Shown here piece by piece: positions 1 to 64,000 of a stretch of DNA of 64,000 nt (the first letter of the stretch is position 1; each line of letters begins with the position of its first letter). The stretch comes from Marsupella aquatica (Eukaryota > Plantae > Marchantiophyta): NCBI GenBank assembly GCA_973895155.1, contig OZ316897.1:2805416-2869415 (forward strand), written 5' to 3'. The notes beneath the pieces are model-generated. The model made no database searches, was not told the DNA's origin, and worked only from the letters and a program-made list of their open reading frames with translations. The translations under genes and the position numbers were made by a program.

Positions 1-2261
1 TCTGGAATGATTGCTTTACTGTGGACTCTAACCAAGGTACACGCTTTTGATCAAGTCCACTGTATAATTGATGCTCTCTCTCTCTCTCTACATATACAAA
101 TATAATATAATAGAATTGACTTTTATGTTCATTTAAAGTCACCATTGGCAGAACATAAGAGGCACCTGTCTAAAATTTTCACATTTTAGTCATGACCCTC
201 CTCTAGTAGGGTGTCTCAAATCTTCATAGTTACGGATGATGGCATTTGGCCATAAACACATGGCCATAGCTCTTTCACCAGGTCGTGTAAATGTTATTTT
301 TCACTAGCCTCTATGTGGCTTATGGTTGTGGAGTGTGACCAAATTTTATGGCAGAAAGTTTTGGCTCATGAATTTGGTAGTCTATAACTTTTTATGTTAG
401 TTGTTTCAACTACTAAACTAAGGATTTAGTAGTTAAATTTGACCTTAATTTCCAAAGTAGCTAAATCCCCATCAAATTTTGAGATTTGAGACCTCGATCC
501 TATTAAGATAACCTCCTCCATATATTCATGAAGTGGCCCCCTAAATATGCCCAATGTGGTGAGGAACTTTAGTGGAGAACTGGCACTGAGGACAAGAGAA
601 TACTCATGGAATATGGGTTTTGAGACGCCCTAATAGATTTCTCAGCAGCTGGAAACAATGACTGGGAATTTTACAAAGGATGATTTGTAAAACTTGCAGA
701 ATAAAATTTTCAGTCCGCGGATCTATAAGGGCGTCTCAAATATGGGCTGCTGAGCATGAAAATCTGCCAGTAAAAATCTGCTTTGCACAGAGGGCCATAC
801 AGAAAGATTTAAACCGTCAGCTAACCAGGCTGCTAATGCAGAATTTGTTTCAAACGAGTGACATACACATCTAAATTATATACTTTTGACTATTGCTAGA
901 TGCCAAGATGAGTTAAGCAGGATAGTGTAGGGGCAATCAGCTTGGCGTAATGACAGTAAATTATTGGATTTTTTTCTTTCTGATTTTAGGCAGTGTTTGT
1001 GAGACTTGGAAATATTTACAATACCTGTTTAGTAATATTCTAAGCATTAGTTTCGAGGTAAAATGCTGAGATGTCAATCAATGTATACATTGTTTTGAAA
1101 GCAAATCCAGATAATAATTTATGGAGTTGCTACAATCCAAAGAATCTGAACTTGGATGGACTTGTTCAGATTCTTGGAACGATTCATTCAAAGCATCCAG
1201 GGTTCAGATTCTTTGGATTGAACAAGTCTTGGATGGACTTGTTCAAAACATTGAAATAACTCAGATAACATTGTTTACATTTTTGACTCAAATTTGGCTT
1301 GTAAATGGTCTCCTTGCTGTTTGCAGTGGGTTTCCATTACTTACCCAACAGGCCTCACAACTTGACTACCTTGAATCTAATAGATGTCAAGACATCATGC
1401 CATTACTCAGGAACACTGGTTTGCGCTTAACCTACATGAAATTTTCCAATATTTGTAATCATGATATATGATATTTGACCATCGATCTATGTGTACCTTG
1501 GAATTGGAGCAAATGATGTCCAAAAAGTCTCAGAGGAAAAAAGTGGACATCAAAGACCATGCTGAAAGTTGTGTGTAGCTTAAACTTAGATTATTTTTGA
1601 GTCTTTCAGATAAATTGACACATCTGCCAAATTCTAAGGTAAAATAGCCAATAATTTATGGCTTTGATGACCCTGTCAAGTAAGTAGTCAAGATGTCACA
1701 CACATTGAAAATGGGCAGGATTCTCACAAATATTGTGACAACTCAATGATTTCTTAAGCTCTAGGCTTGAATATGTGCTTTAGCAGTAATGGAGTGGCAG
1801 AAATTGTTGATATAACTTTCTCTCATTGATCCATTTTACTTGCTTTCAATTGGGTTGAGATCAGAGACAAAAGACCTGTTGAAAGAGCTCCTGGCAACAT
1901 TGTTGAGCTACTCAGATTATATTCCATTGAGTAGAGGGCATTTTAAATTGTCTTTACTGCTTTCTCCACATGGATGTCAAAGTTGTCAACTGCAATACGC
2001 AACATATTTCTTTTTGGTGTAAACTCAGTGATCACTTTATGCAGTCCATGCGGATGGACAGGGACAACTTTTGGTCCATCCGGGCCTCATATTCCAATCC
2101 AAACCATAACAACATTAATTTTTTGCCTAGCAACTTGATCATCCTGGGGGTTCTCCCCACCTAGAATAAAATGAAATTAAAATTAAAATTTGATCATCCG
2201 TACAAAATTCTCCCAGTTGGGTGCTCTTCTAATAGAGGCAAAAAGCATCAAGTCAACCAAT

Positions 2262-2540
2262 GGGCTTTGGTCAGTTTTGCTAGGGGATTAGCCTGGAACT
2301 AAGAGGTCCTAGGCTGAATCCCCAGGGTATATGTGGGGTGGGTGGGATGAGTTTTGTGGGTAGTGCATGGAGTTCTGATCATCTCCCCCTGGTTGCCCAC
2401 TTTGTAACCAATCTAATCCTCTGTCCCTCCCCGAGTCCCCGTGCTGGGGTTTTCTACAATGAATATATGTCATTAGGGGGGTGGGCAGAGTCTAAATGTT
2501 CTTCTTCATTTTCGTTCATTACAAAAAAGAAAGAAAAGGC
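2262..2540 (+). mobile_element. Possible degenerate tRNA-derived SINE
   Basis: The 5' part (GGGCTTTGGTCAGTTTTGCTAGGGG...GAGGTCCTAGGCTGAATCCCC) loosely resembles a tRNA head with A-box and B-box spacing. The 3' end is A-rich (ACAAAAAAGAAAGAAAA). No TSD found. Confidence 0.3.
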
Positions 2541-4304
2541 ACCAACTCTGGTTAGAAACTGATCAGAAGTCAAACCAGAGGAGGAATACCAACCGAGTCT
2601 GGTTAAGATCTGGACATCATTCTAAGCAGACTACGATGGTACAGTACTGTACACTGTTGCTCTGTACGAAACCAACCGAGTCCGGTTAGAAACCGAAAGT
2701 GTGTCTGTCCTGGGTGTTAGAGTGGGCGATTGGTTCATCATCATCCTTGCAGTCTCGCACAGTATTGTTGTGCATTGCAGTTGGTGCTTCTTTGCGTGCC
2801 TGGCGAGAGGAGATGACAAATAACCCATTCTTGCACAGTTGTCGATGCTGCAATTAGATTGATTGATCAATCAATTGAATGAATGGATGAAAGAATCAGG
2901 ATTTGCTTGTTCGGTTCTTCACAATGGAGCTTGGGATTATGAGAATCCTTCCTTCTTATGCGAGGAGCATCGATCATGCGGCACTAACTGATTCCCAAAG
3001 ATGAAGGCCGAGGCAGTTGACATTGAGGCGTTTCTAGTTTATCTGTTGCGATGACGATGCATCAGCAGCACCAACACTTATCTTGCCGGTGAGGTCATTT
3101 GTAGAGAGGTGATGGTCCTGTCCGCTTTGCAATCTTTTGATGATTGGAGCGCAGAGATCGGATGGGTCTTGGCATTCCTAACCAGTAGTGTCTCGTCACG
3201 AGGTACGATTTCATTCATCCACTCGCTCATTCTGAATATCAATCACAAGCAGTTGTTCGTCCCCCGAAGTAGTGCAAATTGGTTATTGCTCCTGACCCTA
3301 ATTTAATAGGGTGATGTCTGTCTGCCCTAATGCTTTGGATTGCCCTGATTTTTAGCAGTTAAAGCTGAACTCACATTCCTTGTTTAATTTCAGAATTGAG
3401 TACGCTGGTCGACGAAAGTGAGAATTTCTAAATATGTGTAAGGCTTCTGGGAATTACAGATTCTTCATCCAGCATATCATTGAGATGTCACTGCCACTTT
3501 ATAGAGGAGACATTTTCTGATAATAACATTTTCGGGGTTGCGCAGACGATAAGCCTGCGCAATTCCGCAGTTGGGCATCAAATAAGGCTCAAGGTACAAG
3601 TACATATCGCCCTGCAAAACCTGAGCATATCCAGACAGGCTTCTGACAATGTACGATCATGGATTGATAGTCAGCAAATCATGATTGCGATTGCTTTCCA
3701 AGATAACAGTGTAAGAATCATGTAACATCGGGATGGGCATGAAACTGGTCGGCACCAAAAAAAAACTGGAAAGTACAATCCAAAGGTTTGCAACTGAGTT
3801 CCAATGAAATATGTCCTTTACCAAGTCCACAGCTTAATTTCCCGTCAAGATTTCTGGGATCCATTTTAAATACTCTTTATGGCCGTCTGTTCAAAAACTA
3901 TCTACCCTCCTTTCTTTGACCTCTCAATCAGGTTCCACAAGTGAGTGTTCCTTGCCAATTGTCCAGAAGTTGACAATGCCAATTGTCCGCAAGTTAACAG
4001 TGCGGTGACTTGTGTTTGGTTAAAGGACTTACAAGACTATTGTTGGACTTCGCATTGCAGGTGGGGAATACTTGATCGAAAATATTCATTTCTTGTCGAC
4101 CAGTTGGAACGCCGCACCTGGCCAGGTTGCCGCTAATGGGCGATTGATTGAATTTCTCCCTTCTCTTGTGTTAAAGAGTAGAAGGACGACGAGGAGGAGG
4201 TGTGGCAGATGGTGATACAGGAGGTTCCAAATTCTAACGGATGAGATTGAGTCGATTCCTACTGCCGTGAGATGTCTAGGGTTAATCTCCAGATATGAAG
4301 TTCA

Positions 4305-7300
4305 ATGGAGGGAATGAAGAACCTCAGCGGAGGCTCACCTGCAGCAAGAGAAGAAACCGTTGTGGTCTTTGTAAGAGACGGACTGTTGAATTCGAAGGCC
4401 AAGGACGATGGAGCTTCCAATTTCTGCTCTCCGGCGAGTGAAGCAAAACCTTATGAACAGGAATTAAAGGATGCTAAGTGTGAAGGCCGTTGCACGAGGT
4501 TGGATGCATCTCAGTTGAAGGGCTTGAAGCGGAAGAGTTTGGATGCTACCGAAGGGAAGGGCTTTGAAATTGGGCTTTATCATATGAGCAGTGCTACAAT
4601 TGATAAGAGCGGCGGAGAGGAAGTTGAAGGGAGTGGGAGGAGGCTTACAATTGATCCCAAGAGAGGAAACGGTGAGAATGGCTCCAGATTACAGAAACGC
4701 TTAAAGTTGAAGGGCTCCATTAGTAGTGGGACAGAGCAACGCTCGGATTCCGCAGGAGGAAGACGTACCAAAGAAGATGGGCAAAGGGTGATCGATTTGT
4801 CGAAGGTTGAGAAATTGCAGACTCGCATGGAAGGTGGGAAGTCCACCGGGCCAACAGAGGACAAGAATGGCAGAGCAAGTATAGGTTTGGACGATGAATT
4901 CAAAACGAAATCGGGCGCCCAGGACCGCTGGAAAGGAAACCATCATGGCTATCTGGGTGCGGACTTCGACAGTTCAAGGATGACGCATAGAAGAGAGAGA
5001 GATACAGAAAATAGAACGAATGGGCAGCATCCCAGGGAACATTCCGAGGAGGATTGTCCAGGAATCACACGGAAAGCAAAGGTGGACTTCCGACATTCGA
5101 CGAGAAACGTTCATAAAGGCAAAAATGCACCATCGATCAAAAGGGATGGTATCTTGGAAAGGGATTATTTGAATTGGGGGAGAGGAACCATCACCAAATC
5201 CAGAAGTGGGGAAGATTCAAAGTCTAGGAGGGATGCGCCAAAGAGGTGCAAAGAGGAAGTGGATGTGGTAAGAGAACGGGACAGCAAGGTTTTCTTTGAA
5301 GGTCATGATGTGATAAGAGGGGAAAACAGACTGCCTAGGGATAGAAGTGAGCGCTTCAGATCTGGAGAAGTCGACGAAGAGAATTTCGAAGGTCGGCGGG
5401 ACAAACAAGGAATTGCCCATGAAGACAGGAAGCATGGAGACAGCAGGCGACATGGTAAACATTCAAGACGCGATTGGAAAATGGAGAATGGAAATATATC
5501 TCATCAGCAGGAAGAGGATGGCTTAACGAAACCGAGGGCTAGCAGACGTTTCGAAGTTTATCCCTCCCCCGCAACAATTGACAAGCCTCGATCATTCAAA
5601 GAAGAGTACTTCAAGGGCAATGTTGAACACCACGGACACTCAGTTGCAAGTACTCATATGCAACATGCAAGGGGCATTGCATATAGTCATTGGCAAGAGG
5701 ATCAATATGATCACAGGGATGGACACAAGTCTGGCAACAAGGCAGATCATGACAAAAGTTTGCCTAGAAACCAAAGAAAAATGGAAAAAGCTGGCAAAAA
5801 CGAAACTTACATTGAAAATCGGTTAGACTTGGTGCAAACGTCCGGGGATCAGAATTCCAGGAAGGAGAATGTGGATCATTTTTCAAGAGGAACGAAAGGG
5901 ACAAATCAGCTAGGGACTATGGACAGCAAGGTTGCTAGACATGAGGTGGCTTCAAAGATACGCAAAGCCGTAGGGGCCAGCAGGAGGAGCTGCAGTATCG
6001 ACGTCGTTACTTTCAATCAGCCAGATGAACAGGATGTACACAGAGTTACTGATCAAAATGGAGGAAAAGGGCAAAGAGCATGCATTGAAGCAAGAACGCT
6101 GGAGACTTGCTCCCAGAGAAATAGTTCGTTGGATAAAATAAGTAAGGCGTCAAATCTGGAAGCTGCGAAAAGCTTTGAGGGGGAAGGACGTCGTGGCGCA
6201 ATTGAAGTGTCAAGACAAGTGCTCGTAGAAGGTGATCATGGACCAGGAACTGTCATCGAAGATATGTTACAACAAAGTATGAGCAACTCACCGATTCTTG
6301 AGAAGAGAGAAAGGAAAAATTGTGGTAAAATATCTGAAGGACTTGAGAAACTGAGACGGATAGGTGCCCAGAAACGCAGAAAATTAGATGGTCAAGAGTT
6401 TAAAAGTATTCTCGAGAACAGGGGCAAAGATGGATTTCAAGTCGAGGAAACTGCCAAACAAAAATCGCTTTGCAATGAGAAGGATGTTCAGGAACGGATA
6501 AGGTCCGACAGCAGGACATCTAAAACCTCGGATGAAGCACTGCAAATGAAACAAGCGAAGAAGAAAAAGACGTCTGATGAATCGTTGTTGAGACGGCAGG
6601 TGGTCAATGTTGAAAGGCATAAGCGTGATATATTTTCACGGGATCACAAGCTTCAAAAGCGCCGCGGCAGATCCCACTCTGTGTCACCTAGGAAGCGTAA
6701 GAATTTTGTCTCACCGAAGGCACATGGTAAGTCAACATCCCCGGGCAGATCAGAAAGGTATAGGTCAGATTGGGACAAATTTGAAAGAGGGAGACGCAAA
6801 ACCCTTGCTCCCTTTGACAGCAGGTACCGTCGTTTTGGTGGAGGCACTAGTGGGCTTGGAGGATACTCACCAAGGCGTCGGAGGTCCGAGGCAGCTGTCA
6901 AAACCCCTTCCCCACCCGCTAGATCACCAGAGAGAAAGAAAGAGAAAGCGTGGGATTCAGTACCGCCTGGAATGGATAGTTCTATGATTGCAGCGATTTC
7001 GGCTGCTCATCAAACTGCGGTGCAGCATGCCCTGGCTGCACTGGCAACGGTGAATCCATTAGTCCCGAGTAATATGCTGATGTCATCTAGCAGTACACCC
7101 TCCGTTGCCAATCGCCTTACAGCTGTTCCATCTTTGCTCTCATCTCTCCAACCACAAATAAATCCAGCAGTCACAGCTGTGATTTTGACGCAAGCAACAA
7201 GGCCATTGAGGAGGTTGTATGTGGGGAATGTTCCTTCTACAGTTTCAGATGGAGAACTTCTGGAGTTCATGAATGCAGCCATGCTGTCAGCCAATGCCAA

Positions 7301-10300
7301 CCACCTGCCGGGAACCAAACCATGCATCAACTGCTCAGTATGACATACTTCTCTTCTTCTCTTGTTAACTGCAGATTTTGCTTGAATATGGGCACTCTAG
7401 ATTCAACACGCGGATGTAAAGTTAGACGTTTTGATGACAGCATTTCAGTAACCGTGCGGAGTATTTAGTTCCTAATATGGTACTTGTTGACTTGAGCTTG
7501 CATCTTTACACCTTATTTCCGCACCAGGTCAATATGGAGAAGAATCATGCGTTTGCCGAGTTCATAACTCCTGAGGATGCAACTGCTGCGCTTGCATTTG
7601 ATGGTGTAACTTTGCATGGGACTACCTTGAAAATTCGGCGGCCAAAAGACTTCGTTCAGGCTGCAGTAAGCTGAAATAAATGAGACTATTCGTGATGTTT
7701 AATTTGTCCGTAGTATTACGAATTTGAGTTATTGGCTTCTCTATTCGAAACAGAGTGTGTAGATATAAAGCCTCCTTCAACATTTGGATTCCAATTTAGA
7801 CTCTGCATTTCGTTCTAATCCCCATGGTTAGAAGAGAGGAGCTTGAAGCACTGAAAACCCTTTGCTGAATTTCGGGGTTCAGGTCATCAATAAATTTAGA
7901 AATGGATGTCAAAGTTGTCAGCTGTAATAAGGATGATCCAGGGCTTCACAAGAGTGGCACATGAGGCCTTTGAAAGATCCTGTTTACTTTTTCTGTAAAT
8001 GAAACTTCTAAATCTTGTTGCCACCAAATTTTCTTGGATTATACATCGGTGTGCATGAAGTTCCTGGGTGGAAGGTTCAAAACTCTTCTCTCTATAGTAG
8101 ATCCCCCGAGCCCATTGTCCTAGCTGTATTCAATTCTGAGGTAGAAAATTTATGCAACAGGGGTTTGGATTCAGATCATCGCCATTGTGGTGCAGAATGG
8201 GGGAATCGAAAGTCTATCAGCAGTCCCTGATACGGTCTCAAGCCGTGTAGTAGATTCTCCTCACAAGGTATCTAATTCAAACCTTTTTGCCGATTTCCAC
8301 TCCCAGAAGAGAACTCAGATTTGAATATTTAACGTCCATTTGACATTCAATGTTATTCATCTCTCAGTGTTGGCATCTCAGCTAAATTTATAATAACTAT
8401 ACTTGTTTGAGTCTATTTTTCGCAGGTATTTGTAGGGGGTATCCCATCATCGCTCACTGCGGACAAGGTGAAAGTCGGGTTGGCAGTGTCGATTAGATAT
8501 TTGCATTGGCTGATTGTTGCAAGTTGTACGTAATTGGGAGAAATTTGTGAGCTTAATTCTTTCTGAAATTGGTGGGGTGTCGGGGATTTTCATCTTATGT
8601 CTGGCTGTTTTCTTTTAAACTTGCAGTCTCATTAATTTTGCACTGAGATTAATCTCGTATCCTGTCTGCGATTGCAGGTGAAAGAGATCGTTACTGCTTT
8701 TGGACAACTGAAGGCTTATCATTGGGAAGTGGACAACAAAAAGCAGCCTCCGCAAGCCTTCGCTTTTCTGGAGGTAATTTTTGCCTTCAGTTCTTTTGAG
8801 GTTTGTTTAAGATCAGACTTTTTTCTCTTGCAAACTCTGCCATAAGATTGAGCTATGTCACACATTTAGGGCAGGACATCCTTAACGAAAATGGAATAAT
8901 CACGGTGGTTGCCTACAGCAGAAAACATTATTGCACAACCGAAGCTTGGCAGGTTTTCATGACACAGCTTCAAATTGTGAATCGCAGTAAACATTCACCA
9001 ATGGTTTTCACCTTTAAGTCACGGCCCTTTGGTAGGGGAATCGTCGTCTAGAATGGAAAACTTGCATTAGCCTCATGAGGATCAAATCATCTTCTAAGAA
9101 ACTGACCGCACATACCATGGACTTTACAGCTTTGAATTAATAATATACTTCTAGAGGTGCAGGATGATGAGTGGCTTCCTTTATCTAATCGACGTAGCAG
9201 GGGGACCTTGTCCAGGAAAGTGTCGGGCTTTCTTACGAAAGGTGTCATTATTGTAAATCATCTCATATTCTTGGTGCAATTAACCTCTTTGGATTGTCAC
9301 ATGTGCAGTACATGGATCCAACGGCAACAGTGACTGCGTGTGCTGGACTGAATGGCATGAAGCTAGGAACGGGGTTTCTCACGGTGGTTCAGGCAACCCC
9401 TGATGCTGACACCAAGGTATATCCTTCGCTCTAGAATCAGCCGTGTCCTCCATACCCTGAGCTTCGGACTAGAATGTATGGTTGAAGACACGGCATCCTC
9501 TCCCAAAAACATTTGAAAGATTTCTCAAGAAGTCCATTTTCCCTTGCAGAGTGCTAGCAACAGGGCTCCGTTTTATGGGATCCCTGAACACGCTAAGAGC
9601 CTGTTGGAGCCCCCAACTCGTGTCTTGGAGTTGCACAACCTGGTGAGTGTAAACCACATCTGCAATGTATTCATTTGTTTAATTTCTCTCTGGCTTTTGG
9701 ACGGCTCTAGACGTCGAGGACGGTGTCATGGTTTAGCTTGCATGTGGTAGTATATCCACATATGTGCTGTCCAAGTATCTCATCTGCTGTTCTTAGTCAA
9801 AATGATGTTCGTAATGTTAAAAGCAAATTGTCGTTTCAGGTGGCTCCAAAGGACGTTCCAAACATGTCCAAAGAAGATATTGAAGAGCTTATTGAAGATG
9901 TAAGACTTGAATGCATAAGGTGATCTTGCCCTTACCAATTTCGTGTAATGGTTGGCCTGCCTTCTTCCCGTGCCACAAGAACAGAGGGTACCAGGTAGTT
10001 ACTTTGGGAGTCCAGATGTACATGCCAGTCCACGATGTCCCTTTTGACAGTAGGTTCTCTCTATAGCCGCCAAAAGGAGCACTGGATGCTTTGTGCTGCC
10101 CTTGTTCAATGCTGGCTTGTCTTTAACTTGCGTTTTTTTTGTCTCTCGAGCAGGTTTGGGAATGTGAAGTCAACTCATATGGTATACAAGAGGTCACACT
10201 GCGAACTTGAAACAGGAAATGTACCAGCTGTTGCCATAACCGAAGCTGATACTGCTGAAACCAGTAAAGGAGAAAATTTCGATCGCACAAATGTGATAGA

Positions 10301-10958
10301 ATTAGCACAAGAGAACATTGCCCAGGAAGATAACCACGTTGGGGTTATGGAGACTTTGGAAGAGATGAGGAGTGGCCCTGCAAGATTACAATCGGGCACT
10401 TCTTTCAAAACAGATGAGAAACAGATGCTACCCACTGGTCCTGTAGATAGTTTGCCTTCAAGTCGCTTATGTGAGGAAAACGGAGATAGTACTGAAGAAA
10501 ACAACCATCACTTGCACGAGTTCTGTGCAATAGACACGGAAGTTGCAAAATCACGAAGTGTTTCTGCGGAACTCAGCAATGACTTGCAAGCACGCACAAG
10601 TGCAAGTCCAAGTAATAAGGTTATTCCCACTGCCGGGCATGAGTTCGTACGTGTCCAAGATCAGTATACTGGTGGATTGACAAGTGGCTCCGGGCAAGAA
10701 GATGTTTCCATGAGAGAATGGGAGAACTCACACATGGGAAAAGTATATGTGGAGTTCTCCAGGCAGGAGTCAGCTTGTCAAGCTGCTCATGCTCTGCATG
10801 GGCGTCTGTTTGATGGTCACAAAGTGGGCGCATGTTACTTCCCCTTAAAGCTGTATAAGGAAAGGTTTCACAAGGGTCTTGACCCTCCCACGTTTGAAGA
10901 GGAGCAGGCCCTTGCAATACCTGTCGAGGGCCATTTGACTGCCCATATAAAGGACTGA
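4305..10958 (+). CDS. U2AF65-like (U2 snRNP auxiliary factor large subunit-like) splicing factor with very long charged N-terminus, RS region, RRM1, RRM2 and an interrupted UHM/RRM3
   Basis: In-frame GT-AG exons: 4305-7337, 7528-7665, 8196-8267, 8426-8467, 8678-8773, 9309-9416, 9550-9642, 9840-9919, 10154-10958. Motifs: RS/SPR-rich segment, KKEKAWD (ULM-like Trp), QATRPLRRLYVGNVP, HAFAEFITPEDATAALAFDG...LKIRRPKDF, DSPHKVFVGGIP, AFLEYMDP...ACAGLNGMKLG, PTRVLELHNL...IEDVRLECIRFGNVK, GKVYVEFSRQESACQAAHALHGRLFDG. Confidence 0.9.
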
Positions 10959-11315
10959 ACAGTAGGTATCTTTCTCTCTTAAGGGCACTGCCAGTGGGCT
11001 GCTCGTTAAGACAGTCGGGGCTGCTTAGTAAGGCAGATAGATACACTTTCACTCATTGTTTCCGGATAAGTCATTAGTTAGCTAGTCATTTGTTGGCATG
11101 GTTGTCATCTGTGACAAGAATGTTACAAAATCAGGAATTGAGACGGGAGTCTTTCCCAAGTTGAATTCACCTCCAGGAAATTCGCATTTGCTTTGGGCTG
11201 GTTTAAAAGGTTTTGGATATTCTCTACACTCAACTGTGAAGAACTCCAACATGACAGAATTGGAGAAATTCTCTCTCCACTTCGTGACGTTTTGTGGTGG
11301 AACCACGAACGCTCT

Positions 11316-11395
11316 GACTATCACAAAATTTCCGTGTGATTTGAAGGGGAAATCGACTATCACAAAATTTCCGTGTGATTTGAAGGGGAAATCGA
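11316..11395. repeat. Perfect 39-bp tandem duplication
   Basis: GACTATCACAAAATTTCCGTGTGATTTGAAGGGGAAATC x2, starting at 11316 and 11355. Confidence 0.9.
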
Positions 11396-11517
11396 ACATT
11401 ATATAGTAACCTCAGCCAGAATGTTTGTCTTGGCATTCGTGAAAGACATGTATTCTACTCCTGTACTAGAAAGTGCAATAGATTTCTGTTTTCTACTTGC
11501 CAAGCTCACAGCTCCTA

Positions 11518-11860
11518 CTAGTAGATAATATCATCAACATAAAGAACTATCGTCAGCAACCTTTTTCTCTTCCTCCCAAGTACATCCACAAGGGTTATCA
11601 GATACTGATTATGGTGGTAGCGAAGATAAGGTAGGTCATCTAGGATTCTGCTTTCTAAAAGCAGAAGGAGCAGTGAGCTGGGCTTTGGCAGAATACGAAA
11701 CTCTTTTGCACTTTCTTTTGCCCTTTCTAGGACAGGAGCAGAGTATGTGGCTCTCACTAAAGCCAATAGAGAAGCAATCTGGTTGAGGAGATTCCTACAT
11801 GATGTTAGTTTTCCTCCAGAAAACATCCTAATTGAACCAAGCATATTGATAGACAGCTTC
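11518..11860. mobile_element. Degenerate Ty1/copia pol fragments (RT YVDD piece on minus strand, RNase H piece on plus strand)
   Basis: Minus strand about 11518-11590 reads LLTIVLYVDDIIY*, the copia RT catalytic motif. Plus strand about 11735-11860 reads GAEYVALTKANREAIWLRRFLHDVSFP, matching the copia RNase H consensus AEYxAxxxAxxEAxWLRxxL. Confidence 0.75.
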
Positions 11861-13059
11861 AAACCACACTCTAACCCTGAAGACGAAAACCAACTTACGA
11901 GTAATGGGCTGCAAAAAGTACATTTTGATAACTATGAACTTTTGACAGGAGTCTGAAGGATTACTTAGATGCATGCAAGATTTAACGTGATGACCAAAAC
12001 AAACAATGAAGCCAGTGATGATGACTGTGCCAAAGCTTCAAAAGGGTTGTTGTCCTGCTCTGTCAAACGTGGAGTCCCTCCCATTCACTCCGTAGGAAAA
12101 GTGCTTGCGCCTGCTCACACCTTTGTCAGTCTTGGGAGACATGATCATAAAGTATATTCATTTGTGCAACACGATGCCCAGCCTTAACCAATACGAACGT
12201 CAATTGTGGTTGTTCCTACTTAAAACTTGTTGAACCGTGGAGATATTGAACACAAGATTCTGTCCCTGGATTGGTTCGAAACGTCTCTATGAGACTACAC
12301 GTACTTCCGCAGATGTTCAGAGTTAATTGAGCAATGCAATCCGGCTGACGCCCTTCTTCATTCTGCCTTAGAGACGCTAAAGAAGGACCCCTGGCAGGCT
12401 TCAAACTTGGTAGAAAAGTTGAGCACTGCCTGGGCAGGCAATGTAGCTGGAAAAATTTGACTATCACGTGGTCACTGACAACAGCTCGCAACAGACTTAC
12501 ATAAGAGCAACAAAATGACGGTGGACAAATTGGCCCAAGCGAATGGGGCAGTTTCAATAGCTTAACAACCTAGCTGCTCAATTGCCTACGCTGCAACTTG
12601 AGCTGGGTTGAGCTACACAGGAAGTGATGTGAATGAGAAGCCACTGAGTAATCATTTTATTATCAACACAAACTCAATGGGGTCTACAATACTAAACTCC
12701 TCCCGTACCTCTCTGCGAGTCTGACAATCCCATAAGAAGGGGCCACTTTAGACATTTAAGCAGCAGTAAGCCCACTTTGTTGTATACAAAGAGTTCAAAA
12801 TAGTGTAAATCTCTAGATCTATGTACCAGGTTGAAACTGGCATCAATCTGCATACAGATTTCTCTACTATTATTAAAGGTCTTCGACTATGCAAACAGTG
12901 CAAAGCAAGATCAAGCGAGTGCAGTTGGCTATACCGCTGCAAACAAGAAATTCTTGTGCTTTACAAGATGGGGGGTGTTTAACTGCAGTACCGAATCCTC
13001 ATTATGAGCATGAAGGGAAGGAACGCTTTTTAAGAAATTGATCTTCGAAATATTTCCAG

Positions 13060-16000
13060 CTACTCGTGGGTCCGCTGATTCGGACCACGTCTTTGAAGAA
13101 CAAATGTGCCAATCAAAATAGCAACACCTGTAACAGCAAAGGTGAACATCAACCGATGCCGAGATGCCACAGGCGCAGGAATTCCCCTAGAGTTGGGCAA
13201 TGGCTGCTGACGCGAATTTGTGTTAAATCGAGGAGTATTATAGTCTCTGCACAACCAAAAACATCCACTTGATGTGGTTAACACATCGCAAGGCCATGGA
13301 GTTGTAAAATTGTGTTTGGATTCACACCAACGTTAGACGACGAGATAATAATTTGCACATTCAACAAGAATATCTTGTGAACTACACAGTGCCAGCAGTT
13401 CACGTAGAGCCGAAATCATCAAGATTTAGGAAGAGAGCTCTAATCAAGCATAAAAATGAATAACATAAAAATGTGGCTGTCTACTAATTGACCTACCCAG
13501 CCATAAAATTATTACCACGGCGTTGTCACACACTGATAGCTGATTGTCGGTTTGCAAAGAGAAGGAAAGTTGATTCGCCTTACCTGGACATCGAACCAGA
13601 GTCATCTCTCTCCCCATGGAACTGAAGATCGTGGCCAATCTTTTCTCGAAGTCTCACATATTTACCGCAGGGTATGCACATTTCTGTGCGACTACCACAA
13701 ATATCCTGTATAACATTGTACACAGACGACGACAGGGGTGAAACACTAGAACCATTCATTCTTGTCGCCTGTAGGGACACAGTTCACAGTGCAGGACTTC
13801 CTGCTCTGATCTACTATCCGACCATTCCTCTAAATTACAACATGCGATCCATTCACTTCCCATATGACGATTACTGAAGAAACTGCGTCACTGATCCAGC
13901 AAGACTAGTAAGAGCCGACACAAAAAAACAGGAGAGTAAACTGTAAGTTCAATATACTCCCAAAATTGGGTCCTGACAGAGTGGCCAAACTAAGGGTCGC
14001 TTCAATAAACATGTGGCTGATTTCGTGAACAGCTAACACTAGAATCGAAGCAATCAATCAAGCCGTCCTGTAGGTCTTTAAGGTTCAGGCTCAAGAAACA
14101 TCATGTATTGGACAGGAAAACGATGAACACAGACAAAAGCATGACCTTCTTTCCTTCATTAATCAACCCTTTAACTGACGTGATTTCTAGTGAAACCGAT
14201 AATTCTTTGCACAGAGATTTTGCAGAGGAAGAGAGCATACCGTATGTAATGACAAGCTCGATGCTTCAACTGGGAACTCACAGTACACACATTCTACCAT
14301 GCGCTTAGGGCACTTCTCTCTCTCATGGGTTGACAGTGATTCACGACTTATTTGTGCTCCACACAGCGCACACGCTGCCTGCTTGTTGAAACATGTCATT
14401 AGAGTTACGCATTGAGAGACGTATCACTGCAACTGAGCAACAACGGCTGCGCTTGGCTACTTAGGAGAAAGTTCTTAAAACAGATAGATTTGAGCCCGAT
14501 CTCAATTTTTGCGGCGGTATTAAGCAAATGTTTTTATTGAGGGTCATTATCAAGTAAAGTTAGTGACCCAGCAGCTATAAAACGCGATAATAGGAGAGAT
14601 TTTCAAGTGAAGGAATAATATTCAAGAGGTAATACAAGGGCCCTACCGGAGCATGATACTCGTTATAGTGTTCCTCAGCCCGGACCCGGGGGACCATCTC
14701 TCGACATTCACCACACCGCTCAAGGTTCCGCTTGCAGTGTGCAGAATGGAGATCATAATTCGGTGAAGGAACATCTCTTTCACTGTGTGGAAATCACGCG
14801 AGATGAGTGCGAGCAACAACTAACTGCTTTCAAATTCCAACATCTGATTATTGTACTACATCGACTTTTTTAGACAGATCCTTGATTTGGTTTACATACA
14901 TCCTTCATTATTTAAAGAAGACCACATAATGATAATGATTACTACCGACAACCCAGCCGGGTAACTCCATCAAGCATACATAAAACCAAACAATTGAATT
15001 CCACACAGCGTCAGACAGGGAATGCTGGAAGTACAGAGATCTTCGTAGAAATTCAGTCAATATATCCTCCATAAGATCGGACACGTTGCATGCTACTGCT
15101 TGCCAATTTCATCCCTTCCCTGACCTAGCCCCGGCAATGACAAGAGGTCACTTGAATGCCTCAAAGTGCAATCCCCATTCCATTCAACAAATTCTTATAG
15201 TGCGCGAACTACATTAAGAGTCGTTACGGCTCAAGGATATCGATATATGCAGCCTAAACGGTACGAGGTTACCGACAAATTAATTTTCAAACTAAGAAGA
15301 TAGATTTGTTTCCTAGACTTGAAATGGCAAATTGCCTCATGACCCACCCTGAGATTTATCTTTATGGAATTCATTAGACATTTTTATCGACTCAGACCCC
15401 ACTCATTCCCATGTCAAATATTGCCCGTAAAACGTAACACGATCAAAGCTGATCTCTGTGCTGCATACGTCAAACGACCGAATGTTCCAAAGACCGAAAT
15501 CAATTTATGCTTGACCCACCTCACTTAATTAGCTGAATTCGTGCTAATCTAGTGCGGAAGCTCTCGACGCTACTACCCGGAAATTGAATTCCGTCAACTA
15601 CGCACTTCAATTCGAGTTTAGGGACGGTCACCCTATATTGCTCTCCATAAATGTTGCCATTATAAAAATAAAATTCCGGGTGTCTGACGTCCTACAGTAT
15701 CGTCTTGTGGCAGGCTCCCAGAGAAATCCCAACCCGCTTGCGACTATTATGAAGCAAGGCATCCCAAGCGAATCTTACCCTCACAAGACGAACTGAGCAA
15801 GGCATCGTAGGAAGACAAGGGCTCGTTCCTTCTAGCGGACGGTCGATGCAACTTGCCACCAGATCATCATGAGAAGAGAAGGAGGTAGCCAATTCAGTGA
15901 TTGCAAAGCAAGAAGACGTGTTCATTCCAACAGGAGCACAGAAACTATTAGGAGGAGGACCGTCAACAACAGCGAACGGAGGAACCCTATACACGACACG

Positions 16001-16337
16001 GCCATGAAGCTCTCCATCGCAAGACCTAGACACGAATTCTGGAGCAATCAACTTTACAGAAAAAGGCAGTTCGCAGAAGCACAGTGAACCACGCAAAACC
16101 AAACAAGCAAGCAGCGACAAGCACGTGAGAAAGCACATTGGACCTCTTCCTAATTCTCAATCCCCCGCTACTCTTTCAGCCCCTCGCCCGATCGATACTT
16201 CCATCTTTATCGACACCAACAATGAGGAGGCGAAAAGAGTAGCCGTGATTCAATGTGCGCCATAGGTGAACGTAAAATACGCACCAATGAGAGCAGAACG
16301 TGGTCGAAGAGGGGCTGCCGTTCCCCACAGCGGCCAT
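13060..16337 (-). CDS. TRAF-type zinc-finger protein (XAF1/TRAFD1-like) with C-terminal transmembrane anchor, about 211 aa
   Basis: Minus-strand exons: 16337-16285, 14782-14647, 14378-14241, 13705-13584, 13246-13060, all GT-AG and in frame. Protein: CSHCERDVPSPNYDLHSAHCKRNLERCGECREMV...CALCG...HEREKCPKRMVECVYCEFP...CGSRTEMCIPCGKYVRLRE...RLMFTFAVTGVAILIGTFVLQRR. Confidence 0.9.
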
Positions 16338-16702
16338 CTCTTCCCTCCCTCCCTCCTCCGTTCCTAAGCCTTTGTCCCTTCCTCGTACCAATCACAGACT
16401 CCCCTCCTCCTCCTCCTTCTCCTCCTAGTCCACCTCCTCCCGCTCCCCTCTCGCCTCGCTATAGATACAATAACGTCCACCGTCCTGAAACACGATCGAT
16501 CGACTTCTTCTACAAGACAGGAATTATTAAACAATTCGACGAAATGTGGAGAGCAGCCGGCAGCGAGAAATCTGCTGCCCTGTTCCTCTGCTGCTCCGAA
16601 TTGCAAAGCGGATCAATCTGTCCGGCAAAAACGCTGGAGTACGAGAACCTCAGACGCAGGGACAAATCAATCTGCCGACAACGCAAAACAACCGCAGCAC
16701 CA

Positions 16703-16843
16703 AAGCGTAGATGCTCGATCGATTTCGCAGAACGAAAAAAGCGTAGATGCTGGATCGATTTCGCACAACGAAAAAGGCGTAGGTGCTCGATCGATTTCGC
16801 ACAACGGAAAAAGCGTAGGTGGTCGATCGATTTCGCAGAAGGA
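16703..16843. repeat. About 36-bp minisatellite x4 upstream of the zinc-finger gene
   Basis: Unit approximately AAAGCGTAGATGCTCGATCGATTTCGCA(G/C)AACGAAA repeated four times. It produces the KRRCSIDFA repeat in the spurious ORF 16253-16900. Confidence 0.85.
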
Positions 16844-17136
16844 AAGAAAGTGAGTAACGAACGAGGACGGGAAGAAAAGAGGGAGAGCAGAGCAGAATGA
16901 TGACTTGTATGGCGAGACGAGAAACCTCGCGTTCTCTTTTTCGCTACTTTCCTCTTTTCTTTACTCGTTTGTCGTCTCGTCCTTCTCCCTCCTTCCGGCC
17001 GTCCGTCTCAATGCCGGCATTCGCGTCAGCCGTCGAGGGTCAAAATACCCACCGTCCCAAAACTGACGGGCACGGCCATTTTTCCGTGGGAGATCTGACG
17101 GCTTAATAATAGAGCTCGCCAAATCACTCTAAACTA

Positions 17137-17410
17137 TGCATACGGTAATTTAAAAAAATAAAAATAAAAATTTGAACAGAAGGGGGGGGGGGGGGGGGGG
17201 GGGTGCATACGGTATTGGTCACAAGATGGACCATTAGTGCGTATAAGGGTCCAAGGTTCTCTATGTTCACTTGTGTATATGGGGAGGCATATGTGAGGGT
17301 GTATATGTGCCCACCACTGAACCATTTGGTAACTCTATGTTGACTTGTGTATATGGGGAGGCATATGGGAGGCTATATATGTGCACACACCACAGAACCA
17401 TTGGTAAAAA
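17137..17410. repeat. G22 run between 11-bp direct repeats, followed by an approximately 74-bp tandem duplication
   Basis: TGCATACGGTA at 17137-17147 and 17204-17214 flanks an A-tract and a G run (17182-17203). CTCTATGTT.ACTTGTGTATATGGGGAGGCATATG...GAACCATT occurs twice at about 17259-17410. Confidence 0.75.
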
Positions 17411-20288
17411 TTATTTGTATGCGTGTCACCAACAGGCCAGAAATATTTTGGTGTAGATTAGAAACAGGAGAGCCACTGCTTGACACACAATCTAACTATA
17501 CCACCCTTGCACATTCCAAAACATTAGGACACTATGAATAAATGTCTAATTGTATCTGAGATAAGTTGGTGATGTGGCAGATTTTGATTGGCCCAAATGC
17601 TGCTTTAGTAAACCACTTCCATAAGGTAGTTTTCTAGAGAACCAATTTTCAGCAGGAGGGCAGGTGGGATGAGTGGATTTCTTAGAGCCAACTTGCATGT
17701 GAAGCTTCTCAACAATGCAGTGCTCAGCATTTGCTAAATGTTAGGGGAAAAGCAGATCTACTTTGACAACAGTATCTGCCCAGTGGACAACAACGCTTGC
17801 AATGACAGAGTTTCATAACATGTGTTTTGTTTGGGCTTTTGTTTTATGCTGGAGTTTGAGGTCAAGACCTCAAGGACCAGAAAGTTCACTGCCCTTGCCC
17901 TTGTAAGGACTATGTTTTTGCTGTCAAGTCCAACACGAATGGGTTTTTTTTGCTCATTTACATTCTGCCGTGAGTCAGTTTGAGGGCCGGAAAACATAAG
18001 GCCGCTCACATGCGAGTGGGATCTTTGAGGGAGAAGTTTTGACTTGCCCCTATGTATTTAGATGAGAGGGACCAATTTATCATAAAGTGCAAAAAATGTA
18101 GAATAGAGTAAAAACAAGAGGTCCACAAAGGACAAAGACTATACACATAAGACCAGTGAAAATGTAAACTTCAATGGTGAGATGCTCTAATGGATTTTGG
18201 TGAGGTCCCCTTATTGGGCAATCCACCTGACCTGCTCAGGAGTGCTCTTTTGCAGTAACAATTATTGAACATTTAAATTTTCTTTAGGAGAGTCCATTCC
18301 TTGTTTTTCCTAGGCTTTTTTAGTGTAGACAAAACCCCCTTAAATATTTTTCTTTATTAGTTGTATGAATTCATTTTTTGGTCTCTTCTGGATTGCAACA
18401 GTACTTTCCCAATGCCTTGGCTTTGGGTCTTTGTAAAATACTAGTATCTCCTCCATGTTTCCAACCCGACCTTCCATGCATCCCCATCAATCACTCAAAC
18501 CACACCCCCATCAAACATACCACTCTAAGATTTGACTACAGTAAGATGGTGAATGAAGTAAAGAGAAAGAAAATGGTAATAGCACTCCCGTAGTGGGATG
18601 TATGGGTAGGTTTTAGTTAGACGGTTATTTGAGACACGTAGACTGGAGATAAGTAGTGGAGTGTAACATAAAAATGATCCAAGAGTGAAGTTGATCCAAA
18701 CAATTAACTTCAAATCGTGAAAGTGGATGAGATTTAGAATTAGGCAAAGTAGGATGAATATTGACATGGAGATCCAAGTGACTTCATCTTTCAGGTTATT
18801 CACTGAGCACATCCAAATGGGCTTCATTGTCCAGGGTGCTCCATGAGCCCACAAGCTCTGTTGGCCTGATCATAGTAAACTTAGGCGGTTATGTAGGCTC
18901 ACTTAGCAGGACACACAGCTTTGTTACAACACTTAAGATATTCCAAGGACCATTTCTTTGATTGAGTTAAGAAAAACCCCTAAAATGAGATGGGAGTACA
19001 GGATCCACAACTCTAATAAGATGCTTCTGATGGTACCAGGAATTTTGGTCATGTAGCAAGAGAGAAATGAAGGTAGATCACTGCTGATTGCCTCTAGAAG
19101 AGAATGGAGTTTTAACACAATATTATATCTTCTTTACTGCTGAACAACAGTGAGTGATCTTGTGCTCAATGGAAAGCAGTTTTTGGTGTCTTCCTAACTT
19201 TACCTAGATCAAAACATTTCATCCAGAATCAAGAGAGAAATGATGGGAACTGCAACTTGCAATTTTGTTTCTTAGGGGGGAAACAAAATGTTGCTGCTAC
19301 TGAGATGCAACAGTATGTAGCCGTTCAAACAAGCTGGTGAAGCTTCGACCTGTCTTTACATACGCAAAGCATATACATCAAGCATATAAGTAAGGAATGA
19401 AAAAGGAAACCTGCCCTTTGACATCAACCTGAAGTAAACCCATGACAACTTGCCGTCCAGGGTTTTTTGGGTAGCAAATGTTTTTGCTGGATTCCACCTC
19501 TACAAAAACTCTTTGCCACTTTTGGCAAAAATGTGCTAGTTTTTGATGTCCTAGCCAGTTTCCCACCTAGTCACAGGCCCCATAAGCAAGAACTAATGGC
19601 CCTCCTTAAATCTAGGAGATCTCACAGTCAGAAATTTGAGACTTTCAGATAAAGAGCATCTTTAGCATTTTGTCCTTCACACACCTGACATTGGCCACTC
19701 TGGCTAATAAGGAAAAACCTTAAAGATTACACTGCTCCTCTACACATTGAAATTTCAAAGTTAGAAAAGACACTGCACTGTGTTTATCTTATTATTAAAG
19801 CGCCATGCAAAGTTATTTTTCATTCTCCAGACCATAACTTCACTTAACTTTGGGGTGCATGAAAGTGGGGTTGCAAGGAATGAGGACAGAGTCATAAATG
19901 AGTCGTACATAGTAAGGAATCATTTTCTGGCAATGTTTTCCTGTACTCACCTACATTTATATTTATGTTCAAAAGAAAGGGTAGTCAGGGTAGTCAGGGT
20001 AGTCAGGTGTAAAGCATGGCTAGGTGGGAGTGACCTTGGACAATTTACTGTCCATCTGTAAACTCCTATCAAATTCCAACACTCTACTCAGAGGAAAAGC
20101 CTTGAGAGGCTTTACTAAAAACTCCTAACAAGCTACTATACTCGGAATTCCCTCTTAGAGTAAAGGCTCTCCTAAAAACTCCCAACAAGCTACTCTATTC
20201 CATTAAGTTGTTTGGTCTTTCATCAATTTTTGTTGACTCATACCATCACACATCAACACTTTTCTTGAGAATTCTGTCTCATAAAAAT

Positions 20289-20600
20289 AAACTGTATGAA
20301 TATACAGTCTGCTAGATTATTGTGTTTAAACTGTATGAATATACAGTCTGCTAGCTTATTGTGTTTAAACTGTATGAATATACAGTCTGCTAGATTATTG
20401 TGTTTAAACTGTATGAATATACAGTCTGCTAGCTTATTGTGTTTAAACTGTATGAATATACAGTCTGCTAGATTATTGTGTTTAAACTGTATGAATATAC
20501 AATCTGCTAGCTTATTGTGTTTAAACTGTATGAATATACAGTCTGCTAGATTATTGTGTTTAAACTGTATAAATATACAGTCTGCTAGCTTATTGTGTTT
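20289..20600. repeat. 39-bp tandem array x8 with strict 78-bp higher-order periodicity
   Basis: Unit AAACTGTATGAATATACAGTCTGCTAG(A/C)TTATTGTGTTT. The variable base runs A,C,A,C,A,C,A,C, and there are only two other substitutions. Confidence 0.97.
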
Positions 20601-21355
20601 GCCAGTGCAGTAGCTGGGTATTCAAGATGTTGTCTACATACATAGCAAAATTAAATTTATCAATGTTTGACAACCCTAACGGTTGGTAAGGCCGGTCACT
20701 CATCCCTTTGTGGGATATTTAGTCTTCTTTATATAGTCTCCGTGCATAAGTGGGTTGATCGTATACAGTTGATTAAAATATTGCATAACGCAATAGCTCC
20801 CGTCCTTAACCTTATATGGGATTCACTCTCGGAGGAAAAGCCTTGAAGGGCAAATTATGAAACTGCTATATATGGTGAATCCATCTTTCAGATTTTGTCT
20901 TATTCAGATTTTGTGTTCAGTATTTTTATTGTAATGTGCCTTAACTAGGTGAATCATTTCTACTAATTTGATTTTGAATCAACTTTTGGACACCTTTTAA
21001 TTTTAGTGAACTTAGAGTATTTTGAATGTATTTGGCTCTCATCATAAATGTTTTATCTTTCCTTTCCAATGGATAGCTCTTTAGTGAATTATTTTTTTCC
21101 TGAGAGAGTGAGAGAAATGAGTTTGAACAATGTGCACATTTGGTGAACTAAGTTCCCCTCATGGTTTCTTTTACAAAATTTATGGTTTAATTGAGTTGAT
21201 TGTCATTACCTAGAATCAAATCAAAATCTGTACTGTGTCCACAACTCTTTAGTGTACTATGTGACTCATTCTTAATTAAGAGATATTAATTTCTTAGCAT
21301 ATATTTTACATGTACCTAGATTTTTTATCATAAAATAAATCAAATGAATTACATA

Positions 21356-22761
21356 GAGATATATACTTAGTGGACCTCCAAATGCAACTTTTTCTCTTAA
21401 TGGACCAAAAGTTGCACACGCCCTCCCAGTGGACCCCAATGTTTAGATTCTCTCCCAATGGACCCCCGGGCCCACTCCGTACAAGCATGTTCTTATGAAA
21501 CACCTTGCCACACAGTTCAGGTCCACTACATACCATGTGGACACCGTGGTTGGTCATGTGTAGTAGGCCGTCGATAACTTCACAGTCCACAAGCATCGTA
21601 GCCCTGGTCGCAATCGAGCGCGGCAACATGATGGCTTCCTAGTTTTTGTGAATACAATATAGCTATTGTATTCAAACTACAATAGCCGCAATCTAGAACA
21701 ATCGGAAGAATACAACATGGTCAATGTATTTACTCTACGCATGCAATGACACGTCGCGATTCTAGGTTGCGTCTGCTTTGCTTGTAGGTTGCGTCTGCTT
21801 TGCTTGTACGTTGCGTCTGCTTTGGATACACAGTGGACATTGTATTCAAAGATTGCACCTAAACAAAGTTAGGATTCCCCTGCCTTACATACAGGCAATA
21901 AGGCTTGCTATAATCAACAAAACCAAAACCTGTTCAACATAGAACGATAAATGTGTGTCTTGCATACAATATGCATGTTGTATGCACATTTCCCCCGACT
22001 TTACGACGAAGACACCCCCTTGTCGAAGCCTTCCCAAATGGACAAAACTTATCATATTACAACACAAAAATATGATTTGTCATGTATACACTTTGCACGT
22101 TGTATTCGGATTTTCACACTTAGGAAAAAATTTGTCCCTCCGACTTTACGAAGATGCCCCTCTTTCCCTGCCGAAGCCTGCTCAAATGGGCAAAACCTAT
22201 TGTATTTCAACATAGAAATATGATTTGTCATGTATACACTTTGCACACTGTATTTAGATTTCACACTTAGACAAAAACTTTGTCACTCTGACTTTACGAA
22301 GACACCCCCCTCCGAAGCCTACCCAAATGGACAAAACCTATTGTATTATAACACAGAGATATGACTTGTCATGTATACACTTTGCAAGTTGTATTCGGAT
22401 TTCACACTTAGAAAAAAAAATTGTCCCTCTAACTTTACGAAAACGCCCCCCCGCCAAAGTGACGGTTCATGTTTGTATGCATTGTGGTCAATGTATACAT
22501 TATGGGATTATACATTGATTCACTCGGAACTGCGATCGTAGTCGACTGCGTTCGGCGATGCGGTCGGACACTGAAGAACAGTAGAACATGCTGCGTTTTA
22601 CAGTGACAATCTCGCGTTATAAGAACTGCACAATGTATTAGAAGAACATCTCACACGAAATGGCACCTCTGGTGGGCCTGGAGGTCCATTGGGAGGGGTG
22701 TGCAACTTTTGGTCCATTAGGAAAACAAGTTGCATTTGGAGGTCCACTAAGTATATCTCTC
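21356..22761. mobile_element. Non-autonomous Mutator-like (MULE) DNA transposon, about 1.4 kb
   Basis: Imperfect TIRs of about 80 bp (GAGA(T/G)ATATACTTAGTGGACCTCCAAATGCAACTT...GGACCAAAAGTTGCACAC...). Exact 10-bp TSD GAATTACATA at 21346-21355 and 22762-22771. No transposase ORF. G-starting long TIRs with a 9-11 bp TSD are typical of Mutator. Confidence 0.88.
21995..22455. repeat. About 145-bp internal tandem repeat x3 inside the MULE
   Basis: Recurrent ACTTTACG..AAGA..CCCC...CAAATGG.CAAAAC.TAT...ATATGA.TTGTCATGTATACACTTTGCA...TGTATT..GATTT.CACACTTAG. A separate 21-bp repeat, GTTGCGTCTGCTTTGCTTGTA x3, lies at about 21765-21825. Confidence 0.85.
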
Positions 22762-24006
22762 GAATTACATATCGAATTACATATCACCGTAAGACAAAAA
22801 CAGAGGCATGTTCCAGAATGAACATGCTCTATGGGATTCACTCTTGGAGGAAATGCCTTGAGGGGCGTTCCTAAAAACTCCTAACACCCTACTCCTCTAG
22901 GAATTCTGAATTCACTCTCAGAGGCTAAACTCGATGTGGTGGGCCTCGTCTACATCCTGTGGTGACACGGCTGACACTTGAAAGCCATAAAGCCATTGCA
23001 AACGGGAGGTCAGGAAGAGGATTGCGGGGCGAGCGAGACTCAGGGAGCACACGACAGGTGGAGATGAAAGAACCATAGGGAGCCGACAAAGAATACCTCT
23101 GCTGCTGCAAGCTGCGCGGTTCGAACTCGGTCGATTTCGGTCGGCCTAGCGGGTCTGTCTCATACTCGTCTCGCCAGGTGTTTTGAAGACACTGGTGCCT
23201 GGCGAGACTGAGGGAGCGCTCGAGGTGGTGGTGGACTCATGGACAACCCCCGACCATGCAGCCTCCCTTTTGCCCTTCGTCCGTCCGGCCCTCAAGCCAT
23301 AGATGCTGGCATGCTGCAGTCCTGCTCGTTCGAATTGGTGACGACGAAGAATGGTGATGGAGGAACACTGGAGCCAATATTAATAAAGCGATGGTGGACG
23401 AGCGATGGCGCAGCGGAGAAGTCGGAGTCGGTCTCATTTGGTTCACGACTGTACCAATTGATCATTTGGGCTTGGTCGACTGTGCCAATTGAGCGACATT
23501 GATTGCGTGTTGCCTCAGACGGGATGCGAAGTAGGTTTGGTGTTTGACTGATGAGGGCAGAGAAAAGGCGGAAAGAAGACGGTGATGCTGGCTTGTCCAC
23601 TCGGAGGAAGAGAAGAGATACAAAGGAGGGAGGTCTGGCTTAGACCGAGGTGTCTTGAGATTGGAAAATAAATAGTTAGAAGGGGAGGACTAGAGGAAAG
23701 GCGGAAAAAGAAGGGAGGAAAGGGGGGAGAGTGGAAGGCATCAGAGGAGAAGCGGGAGCGGAGAATGGACAGCATAGAATTGTGAAGGAAGGTGTGGGAG
23801 CGTGGCGGGAGTGGAAATTGTTTGGTCCGCAGACATTTAGGTGCGGAGATTTTTGAGAAAGAAGCTTTTTTTGGTTGGGGCAGTGATTGAACCGAACTCT
23901 CGCTCTGTTCTGGAGGCGAGAAGTGGTGTTCGAGGAGGGTTTGGGAATCTAGAACTAGAGAGAAAGTGAGCGAGAGAGAGAGAGGCAGGAAGGACCGCAA
24001 GAAAGG

Positions 24007-27000
24007 ATGGTGAGGTCGATCTCTTCGCCGTACCATTCACTGGTAGAGCGGACTGCTCGGTCGTTGGCATCTGTCGGTCCCTCATCTTCTTCTACAGCAG
24101 GAGGATACGGGTACGGGTCAACCTCATCGTCTTCCTCTTCCTTGGCACTAGGTGGAGCAGCCCCACAGAGGTTAGATTGGCCGAACATTAGCCGCCACGG
24201 CCAGCAGCAGAAAGGGAGGCTCTCGTTGACACAGACCTTGTGCGCCTCGTCGGCGTCCACCACTCGAGTCTCATCACGCCATGACGAACCTTCTTCACCT
24301 TTGACGCTCAATGTCAGTTCTTCCTCCACGCTTCCTCCCACTTCTGCCTTGTTTATCTGTTGGATCTTTCATCTAGGACTATGTGGTCTTGTTCAGTTGA
24401 CTATGTACGATTCATTGACAATTCCTACGACATTTCGTTGTTAATCCATTCTCTTAATTGAACATTCAGCTCTGCCAATCGCACTGATTCGCTTCGGAGA
24501 GCCATCATGACACAAGGAAGCTGGACATATATGAATTTCCTAGCTTGCATGTTGGTACAAGTGCTGGATACAACTGAGCTTGTACAAAATTTTGCGAGAA
24601 TTCTGTTCTTCTGGCTTCTCTGACATGTGATATTAGTCATTTTCTGAGTTATTACTTAGGTCGGGCAAATGTTGCTCTTGCAATTTTTTAAAAATCTACA
24701 GAGAACAACTGATTTCTGGGAAAAAGGGAATTTAGAAATTCAGCTGTTCTCGTAGTCATGTACATTTGACCAGTGAGAGAAGCATCTACGTTTTCGGTCT
24801 GATTATTGGGAGTCATCATCTGAAAAGGGTTTGCGAATTACATTCTCGAAGTCATGCACTTGTGTTCCATTTTTCTCTTTCACCGTATTGCATTTAGTTT
24901 CTAATGGAGACAGTCACGTGTCGTCTTCGTTAGAAGTAGTGTAAAGGCATAGTTTAATTCATTAGGCACAGTCCAAGATGCGGTATCTACAGCGAACTCC
25001 TATTTTCACTCTATGGACGACCACTGTTGTAATCACGTGTATAGCTATGATGAATTTTTACATACGATGTCAGTTTGTGGATGGAGGGTTCTTGTGCTTT
25101 TGAATATTATCCTCACCTTGATGTGCAATAGTTTCGTTATGTAGCAGAGTATGGCAGTCCTGGTCTGGTTATGTTCGAATTACAAATTTCCTCTTTTGCA
25201 TTGCTGGACTGCGCAAAGCAAGCTTGCAACGCGAACTAAACAAATAAGATAAACTCTTTACAAAGGACGGATTCCACTCTTGTCGGTTTGGCGCAGGGGA
25301 AGGTGCAGCATTTTGAAGTAGCGGAACCTGATGATGTTTCGCGATCTAGTGAAGCCGAGGATGACAACTCTGAGGTTCTCATCGAATGCCGGGATGTGTA
25401 CAAATCATTTGGAGAGAAACACATCTTGCGCGGTGCCAGCTTTAAGGTGATGGTCCTACCTTGACGTGATTCGAGAAGTCTGTGGACAAATTGGAGTCTG
25501 CCGTCGTCAATGTCTTCCAGATCGGTAGTTAATGTTGATCTGTACCATTCAATATTTGTAGTCGAATGAAGAAGGAGAACATTGTTGCGTGTGCCAGTCT
25601 CCAACTCGTTTTCATGTTCTGGGCTGGGGGCTTCATGTCGTTAAATGCACTTCTCACGACATGTCTCACCAAGGCTTTGTTGGCATTATAGATCCGTGAG
25701 GGAGAGGCAGTTGGCATCATTGGACCCTCCGGTACTGGAAAATCCACAGTTTTGAGAATTATGGCTGGACTCCTGGCCCCTGATAAGGTATTTTCTTTCC
25801 CGGTTCCGAGCTCGAAGCTTCTGACAGCCTACAGCAGACATAGCTTCATGAAAATAGAAGACGGGTCGCTCATTAATTTTGGAAAGTCCTGTGGAGCCGG
25901 TTCTCTGCTCCTACAAAACGCATCCTGTTCCAACGATGCACTTCTAGTCTAATTTGTCACTCGGTGTATTGAGTATTTAACGTACTCGGGCCATAGCTCC
26001 TTGGCTGCTTAGTGCATTAGTTCTCTTTCCCATTGTAAGTAGTTTTTGGCAGGATTGCTATCTTGTACTAAGTTTTCCTTCAATTGGGGATTCATGGACT
26101 CTAAAACCACTCCATTATGTCATCCTTGACGTGAGCCTAATTGAGCGCATTTTTGTTGGTTCTCTTGTAGGGGGAGGTATTCGTTTGTGGCCAAAAGCGG
26201 CACGGTCTAATCAGTGATGAAGCATTAACTGGCCTACGAATTGGTTTGGTGAGCACTCCCACACCTGCTTTTGACTAGAACAGAAATTTTATTTGAATGT
26301 TTGATGATTCTTTCGATAGATTTTGCTGATCGAAGGTACCAGTTGCATTTGACACCACTTCGCCGTGATCTTTTGAATTGCAGGTTTTTCAGAGTGCAGC
26401 ACTTTTTGACTCCTTGACTGTCCGGGAGAATGTTGGGTTTATGCTGTAAGTATCAATGATGTTCTTCACTATATTTAGTTGTTTGTTTTCACTTCGCATC
26501 TGGTTTTGATGCTGCAAGGGTTTTCATTTCTCATTACGGTAGTCATTGATTGGGTGAGATTTCTTGCAATCGTGTCTCCTCCAGCTACGAGCACTCAGAC
26601 TTGTCAAATGAGAAGATTGCAGAGCTTGTTGCAGATAGTCTGGCATCTGTGGGTTTGAAGGTAGGATTGCAAATTTTTTTCCTCTGTTGTGCATCTCAGG
26701 TGAAATATCCTTCATGTACTGGACATTTATTTATCTGTCGTTATTGTATTTTCTAATGCCAGTGGCAACTATGAAATGGGTGAATTGCTGGGTGGATTCT
26801 CTGCTTGGATTTCATGCACGGATTTCATCTTAAATAAAATTAGTGCGGTCACTTTATGAACTGCAGGGAGTGGAAGAGCGTTTACCTTCTGAACTGTCCG
26901 GAGGCATGAAGAAACGAGTAGCACTTGCCCGAGCTATAATATCGGATAATCGAACAGATCACAGTGAGCGAGAGGTTTGTTGATTATTAACCGCGAGTTC

Positions 27001-27876
27001 TAGCAGGTCTTAATTGACAATTTGTGGCCTTCCACCTGTGGTTGTTATACTGCATATTTCAAAGATAATATGCTTCTATTGAGCACCCTGCTGAAAGGAT
27101 TGAAAAGACTACTGGACTCTGACATTTAACGTTTTGGGGCACTGTGGTGTAGCTTGTAATGTACGATGAACCAACGGCAGGATTGGACCCTATCGCATCG
27201 ACAGTCGTCGAGGATTTAATTCGCTCAGTACATATAAAGGGTAAAGATGCACGGGGGAAACCTGGGACGATCTCATCTTATGTAGTTGTAACACATCAAC
27301 ACAGCACAATTCGGCGTGCGGTGGACAGGTGACCTCCTTGCTCTCCAATATATTATCAGGTTGTACGCTGAGTCTCTGATTACCGTGCCTTTCAGGAAGA
27401 TTTCCAGACTTCAAGTACCTCTACCTTTAGTTGTCGTTTGGTGGTTTGTGTTCTCCTTTACAACTTTCATAGGAAAATACGTACTTCTTAATTGAGATTA
27501 TGGACACGTCATTTCTGCTCTGTGTGCACAGAGTACTCTTTCTTCATGACGGTGAGGTTGTCTGGGAAGGCTCAACCGCAGAGTTCGATACTACAACTAA
27601 TCCTATTGTTCGACAGGTACTATTTCTTGACTCAGCTGGCTTAGTGTCTTCGTTTTATTTTTTTAAGCAGTGGTTACAGGGACGGAGGGGGGGTAGTCAT
27701 GGCTTTCAAAGCAGTTGCGTAAACCCAACCACTTGTATGAGGGGGACAGTCGCTGGGAAAGCAAGAACCTGAGTTGTCCACCTAACACACGAGAACAACT
27801 GCTAGACATACTCAGTGATATGACATTTTTGGTGCAGTTTGCGGATGGAAGTCTGAAGGGGCCAATTCGCTACTAG
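24007..27876 (+). CDS. TGD3: Trigalactosyldiacylglycerol 3, chloroplast lipid-transport ABC ATPase (ABCI13, MlaF-like)
   Basis: Exons: 24007-24312, 25297-25446, 25692-25787, 26171-26248, 26384-26445, 26585-26660, 26867-26974, 27153-27328, 27532-27616, 27838-27876. Ser-rich transit-peptide-like N-terminus, VLIECRDVYKSFGEKHILRGASF, Walker A GPSGTGKS, VFQSAALFDSLTVRENVGF, signature LSGGMKKRVALARA, Walker B YDEPTAGLDPIAST, VVTHQHSTIRRAVDR, C-terminus NPIVRQFADGSLKGPIRY*. Confidence 0.95.
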
Positions 27877-28541
27877 TCAAATTTGTTCCTGTTAGTTTCT
27901 TCTTTGAGCATTGACTTTTGACAGGACAGTTGAAAGCAAACCTTTGGGGAACTGTGTACTTGTATTCTCTTGGTCTATCAAATCACATGATTGGAAAAGC
28001 AGAGGAGGGGAATTCCCTAGATCTTTCCGCAGGCCGGCAGCTGTAGGAAAGCAATTATGTAAAATAATCTCTCAATACACTTTCTTAGTTATGGGACTCT
28101 TGTCCCTCTATTCAATGTGCAGAGCTTATTATTTCAAACGGTGATTCATTATACTAATATCACTTGATTCAACATTCCATCTCAGCTGTAAGTGTTGAGG
28201 AGGCATGCAATAGTTTTTGTGGATCCCCTTAGTGTGCTGTGGCCATCAGTAAGCAGCTGTGCTCTCCGTAAGATTCAGGGATTTGTAGTATATTCTTGAA
28301 AGTCCTAGAGTACTGTTGTGAACACTGGAAGCAGTGGAAGACTTGAATGTAGAGGTTGATCATCCGCGTGTCAGAGCAACGTACGACTTTTGATCGGCAA
28401 ATCCCTCCCGTGTCTAACTCGATTATAACTCTGAAGCAAGGACAATTACCTTTGCCTGGGGATTGGAAGGCTTCAAATTGAGTTTCTCCTGTTGCAATCA
28501 CGCTGGCGAGGATCTTAGCGTTTGTAGGAAGTCAGAGCCCT

Positions 28542-28637
28542 GTTGGAAATAGGTGGAAACCTATTTCAGCAAGTTCTGCATATATGTGGGACAGGTGACT
28601 TATTTCTGTGCATTTTGTGCTTGCTGAAATAGGTTTC
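28542..28637. repeat. Inverted repeat or hairpin with 18-bp perfect arms
   Basis: GAAACCTATTTCAGCAAG (28556-28573) pairs with CTTGCTGAAATAGGTTTC (28620-28637). A partial third copy, GAAATAGGT, lies just upstream. Confidence 0.8.
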
Positions 28638-29372
28638 TGATGCCTAGGAAATGAGGAGCATCAAAACTTGAGAGGAAATTTGATGGTCTGGGGACAGTTA
28701 TAAGCATGCATTTGCCAAGTTTCATCCCCTATAGAGTTCATCAATGACTGTACATCGCGTTCAGTCGAAGGACAACCGGACGATTTCAATGAAAGCTCAG
28801 CTACGAGCCTTTCGTTCAGTCAACTTAGTTCCAGATCTCCAAATCAATCCCAACACGAACTGACCAATACAAGCTAAATGGAAATGTCCGACTTATTTTT
28901 CAAAAGTTTAACACGAGCTCTGACGATGAAAATAATCTCTGTCCATCAGAGCCGTAAAGCTGTTGCAAAAATTGAAATTTTACTGCCAGATTCTTTTAAC
29001 GTAGGGCAACAAATTAGAAGTAAACGCTGAAGCAGGCTTTTGCTAATCGGATGATCATGCCAACGTTCCAAATAATAGACTCCTTGTGCACTACACGGTG
29101 CCTTGCTAACTTTCATGAATGGCTTCTTCTTGCCAAAACCTGGTAAATCATGGTAAATCACAGGCTTGTATAGCGACGGCGAACTGAACGTTGCACCTTG
29201 CTTAGATGGCTACGAGCTACTACTGTTAGCTCTAGTCTCATTTGGCCAAACGATGGTCTACTGTAGATTTCCTATCATAGCCGGTAGCAATCGTAACTTG
29301 TGCTAAGGTTTGCACAAGGCCACCCGAGCTCTGCTCATCCACGGTGCGTTTCTAGATGTCGCTGACCTGATC

Positions 29373-29585
29373 ATATGACTCCTTGATCGGATATACAGAA
29401 GCCTTTCCCGGCTTGGGCAAACCTCAAATTCTTTCAAAGTCAGTGGTTTGAATAATAAACCCTACAATTACTTCTGTTTATATGACTCCTTGATCGGATA
29501 TACAGAAGCCTTTCCCGGCTTGAGCAAATCTCAAACCCTTTAAAAGTCAGTCGTTTGTACCATTAACGCAACAGGTACTTCTGTC
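29373..29585. repeat. 107-bp tandem duplication upstream of the TPR gene
   Basis: ATATGACTCCTTGATCGGATATACAGAAGCCTTTCCCGGCTTG is identical at 29373 and 29480; the copies diverge distally. Confidence 0.85.
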
Positions 29586-29944
29586 AACAATGTAAAGCTT
29601 TTGCTGTCGTTGATGTCCCGAAGACAACGAGCCCTAATGGAAGAGCGGGTTCGCAGGGTTAAGGCAGCTTGTGTGATTGGAATTGTCTGTTTTGACCGAT
29701 GTTACAGCAGTCATTTCCCGTTCTGGCAAACTTTATCGTAGATGCTCAATTTCTCACACGAATGATGAGTCTCTTTCGCTTCATATGTCTGTGCGGGTCC
29801 GCGGACTTTCCGATGCTTTGGGTTCCATTCAATTGAATTTGATTCACGTGGTAATTCAATATCAACTTCATCATCGGAGGAAGAAGGTCAGTGTTGGAGC
29901 AAAGCTGGTAGACGAGGCAGCTGTGGCTGATCCGAATTGTTGCA

Positions 29945-32900
29945 ATGGGACCTCCTCACAACCGCCAGCAATTTCGGAACAACAGAAAGGGAGGAGCAGC
30001 ACCGGACTCTTCAACGAGTTCCGCCTCTTCTGGCTCTTCTATCCTTGCAGGTGTGATTTACCTCACTCGCAAGTAAGGTTTTGACGTTGTTCTCTTGTAG
30101 CTACCGTTGACAATCAATCTATCGCGGCATGAGGAATTTAAATCCCTGTTCGATAAAGCAGATGTAGTGCGCACCAAAGCCTCTTGAGCCTCTTGAGGAG
30201 AGACGATAAGGGAAGGTCTTACCATTTACAATGTCTGGCGGCCAGGGACTACGTGTGAAGGATTAGAGCTTTCTCATTGCCCGAACTGGACTAATCAGCT
30301 AGGAGAGGAGTTCCATCACCTCCACCCACAATCTTCCTCCCCAAGTTTAAATTGGTTGAGCTTGCTTGTCTTGACCATTTTCCATTTCTTTCATAAAATG
30401 TTATGCAAGCGAATTTTGCCACCGGCTGTCTTTAAGGCTGTCGTTAGATGGGATGGAATAGATGGGAATGGTCTTTGTATGCTTTCTGATCGCATATCAA
30501 AATATTGCAGAGGCGAGAAAACTTAAGCAGCAAGCGGAAAGGAAGCCTGAGGGTACTGCACGCGGTGCAGTCCTCAAGAGATGCGCTCAGCGCTTCAACG
30601 ATGCTCTAGCGTTACCCCTCTCCTTCGCTGATCAAGAAGAGGCGTGGTTTGATCTTGTAAACCCCTCATACACAGCCTTGTAACTACTACCTGAAGAATC
30701 ATGCCGATGTCTGCTAAAGGTTGATGGAATTCGTGTTGTAGTCATCCAGGAGCTTTCTATAATCTCTAAAACTAGATATCTTGAGGCGGGTCGTGTGGAA
30801 CAGGTGAAAAAATTGACGTGGCCAAGGTGCTGACAAACACCTGATTTCAGCCTTGTGAATGATTGGGTTGTAAAAAATATTACAAGGAGGGCTGTCCAGA
30901 GAGGCTCGGAAGAAGACGAGATTCGGTCATTCGCTAATTTCTGATACGGGATCTAATTCATGCCAGGGTGAGGTATTGCTTCTGTCGTCGGCATCGATAC
31001 TTGCCGGACTGTCTACCCTCACCGGCAATATTTTCGAACCCATTGTCAAGAAGCCTCGAGCTCTTGAAATTCACCTCCAGGCTTCCTTAGATGCAGCTGC
31101 TTTGAGCAGGTAAGTGAGCTTGATTCCTCTATAGTCGGTAAAGGTTTTGTTTGCCAGTATACTATTCCTTCTTCGGAGCTGTTGATCAGCTGCGGAAGAT
31201 TGTTTGTCTTTGCCCATATTCTTTTTGCATCATTGTCCACATTGTTGCAATGCCTAAGTTTACCGTCAAGTGTCAAAGATTATGGGTGACCTTTCTGGTT
31301 TTGTATGCAGGCAGAGCCATGATATGTTTGAAAGAGTTTGTTCCAGGGAGGGTCGAGGTGAGCTGAAAGAAGAAGCTGCGGTCAATAGCGGAAATGCCCT
31401 CTGTCAGTGTGCAGAGCTGGCCCTTGAAATTCCGACTGAGATGGGAGGCGGAGCGGCCATTGCAACAGAGCTTTACCGCCAGGCATTCGACAGGTAGACC
31501 TTAGTACTCAGAAGCCTTTGATTTCTTGTGGAGAACCGCACTATGGTTGAATCATCTCTTGTGTATTGTTCCGGATTTATGTCCAAATTGTTCTGGATTT
31601 CTGTAAAAATTGTGAGCTCAGTAAATTCTTTTTCAAGAACTTCTGTTCGTGGCCTAGCTCATCAAGTACATTGAAGAAGCAGGAGACGGGAAGAAACATC
31701 TGTCTGTAGAATACAAATCACCCAGCTACCCTACTTGAACAATAAAACCAAACGACATTTGTTAAGGGCGTGGGTTCGCAGTTGTACTGTATTCAGTGAA
31801 TGTGTGGAAACAAATTGACATTAGGATATATGAAAGGCTTGACGTTTAAGAATCATGGAAATCTACTGAATTCCTGTACGCTGGATGCAGAGCAGGTACT
31901 CAGCAGCCTTGATGTCATCGGCAGATGACGTGGAGCTCTTAACAAATGTCGGTGATTGCTGCATTCAGAGAGCTGAATTGGCAGCCTCTTCAATTCACTT
32001 GAATAGCTCTGGTCTCCCCTCGGTTTGGGATTTGGCTAAAGAAAACTACGAGCGTGGGCTAGGAGCATATGGTTTGGCCTGTGCCAATGCAGATGCGAGA
32101 ATAGGAGATGATTTAGCTGGTCTACTTCAAAATTGGGGAGTGGGCCTTTTTTCTGTTGCGCAGGTAAAATCCGTTGTTATTATATGAATCTGTTTACTAA
32201 GTGAAACAGTCTTTCTTCTTTTCCGAGTTTGAATCACTTGTAGTTATTGCCCCTCCCGTTTTTAAAGTGCTCGCGTTTACACTCTGAGAAGTACCCTGAT
32301 TTTGAATCGTCTTTATACTCTTTGCCTTTTGGCCCTTGGACTTGCTTTACATTCTTTTGCCATTTTCAGGCAAACCAAGTGACGACCCTACTACTGACTT
32401 TGACACATATACGGTTTATGGTTTACGGTTCAGGATCATCCTTGTCTAGTCTAGAGTATGCGGCTTCGTTGCAACCCTTTAAAGCGTGAGTAGCCTGATG
32501 TACACCGTTTTTAGTGGACTGTGTCCGCATCTTAGCCCCTAGATTAGAAGCATTTATGGCACTAATGGTGGTCCTGTCCTTTTTCAGAGGTCACCTGATC
32601 CAGAAGAAGCAATGAAGTTTGTAGGAACTGCACAGGAGAAGTTACGGTCCGCTATGAAGTTTAGACCTACGGATTCATCCCTTTGTCTTGCACTTGGAGA
32701 AGGTCTACTTGGCGTTGCAGATCACTTTGCCGACAATCCTCATCTTCAACAGCAGGTGTGCTAATAAGGAGCACGTGGAAAAACCTCATTTGAAGCTTGT
32801 TTAGTACTGAAGAGAGAGACGGAACAATTTCCTTATCACGAGTTGGTATTCACAATCACAGACTAGATTGGACAGTTGCCCCGTTTATATTGGAGAACTA

Positions 32901-33745
32901 TCTGAAAATATCCAAGGTTTATCTGTGTCCTTTGACCCATTTTGGACCTGTATAAGATGTACGTGTAAGTCTTTAGAAAGGGCATAGAATTGATGGGTAA
33001 GGGTGCTCTATACGATGACCTCTAACAATCACGTTGGTGTTCTTCTCCACATGAACCTATTTTCTAAGATCTCAGTAAATACTGGCAGGTGCTAGAGTAC
33101 CTAAGAGTCGCAGTCGAAGATGGGTTTGGAGAAGTACTGAAGATCGACTCGAAAAGCATCAGTGCCTTTTTGGGTTTAGGTGATACCCACCTTGCAGCTG
33201 CTAAGCTGCTAGCCAGCAGCGGAGGAGAGACGAATGCTAGGAAGCACTTGGAGGAGAGTGTCAACTCATATTCTCTTGCAGTCAAAATCTTGAAGGAGGG
33301 TAAGCGCTTACCAAATTGAAATCAACGTTATGCAATCGTATCTTATTTTACTTCTTGACCTGCCTTGAATGTGATCTCATGTAGAAACGGGAGGCAGATT
33401 ATATGAGCTGCCTTATATCCTCGAAACAAGTCTAATGGTACTACTTCTGAATGACGTCGTTTTCGATGGTCTTACCTTGACTGCATTTGGTGGTTCGTTT
33501 TCCCAGACTCAGGAGGTGAACTGAACTTGAAATTTGATGAGCAGTGTGACGTTCTCTACAACCTAGCATGTGCTGCAGCACTTGCTGGGTCTGAAGCAGA
33601 GGTGCATGGGGCCTTGGTACAGCTTGCCAGTGTCGATGCTTTTTCTGTAAAGGATGCTCTTGAGGATCCTGATCTAGCGAGTATTAGATCTAGGGATTGG
33701 TTCAGCGCCTTAGTGCAACGTATCCAGTCTACATCAACGAGATAA
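29945..33745 (+). CDS. Uncharacterised TPR/helical-repeat protein with C-terminal YNLAC...DPDL TPR-capping module
   Basis: In-frame GT-AG exons, approximately 29945-30050, 30511-30656, 30967-31109, 31311-31493, 31896-32163, 32588-32755, 33089-33299, 33507-33745. TPR-like signatures NSGNALCQCAELA, NVGDCCIQRAELA, QNWGVGL, LALGEGL, LGLGDTHLAAA. C-terminus VLYNLACAAALAG...L...DALEDPDLASIRSRDWFSALV. Confidence 0.8.
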
Positions 33746-36700
33746 GTTGCTATGCGAGAGTTAAAAGCATTATGGATGCTCTTAATATGAATCCAAAGAT
33801 CAAAATTATCATTAAGTGGAGAGGGTCTTCCAATTTAGTTCATGATACTCTGATGACGTCCTTTTAGATTGACACCCTAGCTTAGTCTCAATGCGTAAAA
33901 CGTCTTGATTCAATGTGGTCACGTTGGGAGGTAAATAAAACTGGGATGGAGGCAACTTAAGGATCAACGTGCAGTTGAGCATAGTTTCAGTTGGATGGCC
34001 GCTATACAAAAAATAAAACAGTTTTGCCTTCACTGTTACTCTACAAGAGGATTCGGTCAGCGCTAACTCGTCTTGGGGGAAAGGGTGGGAACATTGGAAC
34101 TGACCATCTAGAGTGCCATATTTGTGGTCCGATTCGATTTCCACAGGCAAGGTAACATCCCAGCCCACTATCTTAGTCCATGAATTCCCAACTTTATGTA
34201 CTGAATGAACAAGCGTCTTGGCATTCACATAACGTTTTAGACCTTAAAGTTTAGAAGGCCTTCAAATCCAATGCAAATATTAAGTCATGAAGTCTAAGGT
34301 GCAGTATTTGACTAAAATCCCTTACGTTAGCTATCATCGCACAAGCTAGCCGCTAGTCGGGTTTCCCATGTACACGATCTCTATCTGGATGACTGGATGA
34401 GTCTGAATGGTATTTGACAGCGATTCTTTTGCAGATGTATACTGTACATCTGTATATTCTTTTGTACTGTTTTGTCCTACTTTAGTCAGAAAGTGATCAG
34501 AGAACCTGAGGTTAAAATCTGGGTTCAAATCCAATATATCTGGAAATTTGATAATCAAAGTTGCACTTTAGTTACAGTTCTCAATTAAACCTGGCCTCCT
34601 TAATCTAGCCAAAAACCCATCCCAGAATGACAAGCTCTCAAGGGCTCACGATAGAGATGTTTGATTGTAGCGGTCTCCAGAGTTGTACATTCTTTACGAG
34701 TCTCCAGATATCTATTATTATTTATTTCCTTCGATCAAACTACACATGCAGTACCTACAATCAAGTTCAACAAATTGCGTCATGTAATGCTTTGCCAAAT
34801 CGGCCTACACAAACTGCAAAGCCAAACTGCAGTCAGTTACCAAACATGGCACTTCATCATAGCAAGATTGCAACCCAAACAGATCATGGGCTCTATCTGG
34901 AGTACTTTTGAACCAAACCAACAGTTGCGAACGAATATTTATTAGTGTGAAATATGTACATCTTTCTTCTTCTTCTGCTTCTTTTGTTTGGTAAACTTTC
35001 CTGAGAGTGTCTTCGAGGCAAGCTAGAGAACGCCCCGTCAACATGTGACATGAAAGAGAAGTTGGGTCATCGCTGGTTATATCCTGATCAACCAGGCATA
35101 TTTGCAGGCCGAGAATCATAGCAAATCAAAGCCTGTTTTCGACTGTGTCACTATATAGTGGTAGTGCGATTATAGTCCCCGACCACTACCTGGGAGCACC
35201 GGCACACGAATCCAAACTCGCAAGACAGTGAAGTATCGCTAGGGGATAGCATACAGATTGGAGTAATAAAAGCCACACCGAGACACACAAGCGGCCAGTC
35301 CCAGCTCTCTGGTTTGGACAATTGCAAACGACGACGTACATGAGCTCGCTCTAGTCCCCGCTCTAGTCCAGTCAAGCAAAAGCTAGGCGAGAAGCTGTAA
35401 GCCCAGCCCAGTCCAGCCTAGGTCAGGATGGATGGAGACTTCTAACAACCCCGTAATTTTCTACACAAACCGGGACACAAACTCGAGACCAGTACGCAAT
35501 ATCGCAAAACGTCGTTTTAGCAAGCATTAATTGTTTTGGGGCAGGTACGCAACTGAGACGTGACCGACCGATTCGCTGTCGAATGTTTTCTCCACATCTG
35601 CCATCCCTGTCAGTCGGTCTTCGATACGGTACTGTAATTTTCATATTCGGACACCCAGGCCTACGACTGTCATGATTTTGAAGTAGGTCGTATTCATTTC
35701 AATTCGAGTGGCTATAGCACAGAGTAGTGGTGAAATTCGGCATAGGTAGGCGGCTCTAAAATAGTATATCGGACAGCCAGGTTTGCGTTCGACACAGATT
35801 TCGGTCTGATCCAGCGAACATGCCCCTTAATTTGACGTATCATTGACAGAGAGTCCAATTTGGCAGATTCAATCCCAGCTGCAGGTTGCCCTGTAAAGCT
35901 TTTTTTATATCTGTTAAATGAGCTATCTACAGGAAAGGATCGTGTATGTATATGATGTGCTGCACGATCTTAGGGAGCTGGTTCTATGGCGTATGATTTC
36001 TCGGATTCTGAGGATTGCCAGACCAAGACTAATAAATTTGCCTGTTTCTTCCACGTCCAATTTAGCTCTTTGATAAGGTTTAATTCGATTTTAGGTGCAC
36101 CTCATAGGTACAGTACATCCTAGGGACTGGAATTATTGGGAAGCGACAGTAAGGAACTCATTCCAGTAAATCTTGTTTCAGGGTTCTGGGCTGTTTCTTT
36201 TTCATTGGAGGCTCGACAGTAAGTTGTTGGACTGTACGTGTTTAACGAGTAAACAAGATTTTAGATCGGAATCGTATTACATGTCCTTCGTATATACATC
36301 GGACAGCGAAGAAAATCGTCGCTCAGAGTAAGGATCGTTTGCAAAGTTTTGCATAAGTATTGTTAAGAAAGCTCAAATGGAATTGTTTAGGTAAATTGCT
36401 ATATTGACCATAGATCGTTGCAACAAGAAACGTAAGGGGAAAGTTCCAGGTTGAGCACTCCACTTAGGCTCATGCATGCCCACCATAAAAACAGAATGTA
36501 TTCAAAACAAGGCCAAAAATGTTTTACAGTCACTGGGATGTTCGACAGATATGTCACATTTATCGAGAGTGAATTATCTCGATCCTTTCTTTGGAATTCA
36601 TGTATATAATCGAAGAAGCGCGTACCCACGTAGTGATCGGCTCTTTTTAAGGTTCCATGGATTAAATCTAGATACAGGCTACCCATCTGTCCCACGTACG

Positions 36701-37703
36701 TTAACGTTGACTCGTCATTCAAATATTATGCGTCTACAAGTCCGTGTTCAACTTACGTCGTATCGATATATGTCATTCAATTCCAACTCGAGACAATCAT
36801 GACATTTATAGATAGATTCGACTTAAGTTGAACACGGAGTAACCCTTGGGAGAAACTCATGTTATCTATGGCCAGAGTTATGGCTTGTCTCAACATTTTT
36901 GTTAAGCACGGATAGGTGAGATGTAGGTGCTGGCCAGCGTCATTGCTTTGGTCAGTGCTTGTTAGCTCGCAAAGTTGCCGATCTTGGTGGTCCACGGGCT
37001 TCCTAGGCCTATTCCGTAGAGTTAGATACTTTGTCCAATTAATACCTAGCCAGATGTTCTGAAATGAATTGTCCTAAGCTTGCAGTTTAGCATCGCTGGC
37101 ATTCAGATGACTCAGCTGGCCTGCGGACGGTTACTTTAGTGTTAGGAAAAGAAATCACTCAGGAGAGCTAAAGCGATTGAATACTCTTTGAAAACAATGC
37201 TGCTAAGGCTTGAAAACTGGTCCGATTGGAGCAACATAGCAAGTTGTACTCTGCGACTTGGCTTCTTTTGAGATGCTTCTGATCGAGGTTGAGACTCAGT
37301 ACTTTACTTAATAGCAGTACCATCGGGATGAGGACTACATCTGGAGACATCTGGAGATTGCTGTTTTGGGTCGCCATTCTCGTCAGTATTTGTCCATCGT
37401 GCATAGTACAGCTTTAGAGATGCCTACTTGAGAAGAAAGACAGAAATGGAGGACTAAGCTGCAGCTGCGCTTCAAGAGTCTCAATCAAGGACAAAATGAT
37501 ATTGACGATCAATTTGGCGCTTGCCAGCATAATTCGTACGAAGAGACCATGAGCGATTAACACTAATGTGCCACGTACTCTGACGCCAAGTCTTAACTTT
37601 TGTATATATGGCCCGAACTTTGTAGTATCAGCTAGTCATTTGATCGAGCAAACCTCGAGCTTATAAAGTAGAGTCCAAATATGGAAAATTGGAGGTTCTA
37701 GTG

Positions 37704-37824
37704 AAATCAGGTCGAGCTACAAGTTTCAGATTCTCACGTCGAACGGGTGATAAAGAAACTTGTAGGTCGACCAAAAGGTGGATTTTACACTCCAAGAATT
37801 GAAACTTGTAGCTCGACCTGATTT
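37704..37824. repeat. Inverted repeat with 25-bp perfect arms (MITE-like or hairpin)
   Basis: AAATCAGGTCGAGCTACAAGTTTCA (37704-37728) pairs with TGAAACTTGTAGCTCGACCTGATTT (37800-37824). A third partial copy, GAAACTTGTAGGTCGACC, lies at 37755-37772. Confidence 0.85.
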
Positions 37825-38475
37825 AGGTACGGTGGTTAGCTGTCCTTCAGCGACGAATCATGCTTTCAATCAATCATCAGCACCTACGGGAAGCCGAAGC
37901 AGCTGGGATTAGTGTGGGTTCCTGGAAACATCCAGGAAAGCTGAGCACTAAGAAGTTGCCAAAATTCAGAGACCCGAGACTGTCTGCCTTACTGAAACTC
38001 CAGAGCTAAACCATTGTCTGAGAAACTATTGGACACTCTGTGCTTAGTCGATCGGTTGTGGATGCCTAAATTAATGATGCACAAGCCGCCAGACTGCCAG
38101 TTCATTCACCCTATTCACGGACTCAGACGGAGTCATACAATGCTGTATATATTCAAGGACGGACTATGATATCAATTCAAGGCGAAATTTGTCTGCGATT
38201 GCAGCATGCGCCATATATAAATAATTAATTGTTGCTAGCTGCAGGCCTAACTTGGAACCAATCTCACGGCGGTGGACCGTATTGGGCTCCATGGTGCCTG
38301 CTTGGCTTAATGGATGCTCAGCAATTCTTGCCTCGATCACTATATCGGAACTGGTTATCCTCTTTTTGCATAACATCTCTGACATGAATTGGACAGTTTC
38401 AGATCGAATCCTTTCTCATGGTGACCTATCGACCCGGGGTAACAATGATGTGGACTTGTACACAGTATCTTCATC

Positions 38476-38545
38476 ACTTGCTATGGCCAATTCCAGACTA
38501 GAATTACGTTAGCGCCATTCTAGTCTGGAATTGGCCATAGCAAGT
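38476..38545. repeat. Perfect 29-bp stem, 12-nt loop hairpin
   Basis: ACTTGCTATGGCCAATTCCAGACTAGAAT - TACGTTAGCGCC - ATTCTAGTCTGGAATTGGCCATAGCAAGT. Confidence 0.95.
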
Positions 38546-41500
38546 ACTTCTAATCAATTCTGACAGTAGACGGCTGAATCTTTTTGATGGAACCTGTTAA
38601 CATTAATGTGTCGGAGGGGAAAATAAAGAAATTTTCCATCTCTCATCAACATCTTCATAGCGCAAGCGCACCTTGTCAGGTCGTGCTGATAAACTGTGTC
38701 TTGTCGATTTGTCGATCATTCTCTGAATCACCTCTTTCAGACCTAACGTACTGTGACCCCAAGGACGGTTTCTAGTCTGTTGATATAATCAGAATATATG
38801 ATTCCTTTGGAAGTGTAAAATCTGCCTAGTTTTTCCCAATTCAAGTAGGTCCGTAGTATCCTTGCCTGACCATGCCATTAGATACACAGTTAGTCATCGG
38901 TTGTACCACGATGAAAGTGCCTTTGGATTCAAACTAGTAGTTCACCAAGAGTTTGCCACGATTGCCAGTTCTTCTTTTTTTGTTTATAATATATAAAAGT
39001 CTAGTGACGATCAATATTGGAAAAATGTTAATCGTATATGTTCAAATTACAGTAAACAGAATTGGTCGCACTCCAATTACTGATGAGTCCAACAACCTGT
39101 GATGTGATCATATTTAACGTACTGGCCATTTCATCAAGGTTGGATCATCAAGCTGGATGAGCGATCGATGCTGTGGTAAGTTAGAAAGTTTCTCCGGGCT
39201 AATCATGAAGTTTGCGTGTTCGAAGGGTCACATTGGAGTGGATTGGATGATCTTTGACTAGATCACAAAATTTCAAACCAGAAGCTCGATCATATATGTA
39301 GTACTGACCAGCACCGCTGGACGCTGGTATGATGACAGGAATATCTGTCCAGCACCTGATGGCGCCCAAGGGAAAACGACGTGTTTGTACGTCCTGCACT
39401 TAGCTACTGTGGCTTGCAATCAAATCTGTCTAATTAATTAGGCTACATTCAAGACCGGAGGCTGCTGAGTGAGAACTGCCACTATTCTTTCAATCCATAT
39501 CAGTTCACCAAGTTTTTAAAGAGAGTACTTAATATGAAACTCGATGACCTGGTCTAGCCGTATAAGTGTATTGAATTTATACTGCATCTACTCGTCAAGC
39601 CTGAAAAGAAGGTGCAGTAGCTACAGGTTCTCCTCAATAACTAGGCGTACCTAATCATCTTGCACGTACCGTGCAACTTACTGTAGCTACCTTAAGCTGC
39701 ATTGCAATACAGACTCCTTTAGCGTAGCGTAGACCAGTTCATGTATCTATCCGTTGTCGAGTGGGTGACGATCGAGTGGTACTCGGGTCCCACATGCGTG
39801 CACCAAGATATAGGAGCTGGAAGGTAGTGGATGGGCTTTTAGCAACACATGATGAATGTTGTTTTTGTGGCTTGAGCACTTGAGATGACTCTGCTTCATC
39901 TGAGAAACGCTCTGCTGTCCAGAGCTTCAGTAGTTAATGGTGATCGGGATGGTTGTAAGTTCCGATAGCTAGAATACAGACGACGGAGTGAATTGTAATC
40001 AATCCGGTTCAAGAGCAAGCTGCACAAATGAATTGAATCAAATGGAGGTGTACAATCGTGCATGGGGCCAGTGATGTTGATGTCTTTAACCCAAGCCTTG
40101 CCACTGGTGCTTTTTAAAATTCCTGTTACCATTTCTAGGCGGTAAGGGATTACCATCGACCCGGGTATAAAATAATGTTTTTCGCACTCGAACGAATTGA
40201 AAGGTAACGCTGCCCGGTCGCCTATTTGCGTACCCACACCAACGGATCTATATGTAGACTGGGTACGGGTATATCTCTATCTAGCTCGCTTTTGGCTACG
40301 GACTTCGATTTGAAGTACGTATCTTGGCCCCGCTCCGACCCCCGATTTCTGGATTTTCAGAGACCTGAAGCCCTCTGCAGCAAATCGTTGAGGTGGAGGC
40401 TGCCCTTCGCCAGATTTCTCAACTCACGAACCAACTACTTGTATAGAGTAAATTACAATGTTGTATATACTGGGTCCTCGACAGGAATATACTACACTTC
40501 ACTAGATGACCATTTTCGACCATGTTAAGCTAGTATCAGAGTTACGTGTAACCTTAACGCTGTAGTTTTCTTAGAATGGTCGACTCATCAAATTCCAGGG
40601 TGCTATCTCCATACGTCCTTCCTACAAATGTGAATCATTCATTCAAACTGAAAGTTTAGACAGAAATTCACGGCCATAAAAAAACTGTAAAATCTTCGTT
40701 GCCTAGCTCAGACCTCTGCACCAAGTTTTCCATCCGAGCCGAACGCAGAGCTCCATGGTATTCAGGTCCTCAGCACGGATTCCGGAGCTGTCCTATAGTA
40801 CCTATGCGCAGACGAAATGATCATTGTGGACATGCATGACCGTCTCCTGACATTTGAACGTATGTGGTGTGTCTGGGATACGTCATTGTACCATAAGATT
40901 ATACATAGCACTCGTCCCTTGGCTGGATTTTGACAGGGAAATACGTTGAGACCGCATAATTATGGTACGATCGCAATTGCAGACCGGATTGGCTTTGCCT
41001 TACATCTCTCAATATCTACTGGCTTGACAAACTCGGCTGCTCATGGCCCTCTAAATACGGTATAGATCCGCAACATTCGTACCTAGGTGTCGGGAACATG
41101 CTCCAGTAGAGCTCGGGATACGTTACTAAAAACGTACATCTGTGTCCAGAAATGTTCAAAGAATTGAACTACATCAAAAGAGGGGCTAGCCATCAGATTA
41201 ACGATCTTCTTTAGTTTTTGCATTTTCTTCTCGAAAAGTATTGCTAATATTATTGCTAATATTAAACAGGCACTAAGTGACTGAATGCAAAAAGCGAAGC
41301 TCAATGCAAAAAGCAAATCTTGGATGGACCCAGGGGTTTGCTTGAAACCCCCATGGATTTCCAAAGGTGGGATGGACTGATTCAGAACATCAAAATCTGC
41401 TCACCTATTCAGAACATCAAAATCTGTTTGGATAGTACTTTTTATAGTTTTGACTTGTAGGCTGTGGTTCACGCAAACTACTCAGGGAGTCCTTCATATT

Positions 41501-42389
41501 AGTGAAGTGTCATTTCCCGGTCAGTGGTAAGTCGGTGCTCGTGCTCAAGTATTAAGGGTGTTCTTCACAGAAGTGAAACAGTTGGTGGTTAGTTTGTAAT
41601 ATTTGACCATCTTTGTGTTGATTGGTGATGGACCAAAGGGTTTCAGAAAGAAATGAAGCTTTGTGAGGTAATAGATTGGACATCAGAGAACATGCTAGAA
41701 ACTTGAGATACAAAAGTTGTTTAAATAAATGCATAGGTTTGCTGAAAACTAGCATTTCACAGTTACTTGGTCAAGACACACAGAAAAACTACTTGGGGTG
41801 TCCTCAAAAGCAAAATATAGTTCTTAAGATAGCTAGACAAGGTGCGTTTTGGGTGTAAAGTGAAGAAGTGAGTGTCACAGTCCATGGGATGGGCAAAACA
41901 AACCCCTCCATCCATCCGGGCTTAACTTTTGGGAATGCACAAAACATTAAAACCGTCCAAAACTCACATTCCAAATTTCACTCACATGTTTGTCGGGTGA
42001 GACAATTCATGCAAAGTTATAATGATTATTCTCAGAGAAAATTTAAGGATTAACAAAGGGCAATTTGATTGAATATTCAAACCACTCTTCAACCATTTGC
42101 TGTTTTAATCCTATCTAGAAGGATATATAAGAAATGAATTCAAACAGAAAAGAATGTTGATTTCAATTTCTTGCCTAGCTTCCACAAAATCCCAACACAA
42201 TATTTATTTTTATGGCAATATTTTCATTTCTTGAGCCAATTCAAACAGCCCTACCAAACTTTTGTGCAGGTTCGGTTTGGACAGGTACAGGTATAAAATG
42301 CATTTATATATAGGCCCAAGTCACTTGAGCCTACTTGATAGACGATACTCTTCTTAAAGTAAATGGTCCGGTAACTGCACATCAAAATA

Positions 42390-42668
42390 GGGCATATATG
42401 GTGTCACATAGTTACATACCATAATAAGTTACCTCTTACTTTTTTTTATAAAATAAGTGAGTGCACACCTTATAGTATCACATTTTTGATGTGTGATATA
42501 TGACATATATGGTGTGACATAGTTACATACCATGCACACCTTATAATAACACATTTTTTATGTGTGATATATGACATATATGGTGTCACATAGTTACATA
42601 CCATGATAAACCTCTCTATATTTTTTAAATAAGTGGGTGCACACCTTATAATATTACATTTTGATGTC
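42390..42668. repeat. Degenerate tandem repeat (about 3 units), probably TE-derived
   Basis: Recurrent CATATATGGTGT(C/G)ACATAGTTACATACCAT and GCACACCTTATA.TA..ACATTTT blocks. Confidence 0.75.
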
Positions 42669-44658
42669 TGAATACCGGCGGGGAAAGTAAATAGCCGTGC
42701 ACTTACAGTAGCGTATACGCCGGTTAGAGTATACCACTGGTGTGGGCAGGTACGCACATAATGAATAGAAAAATTCTTAACGTTGTACGTGTATAGAAAG
42801 GTTTACTCGATCGACACCAATCATCCCAGTAACGATGAAGAAGAACGCCCCGGTGGAGCCATTCCGGGCTTTCGTCCAGGGATCCATGATGTATCATCTG
42901 GTGAGAACCTCGGTTTAAATTGACGGAGAGGGCGTAGAAGTCGCAATTGGAAGGGCCCCTGGATAGCTCGCTAGCTTTCGATCGATCATAGATCTAAGCT
43001 CTTCAAGAAAAAAGGTCGACGGCCACGAACCCTATAAAATTCTTACTGGCCTTGAGCATTGAGCGGCGACTTTACCAGAGGAAAAAGTGACACTAGAATT
43101 TTGTTCATAGCTGTTTTGCTCGAGCGTGCACCAAATTTGTGGAGCAACTTCGATGAATTGATGAAAAGCCGTGCACACTAACTTGCACACTAGGTTGGAC
43201 TTCGGCCCAACTACCTGTAGCCGGTAAACCCACCTTGACAGCATTTTCTTATTAATTAGATCTCCATTCTGTGATGAGAATTTCGTTTGTTGCTGATATA
43301 TTGTGACCGTTATCTGGAGTCCATAAATTATTCTTGAAATAATAGCTTCTAAGCTCTTGCTCTTCAGATATCCCAGGGTGCGCATGTGAATCGACATTAC
43401 ACGAAGAGGCTTTTCGGCAGACATAAGTATGCACACTCCGGAAGTTCCAACTGTGCGAGCGCTAGCTCCGGTTCATATTGGTTAGAATCGATGCAGTCTC
43501 ACTAGGAAGCCATCAACTGGCCGGGGCTTTATCCACAAACCAAAGTAGTTAGGTCAGAAAGGTTGGCTTGCGCGGAGGCTAAAGTCGCTGGTCGAACTGA
43601 TCGATCTCTATGTTGAATCTAGTCAGCTCTTACGAAGCTTCTAAAGCTCTCTCATACAAGAGTGAATATAGCCTTGAATGAAAGTATATGAAGCACAGGA
43701 TTAGTCAAAAGGCTAACGTTGTAAGTTCTTCATTTCACAGCATAGTCGCGGACAAGCTTCTAATTTTATTCGAGGCTCTGCGAGATCGAGTAGCCAGTGC
43801 AATGCTTTGGAAGCGCTCGAGGCGTCGATTATATATAAAGTTACTCCATCAAATATTATCGAATTTGAGGGAATGATCTCTTGGCCACTTCCATGTGAAC
43901 CAAGGGCTCCCAAAGCTCAACTCTCTAAAGGGTGAATGTGTAGAGTACCAAGAAATAGATCTCGATCAGAGAAGACCTAAGTCGGGCACTGCCGTCCCTC
44001 TCGATTCCATGACGAGCTAGAACTAAGATTGAGTTCTGTCGTTGGTCCGTACTGTACTATATAGGTTCAAGATTGCTTGTCCATGTGCCTGAAATCTGGC
44101 TCTTGATGCTTGATTGCAGGCCTGATCCGAACACCATTGTAAGTGGACAAGTTAAGAGAGCTGGACCGTGAAGCTCGCTTGGTCGTCCCTTACTCAAAGT
44201 GAGCCACGCTAACCTTCGTCATGGGGGAGTCTCCTTTGTACCAAGTAAGTATAAATTGTAGCTCGAGAAAAAATGTAGATTTAATTTGATCGAATTCATT
44301 TGCATCGTAACTAGTCAAATATCAACACTTGCTCAAGTTTGATCTCCTTCGCTTGCCTTTTTCATGATATCAGATTGAATCTGAGACTGGACCACAAGTC
44401 TTCTCCACAGCCTCCGAGCTCCTGTCCACAATTCCACTTCCTACCATACACACACACGAGACCAAATTTCTTTACTCCAGGCACAGTTTCCAATAAAGTT
44501 CGTTTGTATGACTTACTAGTTGAGAGCGCGCGAGGATTTTAGCCTCGGAAATTAATTGTAAGGGAAAAGAAATTCGTGAGACAACAAGGTGCATACCAAG
44601 AGTTGGCAGTTCTCATCATTGACGTTATCTACTTGAACCGACTCAGGTACCAGAAGGA

Positions 44659-47600
44659 ATGTCTCTCATGGAGTGCCAATATACAAGTGATGGCAATACT
44701 TGTCTTTCTGGGGAGGTGACGTTCAGAAACTCTAAAGAAATACTGGGATACGATAATCTTCGAAATATCTTGCAGTATGCGGGTGACCCCATCTCCGCTC
44801 CTGGAGAGCTCAGTACCGGCAGCACTCTTTTGTTCGACATTGCTCAATCTTCTCAACAGACCGTAGCAGCGTTGAATTACGGAAGCGGCTGCACCTCTGA
44901 CTTTTCAGGATTTTCCCCGGGCCACCACAAGTCTTACGCTACATCATTTTACCGCTGTAGATCTCCAGAAGAGACGGAGAGTACGATACTTCAACCTCCA
45001 GTAGATGAAATCGAAGACCGTCTCAAGATCTGCTCAAGATTGTGGACGCCAGGCATTCTGAAGCCCCCTGCTGATCGAGATCATCTGAAAACGGCATCAT
45101 TGGTGACAGGATCAAAGGCCAAGGATGATGGGATCCTGTATTGCCCGCAGGATAGCGACGAGGCCGCCGCTACAGGAATAGTGATGGAGAAAATCCTACG
45201 TGACCACTTCCAAGCTACGTCAGAACCGAGTTCCTATCCCAGTAAGACTCCCGTCAATTTTTCAGGCAATGATCCGTGTCCAACTTTGCAGGGCATTAGA
45301 GAGCCTCAGGATAGCGCACTTATGGAGAGTATTCTAACTTCAAGCCCACGGATTGAATGCGAAATGAGCGAAGAACGCTCTCCATCCGGGCAGCCTGATC
45401 AATTCGCTCGCATGGTTTCCTCCGAGTTTAATTTAGTGCGGCCAACATTCAGACGACCTCTTGAAGTTGCCTGTAGCGTCCAATTAAAAACTAGCCGAAA
45501 GTGGAACCAGCAAAGGGCGTCTCGTCAAGGCCCAGAGACGTCCTTTAGTGCGCCATCTTGTAAATCTGAGAACAAGCCAGAAAAAAAATGTACAACATTG
45601 ATGACAGACAGGGTGGAGCGGGCCACTAGCCTGCCAAAGCGGAGGAGGCGGACCTGGATCAGCAGGGGTGATCCTTCAGCCGAAACCCAAAGAATAACCC
45701 ACATTGCAGTGGAACGGAATCGGAGAAAGCAGATGAACGATCATCTCTCTGCCCTGAAAGCTTTGATGCCCAGCACGTTTGTTCAAAAGGTAAGCATATT
45801 CTTCTCATTCATACTCAACTTGAAATAGTCTTCACAATCTTGTCTAGAACCTAGAGAACCGGATTTGATCGAATTATTTCACAACATGGTCGATCTTCTA
45901 GCGTAGAGCCACCTTCTTCTCTCATTTCATAACTTACGTAGAGCCACCTTCTTCTTTCAATAGTAGGAAAGGTCACCGTGAGCTTCTCGTTCTGCTACAG
46001 TAGTTTACAATCATGCAATGTTCCGAAGGTATTATGTACGAACTCGCATGAAGTTTCAGCTTTTAAAGTCGATTAGGACGGCACAAACATATACGTATTA
46101 CTCTAGCTGCAAACCTTTTAGAGCCCGGCGCGGAATCGTTCTTTGCCTTCAACCCACTGGAAGCTTGCATGGCGAGAATTTGATGATTTGGAAGCCCCCA
46201 ATGTAGTACTTCCCATTTATATTCTCAATGAATTTCCACCGACACCTCTTGGCATGAGAGTGATCGAGCTCGGCATCAATAACTTTGCACAATCATATGG
46301 ACCAACCAGCTTCTAAACATCAAAGGCACAATTTTGTTTGATATTCTCAATTTAAGCTATCACCATATTTGAATTCTCGAAGTCCTGAAGTCCATCATTG
46401 CTCTGGGCAAGTTATCTGCCTATGTAGGAGCTCTCACATCATCAAACTGGCGTTATATAAGTTAATTAAGGTTCCTTTGATTGTAGAGGTGGTTAGGTAC
46501 TTCGATAAATTGTTTCCCCACCTATACGAGTTCAAGTTACACAAAACTGATATGAACTATGCTGGGCTGGATTTCAACGCAGACTGATCAAGCATCCATA
46601 ATCGGTGGCGCCGTGGAGTTCGTCAAAGAACTGGAGGTGCTTTTGGAATCATTGCTATCAAAACAACGAAGACGAAGTCATGCAGAAATTCTTGGTCCTG
46701 GTTGGAATCGGTTTAATAATATCCACCCTGGGCGACTGCTTTGCGCACCTTATGCAGCTGCAGCAGTTGGATATTCTCCATCAGTTTTATCAGCTAATGC
46801 TACTTTAGAAGACCATACCAGTAGAATGTCATCTAAACGGATAACCATGAGCTCCGAGCTGCTTGCAGTGCTTCCTGAGAATACAAGAGTGACCACTGAG
46901 TTGAGGGCAGAATGCAGATCTACTGCAGCCACTGTGGAGGTGAAGGTTTTTGGGAGTGACGCCATGGTCAACATTACAACTCATCATAGAGCGAAGCAGC
47001 TGGTCAAAGTCATCGTGGCCCTTGAGAGCCTCGACCTCAACATTTTGCATATAAGTGTTACTACAAGCAATAGCACTGTACTCTACACGTTCAATGCCAA
47101 GGTATGAATGTCAATTGCTCGCCCTGATCGATCGACAGTGTGGATGATTGATTAGGAAATGGTTTTGGACTTCATCTGTATACATACTTATAATGTTCAC
47201 TGGAACCATTGTGAATTTGATGCCCCAGCCGATTCGCACGATAGACGTAAGATCAAGAGGTACACGGTGGTACTTATGCTCAGCTTCAGCAGATTTCAGA
47301 CCAAAAACATTGATATGTGCAGTAGTCCCCCATATATTACTATAAGGCGGAAACCGTACGTAAGCGTTGAACCTTCGCTTTTGTAAGTAGTGATCAACTA
47401 AAATAGTTAAAACGAGTCCGAGATGCCAAAAGTCATGTCGAACCAATTCAATTTGTCAAGGCTGTGAGCTTGAAGGCCGTCTCCAGAGTAGCCTCCTGAA
47501 ATCGAATAATCTTCTTTTAGGTGATATGCGACAAATCCATGGCTTCGAACCCGGGTCTTCAAATGGCAAGCTTTTTCAACGTGGACTCAGCGTAAGTACG

Positions 47601-47755
47601 AGTTCCTGACAATGTCATTGACTGCGGACATAATTATGCAGGTGGGACCCGAATGCAGGATGACAGTAAACCACGTTGCGGCTACAATTCAGCAAACGCT
47701 CAGCTCTATTTATGCGAAGCACGTGCATGATGATCTTGATTTTAATCGTGAATAG
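44659..47755 (+). CDS. Group-Ia bHLH transcription factor (SPCH/MUTE/FAMA-like; SMF or SETA type) with C-terminal ACT-like (SMF) domain
   Basis: Exons 44659-45789, 46583-47101, 47642-47755. bHLH: [36 protein letters not shown]|[27 protein letters not shown]-like: [16 protein letters not shown]...[35 protein letters not shown]|[20 protein letters not shown]. The start codon is not verified. Confidence 0.92.
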
Positions 47756-49659
47756 TAGCAACTTTTCTAGCAGTCTAGCATTTCCAACTGATATGGCAGG
47801 TCCGCTGGTAAAGTTAAAGATGGACACTGAAGCAGCTGATGCATGCATGAAGTGATGAATTGGGCTGGATAAGCTCCTCACGGCAGCATATACCATCTTT
47901 TAATTTCTCGAGTGACCGGCCACATATATAATGTGCAGCTCTAGAGTGTTCAGTGATCAGCTCCATCGCTACTAACAGCTAGTGTTCAGACCTAAACGCG
48001 AGCTTTCCAGACTGTAGCTTTAGTTTCACTTTGGTAACTAAAAGTAATTTTCTCGAGACCTCCAGACTGGAGCAATTCAGTAGAAATCAAGGTATATAGA
48101 AATGCAGGAGCTTTTGAATGCATTTGCATCGCAGACCTAGAACTTATCGACCGAAGGATAGCCTCGGTAACATACAAAATGGTACCCATTAGGCTCTGAT
48201 CGAATATGTGCAATGATATCCTGAAGGTACACGTAGGCCAGAGGCATATGATCTCGGCACCATGTGCAGTGCTCCAGGGTCCCTTTATCTAGCAGGAACG
48301 AAAAAATCAACATCTATCGATCAAAAGGGACACAATATAATTGTCTATAAGACGATATGCTATTTAACTCCATGGTCAGGATTGCAGCCTGCTGCCAAAG
48401 TGATAAAAACAGGGATTCATATGATGGCGTTCAATTTGCTTGCAACAACCAATGATCTGCTAGTTAACTCGTTAAATCAGAGCCATTGCCTTCTGATTTC
48501 ATGAAAGGAAAGATCCAATCATGCTGCTAGTGCTGAGCTTTTGATGTCAACAGTGCCCAGCGAGTGTGTAAACTTTGAGGTAGCGTCCGACTAGCTAGGC
48601 AGGCTGGCTGCACAGACAGTATTTTAAATTTACTGCCGGCCTGAGTCCTTTACACGAAGCGACAATTTCATGATTTGATCTCGACGTTGGGCCATGTACT
48701 TATGTACAAACCTGGACGGCACAGCGCTCTACTGAGGAGCTTCACTTTCGAATTCCACCCAGGTTGGGCCGCTGGTTCCATTCATCTTTCCTGAACGTAC
48801 GTTCCCGCACGTCGACTTTGACCATGTATAGAAGTACTCTGACCTTCAAGATCCATGTGTAAGCAGATGAGTGCCCAATGCAGCCTAAAGGAAAGCTCAT
48901 AGTGGTGCACAGTTCCATGATCTACTTGAAGGGTTGTGCGAGCTTGCTTGAAGACCTTCGAGACTGAAAGGGACTGTCTTAAAAGCTTGGCAATTCAAGA
49001 GCATGGACTATCTATCCAAGGGTACTCTGCTACTCGCTCAATTGCTGTTTTGAGTCGCCATTCGTGTCAGAAATGAATTTCTTGTGAAACGTACAGCATG
49101 TACGTACCTTACTCGGATTGACAGACAGCCCAGGGACAAAGATGTTTGACGGAAAAGGAAATCCATTCGCTTTTGAAGCTACGATTGATGCATGGAGCTA
49201 GCCTATCAGGCAGTGTGGTACAAGGAAACTCGCGTCACCAGCGATCGAACCCAGGGGGATGGCATTTTTTTCTGGACTGACTGTCTCTCTAAGCCACTGT
49301 GGTGTTGAACGAAAGGCCTTTCCTAGCTGGCCTGCCACTGCCACCTTATACTTTCTGGAATTCGATTAGCGAGCAGGCTCGATAGCTCAGTACACGCTTT
49401 AGCTATCCATGTCAAGAATGGGCTGTTCCGCAGAAGGAAGCCTGATCGTGATTGAAGTTAGCCCAAGTCATGTACATATAACCGGTAATGATAGCTAGCC
49501 ATTTGTGTGGATGCATGCTCAGCCAGCCTCACATCTCGGTAATGAGGTTAACTAAGGATGAGACGTTTCAGTGCCCCTTGTACAATGAATTATGTGTGCC
49601 TCTGGGAGAGCAGTTAGTCCCGCAGTTAGTTAGTAATTTGTGATTTTTCTCTTTTGGAT

Positions 49660-52620
49660 TTCTGAATGCATTAATTTTCAATACAGCCTACCTTCTTTGA
49701 GTATGTGATTATGCAAAACACCATAATTGTAAGAAAAGTAAAACCAAATAATTATGCTTTTACAATATAAGATAGAATAATAAATTGTATATAAGATTAC
49801 AAGATTTACTTTCAACTTCTTTAATTCATGTTTTGGCCAATTGCACAGTAACCACTTTTGCATCTGAATCTGAATGGCTTAGAATCTGAATGGCTTCAAT
49901 TTATTTTATTTCAGAGATTTTATTTTCCGTCCATTACTAAAATTAAATCACTCAAGGGTATTTTAAGTATGTTAATGTCCTAGTTATGAGCATTATGAAA
50001 GTAATGGCCCTCAAAACTTGGGCTTGTGCTCTTGTTTTGGGTGACCATATATCTCACAATGCCATCTAAACAGTACACTATCCTATACATTAAGGTCATG
50101 TTTAGAGTACATTGTGGAATATAATGCCCTGGAAAACAAGAGCCCATACATTAAGGGGGGGGGGGGGGGGGGAGGAGTCACTATATGGAGGGCCATACAT
50201 CGTGTGTGAAGTTGTAGGGTTTGACCCCCTAATTACAAGTGATTTTTTTCCTTTAAATTTTGCCATTTTTTATTAAAAACCCCTTTAAAACTTTTTATAA
50301 AGTATTTTTTATAAATAAATAGGCCTATGTGTTCTTTAAAGCCGACCAGTCAATAAAACATGCCCTATGTGTTTTTACATAAAACTTTGGAAGTCTTCCG
50401 CTACACCCATTTAAATGGGCCTATATTTTGTTGCAAGTGATGTGTCACTTCCGTGGAAGTGACTCCCCTGAGCCCATAATGCCCCAAAACTGAGTATTGA
50501 GGGGTTATTATTATTACCCACACATGCTCCCTAATCAACATCTTACTACTGAAAGACCTGAAAGATTTTTAGATGTTCCAACTTTAGTAAACGTAGAGGA
50601 GAATCTTTCTAAAGAGGCGATCCAGATCTTGTCCAGGGCATTATGCCCCATAACGCCCTCATAAATACAATCAGAAACATAGCAAAGGGCTTCATTAGTG
50701 TGAGCTTGAACTTACATTAATTCTAAACTGGCTTGCACATCATTCTGAGTAGTACTCTAATGTATCCTATTATCTAGGTTTAGAGGTGTGTGGTAATAGT
50801 AATATAAGGTGTCCTACTATCTAGGTTTAGAAGTGTGCGTGTCACCATTATGAGTGGTAGTATAGTGTATACTACTATTTAGGTTTAGAGGTGTGTCTGG
50901 TATACCCTGGGCCCTCACTCCATGTAAAAGAAGTGGACCCCCCTGCGATCGGGCCCTTTTCATGTTTACCCCTTCCATTTTACCATTAAAAGTTCCCTTA
51001 TTACCGATAATAATTATAATTATTAGTTCAAAATGAATAAAAACTATCCTTCGAACGTTTGCACGTCCTCCACATATTAGTTAAGACTGAGGGCCCAGGG
51101 GTGGTATATGAGCAGTTAATGTTCAATTTGTGTTTGTGATTAATAGTTAGTTCTCTTTTTGTGAAGGCTTGAAAAACCTTCTCTTGTTCCTGCTCTCATG
51201 CTGTGAAAAAAGACAGTAGTATTTATCCCTCCTCTTCACTCTTGAACCAAATGAATGGATTTAATTGAGTTCTAAGACGTGGGGCGAACAAGAAGCGACT
51301 GAAGGTGAGAGTTGTGAGCTTGAATGTTTTCTGGTTGTAGTTTCTGTGTCCTTGCAGATGTATGTATGTTGGTTTATCTCTAGAAGGAGAGTCATCAAAG
51401 CCTGATCTTTTCATGCGGGCCATAACAAATCCTGCTAGTAATGTATGGTACAACAAGGTGCACAAGGTAAGAAGGGATATTGCTGCTAAGTCTCTGGTTG
51501 GGCTGCCACCTGCTCTGTTTTCTAACAGAACTGGAAGGACCACATTGATCTCACGCCTAGCTGCAAAAGGGGTCCTTGATGTAATTGGTATGTTGATTAG
51601 AGGACACTACTCAATTGGAGGTTATATATTATCGCTATGATCGAACCCAAGAACTGAAGATGGAGGCTGCAGCGTTTGTCTCTGCTAGTACAGGCCTTGA
51701 TTATGATGGAGCGCTAGCATATGTTTCTAAAGACTTCGCTAGGGACAAGCTTGTTGGATCATCTGAGGTTTTGAAACCCGCTGTTGATAGGGTGAGCGGG
51801 AAGGCCAATGTGCAACCTTCAATGATGACGCTTAAATGTACAGGTGAGTGAACACACCTTGATTTGTTTATTGAGTGTAGTTTCTTGGTGTTACTGTTGA
51901 TGCTAAGTGCTTTGTTGACAGGAATCTACAAGCTCAAGAGAAATAGGAGAAAACATCCACACTAGTTTCAAACCAGGTTTGATTGACTGTAGTGTTCTTT
52001 GGATTTGTTTTACTGTTGGCTGTCCTGTTTATGTTTATAGCAAGAGATTATATACATGTCTGGAGATATGATTGTACAAAGTGCAGATGCTGCCAAATAG
52101 GATTTGTCCTACGACAAAATCAATTGGGTTGGCGAGTTGCTTAAGCAGAACCCTGCTCTTCAAGAGAAAATTTCACGTCCAGTACAAGGCCAATTTTCTG
52201 TGGGCAATAACATTTCAGGAAACCCTTTCCACAATTGTTCAGCGACAATAGAAATTGTTAAGGCTGGGGAGGAGGACAAGAAGGAGAATGCAGGCTAGGA
52301 ACTATTTAGCTTTCAGATTTTATAATTCATTTAGGAGTTAGTAGGAACATTATACACGCTGGATTAATTTGATTTGGAGGTCACCAAACAATATGTTAGT
52401 ATTATTGAGATACTGTAGCGCATTCACTCTCAGATTTATTATCTGATTAGATACTTAGCAAGATATCAGAAGTCCATCAGTAGCATTAGCACATAAAAAC
52501 AGACATTAGAGGATGACTATCAACTCAGCATTATTCCAGATCTGGCTAGATCAGCACCTGTAACAATGAGAATATTTTATGATTGCGTCAACCATTGAAT
52601 GTTTTTACTACTTGGTTAAC
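49660..52620. mobile_element. AT-rich putative Crypton-type element (boundaries approximate)
   Basis: Shift to AT-rich, CpG-poor sequence containing a G18 run (50155-50172), imperfect inverted repeats, ATCTAGGTTTAGA.GTGTG x3 (about 50772-50897) and the tyrosine-recombinase remnant listed next. Termini not identified. Confidence 0.45.
51362..52298 (+). pseudogene. Degraded, intron-containing tyrosine recombinase of the Crypton/DUF3504 type (C-terminal catalytic half)
   Basis: LFMRAITNPASNVWYNK...LFSNRTGRTTLISRLAAKGVLDVIGMLIRGHYSIGGY, then a frameshift in the TATA run at about 51623-51630, then YRYDRTQELKMEAAA. This matches the YR box II pattern (H/K/R)xxR...GH-x8-Y. The C-terminal GNPFHNCSATIEI resembles the FxNCxxxI tail of DUF3504/Crypton proteins. 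GT-AG introns at about 51305-51357, 51844-51921 and 51977-52040. Confidence 0.7.
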
Positions 52621-54136
52621 CATGGAATGGCTGGCCATGAATAAAAGCGAAATCTTTTGAAGACTCAAATTGTTACAGATTCTTGTTTGGCGTCAATACT
52701 AAAGGTCACTAAAATTATCAAAGCTATTTACACTCCAAGGAAAAAACCTGGAAATTCACCAAAGTGAATAAATTTCAAACCTAATAATATCACCTGGCTT
52801 TGACAGTTTGTGGACAATTCTGAGCTTGCTCAGAGGATGGAAAATGCAAACTGAATTGACAGAATACGCTGTTTGGACCAAACATTTTTGAAATGGACGC
52901 AGTGTTCTTTTCCCATCCAGCAGCTACAAAGTTCCGTAACTGTGTTATGAAGTTCTGTACCTATATTACAGAGTTCCGTAGGTAATGTTAAGGGGCTACC
53001 TTGATGTCAAATGTGTCAGGAGGCCAGATTATGGGAATAGAAGGGCCACCCAAAATAGGTTACAAGTAACCTGAAACCAAGACTGTCAGTGCGGTAACCA
53101 GTATTATCGAAGTACGACCCCATATCCTTCCACTCTACTTGTTCAATTTCATTGGAAAAAGTTTATCTGGCCCCAGTACCAACTCATCTTCGATGGGTCC
53201 TTTCGATCGTGGACTAACGACTGCTGGGACTGCAGATTCGGACAATCTAGGGACATTCATTAAGTCTCTCTCTTCTGCTCTGCTATAGTTTTGAATCCAA
53301 TAATGGGTATACCCTCGTTCCCACGACCTTGGGTGACAGTGGGAGCCGTTCCCTTAAAGTGCCAGGTAAGGGTTACCGCGTGGATATCTCCGTTATCAAT
53401 TTTTATTTCAGGCACGCGAGGCAATGCAACCAATCACAGGGACTGCAGTAGGCGCTACAATTATAGACATAAGTTGAGGTGGTGACAATTAGGGTAGAGA
53501 GTCCCAGCTACAGAAACATCGGATCTCCGATCAGCGTACGTCACACTGCACTAGTGCGACATACACAGGATCAGCCTGTCATCTAATTCAAAAAGCATTT
53601 GCTTTTGAAACCTGATACACATCACATGGTATCGTTACCGACTCTCAGGACAGTCTTCAGTACCTAATTGTCTCTTGAATTTCCATGTTACAAAACATAA
53701 GCTAAATGTTGCGGGAACTGAAAAATTGCCAAAACTGGTCTCCAAAGACTCGTCTGTGTTATTATACCCTCACAAAAAGAGGGTGAAAAAAAAATTTGGG
53801 CGGGGCATCACAACTCTATTCAATAGGTGCTGGATGTGTACCTATGGACTGTAATTTGAACATATGGAAGATACTGCGGGCGGCGGCTATTTTACACGAC
53901 AGCTTCCTACTTACATCGGGACAGTTTAAGTTGAAGAGGCTGGAGTATAACCCACGTACTCAAAGTAGGCAAAATCAAGGAGTTGCTAGAACTCAGGCGC
54001 ATCTTGACAAAACTAACCCATAACAGTAGTCTTTCATGTTGACATTAGCCCGGCCCAGGACTAGATATCCCACATGAAAGAAGGCTCGTGAGTTTCACAG
54101 GGTGGAGGGAACACCTCTTGAACACGACAATGCAAT

Positions 54137-57100
54137 TCAAGAACTTTTGAAGGTGGAATATTTTAAGAGTTCCATAATGTCACTATCCGACAATGATTTC
54201 AACTTTGAGGTCAGATGATGTTCGAATCTGCGAGGCCTGAACAGCAAGGCAAATAGTATCAAATTTTGTTTAAATGCATGTAAGGGCAGACGAGATAATA
54301 TTTGTAAAAGTTTGGAGATGTCTCCAAATATCTTCAAAGAAGTGTACCTTCTTCCTTGGACGATCCCGTTTGTTCTTCGAATCTCCTCAAGCTTGCTCAT
54401 TCGAGATAAATAAGCGGAATACTCTACAAAAGCAGACTCTGAAACTCTTCCTCTGGGAAATACTGCGGCCTGTACCACGTCCTCCAATCCTTGCCTGTCA
54501 ATCAGAAAGATTAGTCTATTCAGATTTATGAGAAAGAAACTGTCTGCCACACGTCTAAAACGGCTTGACCAGGTATTGACATTGTTATTTGAGAAGTTGT
54601 CCTCATATCTCATTATATTATCCAGGCCACCAAATCAGGAAAAATCAGTCTGAATTAAAGAAAACAATGAAACGATTGAATTGATTGTTCTAGGATCCGC
54701 TATTTCAACTACTCGAGTGTTTTTTCACTTCGATTCCACAGCTCCTTTCTTCCATTTTCGTTGAGTAGAACAAGGCCTCGTCCCAGCCCAGAATTCTATA
54801 AAATCTTCTTCCGCCCTTGCATATCCTGAAGTACAGGTTTCAGATTACCTTATGAGGCTCGATTTTGCAGATACGTTGTCCACCATTCTGCACAAACTGC
54901 TGGATTGATGAGAGCCCCTTGTGAGACCAAAATGTGTAACCATGCATTTCCCAACTGCAGGAGCATCCTTGGCACATTCCAAGATGCAGGAAAGCACAGG
55001 CAATCTGTCGTCAGCGTGGTTGACCGCTGGCAGGAAAGGGAGGGACAGCTGAAGACCTGTACAAACTAGCTGGGAGGCTATTTCTTGACAGTTATCCCAG
55101 TCACTACTGTGTCCTATATTTCCTTCAAACGCTTCAGAGCAATTCCCATCAAAATTCCTCCATGCATCCTGCATAAACCAAAGATCATCAGGAATAAGTT
55201 CCAGACAAATGCCAAAAATTATTAGAGCGAAACATACATAAAATGCACCCCGTGAAACTGGGAATCAATCATAGGTACCTTGAGCTCTTCTGGTTGGACA
55301 TATGAGATGACGTCTGAGGCTGATACGATATCCAAAAGATCAGCAAGGGAAGAAGCTACATCCGCACTGGTCTCGGCATCTTTCAGTAACGAATTGGGTG
55401 CCTGCTGAGAGTTTCGCAAGCTTGCCCACGCGTCATTGACCGGCTCAAACACAGGAGCTACGGACCCTTCTGCATCCATCTGGTCATCTAAACCTGTGCT
55501 GAGACTTATAGCAACGACTGTCTGTCTAGGAGACTCAGAAACGTTTTGTAGAGATCCCAGTAGTCCTCTTGATAAGTCTTTCGGCGGTACCATGACTTCA
55601 GATCCCTGAAGACCATCCTCAATCTTCAGCAAAACTTCTCTAGAGCACGACTGAAGCCCATGATTTGAAATCAATCCACTCTCACAAACATAGTTGCCTT
55701 CTGTCACGAAGGTAGACCGTTCAACGGCTCTAGTATCAATGGAGGAGTTCTCCAGACGTTGTTCATCTCCGGATAAAGAAATTGACAGTACTGGATTCTC
55801 CCCACTAGGATCAAAATTTTGTGTTGCTTGCTGTCCTCTAATCTGAAGACTTGCAGAGGTTTCACTGCCACCTGATAGTAATAAAGTAAAGTCTGTAGTT
55901 GGCCTATCATTTGCATTTGAAACTAGGAGTGGCCTCTCACCGTCCTCTGCCAAAATTCTGCGGCGAACTTCAGAACTTACCAAGTGGTCCTCTGTTACAG
56001 TTTCACCTGTTTGTAAACCCGAGGATTCCACCTTCAACGATGGAGCCTCATCATCATCAGAGTCACATAGAAGTAGAACACGCCTTGATTTCAATCTCCT
56101 GGACTTCAATGGTGAACGAGCCAATGTTTTGGCTTCTCTTAGACTCTTGACAGGACTGCAAGCCCAGTTCTCACCAAAGCCATTTTCTAGCTCCTCATCC
56201 TCATCCGGAGGAAGACTACTCATACCAGCATCATCCAGCACCCTTGGATTGGACTGAGATGCCCTTCTTAATGCATCCTTTTCTTTCTTCAAGGCTTTCC
56301 GTGTGAGCTCCACACATTCATATTCAGCCTGCTTTGCACGTGCCCTCGCTTCTGATTCCACGGCAGCAACCTGCGCCATGTGGTCCTCCAGTTCTAGAAC
56401 TGCTGTATTGATTTTCTTTCCAACAAGAAGAGTGAAGGGACACTCAAAGCTGCCACTGAGGACTTTCGGTAGAATGAAGTGGTGCACATCCAGCTCAAAT
56501 AACCATCTAGCATTAGGTTCCCAGTGATCGAAGCATCCTTGGCCATGATTGTGTGAAAGAGTCAGCTTAGAAGATCCATTGAGCTTGATAGACTTATGCT
56601 CCAGGCTGAGATTATTCCTTACGACCTGTCCGTTCAATTGCTGATTTTCTAAATGATTGGGGGTTTTCACTAATCCCGGTGGCCCCCATAAAATAGATGG
56701 CTGATGTAAGGGCAATTTACCCTGGCCCCAAAACTGTAGGGCCATCATAACCTTCCGCAGATCATAATGACAGGAGTCAACCAAACGCTCCAAAAGCCAG
56801 GGAGAGCAAGGAACGCCTTCTGCAATTGCTACCTGTTGAGATTTACGCAAGGGTCAGATCTATTATAGTGAGGCACTCAGCATCGGCCACTGCAAAATGA
56901 TCCCTGCTTTGATCATAATCTGTAAAGACCTTGGGTCCAGAATCAACGAGGTACTAAGAACATACCAAGCAAGTATGAAGAACCAATTCCTCGAAGTTAG
57001 ATAGCTAAAATCAAGTTTTAGCCAAAAGAACGTACCAAGCAAGTATGGAGAACTAACTCCTCAGAACTGAGATAGTGAAAATCAGCTCTACATTTCTCCA

Positions 57101-60100
57101 GTGCTGGAGGCAACCCTGGCTCATATCCTGCGTCATTCAAGAATACTGTGAGCAATTTATGAGACTAATCCCAAGAGAATGCATATATAACCTTCTCCCC
57201 TTTGTTATGTTCTTGTATCACAGGTGGCCTACAACAGAATGAGTCTTGAAAGATTCACTTTGAGTTACAGCAGTGCGCACAGAAAACCTCGAGGCAAGCA
57301 ACTGATATAAAGAAATGACTCGTACTATTGCTCGTAAGAATGATGGGACGCTTAGTTGTTTTCGAAAGTTGCACCAGCGCAGTCACGAATCCCTTGTCCT
57401 CGTCAAAAGTTTTATCTACATCTTCAAATAAAATGACAGTCTTCCTCTTGCTCTGAGAGTCCATCTGGCTTTCATCTTGACTTGCCGTCAGTCTCTCTGG
57501 CTGAGCTTTGAGAGGTGATCTGCCGTCAGCTCTCTTCTCAGCAAATAACTTTCTCTCCTGAGTGTTGACACCCTTTTTACTTGCAGGCTCTGGGGATTCC
57601 ACACCAAGTTGAGAGCCTTTTCCCAGTCCATGAGACTCCATGGCCTCCCCAAATTTCTGCTTAATAAGTGCTCCATTACGACAATCAGATGCATTTACCT
57701 GCCTCGAAAAATCACACACCGGACAATTACAAGCTTTAGACATCTTAAACAACAACATTATTTAGTAAAAGTTAAAGGTTGACATAAATAAATGAGTTAT
57801 GAGTAATTTCTACAGTGAGCATCATCAAATCTAACGCAATTTACAAGAGGTGAATGAAAGTGCAGAACCCAGAACAGACATACTCAATAAACCAAAGTGT
57901 GCATAGAAAACAAGCTTCATTTACCTCAATCACCGTAAAGCCTTGTTCACCAGCACAAGCATACACCGCAGCCGATTTACCGCACTGCAATGTGACAAAC
58001 TTCTATATTAGAGTCTGGACTATGAACAACATTAAGATGGTTACCTTTCGGAATGGTAAGTGGGGCAGCACCTATTCATACCCAGATTCACGGTTGGTTA
58101 AGAACCATATCACCTGTCCACCTCTACAATCCAATTCTAAGCCTGTGAAGCCAAGAAGAATCCCTAAAGATGCAATGGTGTGAAGCGGGTCATTACATAG
58201 TCCAAGAGAGCATCGTACGCTACACCATTGACCTCTTTCCTAGCACAAGGTACTTGTCTCCGTAAGGATCTATGATAAGAAGTGTCCGTGACTAAATGTC
58301 TCAACATCTCTTTCTAGTAAAGCAATTTCTGAACTTCAGAAACAGGACGAGATTAGTAAGCAATAACGTAAACTTCGATCCTTGAAACAAATGATCTTAG
58401 ATTACTAAAGATCCTTAGCAACAATTACGAAACAAACGAGCTTAGATTACTAAAGACATGACTATGAAGATTCCAGGTGATGCCAAGCAGTAGACTAAAA
58501 AGAGGCTCACCCCTTCTGGTCCAGTTACTAGGAGAGTGTTATGAAGACCAGTTTCATTATCAACATCATCACTGTCATAGTCGCTGTCACCCTCAAACCA
58601 GCCTCTATCACTATCGTAATCAGCATTTCTGTCTCGTTTGAGACCTTTGTTCTCATCCAATTGTCCGGTTATCTTCAGTTGCCATTTGTATAACCAGGTA
58701 TTCAGACCTTCCACTGCGGTGGTATTACCACAAACCTGCATATGACATGGATATCACATTCCGTGCAAAGAAAATCCTCATTTTCTTCTAGAATGAAAAG
58801 CTAAAATACTAAATTGGTATGAACGGTTTTGACAGTCTTAGACTCCTAGAATTGAGAAACATTAGGAAACTCTCAAAGTCGTCAGGTAAAGAATCTGGAG
58901 AAGGTGAATCTGTAGAAGGAACTGGAAGAAAATGGCCACATGGAAAGTGGTACATGTGGCCAAGTGTAGAACAGATAACCTCTTTGGATGACCTAGGTTG
59001 ATATAAATCAGTCCACAGTACATTTCGAGTTGAAAGAACAGCTTCTCCATCTGACTCCTTCGAAATTTGTGACGTGGTCACATTTTCAGCGGAGCTGAGG
59101 ACTTCATGGCGAGCAGTGTACAATAACAACCTGTTCCATATAGCACAACGATACTCAAAGGTCTGGATCTGAGGGATGTGCTCATAAAAAACTTTAATTT
59201 TCTACAAATCACAAAAGTTCCTAGAAGCATATAGAAGCATCAAATAGCACCGGAATATATTCACAAATCGTCTTGACCTTCGGTTGAGGTTATGAAGTGC
59301 ACCCATGCTAATGCAGATCTACGTTGATGTGATCGCATGACAATGCGAGTGAAAGGTGCAGGAAAGTGATATCGTCAGTTTTAGAGCCCATGGCTCTAGC
59401 TTATGTAATCAAGGTACCTATTTTTCAGGTTCTCCAGTGATAAATCTCCATCAGCTTTTTGACAAACTTCAGGTGACCGGGCGAGCTCTTCCACATCTTC
59501 CGTTGTCATCTTCAACCTCTGCAATGAGATTTCTGGGATCTTAGAAAGTTCTCCAATTTTAAATTCAATCTTCATAAAACAGTTGATGCTTACTCAACCA
59601 ACGATTTCTATTAACTCGCAGAATTTTTTACGGGTGATTTGTTGGCACAGGTTTCATTCCGCAGACCTGCACGTTCTGGAGAACTTCTTGAAGATCCTTG
59701 AGAAAAAATGCGGTTTCGTCACCATCCGAACTTCTCTCTTCCCCATTCCTAGCCGGAGAGCCAGAAAGCTCAGAATCGTTGGTTGACAAAGCATGCGAGT
59801 CTGGCCGCTGGACAAGTTCTGCCCCGATGGAAGGTAAAGATAGTCGCATAAGTGGGCTTCTCTTTGGCTCCACTTTCGAGACCTCCAATCTGCTATCGTC
59901 ATCGCCTGAAGTACATCGAACCTTCCAATCTGGCCAGACAACGTTGGTCCTTTCATCCTGTCAACAGCGTTTCAACAGAAAGAAACGCTTACACAGATTT
60001 TCGAGGTAAACTCATGATCACAACAATATCATATAAAATTTAATTGATACGGCTATGACCACTCTTAGAAGAGCACCGATAGTCTGGGCTAACGCAAAAA

Positions 60101-63082
60101 CGTTGAATCGTACCTCTGATAATTGGGTTAGATGCATCGGTGGTCCAGGTTGAAGGTCGTCAGCTTGACAAGTTGGAACTTCATCCCACGGAACAGATGT
60201 TTTCAGGGACAACACCTTCTTCCTGGCGAAGAACGGATGCGGTGCCCTCCCAGCATTCAAGCGGGCGATTTCCTAGCAAAGGCGTCAGAATGTCAGCCTC
60301 TGCATCAATAACAACCAAACTTCCCGAAAAGCTGCAAAAGATAAATCTTGTGCCCAATCTAGAGACGGAATCTAAGGCTGAATGAAAAAACCGAAGCTAT
60401 GTCCCATCTTGGAGCAGTAGGAGCTCGGCGTGTTAAATTGGAAACTAAACGCTCAGGATGGCTTAAGTCTTGTAGTACCAGGAACAATTATGATAAGCTG
60501 CTGTTCGTGCAGATCCTCTAAATGAGAAACGCTTCGGCTAAACGGTGATCAGGCTCAAGCATTCGCCTACCTGGGCCGCTAAGACTGCCTCTACACGAAG
60601 ATCATGCTCTTCACGGACGATTGTAGTGCAAGGGATAGACGAAGCGGTCTCCTTTGAAGGAAGTCCTGTTGCTACAGATACGTTTTCCTTTCCCAACAGA
60701 GTCTGCAGCATAGGGACATCGTGCACGCTCTCAACTGCACGTTTTTCTGCTTGGCCATACTTCTGTGCTGTAGGCTTAGGTGGGACTTTCCCTGTCACGT
60801 CCGACTTCTTGTCAACAAGTTCTTCCTTGCGCTTTCGCCGCTTTGAAACAGGCACAAAAAAATCTGTTCCAAACAAGGAAAAGATTAGATGACTTACAAA
60901 GTGATTTCCCACTGGAACCAGACAAGGAGAACCAATCATGGATGAAGAAGAAGAGAAATGAACAAGGCTCAAGAGGAAGATCTAGAGACTCGACATCACG
61001 ATGGAGCACCCCCTGCAAGTTTAGGATTTAAAGTTTAGAAGTATCATGTAGTCTATAGTGGTTGAGAGAAGTTACCATCACGAGTTACTTGAGAAAGATG
61101 ATGATCTTGTGAGCCAGAACCGGGAGCAACTTGCTTTCCTTCCGGATCCTGGGTTTCCTGTCCTTGATTTTCTCTGTCATTCTGCATCAAGGATGTCCCG
61201 GCTGCCTGAGCATCGCCTACAATCTGTGGCTCGTTTACCTTCTGTGCTGCAACCACAGCTTGAGATACCCGAATTTCATGGGCTGATGGCCCCGAAAATA
61301 TCTGAGTACCTTCTAAGGATCCGGAGCTTCTAGCAACATCTTCCCGTTCTATCATTGACCTTGTCCTTGGCCTCCCTTGCTTCAAGTTAATGCTATCCTG
61401 GAAAATTCCTGGGGTTGTAACACTCTGTGGACCGTCCAGCGAGGTCTCTGTAGATTTTCCTCTCCTTGGCCTGAGGATATCATCTGCTACTCCCGAGGAT
61501 GATCCATTTAATGCGTTTCCCTCGGATTCAAGTGACGATTTTCTTGGCCTACCTCTCTTCTTCACTCCCTCCTCTGCTCGAATTGGAGTTATCTCTAGTG
61601 TAGAGGCCTCATCTCTCGACAACTCCTTATCAGACCTATCTCGTTTTGAAACGGGCACAAAAAAATCGGAACCGTAATCTTCTGTCAACTTTACTCGGAG
61701 TTTTCCACCGTTTACAGCACCATCTTCAGCAACCATTACTGGTGCTGGACTGAGAATCGCATCAATTGAACTGATCTTCTTCGGCTTCTCTTTGGCTGAT
61801 AATGGTACGAAGAAATCCCTGCTGCCATCTTCCATAGAAGTTTTTCTTGGTCTACCTCTCTTTTTCTTGGCTACATCTTCCACAGAAGGTGGAGGTGCTA
61901 GATTAGGCTCTTCCCCCAACTTCTTTGATGGTTTTTCTCGTTGTGACACTGGCACAAAGAAATCTGCAAAGCATTTGAATTCGTTAATGGTCAAACGTAC
62001 ATAACTGGATCTCTAGTAAACCATTAAAATCATCATTTCTGAGCTAAGCAAGCGATCTCTACCTTTCAGTGGCTGTGATGTACGATGTCCAAGAGCTACG
62101 GTGTCGTTGTCACCGTTGTGTTTCACATCTGTTGGAACCATCATGGAGGCATTGGCATCGCCGGCAACGGCATTTTCAATCTCCATCGCATTGCACATTC
62201 TGTTTACGTGTAGCTCTGCGATACAATGCATGACTTCGTTGGTTGACGAATTGCAGACATTAGGAACAATATGAGAGCTTTCCAAGCATTCAGAAGTCTT
62301 CACGATTTCTGGAAGAGACTGATTCACTCTGCTATAGTGTCCCATCAGTAGGTTTTCCTGACCTCTGTTATTCTTCCCCATCCTTCTGGTTAGCTGGTAT
62401 CAATAGTTAGACTTAGCAATAACCTACCTCTGTTATTATACTTTCCCATTCCCTCACCCAAAACAGGTTTTAACAGGCACGTCCCGAAGTTACAAAGATC
62501 TCCGAGGCTGGAATGGTTCTACTTGGGACGAGTTTGTTGCTGTGTGGAAGCGGGTTGGGTGTAGGACAGAACGAACTTCAAAGACTGAAAGAAAGAGATC
62601 GGAAAATATATAAACGTCGTTCGAATGTCTAGAGAAAAGAATGACAACCGTGGTTGTACGAGGAATCCTACCAAGAAATTATGATTGTTGTGAGTAAATT
62701 ACAGTACCGGGCATTCTAGGACCAGGTTCGGGATAACTACAGAGCATTCAAAGTAACCTCACCATCTGGCAGATTCCGCGACAGTCTCAGAGCTGTCTGT
62801 TGCCTTTATAGTAGTTATAAAGGAGAACACATCAGCCCTTACAGTCTTTCCCAGCTCGAATCCCTGCTGAAGCTTTAACCACTACGTTTCATGGATTTCG
62901 GAGCACATCCTACAAACGACAGAACCCTAAATATACCGAACCCAGCAAGGACTCACCTTTATACCGAGCTCCAAATCTCCGCTGAATTTCGTCGGCATTC
63001 GAAGCCTAAGACGTCGGCTGGTCAGAGAAGTCTCGTAAGCTAGCTCTGCAGACGAATCAGCAAAGAAATGCGGACGGGTCAT
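54137..63082 (-). CDS. ATAD5: ATAD5/ELG1-like RFC1-family AAA+ ATPase (PCNA unloader large subunit)
   Basis: Minus-strand exons include 61963-61076, 60863-60571, 60272-60114, 59130-58980, 58735-58511, 57984-57925, 57698-57326, 57127-57036, 56832-55279, 55168-54849 and 54494-54137. Further exons at about 59.4-60.0 kb and 62.0-63.1 kb, and the start codon (63082 is tentative), are less certain. Motifs: LWTDLYQPRSSKEVCGN, Walker A LLVTGPEGCGKSAAVYACA, VIEVNASDCRNG, Walker B ILFEDVD, TTKRPIILTSN, CHYDLRKVMMALQFW. Confidence 0.88.
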
Positions 63083-64000
63083 GGAGTCCCCTGAAGCGAC
63101 CCTGGAAGGCAACCGTCGTAAAATTCAAGAATTGTGGCAGACTGCACGGATCCCCATAGCTGTCCCTCAACGCTACTCCATCCACAACCTCGAGGAAAAC
63201 CCTCCCGTTCCCAGCTGCTGCTGCTGCCGGATGGAGTACCATCCTCCTCCCAACGCCTTATTTCACGCAGCAATCGTCTTCATCAACATCGCCATTACAG
63301 ATCCGTCCACTGGCAAGACTTTGTACGCTTCAATAGTAATACAAATTAGGTCTCCTCCGCCTACAAGTATTCGTCAGCTTGCTTTGTCTGGAGTCTGGAC
63401 CTCCCGCGACCGAGCGACGACCGCACCACGCGAAAGCATTCCGAGCCCGACGTAAGATAACATTAAATGAGGGCAATTGCGAATCGGACTTAAGCAACAA
63501 AAGCAATCAAGCGACTAATAAGTCAAGTTCCCTGCACCGATACACCACACCGCCCGTTGCGATCAGCAACGCCAGAGCTGGAATCATGCCCGTCGCTCGC
63601 GCATATCGAACTTCACGGAGTGTGTAGTACTCAGGCAGCTGCAATTGCCGTCGAATGAATCGATAATACTCTCGGCAAGAATCATTTAGCAGACCGAACG
63701 GAGCTTCCGCCAAGTACAGATTTAGCAAACCACATGATATCACCGAGGCAGAGGAAAGGGAATTCGGGCAATGTCTTTGGGTGCTTCAAAGTTAATCTCG
63801 ATGACACACAGTAGTAGTTCAAGTACCATAGCTCCGAATCCCACGGAGAGAGAGCATCACACAGAGAACAAATCGAGGTTGGAAATTGCATCAGGACAAC
63901 CATTTCAAATTTCAAATGCCGGCCGAGTGATAGGGGATTTGAACTGCCGTTAGGTTCGGGTTTTCGCTCGGCCTACGTTCGGCTTGCCGCCGGCGTACCG

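What the first reader, a model, noticed from the sequence alone, without database searches (positions are those of the whole stretch)
51250..52298. Crypton/DUF3504-type tyrosine recombinase relic in a land-plant genome
Seen: two short ORFs (51362-51640 and 51615-51851) join across a frameshift. Removing 4 nt from the TATATA run gives ...VWY...FSNRTGRTTLISRLAAKGV..IGMLIRGHYSIGGYYRYDRTQE, placing a Tyr (codon 51636-51638) nine residues after the His of GH (51605-51607) and downstream of an NxxGR motif (Arg codon 51536-51538). The gene carries spliceosomal introns and ends in FHNCSATIEI. Established: HxxR...GH-x8-Y is the box II catalytic signature of tyrosine recombinases. Cryptons are intron-containing, YR-only DNA transposons, and their DUF3504 relatives were domesticated in animals (ZMYM2/3/4, QRICH1, KCTD1). 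They are classically reported from fungi, animals and stramenopiles. Inference: this is an internally deleted copy of a plant Crypton-like family with a variant NRTGR in place of NHSLR, which implies autonomous or domesticated relatives elsewhere in this genome. No RT or RNase H is adjacent, arguing against a DIRS retroelement. The N-terminal catalytic Arg region is not visible.
Basis: partly seen in the sequence, partly recalled or inferred. Interest (0 to 1): 0.85.

Follow-up and report, generated by a model that had tools for sequence, protein, structure and literature searches.

The report
Dead Crypton-type recombinase transposon relic
This stretch is a broken leftover of a jumping gene that moves with a cut-and-rejoin (tyrosine recombinase) enzyme; the family occurs in liverworts, I found no paper reporting such elements from land plants, and this copy is dead and adds little to better copies the scan already found in this genome.

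Summary
ORFs 51362-51640 and 51615-51851 are two halves of one reading frame, broken in the TATATA run near 51625.

The pieces match a small protein family (tblastn E 1e-35) seen in the liverwort Calypogeia fissa and in unnamed contigs. Intact members keep a tyrosine-recombinase active site: Arg, Lys, [Lys/Arg]-x-x-Arg, His, and Tyr nine residues after the His.

Five weak tests point the same way:
- Pfam DUF3504 at 4.4e-5 and Phage_integrase at 0.002, both below Pfam's cut-offs.
- QRICH1 as the best PDB profile hit.
- Language-model neighbours at 0.97-0.98, all DUF3504/Phage_integrase clusters.
- Type IB topoisomerases, QRICH1, Cre and XerH heading two fold searches.

No RT or RNase H lies nearby, so it is Crypton-like, not DIRS.

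The window copy is dead. Two deletions of about 550 bp remove the first catalytic Arg and the Lys. It also has a TGA at 51266 and the 4-nt frameshift. Related contigs at 87-92% identity show it is multi-copy.

The ends are not resolved. The scan already reported better copies of this family elsewhere in this genome.

The parts
51173..51304 (+). Remnant of exon 1 (N-terminal helical domain, ...VKKDSSIYPSSSLLNQMNGFN*VLRRGANKKRLK). It carries an in-frame TGA at 51266-51268 where the relative L005 has Arg, and lacks about 45 codons.
   Evidence: tblastx of L005 461-556 against 51194-51289, E 3e-5. tblastn of P0025 150-178, E 0.011. Colinear family-HMM hits.
51305..51357 (+). Intron 1 (GTGAGA...CCTTGCAG, 53 nt) at the same position as intron 1 of L005.
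   Evidence: The exon/intron junction AACAAGAAGCGACTGAAG|GTGAG matches L005 AACAAGAAGCGGTTGAAG|GTAAG, and the acceptor ...CTTGCAG is shared.
51358..51843 (+). Fused exon. The start of exon 2 is joined to the middle of exon 3 by a deletion of about 414 nt that removes box I Arg (IRGGxEL) and the SKN Lys. What remains is the C-terminal half of the catalytic domain: VWY, NRTGR (Arg 51536-51538), GH (His 51605-51607) and RYDR (Tyr 51636-51638). A 4-nt TA expansion at about 51625-51631 shifts the frame.
   Evidence: tblastn E 1e-35 to 6e-36 with a frame switch at 51625/51627. phmmer gave 22 family hits, best 9.8e-21. Alignment A1. L005 comparison.
51844..51921 (+). Putative intron (AG|GTGAGT donor at 51844, TTGACAG acceptor ending at 51921). 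The exon end matches the exon end of P0009 in C. fissa. The stretch after it (51922-52100) is not recognisably conserved, and the proposed splice runs into a stop.
   Evidence: Sequence. P0009 exon map. No similarity found in 51846-52100. No RNA data.
52101..52298 (+). Last exon with the family's conserved C-terminal motif (SGNPFHNCSATIEI...EEDKKEN). The stop TAG is at 52296-52298.
   Evidence: tblastn of P0009 528-587 against 52110-52292, E 2e-4. The same motif occurs in L005 and P0011.
52299..53064 (+). 3' non-coding part. Related contigs partly share it (aligned stretches 52772-52899 and 52957-53064). The tentative right end is at the centre of the palindrome GGTTAC-AA-GTAACC (53058-53071).
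   Evidence: read laying: related contigs at 87-92% identity stop at 53064, unitigs of X1 and X2 break at 53036-53064, and depth falls to the single-copy level beyond about 53235. Palindrome read.

Best explanation
The locus 51173-52298, probably with its 3' tail to about 53064, is a decayed, non-autonomous copy of a Crypton-like DNA transposon. Its only enzyme gene is a spliced tyrosine recombinase. The family lives in liverwort genomes.

Intact relatives encode a protein of about 450-640 aa. It has a helical N-terminal domain and a C-terminal catalytic domain. The active site reads Arg (IRGGxEL), Lys (ERxSKN), [Lys/Arg]-x-Gly-Arg (replacing H-x-x-R, as Lys does in type IB topoisomerases), His (GH) and Tyr nine residues later (RYDR).

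By analogy with Cryptons (inferred, not shown here), the enzyme would excise the element as a circle and reinsert it by site-specific recombination. It would need no reverse transcriptase.

The window copy cannot make an active enzyme:
- Two internal deletions of about 135 and 414 nt remove part of the N-terminal domain, the first catalytic Arg and the Lys.
- A CGA-to-TGA-type nonsense codon lies at 51266.
- A 4-nt TA expansion shifts the frame between His and Tyr.
- The 5' part of the gene is missing, and very-high-copy repeat units (one with clear MITE features) lie just upstream.
For: Family membership of the window copy:
- tblastn E 1e-35 and phmmer E 9.8e-21.
- Its own 99-aa piece has Phage_integrase clusters among its nearest ESM Atlas neighbours, score 0.96.

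Recombinase nature of the family:
- Conserved R/K/[KR]xxR/H/Y pattern with correct spacing.
- Pfam DUF3504 at 4.4e-5 and Phage_integrase at 0.002 on P0017, each matched by 4 of 9 members.
- QRICH1, a Crypton-derived DUF3504 protein, is the top PDB profile hit, E 0.03.
- ESM Atlas scores of 0.97-0.98 with 193-198 shared features to DUF3504/Phage_integrase/QRICH1 clusters.
- Of 48,161 chains, the best eight are type IB topoisomerases, QRICH1, Cre and XerH, Z 4.1-6.0. Foldseek lists are headed by Cre.

Recombinase-only element:
- No RT, RNase H or methyltransferase within about 4 kb in the window.
- None is consistently present beside the three C. fissa genes. L001 only has a separate Ty3/gypsy element with its own rve integrase.

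Multi-copy and decaying:
- Several related contigs at about 87-92% identity in runs of two organisms.
- C. fissa P0020 has Arg-to-Trp and Tyr-to-Phe changes.

Deletions and intron: comparison with L005.

Host context: a plant bHLH gene lies 4 kb upstream. Its nearest named relative is C. fissa.
Against: - All profile and fold scores are below the usual significance thresholds: Pfam below gathering score, PDB E 0.03, Z 6 or less, and model pLDDT 54-67.
- The element's termini, target-site features and any empty site were not established here. The left end is obscured by high-copy repeat insertions.
- Copy number is inferred from contig variants, not from assembled copies.
- No RNA data exist for the locus.
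- No phylogeny against named Crypton clades was possible, so 'Crypton' here means recombinase-only, intron-bearing and DUF3504-like. It does not mean a proven clade member.
Confidence: 0.8

Rival explanations
1. It is a pseudogene of a domesticated host gene family, a plant counterpart of the animal DUF3504 genes, rather than a transposon remnant.
For: C. fissa annotators called three divergent multi-exon genes. No termini or target duplications were demonstrated here. P0020 has lost Arg I and Tyr, as domesticated DUF3504 domains have (Kojima and Jurka 2011, PMC3212892).
Against: Most members keep the full catalytic set, unlike domesticated DUF3504. The locus is multi-copy with related contigs at 87-92% identity. 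It lies in intergenic, repeat-rich DNA and carries several independent disabling lesions. Earlier scan reports describe bounded 3.2-3.6 kb copies in this genome (leads only, not tested here).
Confidence: 0.12
2. It is the recombinase module of a DIRS/Ngaro/PAT-type retroelement whose RT part was lost.
For: DIRS-type elements are known from green algae and other plants (PMC4157794). One ALOG/Phage_integrase cluster appears at rank 13 among the Atlas neighbours.
Against: No RT or RNase H lies near this copy, and none is consistently present beside the three C. fissa genes. The family matches DUF3504, which DIRS/Ngaro recombinases do not match according to PMC3212892. The gene has spliceosomal introns, which a retroelement would lose.
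Confidence: 0.05
3. The motif resemblance is a chance feature of unrelated decayed sequence.
For: Pfam finds nothing on the window pieces themselves.
Against: tblastn E 1e-35 to family proteins with colinear exons, plus a conserved intron junction.
Confidence: 0.01

Closest known systems
CryptonA elements and Crypton-derived DUF3504 domains (KCTD1, QRICH1, ZMYM2/3/4; Kojima and Jurka 2011, PMC3212892; Glomhoppers, PMC13465315)
   Same: The recombinase is the only enzyme and the ORF contains introns. The sequence signature is DUF3504-like (RGGxE box I, SKN/TKN Lys, P..vWY, xxxR, GHxS...Y). QRICH1 is the best solved relative by profile and among the best by fold.
   Different: The host is a land plant (liverwort-like), whereas Cryptons are reported from animals, fungi, oomycetes and diatoms. 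The His of H-x-x-R is replaced by Lys or Arg. A conserved C-terminal motif (GN.F..C.I.I/F ... KEN) was matched here only to other members of this family. Pfam scores stay below the gathering cut-off, so it is a distant lineage. Clade placement was not tested.
Type IB topoisomerases (human Topo I, vaccinia/variola topoisomerase)
   Same: Same catalytic fold. They are the top structural matches, Z 5.0-6.0. From my own knowledge of the vaccinia enzyme (K220-x-x-R223), Lys occupies the position of the recombinases' first His. The family's K-x-G-R matches that.
   Different: The sequence signature and N-terminal domain are of the Crypton/recombinase type. It is a multi-copy, decaying genomic element, not a housekeeping gene.
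DIRS/Ngaro/PAT tyrosine-recombinase retroelements
   Same: They are eukaryotic mobile elements with a tyrosine recombinase and are known in the green lineage.
   Different: Here there is no RT, RNase H or methyltransferase, introns are present, and the sequence has DUF3504 affinity.

Membership tests
Tyrosine recombinase / type IB topoisomerase superfamily | Catalytic residues Arg I, Lys (beta-hairpin), His/Lys-x-x-Arg II, His/Trp, and the Tyr nucleophile about 9 residues after the His | tested here: met
   Intact relatives (P0011, P0017, P0025, L005) have IRGGxEL, ERxSKN, N[K/R]xGR, GH and RYDR with Tyr at His+9. The first His is replaced by Lys or Arg.
Tyrosine recombinase / type IB topoisomerase superfamily | The window copy itself encodes the complete active site | tested here: not met
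   Arg I and the Lys are deleted. Only R-x-x-R, His and Tyr remain, and these are split by a frameshift.
Tyrosine recombinase / type IB topoisomerase superfamily | Profile match above the curated threshold (Pfam PF00589 or PF12012) | tested here: not met
   The best scores are 24.0 bits against a cut-off of 29.7 (DUF3504) and 18.4 against 27.1 (Phage_integrase). E-values are 4.4e-5 and 0.002. The window pieces give nothing.
Tyrosine recombinase / type IB topoisomerase superfamily | Catalytic-domain fold | tested here: inconclusive
   The AF2 catalytic-domain model has pLDDT 66.9. The top 8 of 48,161 chains are all topoisomerase IB, QRICH1, Cre or XerH, but at Z 4.1-6.0. Foldseek's top hits are Cre at E 0.17-0.4.
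Crypton (recombinase-only DNA transposon) | No reverse transcriptase, RNase H or methyltransferase in the element | tested here: met
   None lies within about 4 kb in the window. None is consistently linked in C. fissa loci L001-L003.
Crypton (recombinase-only DNA transposon) | Intron-containing recombinase gene | tested here: met
   The intron-1 junction is conserved between the window and L005. C. fissa genes have 5-6 exons.
Crypton (recombinase-only DNA transposon) | Repeated, bounded copies with definable termini or target features | tested here: inconclusive
   Related contigs exist. The right end is tentatively at the 53058-53071 palindrome. The left end was not found, and no empty site was shown.
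Crypton (recombinase-only DNA transposon) | Phylogenetic placement among CryptonA/F/I/S recombinases | not testable with these tools
Domesticated DUF3504 genes (ZMYM, QRICH1, KCTD1 type) | Loss of catalytic residues in a conserved single-copy host gene | tested here: not met
   Most members keep the catalytic set. The locus is multi-copy and decaying.
DIRS/Ngaro retroelements | RT and RNase H (with or without methyltransferase) linked to the recombinase | tested here: not met

The most novel reading that the evidence does not exclude
The relic belongs to a lineage of recombinase-only (Crypton-like) DNA transposons in land plants that I did not find described in the literature. The lineage uses a topoisomerase-IB-like Lys/Arg-x-x-Arg active-site variant. 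It was mobile recently enough in liverworts to leave several 87-92% similar deletion derivatives, possibly mobilised in trans. That would extend Cryptons to embryophytes.
Probability: 0.6. Interest if true: 0.65.

Novelty: new member of a known kind. Interest (0 to 1): 0.45.

Why it matters
Cryptons are rare. They are recorded from animals, fungi, oomycetes and diatoms (PMC3212892). I found no paper reporting them, or DUF3504-type recombinases, from land plants.

A liverwort lineage would widen the host range of recombinase-only transposons. It would also give a natural Lys/Arg variant of the H-x-x-R motif to study.

This locus is only a dead, truncated copy. Its value is as one more dated insertion and as evidence that deletion derivatives exist. 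The informative copies are the intact ones elsewhere, which the scan has already flagged in this genome.

Tried and rejected
- Pfam on the window pieces found nothing.
- phmmer of the 92-aa piece against PDB gave only ankyrin and dehydrogenase noise.
- A PDB profile search with the full-length-only alignment A3 found nothing.
- The word-based protein search found only 4-6 family members.
- AF2 of full-length P0011 modelled the N-terminal domain with high confidence and left the catalytic domain and C-terminal tail mostly below pLDDT 50.
- blastn between the window and the C. fissa loci or Logan contigs showed no conserved non-coding ends.
- The search for terminal palindromes or hairpins in L004, L005 and the window's 3' tail gave nothing convincing.
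- The inverted and direct repeats around the relic are at chance level. The exceptions are the repeat-unit TIRs and the 55-bp tandem repeat.
- An early idea that 51341-51358 is coding (FLCPCR resembling FILTWK) was dropped once L005 showed that 51305-51357 is intron 1.
- The region 51846-52100 shows no similarity to P0009.
- Exact look-up of eight window ORFs in the protein collection found none, so the species was not identified that way.
- No RNA run holds the locus.
All searches used the pieces by reference.

Full report
**Observation**

The sequence contains the two ORFs exactly as described, 51362-51640 and 51615-51851 on the + strand. It also contains a third ORF, 52104-52298, ending ...FHNCSATIEIVKAGEEDKKENAG.
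- The Arg codon of NRTGR is AGG at 51536-51538.
- The His of GH is CAC at 51605-51607.
- The Tyr of RYDR is TAT at 51636-51638.

tblastn with family proteins switches frame at 51625/51627. For example, P0001 residues 25-110 map to 51389-51628 and residues 109-171 to 51627-51815, with a joint E of 1e-35. All relatives read G-Y-x-R-Y-D-R. The window has 7 nt where they have one codon. A 4-nt gain in the TATATA run therefore accounts for the shift, and without it Tyr sits nine residues after His.

**A real protein family**

Pfam sees nothing in the short window pieces. However, phmmer of the 92-aa piece against 1.84 billion representatives finds 22 proteins, best E 9.8e-21.
- Named members are all 'unnamed protein product' of the leafy liverwort Calypogeia fissa: P0009, P0020 and P0025.
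- The rest come from unnamed Logan or metagenome contigs.

The alignment shows two subgroups. The window copy belongs to the one with N-R/K-x-G-R ... G-H-H/Y-T/S (P0001, P0003, P0005, P0009).

**The family is a tyrosine recombinase**

Intact members (P0011, P0017, P0025 and the gene on L005) share these motifs:
- RFxIRGGxELYxL, the box I Arg followed by Glu.
- ERxSKN, the hairpin Lys.
- P..vWY.
- SN[K/R]xGRTT, which is H-x-x-R with the His replaced by Lys or Arg.
- GHxSxGAYxRYDR, with His and then Tyr at +9.

Independent tests all point to one superfamily, though each is weak on its own:
- Pfam gives DUF3504 at E 4.4e-5 (24 bits, cut-off 29.7) and Phage_integrase at E 0.002 on P0017. Four of nine members match each.
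- The best PDB profile hit is QRICH1, a Crypton-derived DUF3504 protein. It scores E 0.03 and aligns at the P..vWY segment.
- For P0017 residues 180-530, the three nearest ESM Atlas clusters score 0.97-0.98 with 193-198 shared features. They carry DUF3504, Phage_integrase and QRICH1 domains.
- The window's own 99-aa piece has Phage_integrase clusters among its nearest neighbours, at 0.96.
- An AF2 model of the catalytic domain (pLDDT 66.9, with the expected beta-hairpin) was aligned to 48,161 PDB chains. The best eight were human, Leishmania, variola and bacterial type IB topoisomerases, QRICH1, Cre and XerH, at Z 4.1-6.0.
- Foldseek lists for both models are headed by Cre.

From my own knowledge, Lys replaces the first His in type IB topoisomerases (vaccinia K220-x-x-R223). 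The K/R-x-x-R variant is therefore compatible with catalysis.

**Crypton-like, not DIRS-like**

Within about 4 kb of the relic no ORF matches RT, RNase H or a methyltransferase.

Beside the three C. fissa genes there is no consistent RT. L001 has a separate Ty3/gypsy element with its own rve integrase 4-8 kb upstream. L002 has none. L003 has a small Copia scrap.

The gene has spliceosomal introns, which argues against a retroelement origin:
- C. fissa P0025 and P0009 map to 5-6 exons.
- The metagenome scaffold L005 carries a nearly complete gene of the window's subgroup with GT-AG introns.
- L005's intron-1 junction, AACAAGAAGCGGTTGAAG|GTAAG...CTTGCAG|, matches window 51287-51357, AACAAGAAGCGACTGAAG|GTGAG...CCTTGCAG|.

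Kojima and Jurka report that DIRS and Ngaro recombinases do not match DUF3504, whereas Crypton recombinases do (PMC3212892).

**Anatomy of the window copy**

The comparison with L005 gives this layout:
- Exon 1 remnant at 51173-51304 (tblastx E 3e-5). It has a TGA at 51266-51268 where L005 has Arg, and about 45 codons are missing.
- Intron 1 at 51305-51357.
- At 51358 the first bases of exon 2 are joined to the middle of exon 3. This deletion of about 414 nt removes box I Arg and the SKN Lys and is out of frame.
- The rest of the catalytic domain runs to 51843, with the 4-nt frameshift.
- A consensus donor AG|GTGAGT lies at 51843/51844, at the same place as an exon end in P0009.
- A non-conserved stretch follows at 51846-52100.
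- The conserved last exon is 52101-52298.
- The 5' part of the gene, about 150 codons in L005, is absent. Very-high-copy repeat units and a small tandem repeat lie upstream.

The copy is thus 5'-truncated, twice deleted, and carries both a nonsense codon and a frameshift.

**Copy number and borders**

Two runs of the source organism (A) and two of a related organism (B) hold the locus. None is RNA.

Laying their contigs on the window gave these results:
- Depth is at the single-copy level outside about 49628-53235.
- Depth is 2-5 fold over the relic.
- Several distinct contigs lie at about 87-92% identity, for example over 51645-52009 and 52772-53064. Up to 12 contig variants occur at single sites in organism B.

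The family is therefore multi-copy. Related contigs carry substitutions at 51630/51631. Among the indels that the tool listed, none lies there, so the frameshift may be shared, but this is unresolved.

Unitigs of both source runs break at 53036-53064, and related contigs stop at 53064. That point is the centre of GGTTAC-AA-GTAACC (53058-53071). I offer it only as a tentative right end.

The left end could not be found. A contig joining 49654 to 52751 through the same 24 nt appears in three runs and remains unexplained.

No conserved non-coding ends were seen against the C. fissa loci or the Logan contigs.

**Host**

A bHLH gene with the plant ACT-like domain lies at 44659-47107. Its best named relative is C. 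fissa, at only 50% identity. The host is therefore a plant nearest to liverworts among the named proteins, and it is not C. fissa itself.

**Literature and earlier scan notes**

Cryptons are described from animals, fungi, oomycetes and diatoms (PMC3212892). DUF3504 CryptonA elements were recently described in Glomeromycota (PMC13465315). Plant TE databases hold only automatic 'Crypton' labels (PMC8729191). I found no paper describing a Crypton or DUF3504 recombinase in liverworts or other land plants.

The scan itself has already reported this family several times on other pieces of this genome. Those reports include apparently bounded 3.2-3.6 kb copies and a His-to-Arg active-site variant. 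I treated them as leads. My data confirm the K/R variant and the recombinase-only nature. They neither confirm nor refute the end structures described there.

Every search used the pieces by reference.

**Verdict**

The locus is an ordinary dead copy of a family that looks unpublished, and the scan already holds better copies of it. I score moderate interest for this locus and higher interest for the family.

Noticed in passing
window 50905-51100: A 196-bp MITE with terminal inverted repeats CCCTGGGCCCTCACTC / GACTGAGGGCCCAGGG, flanked on both sides by TGGTATA. Contig depth is 1e4-1e5 in all four runs, so it is an extremely abundant family.
   Followed up: partly
window 50105-50660: A second very-high-copy unit bounded by imperfect 32-nt inverted repeats, with a poly-G run at 50155-50173. 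An adjacent 48-nt-arm hairpin lies at 50025-50146.
   Followed up: no
window 50738-50896: Three tandem copies of a 47-58 bp unit (...CTATCTAGGTTTAGAGGTGTG...) immediately upstream of the MITE and the relic. Earlier scan notes mention Crypton copies lying in small tandem repeats. A link here is untested.
   Followed up: no
window 49654 / 52751: Contigs in three runs (X1, X3, X4) join 49654 to 52751 through the same 24 nt (GTAATTTTGGTGCTTTTATGGGAA) at single-copy depth. They could be a deleted related copy or another repeat. This is unexplained.
   Followed up: partly
window 44659-47107 (+): A plant bHLH transcription factor gene (HLH plus ACT-like domain). Its nearest named relative is in Calypogeia fissa, at only 50% identity.
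   Followed up: partly
window 4305-7343 (+): A 1012-aa ATG-started ORF with no Pfam match and no exact match in the protein collection.
   Followed up: no
L003:10001-11470 (Calypogeia fissa, P0020): This family member aligns across 10001-11470 with no clear intron (the annotator spliced out a 42-aa segment) and has Arg I replaced by Trp (CIWGG) and the catalytic Tyr by Phe (ACFDR). It is either a decaying or a domesticated copy.
   Followed up: no
L001:3266-6172 (Calypogeia fissa): A Ty3/gypsy-type retroelement (RVT_1, RNase H, rve) whose last ORF ends in a PHD finger. It lies 4-8 kb upstream of the recombinase gene P0009.
   Followed up: no
L005 (ENA ERZ12295330 scaffold_42362_c1, 2692 bp): A nearly complete gene of the window's subgroup with all catalytic residues and GT-AG introns, found in an assembly filed as a metagenome. 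A prokaryotic gene caller split it into four 'genes'.
   Followed up: partly
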